Assembly: GCA_964016885.1 (NCBI GenBank)
Contig: OZ024740.1
Span: 317,006,001-317,070,000 of the forward strand
Source of the DNA: Eledone cirrhosa
Taxonomy: Eukaryota
Reading direction: 5' to 3'
Length of the DNA stretch: 64,000 nucleotides
How positions within the stretch are numbered: the stretch's first letter is position 1; each line of letters begins with the position of its first letter. Made by a program: the position numbers and the translations under genes. A model generated the notes under the pieces. That model made no database searches, was not told the DNA's origin, and saw only the letters and a program-made list of their open reading frames with translations. Below are positions 1 to 64,000 of this stretch, piece after piece.

Positions 1-442
1 ATACACATACGCATATGTACATACAAACATACATACACATAAGTAAACATAAACATTATAAACCATAGCATGTATCACAATGTTTTCTATAGGACCAATT
101 ATTTTGATAAGCATTAAAATAATCTACAACTTTTATTCACTGAAGTATAACCCAATCAGATAAACCAACACATATAGAATGTAATTATGAGATACAGATT
201 TCCTCATTGTTAAATATGTAAATTATAGAAAGAAGGAAGAAAATACTTTGCAGGCTATGTATTAATTACTGTTGTTGTTACTGTTGTTATTGTTACTATT
301 ATTGTTATTTGTTACTGTTGTTGTTTGTTTGTTCAGCCAATCAAGGACGTTTTTTTATATGTTTGCTCAAGGCTTATTACATTTAATACTAGAATTGCTT
401 TAATTTATGGCTAAACTAGCTGAGAGAGAGAGAGGGACGAGA

Positions 443-631
443 AATAATTGTTTCTACTTTTGGCACAAGGCCAGCAATTATTCCAGTGCATTACTGGTAC
501 TTTATTTTATCGACCCCGTAAGGATGAAAGGCAAAGTTAACCTCGGCAGGATTTGAACTCAGATTGGAAAGCACCGTAACTCTATGCATCAAAGCATGGC
601 GTCCAACCCTCTACCGATACTGCCAATCCAC
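443..631 (-). mobile_element. tRNA-derived SINE with Meta-like central domain
   Basis: Minus strand reads tRNA-like head (TGGCAGTATCGG...GAGTTCAAATCC), then GCCTTTCATCCTTACGGGGTCGATAAAATAAAGTACCAG and an AT tail; repeated many times in the window. Confidence 0.85.
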
Positions 632-816
632 GAGAAATAATGGACCATTTCCCCATATAGCAGATTTAACTCTCTTGTGGTACCAAACTGCTTGGAACCA
701 ACCCTGGTTCAATGATACTAGGGTTTCCATTTTAAACTGTTTATATTTATCTCAAATCCTTCTATCAAAATTTTGTGGAAGAAATTTTGTTAAGATATGC
801 TTTAAATTACTGGATA

Positions 817-1043
817 AATAATTGTTTCTTATATAGGCACAAGGCCAGCAATATAGGGGGAGGGGAAAGTCGATTAAATCGACCCTAGTGCGTGACTGGT
901 ACTTTATTTTATCGACCCCGTAAGGATGAAAGGCAAAGTTAACCTTGGCGGGATTTGAACTCAGATCATTTAGGACTGTAACTCTATGCAGCAAAGCATG
1001 GCATGGTGTCTGGCCCTCTACCGATACTGCCAATCCACCGCCC
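817..1043 (-). mobile_element. tRNA-derived Meta-like SINE, full length with target-site duplication
   Basis: Same head and central motif as 443-631; flanked by direct repeat TTAAATTACTGGATAAATAAT at ~802-822 and ~1044-1064. Confidence 0.88.
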
Positions 1044-1091
1044 TTAAATTACTGGATAAATAATGAGAACATTTTTTTATATTATTGAATT

Positions 1092-1282
1092 GTTGGACAG
1101 ATTTTATGGACAAAACCAACTCGGATAGACCCTGAGGAAGATGGCTGGATAACATCGATGAACTTGGCTGGTCTTGCTTGGGGATCTAGCTGGAACAATT
1201 GGAGATGGCTGCTTTTGACAGAATCTGCTGGAAGGAGTGTTTGAGGACTCTGCCTCCATGACCTTCTCAGGAAGAAGTGGGT
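1092..1282 (+). mobile_element. 3' fragment of a non-LTR (RTE-like) element with (GAA)n tail
   Basis: Degenerate RWLDNI...AAFDR..W C-terminal motif; homologous copies at 14595-14830 (-) and 25740-25915 (+); followed by (GAA)n. Confidence 0.6.
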
Positions 1283-1297
1283 GAAGAAGAAGAAGAA

Positions 1298-1328
<31 letters not shown>

Positions 1329-1427
1329 AAGAAGAAGAAGAAGAAGAAGAAGAAGAAGAAGAAGAAGAAGAAGAAGAAGAAGAAGAAGAAGAAGAAGAAG
1401 AAGAAAAAGAAGAAGAAGAAGAAGAAG
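1283..1427. repeat. (GAA)n microsatellite
   Basis: Direct reading; a second (GAA)n at ~2034-2104. Confidence 0.97.
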
Positions 1428-1679
1428 ACAACAACTACGACGGCAACAATTACTAAATCCTTATAAATTCTTGATTATTTTCAATATGATTCAAAAATTG
1501 CAGGCAATGTTTTACATCATATTTTGGAAAGTTTGTTCTGTAATAGCCTATATTCCGCGCGCTAGAAGTAGCAGCCAAATCTTCCTAAAATTACCTCATA
1601 TTAATTTAATCCAGCTCTCGTAATCATGCAATCATCCCAGAACAGACATTAATATGATAGCATAATGTTTTTAATAATT

Positions 1680-1950
1680 ATTTTATTTATAGAAAAATAA
1701 AAAAATAGATTGGGAAGAAAGAATGGAATGTAAAATAAGAAAATATAAAAAACAGAAAAGGAAGGGAAAGGCAAGGACTCTAGTGTCACAGAAGAATTGT
1801 GAGGGGAAGGGGGAGAGGGGGAGCTCTGGGTCAAGGGCGCAGTGGTGATGGGGCTGTGTCCCGCAGACAAGACCACAAAAGCATTCCCACGGACAATGGC
1901 TGCAACAGCTACCCCACCCCGCAGGCTCCTTCCTCAGATGGGTCACTAAC
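1680..1950 (-). mobile_element. Probable LINE 3' UTR remnant
   Basis: GC-rich island that on the minus strand runs into a pyrimidine-rich tract, AATAAA and an (ATT) tail; no ORF support. Confidence 0.35.
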
Positions 1951-2574
1951 AATTATTCTCAACATATCAGAGATATTCAGTTGGCAGGTGTTTATAATTA
2001 TTGTTATGGTGTCTATCCATAGAAGAAAGAGTAAAGAAGAAGAAGAAGAAGAAGAAGAAGAAGAAGAAGAAGAAGAAGAAGAAGAAGAAGAAGAAGAAGA
2101 AGAACAAAAATCAATAACTATCTGACAATGACAGGAATATTAATAAACTGCTGTGAAGCCTTATTAAATAGATAATGTTGTGAATGACATTTGTAACTCC
2201 TTCCAAGAAACTACTGGTTGCCTACTGGCTACTGTAGTAGTAAAGATATAAGAAGATAACTTAAGATAAGACAATACATAATAAGATAAGACATAAGATA
2301 TGTAAAGCTATAATTATATAAAATTCTTGAAATATATTAAGTTTGTGTTGTGCTTGTGATGAGAAGTGGTTTCTGACATTTCAGATGGAGTCTTTCAGAT
2401 TTACTGTGGTGGAATGGCCAAGGCAGTGGGTAGAACTATTTATTAATAGGGGTGGAATGGTCAGGGTAATGGAAGGGCTGAACCATTTACATCAGACAGT
2501 ATTTAGTTAGTTTTTATGTTCTGAGTTCAAACCCAGCTGAGCTTACTTTTACCTTTTATCCTTCAGTAATAAAG

Positions 2575-2695
2575 TATGAGGGTTGGCTAAAATGTTCATA
2601 GGTTGACCAAGATACTCTCATGGAATGACCAAATGAGATTTATTTTTATTGTTCAATATAGTCCTTGGAAAGAAACAATGCAGTTATTGATAATA
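2575..2695 (+). mobile_element. Partial mariner-like MITE
   Basis: TATGAGGGTTGGCTAAAATGTTCATAGGTTGACC matches the ends of the 12056 and 27001 copies. Confidence 0.7.
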
Positions 2696-2778
2696 TTAAG
2701 GTTTATTATAATATACCACAGTTATTACTAACAGCAGGTTTATTATAATATATATAATATATAATATATAATGAAATT

Positions 2779-2880
2779 ATTGTGTACAGTGCTCAGGTGC
2801 ACTACAACTCATCAAAGGTGCATGTATAGTACATAGAATAATGTACAAATTTCAGGAAAATGAACAGTGTATGAGTCATG

Positions 2881-2917
<37 letters not shown>

Positions 2918-4060
2918 TAAATATTGTGTACAGTGCTCAGGTGCACTACAACTCATCAAAAAGTGTATGTACAGTACATAGGGCAATGCACAAACATCAG
3001 GAAAATGAACAGTGCACGAGTCATGATACACACAAGTGTGCATGTGTATGGAAGGGGTACATCAGGTGTAGTTTTGGCGTATTTCGGGAAGCATGAGTGT
3101 CTTAAAGGATGCAGTGTCTCGGCAGCTAACAACTGACGCAGGCAGTTTGTTCCATGCTTCAGCAACTCTGAGCGTGAAAAAATGTCTACGAAAGTCATGG
3201 GAGCTGTGCTGTTTTCTGATTTTGTAGGCATGTCCACGTGTGTTAGACACATGGAGATCAAAAAGGTGCTCAGGGTTGCAATTGGCGAGATGGTTAATAA
3301 CTTTGTGGGTATTTACCAAGTCCATTGCCAGACGTCGGAGCTTCAATGAATCCATGCCCAGGGAAGCAAGGCGTTCAGAGTATGGTAGGTGTCTGATGGA
3401 GGGTATGCGCTTGGTTGCACGTCTCTGAACAGTTTCCAGGAGGTCAATGTTCTGAGCAAGATAGGGGTTCCAGACGGATGATGCGAATTCCAAGTGTGGT
3501 CGTGCCATAGCTGTATATAGTTTTAAATAGATGGCTGGAGAGCGGCTAACAAAGGTCTTGCTGAGTGATGCCAAGACACCCTCGGCCTTCTTGACAATCT
3601 TAGAGACATGCTTTGTCCAACGCAAATCGCTGCTGACAATAATGCCCAGGTCACGTTCACAAGAGGACTTCTTGATATCAGTGTTGTGGAGGGAGTATGT
3701 GGATACTGGATTTTTCCTCCCAAAATGCATGGTGGTACACTTGTCCACAGCCAGCTTCAGTTGCCAGTCTGTGATCCATTGCTGCATTGTGTCCAGGTCT
3801 GATTGTAGGAAAGAGTTGTAGATTTCAGGATCAGTCCTTTTGATTTCAAGGTACAGCTTGATGTCATCTGCATATTTCAGTACTGTGGCATTCTTTAAGT
3901 TGGCGTCTATGTCATTAATATATGCCACAAACAAAAGGGGACCAAGAACAGATCCCTGTGGTACACCAGATGACATCTCATATGGTGAAGAATGCTGTCC
4001 TAGAACCGTCACTACTTCTTTTCGGCTGAGAATGAAGAATTTCAACCAGTCGAAAAGATC
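2779..4060 (-). mobile_element. 5'-truncated CR1/L2-group LINE (RT C-terminal half, 3' UTR partly duplicated)
   Basis: ORF 3062-4108(-) has GVPQGSVLGPLLF, YADD, MHFGRKNP, RPHLEFASSVWNP, TRGH and FFTLRV..WN.LP; (TTA)n tail at ~2885-2915; 3' UTR segment repeated at 2779-2883 and 2923-3027. Confidence 0.9.
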
Positions 4061-4742
4061 ATAATATACCACGTTATTACTAACAGCAGGATTATTATAA
4101 TATACCACAGTTATTACTAGCAGCAGGTTTATTATAATATACCACAGTTATTACTAGCAGCAGGATTATTATAATATACCGCAGTTATTACTAACAGCAG
4201 GATTATTATAATATACCACAGTTATTACTAACAGCAGGATTATTATAATATACCACAGTTATTACTAGCAGCAGGTTTATTATAATATACCACAGTTATT
4301 ACTAGCAGCAGGATTCTTATAATATACCACAGTTATTACTAGCAGCAGGTTTATTATAATATACCACAGTTATTACTAACAGCAGGATTATTATAATATA
4401 CCACAGTTATTACTAACAGCAGGTTTATTATAATATACCACAGTTATTACTAGCAGCAGGATTATTATAATATACCACAGTTATTACTAGCAGCAGGATT
4501 ATTATAATATACCACAGTTATTACTAGCAGCAGGTTTATTATAATATACCACAGTTATTACTAGCAGCAGGTTTATTATAATATACCACAGTTATTACTA
4601 GCAGCAGGATTATTATAATATACCACAGTTATTACTAACAGCAGGTTTATTATAATATACCACAGTTATTACTAACAGCAGGATTATTATAATATACCAC
4701 AGTTATTACTAACAGCAGATTTATTATAATATACCACAGTTT
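4060..4742. repeat. 39/40-bp minisatellite (~17 units)
   Basis: Unit ATAATATACCACAGTTATTACTA(A/G)CAGCAGG(A/T)TTATT; ~1.3 further units at 2700-2752. Confidence 0.95.
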
Positions 4743-4989
4743 AAGTATTACTAATTCACCAGCTGAATTTCCACAAAAATCTACCCAAAATATATTCAAA
4801 CAGAACAAAATCAGCCACAGAATAGCAAGAGACATTAAAGGAATTTTCAATTTGATTCTTCCTAATAAATATTCCCATCATAGTTTCTATAAACGACAGG
4901 CTTGTGGCTGCCAATAATTTCAATGTTTCACTTCAGTGAACACAAATTTGAATAAATCAATTCCATCCAAACTTCACTTTCTGCTGCTA

Positions 4990-4992
<3 letters not shown>

Positions 4993-5055
<63 letters not shown>

Positions 5056-5462
5056 AGAATCAGCCACAGTCACCCACCCACACACACACACACACACACA
5101 GAGTCAGCTACAGTCACACACACACACACATAGTCTCACACACACACACACTCAGAGTCACCCACAGTCACACGCACAGACACAGAATCAGTTACAGTCA
5201 CTTACACACACACACACACACAGAGTCTCTCACACACACACACACAGTCACACAGTCACATCCATACACAGTCACACACACACACACACACACACTAACA
5301 CATACACAGTCACACACACACACACACACGAACTAACACACACACAGTCACACACATACACACACAATCACAGACACACAGAGTCAGTTTCACACATTCA
5401 CACACATACACAGTCACACACACACACACACAGTCACCCCCCCCCCACACACATACACATAC
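4993..5462. repeat. (CA)n-rich compound microsatellite
   Basis: CA runs with CAGTCA spacers; a similar array lies at 8475-8905. Confidence 0.9.
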
Positions 5463-5814
5463 AATTACACAAAAACAAACAAACTCTGCTATTTGTTTTC
5501 ATTAGATATGGATGGCTCTAAGACCCAACATCTATATCTAGAATAAAAACAATAACGATAACTAACAAATAAATAATAATAAAAACAAAAGAAAGAAAAT
5601 AAGAATGAAGTAAACAAAGACGAAACAAAACAAAGCAAAAGAACAGAAGAAAAAATAATAATTTAATCAATGTTTTACTGAGAAAAACTGATTTATGGCA
5701 GAAGTGAAGGAAACCTCGTTCTTCCAAATTGCTGACAACGTCAAATAGAATAGTTTGAATTAGTAATTGTAGTTCTGTTTCTCTCTCACATAGACACACA
5801 TAAACAACAGCTAC

Positions 5815-7465
5815 AGTAGTGGTGGTGGTGGTGGTGGTGGTGGTAGTGGTGGTGGTGGTGGTGGTGGTGGTGGTGGTGGTGGTGGTGGTGGTAGTGGTGG
5901 TGGTGGTGGTGGTGGTGGTGGTGGTGGTAGTAGTGGTGGTGGTGGTGGTGGTGGTGGTGGTGGTGGTGGTAGTAGTGGTGGTGGTGGTGGTGGTGGTGGT
6001 GGTGGTGGTGGTAGTAGTGGTGGTGGTGGTGGTGGTGGTGGTAGTGGTGGTGGTGGTGGTGGTGGAGGTGGTGGTGGTAGTGGTGGTGGTGGTGGTGGTG
6101 GTGGTGGTGGTGGTGGTGGTGGTGGTGGTGGTGGTGGTGGTGGTAGTAGTAGTGGTGGTGGTGGTGGTGGTGGTGGTGGTGGTGGTGGTGGTGGTGGTGG
6201 TGGTGGTAGTAGTAGTAGTGGTGGTGGTGGTGGTGGTGGTGGTGGTGGTGGTGGTAGTAGTGGTGGTGGTGGTGGTGGTAGTAGTGGTGGTGGTGGTGGT
6301 GGTGGTGGTGGTGGTGGTGGTGGTGGTGGTGGTGGTGGTAGTAGTGGTGGTGGTGGTGGTGGTGGTGGTGGTGGTGGTAGTAGTGGTGGTGGTGGTGGTG
6401 GTGGTGGTAGTGGTGGTGGTGGTGGTGGTGGTGGTAGTAGTAGTAGTGGTGGTGGTGGTGGTGGTGGTGGTGGTGGTGGTGGTGGTGGTAGTAGTAGTAG
6501 TGGTGGTGGTGGTGGTGGTGGTGGTAGTAGTGGTGGTGGTGGTGGTGGTAGTAGTGGTGGTGGTGGTGGTGGTGGTGGTGGTGGTGGTAGTGGTGGTGGT
6601 GGTGGTGGTGGTGGTGGTGGTAGTAGTGGTGGTGGTGGTGGTGGTGGTGGTGGTGGTGGTAGTAGTGGTGGTGGTGGTGGTGGTGGTGGTGGTGGTGATA
6701 GTAGTAGTAGTAGTGGTGGTGGTGGTGGTGGTGGTGGTGGTGGTGGTGGTGGTGGTGGTGGTAGTAGTAGTGGTGGTGGTGGTGGTGGTGGTGGTGGTGG
6801 TGGTAGTAGTAGTAGTGGTGGTGGTGGTGGTGGTGGTGGTGGTGGTGGTGGTGGTGGTGGTGGTGGTGGTAGTAGTGGTGGTGGTGGTGGTGGTGGTGGT
6901 GGTGGTGGTGGTGGTGGTGGTAGTAGTAGTAGTGGTGGTGGTGGTGGTGGTGGTGGTAGTAGTGGTGGTGGTGGTGGTGGTAGTAGTGGTGGTGGTGGTG
7001 GTGGTGGTGGTGGTGGTAGTGGTGGTGGTGGTGGTGGTGGTGGTGGTGGTAGTAGTAGTAGTGGTGGTGGTGGTGGTGGTGGTGGTGGTGGTGGTGGTGG
7101 TAGTAGTAGTGGTGGTGGTGGTGGTGGTGGTGGTGGTGGTGGTGGTGGTGGTGGTGGTGGTGGTAGTAGTAGTGGTGGTGGTGGTGGTGGTGGTGGTGGT
7201 GGTGGTGGTGGTTGTGGTAGTAGTAGTAGTAGTAGTAGTAGTAGTAATAGTAGTAGTAGTAGTAATAGTGGTGGTGGTGGTAGTATTATTATTATTATTA
7301 TTAGTAGTAGTAGTAGCAGTAGCAGCAGCAGCAGCAGTAGCAACAACAACAACAACAACAACAAATACAACAGCAACAGCAGCAGCAATAACAACAACAA
7401 TAACAATAGCAACAGCAGCAGCAATAACAACAACAACAACAATAGCAATCTCAGCAGCAACAACT
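5815..7465. repeat. ~1.4-kb (GGT)n/(AGT)n array grading into (AGT),(ATT),(AGC),(AAC)
   Basis: Direct reading; the poly-P and poly-V ORFs are artefacts. Confidence 0.97.
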
Positions 7466-7499
7466 AGATCCCACCCTCAATGCTAGCTGCTGCCTCATC

Positions 7500-8070
7500 A
7501 CAGGCTGCCTGAAATCTTCACCTATGAACCGGCTGTATATCCTGACAGACATAGCCCCACCAGAGATTCGACGAAGTGCAGCAATCAAGAAAAAGCATCA
7601 GCAACAGACTACAGATCAAAAACATCCTCTCTTTGGCCATGTGCCAACCAAAAGCTGCCTTAAATTCAAGAAAAGTTTCCTAAAGAGCATCACACCCCTT
7701 GGAACATCAACCATAAGTAGTGAAAGAGTCACTCGCTGGGAAGAAAAACATAACAACCTCCTATCTGTAACTACAATGGAGCTAAAGGTGAGTGAGGCAC
7801 TGCCCTCCTGGAGCAAATACAAACTATGCAGTGTAGAAATGCTTCAACAGATTAAGATCTGGTGTTGGACGTGCAAAAGTCACTCTTGAAAAATGGGAAT
7901 ATTTAAAGGATATTTAAAGGATGGGGACGTTGTGTGATTGCAGCATCGAACCACAGACTATGCAGCACCTCCTGATATTCCCCCTGCTCAAACACCCCAG
8001 CAGAGCATTGCACTTGGTAGTGTTTCATGAATAAGGAGAGCAATGTGTTCAGCTGTGGCAGAACCACATC
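7500..8070 (+). mobile_element. Degenerate C-terminal fragment of a non-LTR retrotransposon (I/Ingi-like group) with a CCHC-type knuckle remnant
   Basis: LYILTDIAPPEIRR, HPLFGH, LKFKKSFL, then out of frame LNRLRSGVGR and CDCSIEPQTMQHLL. Confidence 0.65.
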
Positions 8071-8105
8071 TAGATAAGCTTTGTAACTGACACTCTTGTG
8101 GACAC

Positions 8106-8372
8106 AAGAAGAAGCAACAACAACAACAACAACAACAACAACAGCAACAGCAACCGCAACAGGAAGAAGAAGAACAACAACAACAACAGGAAGAAGAAGA
8201 AGAAGAAGAAGAAGAACTACAACAACAACAGCAACCACAACAGGGAGAAGAAGAACAACAACAACAGCAGCAACAACAACAGGAAGAAGAAGAAGAAGAA
8301 GAAGAAGAAGAAGAAGAAGAAGAAGAAGAAGAAGAACAACAACAACAACAACAACAACAATAGCAACAACAG
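8106..8372. repeat. (AAC)n/(GAA)n compound microsatellite
   Basis: Direct reading. Confidence 0.92.
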
Positions 8373-8813
8373 GAATGGCTTCTAAAGTCTCCAATTTAGA
8401 CTGTTGGGTGGGGATTGGTGGTGTAGTAAATTTAATTGATCTCCATATTTTAATGTTACTTATTTTAATGATCAGTGACACATACACAATCACTTACAGA
8501 CACACATACACCGAGTCACACATACACAGTCACACACACACACATACACACACACACATCACACATACACAGTAACACACACACACACTCACATACACAC
8601 ACACACACACACACATCACTCATACACAGTAACACACACACACATCACACATACACAGTAACACACACACACACACACATCACTCACACACACATCACAC
8701 TCACACACACATCACACTCACATCACACATACACAGTAACACACACACACACACACTCACACACACATCACACTCACACACACATCACACTCACACACAC
8801 ATCACACATACAC

Positions 8814-8853
<40 letters not shown>

Positions 8854-9050
8854 CACACATACACAGTAACACACACACTCACATACACACACACACACAC
8901 ACATATAACCAGCATAAACGAACAAAAGACAAAGGTGACCCTGATTTGAACTCAAAAACACAAAGGAATTTAACTAAATACTGCAAAGTATCTTGTTGGA
9001 AACTTTACCAATTCTGCCATACACCACCCTAACAACAATAACAACAACAA

Positions 9051-9236
9051 TAACTGTTTCTACTTTTGGCACAAGGCCAGCAATTACCCAGTACATTACT
9101 GGTACTTTATTTTATCGACCCCGTAAGGATGAAATGCAAAGTTAACCTCGGCGGGATTTAAACTCAGAATGGCAAGGGCCGTAACTCTATACGTCAAAGC
9201 ATGGCGTCCGACCCTCTACCGATATTGCCAATCCAC
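9051..9236 (-). mobile_element. Meta-like tRNA SINE
   Basis: Closely similar to the 443-631 copy. Confidence 0.85.
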
Positions 9237-9239
9237 AAC

Positions 9240-10135
9240 AATAATAATAATGCTTTCTTTATTAACCACAAGGGTTTACACAAAGTAGACATTAAGGACA
9301 GTACAGGACAATACAGGACGGTACAAAAGGGCATTTCTGCATGTAAAAAAACAAAAAAACAGAGGATGTAATAATAGAACAATGAAAAAATTCCCCAATA
9401 GGGGGGGAGACTTCCGAGAGCCATCGTGGAGAAAGCCCATTAAAAAGCCACGGTGACCCTGACCACCAGGGCAATTGCCCTCTCCCAGTTTTCCACCTTC
9501 AATTTACAGGCATATACTCAGAGTATGTCCACTCACTCGGGCCAAACTTGCCTCTCTCACCCATATTTCAACAAAATGCTGGGAAGAGAGCACCTCCCTC
9601 TTTACCCTGATTTTCCTCTTCAAATGAAATTGAAAAAAGTTAATCAGGGCATCACCGAAGAGGTAAGTGCTCATCTTCAGCCCTTTCAGACGTGTCCACC
9701 ATACTATCTCTTTCGCCATGGCCACCAGACAGATAAAAACTGCCTGCCCTTCCTGGCTAAAGGAAGAGGGCGGGGCAATCCTCACAATGGACTCAGCTGA
9801 TAGTTGGATCCGTCCTACATGCGACAGCAGGTGTTCGACATAAACCCACAAGTCAGCAATGCTCGGACACTGGATGAGTGCATGCAGGACGGTTTCGTCG
9901 CCCTGCGCGCATCTCGGACATGCCTGGCTGACGGCACCTCCAAGCCTGTAGAGTTTATCCCGAACTGGCAAAGCTCCTCGGTAGCACTGCCAGGCCAGGG
10001 ATTTCTGGAAGTTGTCCATAGGCCCCGGCCCGAAAGTTCTTCCGAAGAGATTGGCTAGTTGATTTTTGTCGACGCCTAGAGTTTCCCCAAGTACGTCGTC
10101 GCTCTTCCCCATGACAAATCCCTGACCTATCTAGG
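9240..10135 (-). mobile_element. 5'-truncated L1/Tx1-clade LINE 3' end (zf-RVT region)
   Basis: ORF 9504-10112(-): LAWQCYRGALPVRDKL...CPRCAQGDETVLHALIQCP (Cx2Cx8Hx4C); 3' UTR with AATAAA and (ATT)n tail. Confidence 0.85.
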
Positions 10136-10139
10136 AGAT

Positions 10140-10217
10140 CTGTAGCCACTGCTTCAGTACAGACTTGCTCTATATAGACCTGTCCAACCTTTATTAGCAG
10201 GGAAAGCAGATGTTAAA

Positions 10218-10260
<43 letters not shown>
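10140..10260 (+). mobile_element. RTE-type 3' tail (SINE/LINE end) with (ATG)n
   Basis: GACCTGTCCAACC...GCAGATGTTAAAA(GAT)n; similar to 23750-23850. Confidence 0.55.
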
Positions 10261-10261
<1 letters not shown>

Positions 10262-11172
10262 ATAGTCTATGTTAATCAATAACAATACAATCAGTAAACA
10301 GATTCATTAGTACTGCTTCAATAATTACCCCCACCATCACCACCATCCATCTTTCTATCTATCTGTCTGTCTGTATGTCTGTCTGTCTAGCCATCTATTT
10401 ATCTATCTATCTATTTATCTATTCAACTATCTCCTCTGGCACATTACCACCACCACCACCACCACCACCACTACTAACAACAACAACAACAGCACCACCA
10501 ACACCATCACCATCACCATCACCATCACCATCACCACCTACTATCATTATCATCATCTTCATTATCACCAAAACTACAATGACCACCAACACCACCACCA
10601 CCACCACCACCATCATTACCCACTATCATTATCAACATCATCATCTTCATTATTACTAAGAATACAATGACCATTGCCCCTTTCCCTCATCCCACCACCA
10701 CCACCACCACCACCACCACCACCACCACCATCACCACCACCACCACAACCATCATCACACCACCACCACCACCACATGTATCCACTGCACCACCGCCACC
10801 ACCACTACCATATGTATACTAAAGAGGCTATTTTTAAATATCTCATCATTTTTAGACATTGATTATTATTGATTATATTATTGATTATCATCTTTTTTTC
10901 TTATTTTCTTTCTCATTCCCACTTTAAACTGACACTGAATAAAATGGAGGAGATATTTCAAAGAAATTGATAGCAGAGTAGAATAAACGTTACAAATTAA
11001 ACTCTTTTATACCTCAATTATTCACATGAGAGTCAAACATTATCGAGACATGAGTGTGAGATCAAACTGTTATTATTAAATTTATTTTTTGTTTCCTATT
11101 CATCCATTTATCTTAGTTTGGTTCTAAGTTAGTTAAACACTAACTTTTGCAACAATCCCAAACGTAGATTAA

Positions 11173-11562
11173 CCCTTTAGCATCTATGTATGTATGGTCC
11201 CGTAACTCTTGATAGAGTTGTAAAGGTGCAGTATTGACATATGGCATTTCTTGGGCACTTTAAGCCTGGCGTCGCCCGTCTCTTTCCAGTCCGGAATACA
11301 GCAGATTTCTTCCAGAGAAAGATAGAAAGTGAGAGAGAGAAAATGAGAAATTCTATATTTACTATTGTATTTTTATAGTAAAGGATTTATTTTACATAAT
11401 CATCTCGCATAATATCGAATCTATGAGATTTTGATGTTATTTATTTTGAAAATAATACTTTAACATCAGTATGAACCACCAATTACGGCCAATTACAGCC
11501 AGTTTGAACAGAAAGAGATGAGAGAATTCTGGTCAGATACTGCTGGTTTAAATGCTAAAGGG
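11173..11562. mobile_element. piggyBac-like MITE
   Basis: TTAA|CCCTTTAGCAT ... ATGCTAAAGGG|TTAA: terminal inverted repeats with TTAA target-site duplication. Confidence 0.8.
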
Positions 11563-11715
11563 TTAAAGTTAGTCCCTGAACCTGTATAACCTACCTTATA
11601 ACATAGCTCCAACAACAAATCTATTACAATATGCTTCTATATAGTTTCTATCTATTAGATTTCACACATAAGGCATTGGTCAACCTAAGGCTATGGTAGA
11701 ATACACTTTCCCAAA

Positions 11716-11910
11716 GTGTCAGGAATCCCAGTGGGTGGAAGCTGCAGTAGAGGTAGACCAAGTAAGATCTGGGCAGAGGTGGTGAGAGCTAACCTGAAAT
11801 CGCTGAGACTCACAGAGGAGATGACAAAGGAATGTGGTGTGTGGAGAGATGCTGAGCTGAAAAGGACCTGTCTAACCCATACAAGCATGAAAAAAAATGG
11901 GCGTAAAAAA
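11716..11910 (+). mobile_element. RTE-like 3' fragment
   Basis: GSCSRGRPSKIWAEVVRANLKSLRL...W motif followed by the TAACCCAT..AAGCATG tail. Confidence 0.7.
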
Positions 11911-12055
11911 GAAGACAATTAATTTGAATAAAATGGCACCTCTCTTCCCTTCATACCATAAACATATGTATATTTGCTTAATGGTTATTCCAGCCATGGG
12001 CCAGAGAATAAACAACAACAGCAAGATGGAGGAACACTGTCTGGCATAACAGCCT

Positions 12056-12518
12056 ATAAGGCTCGGCTGAAAAGTTCATAGGCTGACCAAGATTCTCTTA
12101 AGGAATGATCAAATGAGGTTTACTTTTCAACATAGTCACTGGAAAGAAACAATGAAATTATTAATAAAAGTTGAAATTAAAGCATGTAAGATTTCACAGC
12201 TCTAGCATCACTCCTTCATAGGCTGACCAAGGTACTCTCATGGAATGACCAAATGAGGTTTATTTTTCAACATAGTCCCTGGAAAGAATCAATGCAATTA
12301 TTAATAAGAAGAGTTGAAATGAAAGCATGTAAGATTTCACAGCTCTAGCATCACTCCTTCATTGGCTGACTAAGATACTTTCATGGAATGTCCAAATGAG
12401 GTTTATTTTTCAACATAGTCCATGGAAAGAAGCAATGCAATTATTAATGCATACACGATTTCACAGCTTTAGCGTCACTCTTTCATTGTCAGCCTATGAA
12501 CTTTTCAGTTGACCATCA
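12056..12518. mobile_element. Mariner-like MITE with internal ~140-bp triplication
   Basis: Ends GGCTGAAAAGTTCATAGGCTGAC ... GTCAGCCTATGAACTTTTCAG; the internal unit (CATAGGCTGACCAAG...CATCACTCCTT) occurs three times. Confidence 0.8.
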
Positions 12519-12540
12519 TATTTTTATTTAACATACATGT

Positions 12541-13452
12541 ATCATCATCATTTAACGTCCATCTTCCACGCTTGCATGGGTTTGGACGGGAGTTTTCCCA
12601 CTTGAGGCAAGAGTGGTTGTCTTGCTCGTATAGGACTGTCTGGCGGGTTTTCTACGGCTGGATGCCCTTCCTAACACCAACCACGTTTACAGTGTGGACT
12701 GGGAGGTTTTTACCATGTTACCTACACGGCCACATTACAGCGTGGACTGTGTGTTTTTTTGTTGTGACACCTACACAACCTCATTTGTTTCGGACTGGAT
12801 GTGGTACCAACATAACTTTACATTGAAAGGGGTGGTGTGGATGGGGTGGGGGTAGTGGTATGGGGGTGTATTTTGTTAGAGGTGCCTACTGACTGTAGTA
12901 GGTTTCACTTTGTACTTAGGTAAGGCGGGTCTTCTGTATTACTGTGTAGCGCCAAAGATCTCGGTCCAGTGACATTGTCTTGGAGAGGTGTAAGTGTGTG
13001 AGGTCGGAATTTATCAAGTCGTCCCAGGTTTTTCTGGGTCTGCCTACTCCGTGGCTACCGTCTATTTTTATTGCCCTGCACTTTTTTATACAGCTGTCGT
13101 CTTTCATGCACATCACGTGACCATACCAACGTAGTCTTCTCTCGAGTAAACAACATCTGATCCCTCTTATTTCTAATTTTTTCCTTAGTTCGTTTATGCT
13201 TTGCCGTTCACGTATATTACTATTACACATCCAGCGGAGCATGCAAACTTCGTTCCTCTCCAGTCTGTGTATATCCTCTGCACACAATGCCCAGGTCTCA
13301 CTGCCATGTAGCATTGCTGTTCGTATGCAGGCATCATACAGCCTGCGTTTCATTTTTAGAGAGAACCCTTTAGCGGCTAATAGTGGTATAAGCTCTCTGA
13401 ACTTTTTCCATCCAGTTCTGACTCTAGCTACTGTACTTTCAGAGCACCCTCC
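12541..13452 (-). mobile_element. 5'-truncated copy of the RTE family at 57.7-61.3 kb
   Basis: ORF 12916-13353(-) is nearly identical to the C-terminus of ORF 59826-61046; complete 3' UTR and (ATG) tail. Confidence 0.93.
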
Positions 13453-13977
13453 GTATATATACGATAAATAAACACAGCTTTAGAAGCTACAAGTTCCATT
13501 AGATGTTTAACCTTTTACTATTGTAAATATTTATACATAAAATATTAGCTAAAATCTATAAATATATCAAAGTATTGTTGCCTTGATGTGATAATCATTG
13601 ATTACCTACGAAGTAGTTCTATACAGAGATTTGATCTGATATATTGGTAAGTTCTCTTTTAAGGTTCTTGAATAGAAATTTAATTACATGCCAGTTTGAT
13701 TGAAGATTAAAAGAGTTTGATGAATTAAACATAGTTTTCCTGTGATCCAAAATGTTCATTTTTTTTTCTATTTATAAATAAATTTGGCACAAACTAAAAT
13801 CAACCATTTTATTTTTATTTTATTGCATGTCTTCTAAATTAATTGTGCAAGTGCAATGCTGTTTCATGGAATGGTGCCAGAATGAGCTGGTGTGTCCAAA
13901 GAATCAAGTTTTAAATAGATGTATCATAGAAATTCGATCAATAATTATATCACCCAGTAAGGAGCAGAGTTTGGTAT

Positions 13978-14197
13978 TACTGTATATACTCAAATATAAG
14001 CCGATCCGAATATAAGCCACTACGCCCCCATATTTTATGCCTGAGAAATGGGCAAAAATCCAAACCCTATTTATAAACTAGGCAGCTATTGAACACTTTA
14101 TGGTTAGCTTGTATACATAAGCTGAGCCCTCTCCCTACATTTCACCATCAATATTTTGGTCACATATTCCTCAGCTTATATTTGAGTATATACGGTA
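13978..14197. mobile_element. Tc1/mariner-pogo-type MITE
   Basis: TA|CTGTATATACTCAAATATAAGC ... GCTTATATTTGAGTATATACGG|TA inverted termini with TA duplication. Confidence 0.8.
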
Positions 14198-14594
14198 TGT
14201 CAGATGTTATATTTTTAATAGTATTTTGTTGAACCCTTTTGATACCAAACCTCATGAAATCACCATTGGTTCTACCATATGAGGCTATTTGTTTTAAAGT
14301 AGTTATCAACATTATTATTATTAGGGTGGTAGATTGGTAGCATTGGTAGAGCATCGGGCAATAGGCAAAAAAAAAAAATGAGCACACTTGAAGCACGTGA
14401 TTGTGATATGATTGGCTGTCGTTAAATAATTAAACAATTACACAGCACTTGTTAGATAAGACTCAATACAAGTTCAATATGCAGCAGTACACAATGCCTT
14501 AAAAACTTGGAGTGTCTTTAATTGGGTAGATCAGCAACTGAAGGTATCTTAGCTAGGCCATACTGTCATTTTCCTAAGTGCAAGAAACTTAGGA

Positions 14595-14830
14595 CCCTTC
14601 CTGAGAGAGTCATGGGGGCAGAGTCCTCAAACACTCCTTCCAGTGGGTCCTGTCAAAATCAACTGTCTCCAACTGACCCAGCTGGATCCCCAAGTGAGAC
14701 CAGCCAAGCTCATGGATGTTATCCAACCATCTTGCTCAGAGTCTACCCCTGGGTCTCCTGTCAATTGGTTTTGTCCATAAAATCTGTCCAGTCATTCTTT
14801 CCTGAGACATTGTAACCACATTCCCATAAT
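14595..14830 (-). mobile_element. RTE-like 3' fragment (same family as 1092-1282)
   Basis: Reverse-complement match to 1092-1282 and 25740-25915. Confidence 0.65.
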
Positions 14831-15599
14831 ATCAGAGCTGTGATCTCTCAATCTCTGATCTCCGAGATAGGCACTCTATCGAGTAACGTTACAACAAAAA
14901 CCCTTGCGAGAAACCCCATTTTAGATGCTTGTATTCACGATCATATTCTTTCGGGTCATTACCGATAGGACCCCATTATCCTATATGTCTTTTACTTATT
15001 TAAGATGATTGGATGTGACATGAGGAAGATTTGGCTGCTATTTCAAGCAGATCTAAGGACCACATAAAGCTTGTTTCCTTGGGTAAATGGTAGCAGTTAT
15101 ACTGTAATGTGGTAAGCTATGATATGTTTTTAAGTATGCACATTATTTAATATCTTTTCCTTCCTGATATAAGATAGTAGTATGTGATATGGAGGAGATT
15201 TGGTTGCTATTTTTAGCAGATCTAACAACCATGTAGATCCTGGCCTCTTGGATAAAGGGTAATGTTGGTATTGTAAAATAGCAAGCTATGATATTAAACT
15301 GGTGACATCTAAGTCTTGCTGTAACACGAGGAAGCAGAACAGACATTATTGAGATTCAACTTCAGTGAAGCAATATATACATAATGTTTGCATTCAATAA
15401 AATTTCATCCATGTTAAGTTTGTATTACAGTAATGACTCATTTGAGTAAGACTTAGTATTATTAGCTATTCTTAGTAACAGATAATAATTCCATCATAAA
15501 TGTTTCTGTGTAAAGCTAGTGTAAATGGAGAAATGGAGAAAAATAACAAAACAGAATGTGCTTGAGGAAAATTGGTTGAAGTAATTGGTCTGAGATTGC

Positions 15600-16872
15600 A
15601 TACATACACCCACTTATATACACACACACACAACCATGCAGGCATACACACATGAATACACACACACAAACACAGACATACATACACACGCACATATACA
15701 CACACACAACCATGCAGGCATACACACATGAATACACATGAAAACACAGACATACATACACACGCACATATACACACACACACAACCATGCAGGCATACA
15801 CACATGAATACACATGAAAACACAGACATACATACACATGCACATATACACACACACACAACCATGCAGGCATACACACATGAATACACACACACAAACA
15901 CAGACATACATACACACGCACATACACACACACACAACCATGCAGGCATACACACATGAATACACACACACAAACACAGACATACATACACATGCACATA
16001 TACACACACAACCATGCAGGCATACACACATGAATACACACACACAAACACAGACATACATACACACGCACATATACACACACACACAACCATGCAGGCA
16101 TACACACATGAATACACACACACAAACACAGACATACATACACACGCACATATACACACACACACAACCATGCAGGCATACACACATGAATACACACACA
16201 CAAACACAGACATACATACACACACACATATACACACACACACATATACACACACAACCATGCAGGCATACACACATGAAAACACAGACATACATACACA
16301 CGCACATATACACACACACGCAAACACAGACATACATACACACACACATATATACACACACACACACACATGAATACACACAAACACAGACATACATACA
16401 TGCACACATATATACACACACACAAACACAGACATACATACACACACACATATACACACACACACACACATGAATACACACACACAAACACAGACATACA
16501 TACACACATATATATACACACACACATGAATACACACACATACACACACAAACACATGAATACACACACACACAAACACAGACATACATACACACACACA
16601 TATACACACACACACACACACATGAATACACACACACAAACACAGACATACATACACACACACATGAATATACACACACAAACACAGACATACATACACA
16701 CATATATATACACACACACAAACACAGACATACATACACACACAAACACGCAGGCACTTACACATGTACACAGACATGCACAAACACACACATGAATACA
16801 CACATGAATACACACATACACACAGACACAGACACACATACACATACACAAATACACACAGTTACACACACA
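15600..16872. repeat. Higher-order CA/CATA minisatellite (~60-65 bp unit)
   Basis: Recurrent ACAACCATGCAGGCATACACACATGAATAC...AAACACAGACATACATAC. Confidence 0.92.
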
Positions 16873-17017
16873 GGCATAACAGTGATGATGACAATGATAT
16901 ATTGTAGCACAATAAAGCAATGCAAATATCGGATAAGTAGCACTCTACAGTTTATAGGATTGGAGTATAAATAATATAAGATCAAAAGATCTTTTGATCT
17001 TATATTATATATATATA

Positions 17018-17247
17018 TCATCATCATCATCATCATCAATGTTTAACGTCCGTGTTCCACGCTTGCATGGGTTTGGACGGGGGTTTTCCCACTTGAGGCA
17101 AGAGTGATTATCTTGCTCGCATAGGACTGTCTGGCGGGTTTTCTACAGCTGGATGCCCTTCCTAACACCAACCACATTTACAGTGTGGGTCTGGGAGGTT
17201 TTTACCGTGTTGCCTACACGGCCACATTACAGCGTGGACTGTCTGGT
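17018..17247 (-). mobile_element. RTE 3' UTR fragment with (ATG)n tail
   Basis: Matches 12541-12750. Confidence 0.88.
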
Positions 17248-17549
17248 ATATATATATATATTTCCATACACACACACATGCACATACATACATAGATACA
17301 TACAATGTACATTTTAAAACTTTTTCTTTATTAATTTGTTAAACATCTCAGATTTCTTCAATTTTTATCTGTCTTAACATGTTCTATTCAGGTATTGTTG
17401 CTCTGGAAGCATATTGTTTATGAGTTTGCCTTGAAACAAGTATGTAAACATTGAGCTGTTCTGCAACAACCAACAAAGTTGAAATAATTGCAAAGGCTTC
17501 TATGCATTTTGCATTGTATCGATCTAAACCCCTATAGACGTTAAACGAC

Positions 17550-17584
<35 letters not shown>

Positions 17585-17585
<1 letters not shown>

Positions 17586-17828
17586 CATCATCATCATCAT
17601 CATCATCGTTTAACGTCCATCTTCCATGCTTGCATGGGTTTGGACGGGAGTTTTCTCACTTGAGGCATGAGTGGTTGTCTTGCTCGCATAGGACTGTCTG
17701 GCAGGTTTTCTACGGCTAGATGCCCTTCCTAACACCAACCACATTTACAGTGTGGGGCTGGGAGGTTTTTACCGTGTTACCTACACGGCCACATTACAGC
17801 GTGGACTGTGTTTTTTTTGTCGTGACAC
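17585..17828 (-). mobile_element. RTE 3' UTR fragment, tail-to-tail with a plus-strand RTE terminus at ~17535-17584
   Basis: GACGTTAAACGACG(ATG)n abuts (ATC)nGTTTAACGTCC. Confidence 0.85.
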
Positions 17829-17902
17829 ATGATGATGATATATATATATAATATAGAAATGGCTTCTACAGGACTAGAACAGTTTCATTTGAAGGAAATC
17901 AT

Positions 17903-17934
<32 letters not shown>

Positions 17935-17939
17935 CATAT

Positions 17940-18326
17940 ACTTCGTTTTTGAATTTGTTTTGCAAGATTTCTTATCTGAAAACGTGTGTTGAAATAGATA
18001 TTGTTATATTTTGGGAGGGTCATACTACCAATAAAAACACACGCACCTGTTGGTTTTCACTTCAATTTATTATAAATTTCCGGTTGATTGGTAGGTTTGA
18101 TAACTGGATGGTTGTTTATATATTGTCAAAGGTGAAACACAAAATAAAAACCTAGTCACTGAGAAGGTCACACAGAATGTGTAACGAAAGAGCTTTGACA
18201 ATATATAAACAATCATCCGGTAATCGAACCAACCAAACAACCGGAAATTTATAATAATTTGAAGTGAAAACCAGAAAGTGCATGTGTTTTTATTGGCAGC
18301 ATGACGCACCCAAAGTATAACAATAT
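17940..18326. mobile_element. Fold-back element (PLE-like inverted pLTR) with degenerate hammerhead in the spacer
   Basis: Imperfect ~134-bp arms 17998-18131 / 18193-18326; GTCA-CTGAGAA-GGTCACACAGAATGTGTAAC-GAAA-GAGCTT-TGAC at 18155-18199; flanked by TA repeats. Confidence 0.6.
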
Positions 18327-18336
18327 ATATACATAC

Positions 18337-18368
<32 letters not shown>

Positions 18369-18373
<5 letters not shown>

Positions 18374-18570
18374 AGCTATCGCCGTATTTTGACTAAAGAA
18401 ATTAAAGAAATTATTTAGCCTGATAGTGGGGTTAAGAACCCTCGGAGAAATGGGTTCTTAATCCCACTATCAGGCTAAATAATTTCTTTAATTTCTTTAG
18501 TCAAAATACAGCGATAGCTTACATTTCTAATAATTTCAAACCCACTCGCTGTTTCAAAAATATTCTTACA
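18369..18570. repeat. Fold-back element in (TA)n
   Basis: ~73-bp near-perfect arms 18369-18441 / 18452-18524 plus one-sided extension; single-arm copy at 34921-35068. Confidence 0.8.
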
Positions 18571-18574
18571 TATA

Positions 18575-18633
<59 letters not shown>

Positions 18634-18656
18634 TGAAAGAGAGAGAAGGAATATAG

Positions 18657-19510
<854 letters not shown>

Positions 19511-19944
19511 TATATATATATATATATATATATAGAATATTGGGTTTGAATCAAAGTTGTAGCCACAGTGTAGCAGATACTATTCAAATTGTTTGAGGTG
19601 GTCACAAAGCACTCAATGGAGTAAGAAGTTAATACATTTTCGTCCAGAGTAAACACAAAGTTAAGAAAGTGTGACACCAAGAAAAGTGACCAAAAGTAGA
19701 GGCCATATTTATACCATAACAATGATAAATACAAATAGGTTGAAGACTAATTTGGGCCACCTCGAGTTGATTAGAATCAATAGAAATTGATAAAAATCTT
19801 TGATATGTTTCTGGAACTCCGTGAAGCTACATCACGAGTTGCATAATGCATATATATTTACAAATTTGTTAAAAGTATACATTCAGAAAAGCTCAATATG
19901 AGGCAATTGACAAAAGGGAGGAGGAATTAGATAGATATGACATA

Positions 19945-20400
19945 GAGGACAATTGGAAGTTCTCAGGTTACTGATGAGACTTGTGGCTGGAGTAAAGCAC
20001 CAGTCAGATAGAAGGTGTCCTCATGATAGAACATCATTGTGGCTAGAGCTGTTAAAGCTAAGAGACAGGTGTGAAAAGTTTGGAAAAATGGAGGTAGAAA
20101 AGATCAATACTAGGTAGTTAAATAAGAAGCTAGGTGTCCGGTATACATAGCACACAAAAAAAACTGAAAACAGGAGCTTTGTCAATGTCTTGTGATATGA
20201 GGATCAGAATGTGATGTGTCCTGCAATGCAAAGCAGTGTGTCAGAGAGAAGAAGAATGTTTTTAAGGAAAAGTGTGACATTGGTGCACTTAGCAGTACTG
20301 ATGTTAATAAGAAACTAACCTAGAAATGCTCTTATTAGAGGTTGATGAATGTAGAGAATGAATAGGAAGAAGAGAGACTACCCTCAGTTGACAGAGCGAT
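19945..20400 (+). mobile_element. Old degenerate RTE internal fragment
   Basis: Aligns by eye to ~58905-59390 (TDETCGWS, EKC, RLMNVENE). Confidence 0.7.
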
Positions 20401-20567
20401 CAGCTATCAAAATATATACTCAGATAGCTGTGACATGATCACAGCTTAAAATAGTAATACTCCACCATTGCCATCGCCACCACCACTACCATCCATCTAA
20501 CTGGGACAAACCCGTCTAACCCATGCTAGCGTGGAAGATAGATGTTAGACAATGATGATGATGATGA

Positions 20568-20603
<36 letters not shown>

Positions 20604-20674
20604 AATCGTTTTAAAAAAAAAACAATATAAAACTGGAAAGAAGTAAGTGGTGAAGTTAAAACATATATACATAA

Positions 20675-21150
20675 ATTCCGACCTCACACACTTACACCTC
20701 TCCAAGACAATGTCACTGGACCGAGATCTTTGGCGCTACACAGTAATACAGAAGACCCGCCTTGCCTAAGTACAAAGCGAAACCTACAGTCAGTAGACAC
20801 CTCTAACAAAAATACACCACCCCCACCATATTCGATGTAAAGTTATGTTGGTACCACAACATCCAGTCCGAAATAAATGAGGTCGTCTAGGTGTCATGAC
20901 AAAAAAAACATACAGTCCACACAGTCCACGCTGTAATGTGGCCGTGTAGGTAACACGGTAAAAACCTCCCAGTCCACACTGTAAACGTGGTTGGTGTTAG
21001 GAAGGGCATCCAGCCATAGAAAACCCGCCAGACAGTCCTATATGAGCAAGACAACCAATCTTGCCTCAAGTGGGAAAATTCCCGTCCAAACCCATGCAAG
21101 CGTGGAAGATGGACGTTAAACAATGATGATGATGATGATGATGATGATGA
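20675..21150 (+). mobile_element. RTE 3' end fragment
   Basis: NSDLTHLHLSKTMSLDRDLWRY coding end, 3' UTR and (GAT)n tail. Confidence 0.9.
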
Positions 21151-21626
21151 TACATAATAAGTTTTGGACAATTTTCTGTCTACCAAATTCTAATTAGAAG
21201 ACATTGGCTTCTGCAGTAGAACTGAGCTTGGAAACGTGATTATAAAGCAAAATTCTTCATTATATGGTGCTAGAGCTTTATAGAGCATAATTTTGTATTA
21301 GATTTACTTGCTGAACATAGCATAGATTAGATAATTTTGCATGCAATATTTAGGAAAGTATTTTAATTTTAGATGCACTTACTAAAAAGCCAACCATGCA
21401 ATAGAGTATTGTACATTCACTGTAAAATTGGCAAAGTTATAATGTTATAGTGTGTTCTATTCATAGAAGTTTTAAAATATGTAGAATCTTCACACTAGTT
21501 TTATATAAAGCAAAGAAAACTGATTTCAAATCTCTAAGAAAATTCTATTACATACGACGTGACATTGTGTACCAATACGTAAGTTTTGAATTTTGATATC
21601 GTTCATCTCTAGCTAGTGGGATCTAT

Positions 21627-21694
<68 letters not shown>

Positions 21695-21849
21695 ATATAT
21701 ATATATATATATATATGCATGTGTACAGATTGTTATGTTACTGTGAATGCATGCTAATGGATAATGTATGCTAATATATTTACCATCATCACTTTATAGA
21801 CATTTATCCATGTCAGCATGTGTGTGTGTATATATATAAATATATAATT

Positions 21850-22158
21850 GGTGTGGGATGCTTAAAGCATCCGTAAGCGGTAGCTCATTTGAGCACTCGA
21901 TACTCTTACAGAGCAGAGTATGATATCACATAAGAAACGGAGAATCAATGTTGTTGAATAAAATTTATTAGACATATTACAATCGTTTCTTTGGCGACAT
22001 TTGGAAACTCTGCTTTGTAGAATTGAGACGTATCTGAGGACCTTGCGATTTCAGAGTCAGGTTCGATCATGCCTCAAGCTGGTCACCAGAGAAAAGATTG
22101 TAATATGTCTAATTAACTTTATTCGTCGCAACACTGATTCTCCGTTTCTTATGTGATA
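21850..22158. repeat. Fold-back element with left-side extension
   Basis: Arms ~21923-21990 / 22090-22158; minus strand reads GAAAC-GATT-GTA...AATAAA, then TCGAGTGCT and a GGATGCTT-T-AAGCATCC hairpin. Confidence 0.65.
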
Positions 22159-22170
22159 TATATATATATA

Positions 22171-22326
22171 AATGGCTTCTACAGGACTAGAACTATTTCT
22201 TTCAAATGAAACAGTTCTAGTCCTGTAGAAGCCATCTCTATATTAAATATTGTATATACTCTACTATGTATTGAGTACTTTACTTACTGTGGTTACCCCC
22301 AATTGAATCCGGGATACATGCATGCT

Positions 22327-22327
<1 letters not shown>
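22171..22327. repeat. Short fold-back element with extension
   Basis: ATGGCTTCTACAGGACTAGAACT / AGTTCTAGTCCTGTAGAAGCCAT; another partial copy at 17851-17900. Confidence 0.75.
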
Positions 22328-22362
<35 letters not shown>

Positions 22363-22631
22363 CATACACCCAGCCCACACTGTAAACTGGTTGTGTCACA
22401 ACAAAAAGCACCCAGTACTCACTGTAAATGAGGTTGGTGTTAGGAAGGGCATCCAGCTGTAGAAACCAAGCTAAAATCAGTTCCGAATAAGTGAAGCATA
22501 GTCACCTGACCTGGCATTGCCCATAACAGAACAACTCGTCTAACCCATGCTAGAGTGGAAGAATGGACATAAAACGGTGATGATGATGATATATATATTG
22601 TCTACTCTCTATAATGTATAGGCTTGAAGCA

Positions 22632-22898
22632 GTGGAGGCACATGGCTTAGTGGTTAGAGCATTGGCCTTGCAATCGAAAGGTTGTGAGTTCAATATTCAG
22701 ACCGGGTGATGTGTTGTTTCCTATCATTCCACTGCAAAATGGACATGGAGGTGCCACGGCAAAAAAGCACCCAGCACTCACTGTAAATGAGGTTGGTGTT
22801 AGGAAGGGCATCCAGCTGTAGAAATCAAGCCAGAATCAGTTCCCGTCCCACCCTTGCAAGCAGGGAAAAAGTGGACGTAAAATGACGATGATGATGAT
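22632..22898 (+). mobile_element. tRNA-head SINE with RTE-derived tail (internally deleted relative to 62213-62548)
   Basis: A box TGGCTTAGTGG, B box GAGTTCAAT; tail GTTGGTGTTAGGAAGGGCATCCAGC...GGACGTAAAATGA(CGA)TGATG. Confidence 0.8.
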
Positions 22899-24959
22899 AT
22901 ATATATATATATATATCCATGTGTATCCAGTTTAAAATAGGTACACAATATTGCTGTGTGTTATCAAGATTTGTCTCCAGCTGTAAAACATTGCCTTAAA
23001 AAGTCCTGTTCAACCCATACTAGAATGGAAAAGTGAATGTAAAAGTGACGATGTTGATGATGATGGTGATGATAAGTATTGTTCTATTGCACCAAGGCAA
23101 GAAAAGTTTATAAGCTTTTAAAGAGATGTTATCTGTTAAAATTTTAAGCTCATATATTTTAATTCCTAGTATTATCAATTCTTATCAAGCAGTGAATTGA
23201 CAGAGTTGTTAGAATGTTGGATAGAATGTTTTGAATTATTCGTTCTGTTTTTTTGTGCAGTGAGTTCAAATCCCTAAGAGATCAACTTTTTGAAGTTGAT
23301 AAAAAAATAGTCCAGTACTGGGGTTGATTCTTCCTCCCCTCCTTTGTACCACACACTCTCTCTCTCCTTCTTTGGAATAAATAAGCTGTGTTCAAACCTG
23401 GAGAAAGGTATGGGGTTCTGCCAGGTTTAAAATGTCCCTCAAAATGCTGTATGTCACTATGGCACCTATACAACCCCACCAGGGGTTACAGGTACATACA
23501 TACATACATGAAAACCCTTTAGTCGTATCAAGGACATGACAGCCTCCTTAATGTTGATGATCTACATGATAAACACACCCAGTACATGCTGTAAAGTAGT
23601 CAGTGATAGGAAGGGCATCCAGCCATAGAAATCTTGCCAAACAAAGGGTCGAAGGACCCTCAGTTGTGTCAAAGTCATGACCTCTCCTGTGCACTCGGTG
23701 GAATGTTGACTGCTACATTAAGCAATACACAGATCCCTGGTTTGCTTGGGAGATCAGTATCTCCACTTGAGTACTGACTTGGTCTATATAGACCCGTCCA
23801 ACCCTTGCTAGCAGGGAGGAAAGCAGACATTAAAACAATGAGGATGATATTGATAATGACACATACATAGATATATTATCAATTATTGGGACAAAACCTT
23901 AATTAATGATACAGATATATTCTCTCTGAATGCTTTCAAATCCAGACTTAGAAGAATATAAGAAGATTAGAGATTAACTATGAATGCATCCATCTTTTGC
24001 ACACCTCTCCTTTAATCTATTGAATTGAGATAAAGACAAGCACAAAAGCTCATTGCAGCAGAGAATTACCATTAAATTAAATATTTGTCTAGCTTCAAAT
24101 TTCATTACACTGAAATTTAATATGTAAGATGAAGCCTTTGTCTGAAATTAAACCAGCCATTGTCCATCAGACTGTATCTGTCCTTCGTTTTTTCACTAAT
24201 TTGTGTTGTATAGTGAAGTGTACTGATAATTATTAGTTATTTCTCATTTTACCTTTCTTGATAGTGTTATCTTACTGTGTGTGTATTTGAGAGTAAAGGT
24301 GTACATCATCATCACCATCACACCACCAGCACCTCCACCACTACCATCATCACCATCCCCAGCACTACCAACACCATAATCATCATCCTCACAACTGTTG
24401 TCATCACCATTACCACCATATTGATGGAAGTCTATAGAAGCTGAAGTGTGTGTGTGCATGTGTGTGTACCTGTGCAGGTGCCTGTGTGTGTGTGTGTATT
24501 ATCATTACCATTTAATGTCCATGTTTCCACACTGGCATAAACATACATAGCATCTTGGACAAGTATCTACTCAGCCTTGTAAGTGAAATTGGGTAGATGG
24601 AAACTGTATGGAAGCCTGTCAGATTGACTGTACTTGTAATTCAAAGGTTCAGCTGTCACACCCTAACTACTAAGCCACACACACACACACCTTCATACAT
24701 TTGTGATGGAAGTGTATAAAATGTAAAGTATGTGCGTGAACATCTTTCCAGTTGCCTACTCTCTATAATGTATATTATAGAGAGTAGGCAACTTAATGTG
24801 ATACACACACGTGTGTACATATAGTCACACGCATGCATACACTCACACAAATATGGCGATGGCCTGATTAAGGAAGGTTTGTAGACTGGTCTAGAATTGA
24901 AGGCCAAAATGTCAACATGGCGAAGACTACAATAGTGGACAGCAAAGTAAAGAATACAA

Positions 24960-25320
24960 AGGATGTAGAAACAGTACTGTCCTAAATGTGGGAGCATCAC
25001 TGTCCCAGATGTGGAAGCAACACTGTCCCAGATGTGGAAGCAACACTGTCTCAGATGTGGAAGCAGTACTCTCCCAGATGTAGAAGCATCACCGTTCCAG
25101 ATGTGGAAGCAGTGCTGTCCCAGATGTAGCAGTACTGTCCCAGATGTGGAAGCAGTGCTGTCCCAGATGTGGAAGCAGTGCTGTCCCAGATGTGGAAGCA
25201 GTACTGTCCCAGATGTAGAAGCAGTACTGTCCCAGATGTGGAAGCAGTACTGTCCCAGATGTAGAAGCAGTACTGTCCCAGATGTAGAAGCAACACTGTT
25301 CCAGATGTGGAAGTAGTACT
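24960..25320. repeat. 23-bp minisatellite
   Basis: Unit CAGTACTGTCCCAGATGTGGAAG, ~15 copies. Confidence 0.95.
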
Positions 25321-25739
25321 CCATTGTGGGTCTTGCCTGAACTTTGTTAAGGATCAGAATGTTTTAAGCCAGTCATTTAGATACAGTTCTAGCTATATTT
25401 AGGATGTGTATTTCCTATGATAGATCCTCAAAGAATCAATGTAAGAGCTCTAGTTGTTTTAGTTCCATATACATACAACCAGAAAAGAAATAAATAGCAA
25501 TATATCAGATCTTTCATTGATTTGGTTTCAGTAACTGGAATGTGGTTGTACAGATCACTTTAAAGAATTTTGGTGATCATATTGATTCCAATACTTATTT
25601 CATTGATTTCAATTTGCTAAGCTACTACATTATGGGACAAAAGCAAGAACACAGATATGAATACACATACACATACATTGTGCTATGGTCATGAATTTTT
25701 GGTAATGACTGAAAGTTAGAATGTTTCAGGAAAGAATCA

Positions 25740-25915
25740 CTGGACAGATTTTATGGGCAAAACCAACTGGCAGGATACCCAGAGCAAGATGGTTGGATAA
25801 CATCCATGAGCTTGGCTGGCCACGCTTGGAGACAGTTGCTTCTGACAGGACCCACTGGAGGGAGTGTTTGAGGACTCTGCCCCAATGACCCTCTCAGGAA
25901 TAAGTGGGCAAAGAA
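25740..25915 (+). mobile_element. RTE-like 3' fragment (same family as 1092-1282)
   Basis: TGGACAGATTTTATGG...TTTGAGGACTCTGCC...CTCAGGAATAAGTGGG. Confidence 0.65.
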
Positions 25916-26369
25916 GCTTTCTTGAGCAATGTCAGTGGAAGCATCTGAAACTATAATGATCCTCAGAAGACAGCTGATGAGTGGGAAGAGTCCATGTTCT
26001 TGTCTCTCCTGAGTTTTCTGTTTCCTGTATATGTCCCATGTGTTTAGTTAATGATATTATCACTGTAGCCCATACAGCCTAATATTGAAATCAAAACTGG
26101 TATATTATAAATATATGTGTGTCTATGTTTGTATATATGCAGTTTCACAACATTTATTACCACTAGACCACCTTAAACAACCTAACATAAATGATATATA
26201 TATATATACACACACACATTACAATCATCTATGAAATGATACGTAATATCGAAGACTATATTATATCAAATAATTTATAATTTCCAGACTTTAACCCAGA
26301 ATATTATAAAGGCAGAATAATTTATTACACAGGATTGATTTTAGATACATTTCTACATTGATTTGGTTA

Positions 26370-26750
26370 TCTCTGACCAGTGGTCTGATGTGGTCTCTGA
26401 CCGTATGACCTGGCTACACATCATCTGCCAGTCTATTTCCTTCTTCAAAAATTCTCGTAGAGCTGATATTGAGAACAAAAGGAACCAGAGGAAGAAACGT
26501 AGTACAATACAAAAATTATTAGAGAGGTTTCCCAATGCTCCTCGCGATTTTATCTTTTGCTCCGGTAGCGGTTCGTTTGTCCACTCCTTTCGCCTGCCTT
26601 TTGTTGTATGTGGCCCTAGATGAATGTATCACCTGCTTGTGTGTTTGTTTTTCTCTTTCTTTTTTTCCTGTCCCTTTTCTGTTTTTTTTTCTATTTGTAA
26701 TATGTTAACGGTTATGCCTTAATAAAATTATATATAATTTAAAAAAAAAA
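26370..26750 (+). mobile_element. Probable LINE (L1/Tx1-like) 3' remnant with poly(A)
   Basis: T-rich 3' UTR, AATAAA and an A10 tail at ~26741-26750. Confidence 0.35.
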
Positions 26751-27000
26751 TCCAGAACAGAATTTCCTTTGCAGCCGCCTCTCTCTCCTACATTAGTTAC
26801 GTCAGACAGCAGCTAGCCTGCAATTGTCATGGGCAGGTCCCTTCGTAAATCTTTGTACGCGAAGATACCTTTGCAATAACAATAATTCAAAATAGGTGTT
26901 GTAAATTTTATAAATAAAAGCTCGGCGATAAAGAAATAATTGATCTAAAATCCACACAAAACTGCGATAAAAATTTAATGGGTTACAATTTTAAATAAAA

Positions 27001-27180
27001 TACGAGGGTCGACTTAAAAGTTCATAGGCTGACTATGAAGGAGTGATGCTAGAGCTATAAAATTTTGCATGTATTTATTTCAACTCTTCTTATTAATAAC
27101 TGTATTGTTTCTTTCTCGGGACTATGTTGAAAAATAAACCGCATTTGGTCATTCCATGAACATTTCAACCGACCCTCGTA
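27001..27180. mobile_element. Mariner-like MITE, monomeric
   Basis: TACGAGGGTCG ... CGACCCTCGTA termini with TA ends; interior is the reverse complement of the 12056 unit. Confidence 0.85.
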
Positions 27181-30159
27181 CGTATTTTTGTTGACAAAAC
27201 AATAACAAAATTGAAGTAATATAAGGTAAAGGTGAGGGTTGTATACAGAAAATAAATGTTGGAACGTTTCTAGTCTTCAGGAACCATTGCATTCTAACCA
27301 GTGTAAAGCTTTCAAGTGAGTGCATACAATTAAAAGTCAAGCAATATGTATATAGCATGGCATGGACACTGAGTTATGTCCCCTGAATATAATGTCATTG
27401 GCTAATTGGCTGCTAAACTATTATGGGATAACACTGTAATCTGTTCTAGTGGTCTACTGCTGTTTATTATCCTCACTGATCTTCGGAGTTGCTGTTTGTT
27501 TATTTATTTACCTTGTTCCAGTGCATTATAAAGGTAAGCAGAAAATTCCACAAACGAAGAATTCTTCGGATATTTTTTTTTTCTTGCATCATTCTCACGT
27601 TTTGTTGTTGTGTGTAACAAAAAAAAAAAAACGAGTGTGTATGTCTTGAGATCGAGCAAATGTTTCCATTTCTCGATAGAAATGGTAGCTTGCTGTTATT
27701 ATAACCATTGTGTTATTCTTTCCTTTCGTCTCCCCCCTCACACTCTTAAGATATTGGAAAATACCTTATATGCTATTCGGTTCTTCACTCTCATCTATGT
27801 CTGTTTCTAGTTTGGAATGGAATTTTATTGTTAGTAACTAAAATTAATACTTGTCATCGAATTCCGATAAACATGTTGTCTTCTACATAAACCAACTGCG
27901 TAATTCACCAAGATTCTTCGATTTTCTTGGAAATGTCAGTGCCACAATGAATACCAGTTCTACTATTGTGCTACAGCTATCTTTCTTCCCTGACTATTTT
28001 CGATCCGTATTTCACGACGGGGGTTCTGTTTATTAATAGATTTAGTCATTGTTTATGACTATCTTTCACTAATTACGTTCTGTTAAGCTTTGATTTCCGC
28101 GGTTTCAGTGGAATAAATAATATTGATAAAGGAAAAAATGTAAGAAAAAGAGAAAAGAAAACCAAAAGCAACACAAATGTAATGGTTCTGTTAACAAAAA
28201 AGAAGCGTTTATTTTGTTATTATATCAGGTAAAACAATATGGAATATGTCTCGTGTTTGTCATTAAGAAAACACTAAACCTCTTTGTTATATGTGCACAC
28301 ACACACATTGTAGTAGGGGATTTTGCAACATGTTGATCCCGTGATCGACATATGCATTTTTTTTTTCATCTCTAGGTACTCACCTTTTTCTATTGTCAAA
28401 TGGTAAATGTGACTTAATTAATAGTAATAATAATGATAATAATAAAAAAGGCCAACTGATTGACCTTCTTCAAAGGTCAGTTTTCTTTGTGGACTCTTTA
28501 TTAGTTTACAACTTGTTTTTCTTTTACTTGTGGTTAAATGTAGCAGCAACTTATTTACCCACCACTGCAGATCTGATAAATATGAGTCTTCATGTCTATT
28601 ATAAAAAGAAATTATTCGATTAGAAAGGAAATAGTTTATTTGGATTTATTTCGTTGTTTACACTGATTTAGATGACCTATAAAATAAAGGTATTTCAGTC
28701 GTGACCATCCTATTTTGTTTTTAAACTAGTTATAGTGTATCTCGGACCACCTTATCAAATGTATCCCCCTTTTTTTAAAAAATGGTAGGGTGTAATTTGA
28801 AGCAAATTTAGCTACTGTTTCTAGTAGTTTTTTTTCTGTTTGGCAAAAATATGAAAAATTAAAAAAAATTAATGAAAGTTGAAATTTCATTTTATTCATA
28901 TTTTACAAACGTAAATATATTTAAATATATTTCATTTGTCTAATATATATTTTGTACTGAAATTCTGTTTTGTCCAACATATAAATTGGTGTAAATTCCA
29001 TGTGTAAAAACACACATATTGGTAAAGAACTAATTGTAATGGCCGTTTTCCCCCATGGCTATCTTGTTATTGTTTTCATCCTGATCCACATATATCTATA
29101 TATACATATATTGGAGATTTGCCAGGTGAACGAATGCTTCTGACGGCATTGTGTTCAGAGTAAATTATATGTAGTTCGATGAACTTTGGATCTTCCCAAC
29201 ACGAAATAGCAGCTAAATTTCCCTTTAATTACTCCTCCCTACACGAGAAAAAAAAATAATTCATTTGATAGTGTAGACCTCCATTCAAATTATATCTGAA
29301 AAATAAAATACGGGATGGGAACGTAAACCTCGATACAAATTATACCTGAAAAATAAAATATGGGATAGGTATTAAGATATCTTTAATTACAGGTTTATAT
29401 AGTCAAAACTGACCTGGGTCTACACGACAATACTTCATACTACTATCACCTGTAAAATCTTAATGTAATTTCATATTTTCTTTAAATGTTGCTATTCTTA
29501 TTAACTTCGTTGAATATTCCGTTCGATTTGTTTCATGTAATATTTGTTATTTCACTGTTATAACACCATCGTTATATGACGGATATATAAAATGGTCCCC
29601 GTCAGTTTCGACGATGAGCCTTCTAGTTCGGTCAACTGAACCGCCTACTCCTTGAATTAATATGTAGGTGATTGAGTATTCACCAGATATTTGTAATTCT
29701 AAAGTAACTCTCAAGGGTATATATACATCGTAAGTGTATGATAAGGCTGGTCTGGCCCTTTAAATGGCATGATTACACGTACTGCTCGTTCAACGGCCTT
29801 CCCAAAGTGCCACAAGGCTTAGGTTGACCAAAGACTATAACATTAGACATTTATCCAGCGGGATCAGACCTAGAACCTCAAGATAAATACTCAGGGCTGA
29901 AGTAACCATTAAGCAAAATATACAAATGCTTATGGTATGAAGAGAAGAGGGGCCTCGTTTTATTTGAATTAAATGTGTCATTAGAAAAAAATTTTTGGGG
30001 GCAGATTTTATATATGGGGTCATCGTAATCTTTTAAGTGCTTACAGTCTCAAAAGGTCTTAATCCGGCATTGTATATACTTTTGTATTAAAATGTGTCCT
30101 ATGTGTAGACAAAATACATGTCTCATAAAATTACAGCATATTATTTTCCCTTTACGGTC

Positions 30160-30392
30160 TAGGTTCAAATCCCGCCGAGGTTAACTTTGCCTTTCATCCT
30201 TACGGGGTCGATAAAATAAAGTACCAGTAATGTACTGGGTAATTACTGGCCTTGTGCCAAAAGTAGAAACAATTATTTTTCAAATCCCGTCGAGGTTAAC
30301 TTTGCCTTTCATCCTTACCGGGTCGATAAAATAAAGTACCAGTAATGTACTGGATAATTGCTGGCCTTGTGCCAAAAGTAGAAACAATTATT
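30160..30392 (+). mobile_element. Tandem pair of 5'-truncated Meta-like SINEs
   Basis: Two ~115-bp head-to-tail copies TCAAATCCCG.CGAGG...GTAGAAACAATTATTTTT. Confidence 0.88.
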
Positions 30393-31169
30393 TTTCAAAT
30401 CTTTCCAACTTTCTTATTACTAGTGTGTGTGTACATTACATATAACTAGACAGCAAGTGTTTTGATGTTATTTGCCAATATTGGCACAAGAACACACATT
30501 TTATTTATTTATTTTGAAGGTAGAGAGAGGGGGAGAGAATATAGCTGATTAAATCAAACCACCACTCGATTGGTACTTTATTTAATCGACTATAACAATT
30601 GGCTAAATATTTAAATATCGAAAGACAAAGAATTCTCTATGTATGTGATTCTTGTATTATGACGAAATGTTTATTCTTCGACGATTGACCCCTCCTCTTC
30701 CTTGTAATATCTAGAAAGTGTACTACAATATAAAGTTATCCTCGTGACAATCATAACTGTTGGCCAGTGAAATCATAGTTATTACGACTATGATGTCACT
30801 CACAGACTTTCATATTTATGCTATCATACTGACAAAAAGTAAAAGAAATCAGAAACCATTATTCAATTTAGAATCTTAGGTAATTTTTTATTATCTCACC
30901 TGGTTTGTAAAACGATATCTTTATTGTTTAAGGTTTTCCAACAATCTTTTTTAATCTAGCATTCCTCTCCTCACTCCTCAAATCATTCAGTAGTTATTAA
31001 AAGGTTAATTTCAAAGATGGCATATCCTCAGGGGAATTTCTTAATATATGATATTTGAAATTCTTAATTTATTCACAGGTGGAATTATTTTAATTGAATT
31101 GTATATTATATATATATATTGATTATAAATGTTATAGTTGACTAACACGTATGGGTAAATGCATTCGAT

Positions 31170-31346
31170 GTTCAGAGAGTGGGATTGGCCCCGTGCAAAG
31201 CCTTTCCTCGCTTAAAACAGCTTGAAGAACAGTTATCGCTTGATATGTGACATTGTTTTGCAATGCATGGTATTGCTGGCCATAGGCAAGTCCCTAGCTT
31301 AAGTATCAAGCGATGGCATTACTCGAAATCGAGTTGCAGCCATCAT
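31170..31346 (+). mobile_element. Short non-autonomous RTE derivative (5' UTR motif joined to 3' terminus)
   Basis: AGAGAGTGGGATTGGC..GTGCA and GGC..TACTCGAAA.CGAGTT.CAGCCA.CAT are both shared with 44929-45540. Confidence 0.55.
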
Positions 31347-31394
31347 GTATGCATGCTTGCACGTACGTACGTGCGCGTGTGTGATACTCTTATA

Positions 31395-31510
31395 GTGGCT
31401 TAGTGGTTAGGGTGTTGGACTTGCGATCATAAGATCGTGGGTTCAGTTTGTGACTAGGTGGAGCTCTGTGTGTTCCAGTTCTTGAGCCGGACACTATATT
31501 TTACGTCACT
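31395..31510 (+). mobile_element. Degenerate CORE-type tRNA SINE head
   Basis: GTGGCTTAGTGGTTAGG...GGTTCAG...CTTGAGC.GGACACT. Confidence 0.6.
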
Positions 31511-31802
31511 TTTCATGATAGAACTTGGGCCCATATAAAAAAAACAAAACATCCGATGTGCAACCTCGTAGGAAGCCAGCTAAACTTGCATAGTTGTAAG
31601 AAATAAATTTGATTTTCTCTCAGGCTAAGATCGGTTATACTAGAAAGAACTCAATACATGTTAGTTTGCAGAGTATATTTTATTTTGAATGTCGTTGTAA
31701 GGCTTATATTCACACACACACACACACAATATATAGATGCATGCTAGCGTGGAAGATGGACGTTAAACGAAGATGATGATGATGATATATATATATATCT
31801 TA

Positions 31803-31897
31803 ATATATGGTTTTATAAATATAGTTTCCATTTATTTAATATCATTGAATATTTACTCCAGTAAATGTTGAGTGCTCTAAATCAGTTATAAACATTT
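31803..31897 (+). repeat. Solo 3' end of the 36857-37315 fold-back family
   Basis: ATATGGTTTTATAAATATAGTTTC...TTGAGTGCT...ATCAGTTATAAA matches the reverse complement of 36895-36985. Confidence 0.7.
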
Positions 31898-32409
31898 ATA
31901 TATATGTCGGACTTCCACCCCCTTCTACTTATATCTTAATATATATTTCTAAACGTGTAATTGTATGTCCATTTCTCCCCCCTCCTCCTCATTTTTATGT
32001 AACAATTCTCCCAGCTCCTCTCTCCAGGTTCGCTGCTTTACTTATTTTCCCCATTACTCATTCTTTTTCATTTATCATTTGCTTTTTCTCTCTCACTATT
32101 TCTTCCTCTTTTATATTTCTCTTCTTTCTCACTCATATGACGTTACTAACAAATAGACGCTACTATTGTGCCGTTGTCATAAATGCTCTCTTTCTATCGC
32201 CGTTTATTTCTCTCTCTTTTATCTCCTTTCTCTCTCACCCACTCTCTACTTTGAAATAATTTCTTTTATCACCAGTTGCCTTTTAAACAATTTACCATAC
32301 ATTACAAGTTATTTAATTAAAAAGCAAAACACGGACAATATGTGTATGTACATACATACGTATATATGTAAATATGTATGTATATGTGGGTAGTGGGATA
32401 CCCACATAA

Positions 32410-33965
32410 TATCAAACATTCTCGCTCGGCTTAGTTTTGCTAACAAGAATTTATAAAGGGACCTGCTCATGTTTATTGTAGGTTTGCTGGTGGCTGACCC
32501 GACTGCAAGGGAACTTCTGTTCTGGCTTGGTGTTGTGCCATGTATTTTTCTCCGACTCCATTAGTCCTCAGCATCAGTCCTGTGAACACTCTCAAAGGAT
32601 GAAACAGAGTGGTAGATGTTGTGTCACTAAGTTACAATGATCAGTGGCCACATCAAAGCACTGGTGATGGTCATTATGACATGTTTGATGGGATTTCTTT
32701 AGGGTATCATTCTATCATTTTCGGCGTCCCTGTCCCTTTGTTGCCATGGTCAGTGGAGAGTTCACCATACAATGCAATCTTGGACAAGTGATGGTTTTCT
32801 ATCCAGAAAATATGCCCTGCCCAGCACATAACCTGGCTACTGGTGATCTCTGCTTTGTTTAAGAACTTCAATATTGGTGCCAGTCACTTTAGCAGATGTT
32901 GCGGATGGTGTGAAGGCAGCAATGGTGGCAGTGTGCAAAGAGTCATATCTGACGTCAGTAAGTATCCCATGACTTAGAGCTATACAGGAAGTTGGTCAGT
33001 GAAATGGCTTTATATATGCCGATCTTGGTGGGTTTTTACAGGTGTTTGTTGTTGCAGACCTCTCTTGTACAGCCTAGTGAATGTATATTTGCCTTTTCCA
33101 GTCTGTTGTCAACTTCTTTATTGATCTTGGCATCTGACAACATGGTGCAACCCAGGTAGCTAAACTGGTGAACTGTCTTCAGCTTTGTTTCCCTTGTGGT
33201 GATGCAGGATGAGTGGTAATCTTCTTGGGGTGAAGACTGGTGGAGAACCTTCATCTTCAAGCTGACCTCCAGTCTGAAAAACTTGGTAGCTTTTGCAAAG
33301 CAGGATGTTATACACTACAGGGATGATTTTATGTTGGCAATGAGGACAGCAAAGAATATACTTCGATGAGTTGCTTAAGTGTCTTGGAGTGGGATTGTTA
33401 TCATCTCAGATTAAATAGACTGCCAACAGTGTGTTATCTGACATAGAAACTGTCTTCCCTCTTAAGGCTCACTGTAGTCTTTATGAGTACCATGCTGAAG
33501 AGTACACTGAAAAGTGTTGGCATTTCCTATGGAGAATGTTTTGGAGAGCTCATAATTGCATCTGACCTGGCCATGTTAATCATCATGCAGTTGGACAATC
33601 ATGTGAAATTTGGGGGGGGGGGGGTCATCCTAGATCCTCTATAGATGTCTCTGGTTCACAGTGACAAATGCTTTGGTAAAGTAAACTCCATTGTTTTGCT
33701 CCTTGAATTTCTCTTGGAGCTACCTGAGAACAAGGTAACTAGTGCTTATAAGTAGAACATATAAGTAGTGCTTCTCAGCTCTGAATCCACTATGGTCAGT
33801 ACTAGTGTATTCATGAATACTCTCATGAGGATGTTTTCTGCAATGGAGAGCGGAGTTATTTCCTGGTAGTTGGAGCAGTCGGATTTCACTCCTTTGTTCT
33901 TGTACAGGGGGATGATGGCAGCACCGTGATAGTTTGCCTTGTTCCCAGCTGCAGACAAAGAACTT
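32410..33965 (-). pseudogene. Degenerate RTE (BovB-like) retrotransposon
   Basis: Frameshifted pieces IIPLYKNKGVKSDCSNY..I.PLSIA and QFSYLGC.....I.KEVDNRL.KAN. Confidence 0.75.
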
Positions 33966-34385
33966 GTTGAGTATTATATGCAGATCTTTTCTTTGTAACC
34001 TGTGCAGGTTTTCTGCAATCAGGACTGATGTCTTATTAGGTGGTAGCATTGCAGTTCACATGTATGCATCATATAATATACCATTTACTCTGAGAAATAA
34101 GTTCTTTATTGTCAGCAATGGTACCAGCTCCCTAAACTTCTTCCAGCTGGTTCTTAACCTGGCACTCATACTTTCAGAGTATTCTTCCCAACTACTGATT
34201 AGACTCCCTAGGTAAGAAACCTGTCAACAATTTCTAAGGAGATTCTCAGGCAACCAAGGGAATATAATTCACGTGTACTTTTATTGCTTACTTGTCCTGT
34301 GAATCTGCCATATAGAAAGCCTGTCTTGTCTATTAACATGCTCACAATCCCACTATATCCCTTGTACATCCATAGATTACATGCA
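33966..34385 (-). pseudogene. Degenerate fragment of a PHD-type RTE
   Basis: CNLWMYKGYSGI (decayed PHD), EIVDRF, ARLRTSWKKFREL. Confidence 0.65.
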
Positions 34386-34409
34386 TATATGTGTGTATAT
34401 ATGATGTAT

Positions 34410-34750
34410 GTGAAGGTGCATCGCTTAGTGGTTAGAGCATTGAGCTTGCAATCGAAAGGTTGTGAGTTCAATTCTCGAACCGGGTGATCGTTGTGTCCTT
34501 GAGCAAGACACTTTATTTCACGTTGCTCCAGTTTACTCAGCTGTAGAAATGAGTTGCGATGTCACTGAGGACAAGCTGTATCGGTCATAGCCTTTCCCTT
34601 GGACATCATCGGTGGCGTGGATAGGGGAGACTGGTATGCATGGGCGACTAATGGTCTTCCTTAAACAATCTTTCCCGGACTTGTACTCCGGAGGGAAACT
34701 TTCTAGGTGCAAATCACATGGTCATTCGTGACCGAGGGGGGGGGGGGTCT

Positions 34751-34752
<2 letters not shown>
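34410..34752 (+). mobile_element. CORE-type tRNA-derived SINE, full length
   Basis: A and B boxes, then GTGTCCTTGAGCAAGACACTTTATTTCACGTTGCTCCAG CORE-like domain. Confidence 0.85.
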
Positions 34753-34780
<28 letters not shown>

Positions 34781-34788
<8 letters not shown>

Positions 34789-34905
34789 AAGTGAAGAAAA
34801 ACCGATTGTGTTGTTATTTCTATTTACCTTTTACATACACATATATATGTATGTAAAAGGTAAACAGAAATAACAACACCATCGGTTTTTCTTTGCTTCT
34901 TATAT
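34781..34905. repeat. Imperfect palindrome in (TA)n
   Basis: AAGAAG..AAGAAAAACCGAT.GTGTTGTTATTTCT.TTTACCTTTTACATAC and its reverse complement. Confidence 0.8.
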
Positions 34906-35120
34906 ATATATATATATATATCAATACTCATTTTTTCCATTTATCCGAGGGTTCTTAACCCCACTATCAGGCTAAATAATTTCTTTAATTTCTTTAGTCA
35001 AAATACGGCGATAGCTTACATTTCTAATAATTTCAAACCCAAACGCTGTTTTGAAGATATTCTTACTTTATATATATATATATCCTTTATTTGTTCTGTT
35101 CTTTGCACGCCCCTCCGTTT

Positions 35121-35713
<593 letters not shown>

Positions 35714-35984
35714 ATTTACCTAGTTGTCTAAATTTCAATGACAGCGTCTTGTTTCTATGTTAGAAACCGTCTATTTCTCTCTCCCTCTGTTAGTGAAAAT
35801 TTATAATATAACAAAACTAGAAGAATACATGTGTGTGTTTGTATACGATGTGCTTTTGCAGTTTCTGGCTCCTCAATTTCACCGACGAGGCTATAGCAGA
35901 TGACACTTGTTCAAGATGGTCTGTAGTAGGACTGAACTTGAAACTACAATGTTGCGAAGCGAACACATAGCCATACATGCCCCG

Positions 35985-36037
<53 letters not shown>

Positions 36038-36090
36038 GGGATAACAAATTATTGTTATAGGTAGTCCACTTAGATGTAGTCCAGTTCTCG

Positions 36091-36201
36091 CATGCTCTGA
36101 TGAATAGACTGGTTATAACAAAGTATTGGTGATCGATTGACGCAAAAATAGGTTCGGTAGCCATCTCTAGACCTACCAGTTCAGAGAAACAATTGTCAGC
36201 A
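36091..36201 (+). ncRNA. Type I hammerhead ribozyme motif with extended stem II loop
   Basis: TGCT-CTGATGA-(GACTGGT...ACCAGTT)-GAAAC-AATT-GTC-AGCA; GUC triplet; AATAAA at 36207. Confidence 0.65.
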
Positions 36202-36252
36202 ATGTGAATAAAGCCCTTATTGTATAGCAAACCATGTCATTCTTCTTTCTTG

Positions 36253-36296
<44 letters not shown>

Positions 36297-36642
36297 GTAC
36301 ATACACATACATATATGCACACACACATACCAAATCCTATTTCGAAGTTTTTTTTCTTTTCTCAATTAAATGGGGGAGAAAATCATCGATAATTAAATAT
36401 ATTTGAATTATGTCAGAATTTTCTCAGATTCTTATTGGTTACGTGCAGCCGATTAACTGCAGATTATAAATAACTTATGATATCTGTCTAAAATAGATTC
36501 TATGTCCGAGGGAAATACCATAGTTTACCGTTCTGCAGAGTGAAAGTATTCAGTAGGCAAAAACGCCCTTTAGGTGTGTTTAATATATGCAACCGGTACT
36601 GGCAGGGAAAACTGATGCTAGTCCCGTCAACTTATATATATA

Positions 36643-36815
36643 GTTGACTGAGAGAAAGGGGTACTCAACCGAAGTAGTTTTAATATTCATTTTATTAAGG
36701 CTAAATAGTGAGTCTTGTTACTTCTGAGTATCACCAGTTTATTAGGAAGACTTGGGGATTTGATTGAGAAGGGGTAATTAAGAAAACTGAGTACCCCTTT
36801 CTCTCAGCCATCAAC
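36643..36815. repeat. Short inverted repeat (CTGAGAGAAAGGGGTACTCA) with ~120-bp spacer
   Basis: Arms at ~36648-36667 and ~36789-36808. Confidence 0.7.
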
Positions 36816-36824
36816 CACATACAG

Positions 36825-36856
<32 letters not shown>

Positions 36857-36986
36857 GCAAAAGTTCTATTTAAATTGTTGGGATACAACAAGCAAATATT
36901 TTTATAACTGATATAAAGCACTCGACAAGTATTTGGAATAAATATACGATATTAACAAATAGAAACTATATTTATAAAACCATATT

Positions 36987-37051
36987 TATTTCATTATACA
37001 TATTTCAAGGATACCATGTTAAATTATGGTATGCCTTCATCAGACAAAATA
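36987..37051 (-). ncRNA. Type I minimal hammerhead ribozyme motif (mirror copy)
   Basis: Exact reverse complement of 37206-37270. Confidence 0.7.
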
Positions 37052-37205
37052 CAATATATACCAGTTTTATAAATAAACATTGACGTACCCTTTCAAAATG
37101 CAACCGTTACTTTTGGAAGACATCAGGATCCTGATGTCTTCCAAAAGTAACGGTTGCATTTTGAAAGGGTACGTCAATGTTTATTTATAAAACTGGTATA
37201 TATTG

Positions 37206-37270
37206 TATTTTGTCTGATGAAGGCATACCATAATTTAACATGGTATCCTTGAAATATGTATAATGAAATA
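37206..37270 (+). ncRNA. Type I minimal hammerhead ribozyme motif
   Basis: TATTTTGT-CTGATGA-AGGCATACCAT[AATTTAAC]ATGGTATCCTT-GAAAT-ATGT-ATA-ATGAAATA. Confidence 0.7.
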
Positions 37271-37310
37271 AATATGGTTTTATAAATATAGTTTCTATTT
37301 GTTAATATCG

Positions 37311-37344
<34 letters not shown>

Positions 37345-37348
37345 TATT

Positions 37349-37405
<57 letters not shown>

Positions 37406-37412
37406 TATTTAT

Positions 37413-37453
<41 letters not shown>

Positions 37454-37460
37454 TATTTAT

Positions 37461-37497
<37 letters not shown>

Positions 37498-37504
37498 TAT
37501 TTAT

Positions 37505-37549
<45 letters not shown>

Positions 37550-37556
37550 TATTTAT

Positions 37557-37599
<43 letters not shown>

Positions 37600-37606
37600 T
37601 ATTTAT

Positions 37607-37649
<43 letters not shown>

Positions 37650-37656
37650 TATTTAT

Positions 37657-37693
<37 letters not shown>

Positions 37694-37700
37694 TATTTAT

Positions 37701-37748
<48 letters not shown>

Positions 37749-37751
37749 TAT

Positions 37752-37799
<48 letters not shown>

Positions 37800-37802
37800 T
37801 AT

Positions 37803-37854
<52 letters not shown>

Positions 37855-37857
37855 TAT

Positions 37858-37921
<64 letters not shown>
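37311..37921. repeat. (TA)n array with periodic ATTATATTATTTATT spacers
   Basis: Direct reading. Confidence 0.95.
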
Positions 37922-37928
<7 letters not shown>

Positions 37929-38544
37929 CATAAGGGAAATAACTCCAGTAAGATCTATTTTTGGACCATACAAACTGGAATATACCTATATAAATCCACC
38001 TGATGGAAGCAGTGGTCAGATTTCGGTCATATTAGACCTCGTCGGGTCCCTTTGACTCGAATAATTTCTTTATGGATGAAATGGGCAGCGGAATTAAAGT
38101 CACAATTTTGGTTATGATAAAAAAATACAGCAAAACTCTTAATCATCATCATCATCGTTTAGCCTCCATTATCCTTGACCTCAAGGTGGGCTGGAGGCTC
38201 GACATACAATTTCACTCTCTTAGTGCATTTTATTGTGGCACCAACACTAGTGAAGTTGTCAAATCCTTGAAAACAGCTGAAGAGTCCTCCTGACCCTTTA
38301 AATATCTTTGATATGTTTTTATTTAGTTAAAATATAGACCCCTCACTCCCTCACAACGACGTAATGACATCATATAAACTGTGTTGTGTGTAAAAAATAA
38401 TTCACAGTATTTTCAGTTAATAAGCGACTTAGAATGACATCTAATACCGTTAACTATTATTTATATGTAAATGAAATGCGACAATTAATATTTTAAGCTG
38501 ATTATTAACTGATAATACGTTGTGCCTAATGGTCTCTGATTTAG

Positions 38545-38720
38545 GTATTAGGTAAATAATTTTAGGGGAAGAAGAAAGTCGATTGTATCGACTCCAGTAC
38601 GTGACTCGTACTTTATTTTATCGACCCTGGAAGGGTGAAAGGCAAAGTTAATCTCGGCGGGATTTGAACTCAGAATGTAAAGAGCCAGAACAAATACTAG
38701 AAGGAATTTGTCCGACGCTC
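38545..38720 (-). mobile_element. Meta-like SINE, diverged
   Basis: TACTTTATTTTATCGACCCTGGAAGGGTGAAAGGCAAAG...GGGATTTGAACTCAG. Confidence 0.75.
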
Positions 38721-38764
38721 ATACATTGTTTATAACAATTTATAATCCGGGAACTTCAATGTGA

Positions 38765-39535
38765 TTGTAGAAATAGCACCCAAATATCCCTCAAACTACA
38801 CCTTACCATTGGAAATTGTATTCACGGGTCTTCTGCATTTATGAAAAAGACAGGATGGTCATGGCTAGAAGGCCTTTAATTATAGGTTTGTTCCGTCAAG
38901 GTTAGCCTGGGGTTATAAAACAATAACAGTTTAAATAGTGGCATTAAACGTACGAGGAAAAAATTACGTTTTATTCAACATCGTAAAAAGATTTTATTTA
39001 AAGTACGTGGTATAACATTTTTTATTCTGGGTTCGATAAAATAAGTATCAATCGATTGTTGCTTTCTCTAAAATCTGTGGTTTTGTTTCTATTTGAGAAA
39101 CTAATAATCAATTATTTATAAATTAAACAAATTAACACACACACACACACAGATACATGTTTTAGACAATCACAAGAACCATTGAGGGTATCTCTGCTAG
39201 AAATAGCAGCAGAATTTTCCTACTGCCTTAAAATGGCTTATTATAGTCTTGATTTCTTTTCACACCTGAAAAAGAAAAACAGGATGGTAACGGCTGGAAT
39301 GCCTTTAATCATTAGTCTAGTTGCTGAGGGTTGACCTGGGCCGAAATAACACAACATATAGGATATTACTAATTTAACAAAAGAGTTTCTATATGGCCAC
39401 TCAGCCTGCTAGAAATAACTACGAAGTGCCCTTAAAATAAGGTTGGGCAAGTTATATGTAAATATATAAAAGACGGGATGGTTACGTCTGGAATTCATTT
39501 TATCTTGGGTCTACTTGATTAGGGCTGGCCTGTCT
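38765..39535. repeat. Cluster of an unclassified interspersed repeat (CTAGAAATAGCAGCCAAAT ... GGATGGTCATGGCTGGAATGCC)
   Basis: Three copies here; others near 1560, 14990-15260, 28660-28825 and 29200-29425. Confidence 0.6.
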
Positions 39536-39586
39536 GATTTACGATAAAGCAAAAATATGTAAATATCTCTTGGCTTATGAAAAATT

Positions 39587-39779
39587 AATAATTGTTTCTA
39601 CTTTTGACACAAGGCCAGCAATTACCCAGTGTATTACTGATACTTTATTTTATCGACCCCGTAAGGATGAAAGGCAAAGTTAACCTCGGCGGGATTTGAA
39701 CTCAGAATGACAAGGGCCGTAACTCTATGCGTCAAAGCATGGCGCCCGACCCTCTACCGATACTGCCAATCCACCGCCC
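39587..39779 (-). mobile_element. Meta-like SINE, full length with target-site duplication
   Basis: Flanked by CTTATGAAAAATTAATAAT at ~39574-39592 and ~39779-39797. Confidence 0.9.
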
Positions 39780-41284
39780 TTATGAAAAATTAATAATAAT
39801 AAAAAATCTCTTCATAGTTATTTTTAGCAGATAAACAGTATTTGGTTTGGTTAGGTCACAAGACATAATTCATTCAAGTGGCTTTTCCATCCTGAGGAGA
39901 TATTTTCTTCTCCATAAGAGATTAACTATTACGTATTTAATCTTGTCTGTACAACTTGTTTTCATTTCATTTTATTTTATTTTTTATTTATTTTTTTGTG
40001 TCATTCAATTAAAATAAGCACCATCGTTATATATATATATACACAGTATATATATATATATACAGTATATATATATATATATATATACAGTATATATATA
40101 CATACAGTATATATATACAGTATATATATATATACAGTAGATATATATATATATATATACAGTATATATAAATTAGGTATATTTTTGTCTATTTGTTCTT
40201 TACACACACACATATATTTGCCGTTACGTAAAATATATTATATCATTGGGAGTAAAAATTTTAAATTTCAGTTACTAAGAAAGAAAATTCCATTCTGCTC
40301 TGCCAAAAGAAATCTATTTTTATTCTTCTTTTACATATATTTAAATATAAAATTTAAAACAATTTTCTATTTACTTATATGACAAATAATTTCAATTATC
40401 ACCATTATTATTATGGTACATTATTATTACACCCGTGTAATAATAAAATATTATGGAGTTCTCGGGTGGAGGGAACCACAAAAAATATAAATAAACGAGT
40501 AATTTACGATGGCAATGTTCGTTTAAAACGTATTAACAAATCAAGAAAAAATTTTTCACCTTCAAAATTTAATCTAATCTATCCTTAAAATTGAAAATGT
40601 TTTCCTATTACACCCGTCTCCGAGCCAGGTGTATTAATAATAAAAAAATTGCCATTATTTTTATTATTATCATTTTAAAATAATAAATTATAGTAACCAC
40701 TAGTTCAAGGTTGGTGTATTTACGTTTTATCGCTGGATGTCAATGATTAGCCTCTGATTAAAAAACAAGAACAAACAAAATAAAACCAACAACCTCTCCT
40801 CTACTCTATCTCTGAGGCATCTTCCATACATCGTTAAATACCCACAGAAGGTGCGTGTCTCCATTACAGTTGCTACATAATTATAGGGTATCTTTCTTTC
40901 AGCTTGGGCTGCTGTCCCCCTCCCCTCTGTCGAAAATAGATTAACGAAACAAATTAAACAAACACTAGTGTGTGTAGAATGTTATCTTACCTTACCTTAC
41001 CTTACTTAGCTGTTGATCTTTTTAAACCAAGCAGCTTCAGGTGTTGTCAGTATTGCCTTATTGTCTTACTGGGCGACTGCTTAACTTTGACTCTTCAGTC
41101 ACACATCATATGTGTATGTGTGATCATCATTACCAACGTTTTACGTCCATTTTCCCACGCTAGCATGGATTAGATAAGTTATCTTGCACATACAGAACTG
41201 ATTTTAGCTCGGTTTCAACAACAGGATGCACTTCCTAACGCCAGCCTCATTTACAGTTAGTAGTGGGTGCTTTTTGTCGTGACA

Positions 41285-41349
<65 letters not shown>

Positions 41350-41371
41350 GTGTGTATATATATATATATAC

Positions 41372-41537
<166 letters not shown>

Positions 41538-41634
41538 ATATATATATATATATGTGTGTGTGTATATATATATGTGTGTGTGTATATATATATATATATA
41601 TGTGTGTGTATATATATATATATATGTGTGTGTA

Positions 41635-41851
41635 TCATCATCATCATCATCATCAACGTTTAACGTCCGTGTTCCACGCTTGCATGGGTTTGGACGGGGG
41701 TAGTCCCACTTGAGGCAAGAGTGATTGTCTTGCTCGCATAGGACTGTCTGGCAGGTTTTCTACAGTTGGATGCCCTATGTATATATATATATATATATGT
41801 GTGTGTGTATATATATATATATATGTGTGTGTGTGTATATATATATATATA

Positions 41852-41882
<31 letters not shown>

Positions 41883-41889
41883 GTGTATG

Positions 41890-41929
<40 letters not shown>

Positions 41930-42292
41930 TGTGTGTGTATGTATATATATATATATATGTGTGTGAGTATGTATATATATATATGTGTGTATGTATCATC
42001 ATCATCATCATCAGGTTTAGCGTCCGTGTTCCACGCTTGCATGGGTTTGGACGGGGGTTTTCCCACTTGAGGCAAGAGTGGTTGTCTTGCTCGCATAGGA
42101 CTGTCTGGCGGGTTTTCTACAGTTGGATGCCCTTCCTAACACCAACCACATTTACAGTGTGGGGCTGGGAGGTTTTTACCGTGTTGCCTACACGGCCACA
42201 TTACAGCGTGGACTGTCTGGCGGGTTTTCTACAGCTGGATGCCCTTCCTAACACCAACCACATTTACAGTGTGGGGCTGGGAGGTTTTTACC
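41635..42292 (-). mobile_element. Two RTE 3' UTR fragments separated by a TA/TG microsatellite
   Basis: 41655-41776 and 42014-42292, the latter with an internal duplication. Confidence 0.85.
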
Positions 42293-42387
42293 ATATATAT
42301 ATATATGTGTGTGTATGTATATATATATATATGTGTGTGTATATATATATATATGTGTATATATATATATGTGTGTATATATATATA

Positions 42388-42433
<46 letters not shown>

Positions 42434-42482
42434 AAATAAAGTTAAATAAAAGTCAAATGATTAAAATTTAGCTTCGTTTATT

Positions 42483-42537
42483 ACTGCTATATATATTTCA
42501 GTGACAGCCATCTTTGGCTGTGACCTCTTCAGGCAGT
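42483..42537 (-). ncRNA. Type I minimal hammerhead ribozyme motif (mirror copy)
   Basis: Exact reverse complement of 42766-42820. Confidence 0.82.
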
Positions 42538-42765
42538 TTGAATTAGTATGGTATAGACAAGTACATATGTTGTTTAGGTGTATGATATTGTCAATACTCT
42601 GATATGCCCAGTTCCTTGTTGGGTTGTTAATTCACTGGGGAACTGGAGTCATATATGTGAATTAACAGTGAATTAACAACCCAACAAGGAACTGGGCATA
42701 TCAGAGTATTGACAATATCATACACCTAAACAACATATGTACTTGTCTATACCATACTAATTCAA

Positions 42766-42820
42766 ACTGCCTGAAGAGGTCACAGCCAAAGATGGCTGTC
42801 ACTGAAATATATATAGCAGT
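42766..42820 (+). ncRNA. Type I minimal hammerhead ribozyme motif
   Basis: ACTGC-CTGAAGA-GGTCACAGCCA[AAGA]TGGCTGTCACT-GAAAT-ATAT-ATA-GCAGT; perfect 5-bp stem I, intact core, AATAAA immediately after. Confidence 0.82.
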
Positions 42821-42966
42821 AATAAACGAAGCTAAATTTTAATCATTTGACTTTTATTTAACTTTATTTTACACTACTCCGGAGTAACCAAACCAACCTG
42901 CGCACTTCGTCGAGTGCTCCAGCCTGCATACTGAGGTGTTGGTATACAACCAACATAAACTCAAAA

Positions 42967-44766
<1,800 letters not shown>

Positions 44767-44767
44767 G

Positions 44768-44862
44768 ACAACCAATCTTGCCTCAAGTGGGAAAATTCCC
44801 GTCCAAACCCATGCTAGCGTGGAAGATGGACGTTAAACGATGATGATGATGATGATGATGAT
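44768..44862 (+). mobile_element. RTE terminal ~70 bp plus (GAT)n
   Basis: Matches 21051-21150. Confidence 0.85.
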
Positions 44863-44928
44863 ATGTATATGTATATATATATGTATATATATATGTATAT
44901 ATGTATATGTATATATGTATATATATGT

Positions 44929-45540
44929 ATGTCAGGTCACCACTTGGTGCTACTGGTAACATGTATCCCAGTACAACCTGTCTCATGGTCGGGTCGTTGG
45001 CGACTAAACTGGCAACCCCACTAAGGTTTCTTGGTGAGGAGGGTGACTTTGGACATCCTGCAGGACTAAAAACAAAACCTGTCAAAGGGCAAAGGAGCTC
45101 TTAAGAGTCAATGGCCATCCAAAATCACTGGGAGAGATGACCCCTTAGCCTTTGTCAAGGCAGAATTCTAGGAGAAGGAAAACTCTGATATAACACCTGC
45201 AACCCTGATGGTATCCAATGATGTTGACTTGTTCTTCTTTTTGGTAAATATCATCTTGGTTAAGAGAGTGGGACTGGCTTTGTGCAGTGCCTTTGCTCAC
45301 TATAAAAGCTTCACGGCACAGGCATTGCTTTATATCTGGAGATCTCTCTGCACTTGCCGTCACATGGTACCATGGGCCCAGCACTATGTGTCAATAATTG
45401 TCACAAGTGTAGTGTTTGTACCAGAGTTTTCAAGTCGCTGACTGGACTAAAAAGTCACACTCGTTCAGCGCATCGGTAGGGGTTCTCCTACATGGATATA
45501 AAGTAGTGGCCGTACTCGAAAACGAGTTGGCAGCCACCAT
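44929..45540 (+). mobile_element. Internally deleted non-autonomous RTE derivative ending in a C2H2 zinc-finger coding stretch
   Basis: [25 protein letters not shown] at ~45403-45480; 5' end repeated at 61895-61935(-); 3' terminus shared with 31313-31346. Confidence 0.65.
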
Positions 45541-45569
45541 ATATATGTATATGTATATATATATATATG

Positions 45570-45614
<45 letters not shown>

Positions 45615-45653
45615 GTATATGTATATATATATATATGTATATATGTATATATG

Positions 45654-45686
<33 letters not shown>

Positions 45687-45735
45687 GTATATGTATATAT
45701 ATATATGTATATATATATATATGTATATATATATG

Positions 45736-45766
<31 letters not shown>

Positions 45767-46359
45767 TAAGACAGGGGGGAAGAAAAAATGGCTTCACTTG
45801 TGCTTTCAACAAATTTATTTTCTTCACAAAATCCAAAAAAAATTTTTCTTAAAAGAAATTATTTTATAAATTAAGTTGTTGGTTGTTGGTTAGGTCTTAG
45901 GAGTTCTTGGTTAACGTAGTAGGTCTTAGGAGTTCTTGGTTAACGTAGGAGGTATTGTTTCGTTTTTAGAAAGACCTTTCACGCTGAGGTGCGCTTGTCA
46001 AACTTATGTGTATGTGGTGTGTTGTTCTATATATAGGGATTTAACATGTCTGTGGTGTGGTGGGGGTTTCTTTTCTCCCCCTTTAATATGTGCATGGGTG
46101 TAGGTGTGTTGAAAAAGTGTTCATAGCAGTAATGAGTTGAGACGGTGAGTAGGGTTGGGTGGGGAGAAATGTAGCAAGTGCGGCCTGCCCCGGTCATTCT
46201 CGAAAAATTCCTTTATTCAGGGGAAAAGCTTTTAGTATTGCTTTTGTGTTGAGAATGGTCACAGGCAAATCGCACCTGTCAAGTTTGTGAATAATTATTA
46301 TTTTCTTTTTTTCCTGAAGAATTTTTCTACGTCCATCCCAAAGTTAGTCCTTTGTTCAA

Positions 46360-46545
46360 CACACACATATGTGTGCATATACGTACATACACACACGGGC
46401 ATATGTAGGAATATATAGGCACACACCATCAATCACACACCCATGTACAAATACATCCACATACATACACAAAAACATATAGAGACACATAAAAACACAC
46501 ATACACATACGTACACACACGAATATGTACTCATACCTCCACATG

Positions 46546-46599
<54 letters not shown>

Positions 46600-46668
46600 T
46601 ACATACACATATATATATATATACATACATACATACATATACACATACACACACACGAATATATATAT

Positions 46669-46723
<55 letters not shown>

Positions 46724-47134
46724 TACATGTACATACATACATATACATACATATACACACATAAAGATACATAACTAAATATACATATATACACATACAC
46801 GCACACATACATACACACACACACGCACGTGTATACACACACACACACACACACATATACATATGTCCGTATATATACCCCTCCGTTCACACATACATGC
46901 ATACACACACACACATACACACATACATCTATATATATACACATATAAAGAGAGAGGCATACACACGCACACATACATATATATATATACATACACACAC
47001 ACACATATATATATATATACATATACATATACATACACATACGTACACAAACACATACAGACACATACACACATATACACATACATATACACATACATAC
47101 ATATCCATATACATACATATACACACATACATAT

Positions 47135-47169
<35 letters not shown>

Positions 47170-47211
47170 CATAAACATACACATACAAGTACATACATAC
47201 ACACATACATG

Positions 47212-47261
<50 letters not shown>

Positions 47262-47570
47262 TACATATATATATATACATATATATACACACACACACAT
47301 ACATACACACATACATATATACATATATATATATGTGCGTACACACGATCACATAAAGACACATATACACATACACACATATATACATATATATACATAT
47401 ATATACACATACATCTACATACATACATACATATACACAAACAGAAACGTACACATATGTACACACATATACATATATGCACATACATACACACACACAC
47501 ACATATATATAAGTACATACACATACATACACACACACATAAACATACATATCTATCCATATATATATCA
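46360..47570. repeat. CA/TA/CATA compound microsatellite
   Basis: Direct reading. Confidence 0.92.
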
Positions 47571-47935
47571 TCATCATCATCATCATCATCATCAACGTTT
47601 AACGTCCGTGTTCCACGCTTGCATGGGTTTGGACGGGGGTAGTCCCACTTGCGGCAAGAGTGATTGTCTTGCTCGCAGAGGACTGTCTGGCAGGTTTTCT
47701 ACAGTTGGATGCCCTTCCTAACACCAACCACATTTACAGTGTGGGTCTGGGAGGTTTTTACCGTGTTGCCTACACGGCCACATTACAGCGTGGACTGTGT
47801 GTTTTTTTGTCGTGACACCTACACGATCTCATTTGTTTCGGCCTCGATGGCGCGGCACCAACATAACTTTACATAGAACGGGGTGGTGTGGATGGGGTGG
47901 GGGTGGTGGTGGTGGGACGGGGTGTATTTTGTTAG
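47570..47935 (-). mobile_element. RTE 3' UTR fragment
   Basis: Reverse-complement match to 61083-61330 plus terminal motif and (ATC)n. Confidence 0.9.
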
Positions 47936-50407
<2,472 letters not shown>

Positions 50408-50409
<2 letters not shown>

Positions 50410-50879
50410 AGAGGGTGTTAAAGTTTGCTTGAAGCATTGTGAAATGTGTAAAAATACGTATTAAGAAAGCCACAACAATGCAAAGGGAAATCTCGAGGTA
50501 GGAAGTGAAATATAGATAGGAAAAACAGGTGAAAGTGAAAATTGAGAGAGACAAAGATGAAAACAAAACAAAGGTAGAAGGGTTACCGTAGTAGAGATTT
50601 AATCCCAATATTTCGGGCTCACGCCCATCAACGGGGGAAAGGTTCCAAAAGGGGCCTGTTGGCCTGTTTCCCCCCTTTTGGAACTTTTCCCCCGTTGATG
50701 GGCGTGAGCCCGAAATATTGGGATTAAATCTCCACTACGGTAACCCTTCTACCTTTGTTTTGTTTTCATCTTTGTCTCTCTCAATTTTCACTTTCACCTG
50801 TTTTTCCTATCTATATTTCACTTCCTACCTCGAGATTTCCCTTTGCATTGTTGTGGCTTTCTTAAATACGTATTTTTAT

Positions 50880-50880
<1 letters not shown>
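50408..50880. mobile_element. Fold-back element: ~205-bp near-perfect arms with hammerhead-like motif, left extension
   Basis: Arms ~50449-50654 / 50672-50878; TTCCC-CCGTTGAT-GGGC[GTGA]GCCC-GAAATATT-GGGA at ~50687-50723. Confidence 0.75.
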
Positions 50881-57317
<6,437 letters not shown>

Positions 57318-57826
57318 ATATTTTAAATATATTTGTTATTTTTCAAACCCTTAATTCCCGGTCCTTAATATTCTTCTCCCCCTCCACCACACTCTACAAC
57401 ATGCGGTCACCCCCCCCCTCTCTCTCTCTCTATCCATATACATATATAAGATAAAGTAATTCACTTTCGCCAATTTGTGGCAGATTCTCATTCATGGTAA
57501 AATGTAATGTACTCATTTTTCTAGCTTTCTAACATCCGCTTATTCCATAGTCCTTCCAAACCTATTTCCTCCTGTATTTTCCAAAACAAATCTCTTGTAT
57601 TTTGTCCTGATTGTAAAATACGGAAGTTTTTGGCGTATTTTACTAAACAAATCTTGTATTTTTGTTTACGTTCGTTAAATACTAGGATCTAACTTAAACC
57701 TATTCTTCCCGCTAACAACTCAACACCCCTCCCTCCGGCCCCCACGCACCACCATTATTATCACGTGGACCAATCATAAGCCAGAGGCCTATACTATCGC
57801 TTACCTGGTCGCCTTCGGTATGTAGG

Positions 57827-59805
57827 ATGGAAGGACTACGGAGTTCCGGAGAGTTGAAGAGCGAAAAATCTGGACGCTCAGCGACAATGCCAAAGTTAAA
57901 GACAAACACACCTCGTGGACGAGAATGCGAGCATGCCTCTTTGTTTCGGCCGCGGATGGCTAACACAACCCCATCTCCCCCCGCTCCCCACCTTTCCCAC
58001 CCCCCAAACGCAATCCAAAACTTCAGATTTGGTACCTTGAATGTAGGCACCTTAAAGGGTCGCTCTAACGAGGTTGTAGAAATGCTTGAACGTAAGGAGG
58101 TCGATGTTTGTTGTATTCAAGAGACCAGGTGGAGGGGTGGATCTCCTAGATTCATTGTGGGTAGAAAACGATGCTATAAGCTTTTCTGGGTGGGAAATGA
58201 CAATGGGCTGGGTGGGGTAGGAATCATGGTAGAAGAAAAGTGGGCACATAAGATAATAGACGTAAATAGAGTGAACGACAGAATAATTAAAATAAGACTT
58301 GTCCTCAATAGAACCACGGTGACAGTAATATCCGTGTACGCACCCCAATCCGGACTGCCCAGCACTATAAAAGACAGATTCTACGAGACACTGATGCTCA
58401 CTACCTCCCAAATAACCGACAGTGACTATATAATTATTGCAGGCGACCTAAACGGTCACGTTGGACAACATTGTGACGGCTACGACGAAATCCATGGAGG
58501 CTATGGGTTTGGTACTAGAAATGAGGAAGGCTCCAGAATCCTGGAATTCTGTGACGCAAATAACCTAACTAACTGCAACACTAACTTCAAAAAACGAGAC
58601 AATCACTTGATCACCTACAGATCAGGGGAACATACCAGCCAGGTAGATTATATCCTTACCAGAAGACGTGACAAAGTGACTGTTGTAAACACTAAATCCC
58701 TCCCCCATGAAGAATGCACCTCCCAACATAGACTGATAATTAGCGACCTAATAGTCAGGACGAGACGTACTAGACAACAGAAGAGGACTACCCTCGGGAG
58801 AAAATTATGGAAGCTAAAGGACCCCACAGCCAAAAATAAATTCCAAAGCATATTACTTGATGCTTTCGACAGTAAGGAAGAGCAATTAGAGTCGTACAAG
58901 GTAGAGGAACAGTGGGAATTCCTGAAAGCAAACCTGCTGTTGGCGACAGACGAAGTCTGTGGCTGGAGCAGGCCTGTAGGCAGGAGGAGAGTAACATGGT
59001 GGTGGAACAGTAAGGTGGAGGGGTCAATTAAGGCCAAAAAGCAGGCTTGGAAAGTATGGCGGGATGGGGGAAGCAGAGAAGACTATCAAGTGGCCAGGAG
59101 GGAAGCTAGGAGACAAGTGTACTTCGCAAGAAGGGAAGCAGAGGAAAGAAAGTTCAAGCATGTTCTACAACGTGAGGACCAAAAACGTGAGGTGTTCAGG
59201 ATTGCTAGGCAATGTGTCAAGGAAAACAGTGATATTGTCGGGGAGAAGTGTGTACTTAACGATGACGGCGTACTTGCCATCACCGACGCCGATAAGAAGG
59301 TAGCTTGGAAGTGTCACTATGAAAGGCTACTAAATGAGGAGAATAAATGGGAGAAAGACAGTCTCCCCCACATCGACCCAATAGAGGGACCAGCAGTGTT
59401 AGTCGAGGGTAGTATAATAAGTAAGGCAATCAAAGATATGAAGACAGGCAAGGCGGCTGGGCCTTCGGAAATAGTTGCCGAGATGCTGAAGGCATCTGGT
59501 ACGGTGGGACACACCATGGTCACCCGGATAGTCAACCAAGTCATACAGAATGGGGTTGTTCCGAAGGACTGGCGTAGCAGCATCATCGTTAACTGTTATA
59601 ATGGTAAAGGAGATGCCCTAGATAGGAGTAACTATAGAGGCATTAAATTAATCGACCAGGTCATGAAGGTCACGGAAAAAGTAATAGCGCAACTAATCAG
59701 AGAGCGAATTGATCTAGTAGATGAAATGCAGTTCGGGTTTGTGTCAGGAAAAAGTACCACAGACGCTCTTTTCATTGTACGACAACTACAGGAGAAGTAC
59801 CTAGC
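57827..59805 (+). pseudogene. RTE ORF N-terminal part: apurinic-like endonuclease and start of RT
   Basis: GTLNVGTL, CCIQETRW, SVYAPQ, AGDLNGHVG, SQVDYIL, SQHRLI; NYRGIKL, QFGF, STTDALF. Confidence 0.93.
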
Positions 59806-61046
59806 TATACTTAGCTTTCGTCGACTTGGAGAAGGCCTTCGACAGAGTCCCCCATTCCATTATCTGGTGGGCTCTTAGAAAACTAGGTGTTGATGAATGG
59901 CTTGTGAGAGCTATACAAGCCATGTATAAAGAAACAGTCAGCAAGGTTAGAATTAACAACGAATATAGTGAAGAGTTTAGTGTAAAAGTTGGTGTTCATC
60001 AGGGATCTGTTCTTAGCCCCCTACTATTTATTATTGCCCTCCAGGCTATAACAGTGGAGTTCAAGACCGGCTGCCCATGGGAACTCCTATATGCAGATGA
60101 TCTAACGCTCATAGCTGAATCAATGGCCGAGCTAGAGAAGAAATTCCAAACATGGAAGCACGGCCTAGAATCAAAAGGCCTTAAAATTAACCTGGCTAAG
60201 ACTAAAGTTCTAGTTTGTAAGAAAGAAAATAAGGCACCAGTCCCATCCGGGAAGTGGCCATGCGCAGAGTGTAGGAAAGGCGTAGGTAGAAACTCCATTT
60301 TGTGTCCCAAATGCAAAGTTTGGGTGCATAAAAGATGTAGTGGTATCACAGGTAAGCTAACTAAGAACATAAATTTTACATGTGGCCGGTGTTCTGGGGC
60401 AGTAAGTAGCAGCAAGTGCCCACAAAATACTAGCTCTTTCAGCTGCGCAGAGGGTTCTATAGAAATAGTGGACAGCTTCCGTTACCTGGGTGACAAAATC
60501 AGCAGTGGGGGAGGGTGCTCTGAAAGTACAGTAGCTAGAGTCAGAACTGGGTGGAAAAAGTTCAGAGAGCTTATACCACTATTAGCCGCTAAAGGGTTCT
60601 CCCTAAAAATGAAAGGCAGGTTGTACGATGCCTGCATACGAACAGCAATGTTGCATGGCAGTGAGACCTGGGCATTGTGTGCAGAAGATATACGCAGACT
60701 AGAGAGAAACGAAGCTTGCATGCTCCGCTGGATGTGTAATAGTAATATACGTGAACGACAAAGCATAAACGAACTAAGGAAAAAATTAGAAATAAGAGGG
60801 ATCAGATGTTGTCTACTCGAGAGAAGGCTACGTTGGTATGGTCACGTAATGCGCATGAAGGACGATAGCTGTATAACAAAGTGCAGGGCAATAAAGATAG
60901 ACGGTAGCCACGGAATAGGCAGACCCAGAAAAACCTGGGATGAGCTGATAAACTCCGACCTCACACACTTACACCTCACCAAGACAATGTCACTGGACCG
61001 AGACCTTTGGCGGTACTCAGTAATAGAGAATACCCGCCTTACCTAA
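59806..61046 (+). pseudogene. RTE ORF C-terminal part: RT core, PHD-like insert, thumb
   Basis: AFVDLEKAFDRV, GVHQGSVLSPLLF, YADD, C4HC3 insert, FRYLG, LRWYGHVMR, GRPRKTW. Confidence 0.93.
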
Positions 61047-61486
61047 ATACATAGTAAAACCTACTACAGCCAGTAGGCATCTCTAACAAAATACACCCAC
61101 GTCCCACTACCCACACCCCATCCATACCACCCCCTCCTATGTAAAGTTATGTTGGTGCCACAACATCCAGGCCGAAACAAATGAGATCGTGTAGGTGTCA
61201 CGACAAAAAAACACACAGTCCACGCTGTAATGTGGCCGTGTAGGCAACACGGTAAAAACCTCCCAGTCCCACACTGTAAATGTGGTTGGTGTTAGGAAGG
61301 GCATCCAACTGTAGACAACCTGCCAGACAGTTATCCAAAGAAGAATCCAAATAGAATAAAATATATAATCAGATATAAACTCATAAGGTGTTAATAGTGA
61401 AAATATAATATTTAAGAAGATAGATATGGTATGGTAGCCAACAGACTATGAAAGCTAGAATGAAAAGCTGTTAAAAACCAATAATA

Positions 61487-61625
61487 ATAATTGTTTCTAC
61501 TTTAGGCACAAGGCCAGCAATCACCCAGTGCATTACTGGTACTTTATTTTATCGACCCCGTAAGGATGAAAGGCAAAGTCAACCTCGGCGGGATTTGAAC
61601 TCAGATCATAAAGGGACGTAACTAT
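61487..61625 (-). mobile_element. Meta-like SINE lacking its 5' head
   Basis: Same body as 443-631. Confidence 0.82.
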
Positions 61626-62083
61626 GCTGGAAATAATGATGATAATGATGGTGGTAAACAAAATGAACCTAAACTAAAAAGATAAGGGAATATAGCAGCT
61701 AATGGATACAATTTACACTACTAGAACCTTTAGGTTTATAATAAATGTATATATATATGTATATATATACACATATATATACATATATATACACATATAT
61801 ATACATATATATATATACATATATATATACATATATATACATATATATGTATATATACATATGTATATATATATGTATATGTATATATATATATGATACA
61901 TGTTACCAGTAGCACCACCTGGTGACCTGACATGACTTACATACATACAAACATACATACTTACATTTAAGTAAGTGCCGTACTCAGAGTGAGAAATGAA
62001 ATTTTGTTTCCTTCTATTCCATTTATATATATATATACATGTATATGCATATATATATACAATATATATACATATATATATAC

Positions 62084-62172
62084 AATAATATTGCCAGAAT
62101 TAATAACCAAACAGTGAGTGTGTTCTGTTATTAATTCTGGCAATATTATTACACAAATATGAACCTCCCCAT
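62084..62172. repeat. Short fold-back (24-bp arms) in TA microsatellite
   Basis: AATAATATTGCCAGAATTAATAAC / GTTATTAATTCTGGCAATATTATT. Confidence 0.8.
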
Positions 62173-62212
62173 ACATATATATATATACATATATATACAT
62201 ATATATATATAT

Positions 62213-62548
62213 CATCATTTCATTTTACGTCCGCTTTTTCCCTGCTTGCAAGGGTGGGACGCGAACTGATTCTGGCTTGATTTCTACAACTGGATGCCCT
62301 TCCTAACACCAACCTCATATACAGTGAGTGCTGGGTGCTTTTTGGCCGTGGCACCTACACGACCACTTTGCAGTGGAATGATTTAGACCCCCAGTCCCTA
62401 TCATCTCATTTTTACAGATGAGTAAACTGGAGCAATGTGAAATAAAGTGTCTTGCTCAAGGAAACAACACATCACCCGGTCTGAGAATTGAACTCACAAC
62501 CTTTCGATTGCAAGGCTAATGCTCTAACCACTAAGCCATGTGCCTCCA
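62213..62548 (-). mobile_element. Full CORE-type SINE with RTE-derived 3' tail
   Basis: tRNA head, CORE-like domain, and a tail homologous to the RTE 3' UTR (TGGATGCCCTTCCTAACACCAACC). Confidence 0.87.
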
Positions 62549-62580
62549 TCATATATATATATATATGTATATATATATAC

Positions 62581-64000
62581 GAACGAGGTTGTAGAAATGC
62601 TTGAACGCAAGGAGGTTGATGTTTGCTGTATCCAAGAGACCAGGTGGAGGGGTGGGTCTGCTAGATTCATTGTGGGTAAAAAACGCTGCTATAAGCTTTT
62701 CTGGGTGGGAAATGACAATAGGCTAGGTGGGGTAGGAATCATGTTAGCAGAAAAATGGGTAGATAAGATAATAGACGTAAATAGAGTGAACGACAGAATA
62801 ATTAAAATAAGACTTGTCCTAAATAGAACTACTGTGACAGTAATATCTGCATACGCACCCCAATCCGGACTGCCTGGCGTTATAAAAGACAGATTCTATG
62901 AGACATTGATGCTCACGACCTCCCAAATAACCAACAGTGACTACATAATTATTGCTGGCGACCTAAATGGTCACGTAGGACAACATTGTGATGGCTATGA
63001 CGGAATCCATGGAGGCTATGGGTTTGGTACTAGAAATGAGGAAGGCGCCAGAATCCTGGAATTCTGTCACGCAAATAACCTAACTGTCTGTAACACTAAC
63101 TTAAAAAAACGAGAAAATCACTTGATCACCTATAGATCAGGGGAACACGCCAGTCAGATAGATTATATCCTTACCAGAAGACGTGACAGAGTGTCTGTTG
63201 TAAACACTAAATCCCTCCCCCATAAAGAATGCACCTCCCAACATACTCATAGTCAGCGACCTCGTAGTCAGGACAAGACGTACTCGACAACAGAGGAGGA
63301 CTATCCTCAGGAGAAAAATATGGAAGCTAAAGGACCCACAGCCAGTAATAAATTTAAAAGCATATTACTTGATGCTTTTGACAGTAAGGAAGAGCAATTA
63401 GAGTTGTACAATATAGAGGAACAGTGGGAATTCCTGAAAGCTAACCTGCTGAAGGCGGCAGATGATGTCTGTGGCTGGAGCAGGCCTATAGGCAGGAGGA
63501 GAGTAACGTGGTGGTGGAACAGTAAGGTGGAGGAGTCAATTAAGGCCAAAAAGCAGGCTTGGAAAGTATGGCGGGATGGGGGAAGTAGAGAAGACTATCA
63601 AGTGGCCAGGAGGGAAGCTAGGAGACAAGTGTACTTCGCAAGAAGGGAAGCAGAGGTAAGAAAGTTCAAGCATGTTCTACAATGCGAGGACCAAAAACGT
63701 GAGGTGTTCAGGATTGCTAGGCAATGTGTCAAGGAAAACAATGATATTGTCGGGGAGAAGTGTGTCCTTAATGATGATGGTGTACTTGCCATCACTGACG
63801 CTGATAAGAAGGTAGCTTGGAAGTGTCACTACGAAAGGCTACTAAATGAGGAGAATAAATGGGAGAAAGACAGTCTCCTCCACATCGATCCAATAGAGGG
63901 ACCAGCAGTGCTAGTTGAAGGTAGTATAATAAGTAAGGCAATCAAAGATATGAAGACGGGTAAGGCAGCTGGGCCTTCGGAAATAGTTGCTGAAATGCTA
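62581..64000 (+). mobile_element. Second RTE copy, 5'-truncated within the APE domain, frameshifted, continuing past the window
   Basis: High similarity to 58067-59487; indels near 63245 and 63335. Confidence 0.93.

Follow-up and report, generated by a model that had tools for sequence, protein, structure and literature searches.

The window analysed here, a stretch of 64,000 nt of Eledone cirrhosa DNA, carries between positions 42432 and 42966 two hammerhead ribozyme motifs on opposite strands of a perfect inverted repeat. The question is whether such a pair is a unit in its own right or has been left behind by something else. The first-pass annotation of this DNA described twin intact hammerheads and missed a truncated insertion of a Penelope-like element (PLE), one among thousands, the twin layout being a by-product of insertion. 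Judging from its sequence, the locus is almost certainly a PLE stub. We read it, with a probability of roughly 0.8, as a 5'-truncated, head-to-head PLE insertion in (TA)n, which likely arose by two primings and has a hammerhead in each arm since each arm is a copy of the pLTR.

The inverted repeat is as perfect as had been claimed: its arms, 42432-42637 and 42666-42871, are complementary at 206 of 206 bases and are separated by 28 nt. The minus-strand arm extends over 17 of these 28 bases (42638-42654), hence the true junction insert is only 11 nt long (42655-42665); its last 9 nt duplicate 42668-42676. Arm 1 (42432-42654, minus strand) comprises the last 223 nt of the PLE, that is, the 3' UTR end / pLTR, and is 98.2% identical to the 3' end of the full-length copy L033, while arm 2 (42666-42871, plus strand) comprises 206 nt of the pLTR and is 98.5% identical to L033. 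The outer terminus of arm 1 is the pLTR end (denoted E1), followed by (TA)n, whereas arm 2 continues into a tail of 95 nt (42872-42966, plus strand), which terminates at the other end, E2, and in tandem copies is located after the pLTR and before the ORF. Both arms abut (TA)n: the left flank (42293-42431) and the right flank (42967-44000, extending past 44000) are (TA)n/(TG)n microsatellite, the insertion target. The breakpoint of arm 1 lies within a CATATG palindrome, the commonest junction site of this PLE family. The copy itself has no ORF. In addition, a repeated short element starting after (CAT)n occurs in several copies in the window (41636-41770; 41996-42290), directly left of the locus, and fragments of LINE-type ORFs with endonuclease and RT-like motifs, recognised by eye, are found at 57716-61046 (a copy spanning two frames), 12916-13479, 3062-4147, and 9504-10130.

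The identical arms had been taken as a sign of a young insertion. The insertion is indeed young: over 145 nt, each arm agrees throughout with the letters that are commonest in the abundant subfamily (0 differences, the mean being 1.79). Arm identity, by contrast, is a poor measure of age, since of 40 arm pairs 18 are identical, compared with 17% when pairs are drawn at random from one subfamily, and rare variants are common to both arms in 7 of the 40. Arms within a unit are thus more alike than random copies, which fits a single template or later homogenisation. The expectation that a read-through transcript would form ∼200 bp of dsRNA is borne out by modelling, as the 440-nt hairpin (folding of 42432-42877) has a predicted energy of -358.9 kcal/mol, and it is physically plausible that such a hairpin would mask the ribozyme.

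Both hammerheads are of the minimal type I. The one in arm 2 occupies 42766-42820 on the plus strand, with the predicted cut at 42815/42816, and its mirror in arm 1 occupies 42483-42537 on the minus strand, with the predicted cut between 42488 and 42487. On the plus strand, a 5-bp stem I is formed by ACTGC (42766-42770) and GCAGT (42816-42820), the core consists of CTGAAGA (42771-42777) and GAAA (42804-42807), stem II (GGT-C-ACAGCCA / TGGCTGT-C-ACT) has 3 bp, a C x C mismatch and 7 bp, and TATATATA (42808-42815) provides a stem III of 2 bp with a palindromic AUAU loop. The register and the cut site, both proposed previously, fit the sequence and the PLE literature (excerpts of PMC4209133). The core CUGANGA and GAAA, U16.1, H17, and stems I and II are present in both arms. 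In this respect the hammerheads are intact, as had been stated, but the highly conserved (though not universal) G10.1-C11.1 pair is replaced by G·U at the locus. AATAAA (42821-42826, plus strand) directly follows the hammerhead; AATAAA or ATTAAA is found after it in most sister families seen. The Rfam search yielded no match at the gathering score anywhere in the window and no hammerhead family among the 19 matches listed up to E 10 in 42400-43000; the below-threshold matches at the locus were generic hairpins (miRNA-type) only.

According to the folding model, the active monomer fold has a probability of 0.0005 and the stem III pairs have probabilities of 0.13-0.15, while in a cofold of two copies the palindrome AUAUAUAU forms a self-duplex (8 bp, -3.2 kcal/mol). 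Of the earlier suggestion that a single-arm transcript could cleave itself, possibly as a dimer through the palindromic loop, the dimer fits the sequence and the PLE literature; in the model the monomer would rarely adopt the active fold. The low probability of the monomer fold and the pairing through AUAUAUAU agree with the weak, dimer-only activity of metazoan PLE hammerheads described in excerpts of PMC4209133; as in the hammerheads reported there, stem I is short, stem II is long, stem III is palindromic and unstable, and dimers would be expected. The same excerpts mention Schistosoma hammerhead pairs lying 100-700 bp apart on opposite strands. Loop III (42808-42815) consists of (TA)4 and thus has the sequence into which the element inserts; a (TA)4 loop III is common to the sister families picked by the sister-family pattern described below.

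In the genome, which comprises 2,996 Mb, we found 3,919, 2,933, and 5,580 exact matches to three 23-25-mers of the arm (the first being its 25-nt head), and 0 matches to the controls; these counts are of arms, not insertions. Given the 3,919 matches versus 0 for the reversed control, as well as the covariation in sister families considered below, the hammerhead arm is not a chance occurrence. Long copies have the order pLTR with tail, ORF, ∼1.3 kb of 3' UTR, pLTR, and (TA)n. The unit length is 4,053 nt in L033, and partial tandems forming pLTRs were found in L031, L033, and L037. Uninterrupted frames comprise 894 and 893 codons in L214 and L216, respectively, with 892 aa from the first Met in L214, and several of the 150 scored endonuclease matches are in frames of 814-894 codons. 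The L214 protein has RT motifs as well as a GIY-YIG-type domain at its C-terminus (VYG..YIG, R, H, E, N), identified by eye. Pfam gave no family at cut-off for the ORF, and RT and GIY-YIG were called from motifs and from homology by eye; the ORF has 43 homologues, with the two named ones coming from cephalopods. An ORF, pLTR tandems, an inverted truncated copy with a tail, and a hammerhead are all present, and the element is an EN+ PLE. Beside two tandem copies of the family, L036 carries at 7844-8501 an RT fragment of a more distant PLE family. Read runs X5 and X6 (organisms B and C) contain 66-69% of the arm's words, but yield only 1 and 4 contigs; two of these are identical to the window over 196-223 nt, reflecting either low-level carry-over or a true related family.

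The Hydra clade of C-terminal EN+ PLEs is described in the available part of PMC8557442 by RWK, DKG replaced with DKT, CxCx5C, CxxC and CxH by the conserved E and N, and the absence of CCHH. The L214 protein has RWK in IRRMRWKAF, DKT in HADKTNN, a CxCx5C linker CNCRNPESC preceded by a low-complexity insert, CKLC as CxxC, and CRH as CxH; it lacks CCHH, with only one cysteine between VY and YIG. Compared by eye, it follows Hydra-1_Obim motif by motif. Like our element, the clade, of which Hydra-1_Obim and Penelope-13_HM are examples (Craig et al., 2021, PMC8557442, in part), has the (TA)n target and a hammerhead near the 3' end. Penelope-13_HM is moreover listed with a 5'-truncated inverted copy, with hammerheads on both strands and, as at the locus, with pairing of the G·U type at 10.1-11.1. 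On the other hand, Hydra elements in the same part of that paper are generally <3 kb, a tendency and not a strict rule, versus a unit of 4.05 kb and 892 aa here, and their hammerheads have a loop III of the AC..GT type instead of TA repeats. Further differences from Hydra families are stem II with 3+7 bp and a C x C mismatch, the 95-nt tail, and the number of hammerheads, which runs to tens of thousands when the sister families are taken together. All features of the Hydra clade that were examined, save length, are present, and the element would be assigned to it by motifs and comparison by eye.

Two other affiliations were rejected. Naiad elements have an N-terminal EN and no canonical hammerhead, as far as the available part of PMC8557442 goes, whereas here the endonuclease is C-terminal and the hammerhead is present. 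Non-LTR retrozymes are defined, in excerpts of bioRxiv 10.64898/2026.07.22.740005, as short non-coding tandem monomers with a hammerhead each, whereas our arms have opposite orientations and belong to an element that goes on to carry an ORF.

In order to describe the ends of insertions, we count positions from 42766 as 0, which places the predicted cut between +49 and +50, E1 at +105 (window 42432 and 42871), and E2, the end of the 95-nt tail, at about +200 to +207 (window 42966). We mapped 124 stretches, namely the matches listed first on contig C1 (to ∼110 Mb) and the window; being picked by exact motifs, this sample favours young copies. The 124 stretches listed contain 80 inverted junctions: 65 combine E1 with E2, 2 were scored as E1+E1, none as E2+E2, and 13 have an arm ending elsewhere. 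On hand reading, L165 proved to be E1+E2 and L038 to end 6 nt into the tail, bringing E1+E2 to 66 of the 67 listed inverted junctions with classifiable ends; already the scored 65 of 67 are incompatible with a 50:50 expectation (P = 1.5e-17). The 54 lone arms in the same stretches end at E2 (23), at E1 (22), or elsewhere or at the stretch edge (9). Among the 30 shortest junctions of the genome, the script reported E1+E2 in 29, and the sole E2+E2 (L264) is E2+E1 on reading; L256, L257, and L270 have atypical ends.

Runs of (TA)4 or more flank both ends in 63 of the 65 E1+E2 units and at least one end in all 65. A hammerhead is present in both arms of 46 units, and 35 are short twins like the locus. 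The arms overlap by at least 1 nt at 36 junctions, 4 are blunt, and 25 have an insert; an overlap of 8 nt is seen at 9 junctions, most of them located in the TCATATGA palindrome near -117, which is also where arm 1 of the locus breaks off. Of the two arms, E1 is the longer one in 34 units and E2 in 9, and 22 junctions are symmetric within 10 nt; in 10 units the E2 arm is the tail only, sharing nothing with the other arm. The window contains another example, a sister-family stub at 36855-37315 with a perfect 187-bp palindrome (36942-37128 / 37129-37315), hammerheads at 37209-37267 (plus strand) and in the mirror position, one G in loop III, and the tail on the minus arm, again of the E1+E2 build. 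A lone truncated copy at ∼31795-31930 consists of the pLTR end and tail of an AT-rich sister family and has no hammerhead.

Sister families have common motifs in the tail (42875-42880, 42909-42918, 42950-42955). Together, the tail of the locus (42872-42966) and the tails of L220-L248 have 22 invariant columns in 16 sequences from families that otherwise share little. From this conservation, the motifs may be proposed as a candidate binding or start signal for RT. Support for a tail structure is weak, amounting to 8 weak pairs, one of them with a two-sided change. Published PLE tails are 30-40 nt, versus 95 nt here.

These data bear on the idea that the twin is a non-autonomous element of its own, a MITE-like or fold-back DNA transposon or a retrozyme, amplifying as a fixed unit. 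Many copies are near-identical in size, which could suggest such an element, yet this similarity is owing to the junction hot spot. Copies vary in their junctions and in the length of their arms, which ranges from <60 nt to >4 kb, the unequal ends E1 and E2 mean that there is no terminal inverted repeat, the arms run on into the PLE ORF, and the 124 stretches showed no short monomers with a hammerhead arranged in tandem. We find this idea hardly credible.

Inverted 5'-truncated copies and a tail often at one end are known for PLEs (PMC8557442, PMC3846280; parts of both). The pairing of E1 with E2 favours two target-primed reverse transcriptions with subsequent joining by microhomology, and double target-primed reverse transcription, one from each side of the cut, is probably the way in which our insertion formed. 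The element protein would cut both strands of (TA)n, and each target 3' end would prime cDNA on a tandem element RNA, one at E1 and the other at E2. Both cDNAs would pass through the uncut hammerhead and stop early, and a short microhomology would then serve to join them, the most frequent site being the TCATATGA palindrome, which lies ∼117 nt upstream of the hammerhead. The arms are antisense when read inwards from the flank, as expected of target-primed cDNA. The hammerhead itself would cut slowly, as a dimer or with the help of a protein, in tandem sense transcripts of full-length copies. In the stub it would be a passenger, and read-through RNA would fold into the 206-bp hairpin, burying it.

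In L1 twin priming, the element RNA is copied from two target 3' ends, and microhomology joins the two cDNAs, producing an inversion. L1 inversions are not known to overlap, and they start at the poly(A) tail, whereas the arms here overlap and start at two fixed internal sites, without poly(A). Likeness is also seen in excerpts of the in vitro study of Poseidon_Ac (Frangieh et al., 2024, PMC11167929), where both strands of an AT-rich target are cut and extended, as we infer here, two internal start sites bound the tail, and hammerhead cleavage is not needed for insertion. According to the same excerpts, Poseidon_Ac belongs to another clade and has a hammerhead that overlaps the start of the ORF and a tail of 30-40 nt, and its start sites are alike on both strands, whereas here a unit almost always uses different sites.

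The same element could also have acquired its inverted arm by self-priming (fold-back) at a palindrome, either of an antisense template or of the first cDNA, after which the endonuclease would have trimmed one of the arms to E1. In the available parts of the respective papers, self-priming has been proposed for rotifer PLEs (PMC3846280), and the tail has been ascribed to endonuclease resolution (PMC8557442). In our sample, self-priming on the antisense template fits 56 of the 65 units, and the 8-nt overlaps at 9 of 65 junctions, most of them at the TCATATGA palindrome, the 22 symmetric junctions, the 34 units with the longer E1 arm, and the rare variants shared in 7 of 40 arm pairs all speak for it. 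However, in a fold-back one arm is copied from its partner, and so one arm class should always reach further upstream. Both directions are seen, and the lead of the E2 arm is as large as 2.7 kb (L035) and 1.6 kb (L119). As E1 is longer in 34 units, E2 is longer in 9, and E2 is tail-only in 10, there is no class of arm that is in every case copied from the other; the 10 units with a tail-only E2 arm, together with the longer E1 arms, exclude fold-back of a single cDNA. Hence we regard self-priming as unlikely. Still, several points count against double priming. Its basis is the patterns of ends and a protein of the Poseidon clade; self-priming, too, would account for the 34:9 excess of longer E1 arms and for the palindrome as a hot spot of junctions; and 13 of the 80 junctions could be assigned to no class.

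A further version of double priming is an asymmetric integration complex that would start from the pLTR end on behalf of one target strand but from the tail end on behalf of the second, both on one RNA, guided by the conserved 95-nt tail, with junctions at +49 to +51 in 10 of the 30 shortest events recording templates cut in vivo. We offer it tentatively, as a possibility with the odds against it. Templates seem to be mostly uncut, because post-cut ends joined to (TA)6 are few (39 copies with (TA)6 directly before the post-cut sequence versus 5,580 matches of this sequence) and because the 95 nt upstream are kept without indels in 85 of 100 copies chosen on the post-cut 25-mer. The 30 shortest inverted junctions have 60 arm ends, of which 25 are located at +49 to +51, including both arms in 10 events, with L268 counted in this set by hand for a point change in both arms. 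The cluster comprises 10 of the 16 near-symmetric events (P = 1.4e-4 versus a flat diagonal), but the control window equals it: at -1 to -15, by hand tally, 10 of 16 near-symmetric events (42 events in all) fall in a 3-nt bin without a predicted cut. As the pile-up of junctions at the cut site is matched by the control, it does not demonstrate cleavage in vivo. The same junction test gave 0 events in a second family and 140 in a third, where the 50 events listed are spread and too AT-rich to place.

Conservation provides another view of activity. The sister-family pattern matched 28,036 further hammerheads of the same layout in the genome (control 23), which together with the 5,580 matches above makes >33,000 related motifs as exact pattern matches; the pattern includes the core itself. 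In 14 sister-family hammerheads, stems I and II covary, with two-sided changes in 13 of 16 pairs and 90.6% of cells paired; none of 500 shuffles reached the covariation score, a figure inflated by the relatedness of the sequences. The C x C mismatch of stem II is kept across these hammerheads as well. The covarying stems and the kept mismatch imply that the fold is selected at the family level, and ribozyme activity of the PLE family is quite likely.

Individual copies are different. Among 85 copies chosen without the core in the search pattern, 70 keep it, and in the abundant subfamily the core varies as often as the flanks (7/671 vs. 30/2,318, P = 0.70). An apparently lower core variation (P = 0.01) was discarded, as most arms had been found by a core-containing pattern and the unbiased set shows no difference. 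None of the 13 common variants in assembled read contigs, which do not reach across the junction, is at core positions, and the core is changed in both arms of two pairs, L055 and L066. The first-pass annotation had made core conservation among genomic copies a test of its reading; the fold covaries across families, but in single copies the core has no protection. Position 11.1 is U in 125 of 125 arms of the locus's subfamily and C in 12 of 21 arms of a more diverged one; in read run X1, C accounts for ∼41% of depth at this position. The subfamilies differ at 42764-42765 and 42803; each of the two differences costs the locus's subfamily a CpG, and their effect is to weaken pair 10.1-11.1 as well as a stretch by which stem I might be extended.

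The twin-hammerhead hairpin could finally be a regulatory unit at this locus, switching between a masked dsRNA and a single-arm form that cleaves itself. In favour of this are the high stability of the hairpin, a core that is unaltered in either arm, and the loop III palindrome, which can form the 8-bp duplex of -3.2 kcal/mol. The same short twin form, however, makes up 35 of the 65 sampled inverted units, the core is no less variable than the flanks and has changed in both arms of L055 and L066, and the surroundings are microsatellite and LINE fragments. A regulatory unit is thus highly improbable, and a function of this locus of any kind very unlikely.

The locus is real, young, and ordinary for PLEs: twin hammerheads on opposite strands, the inverted 5' copy, the one-sided tail, and cleavage as a dimer have all been published for these elements. 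This family, the conserved 95-nt tail, and a count of the E1+E2 rule were not found in the literature considered, subscription papers being outside its scope; the parts of PLE papers available state the rule in qualitative terms ("often at one end"). As the >33,000 related motifs illustrate, a perfect hairpin containing hammerheads is routine debris in this genome. The family that produced this one is young, its ORFs are uninterrupted, its copies number in the thousands and follow the E1+E2 rule almost without exception, and it is a test bed for the origin of inverted ends and the one-sided tail, and for the cutting by pLTR hammerheads in vivo.
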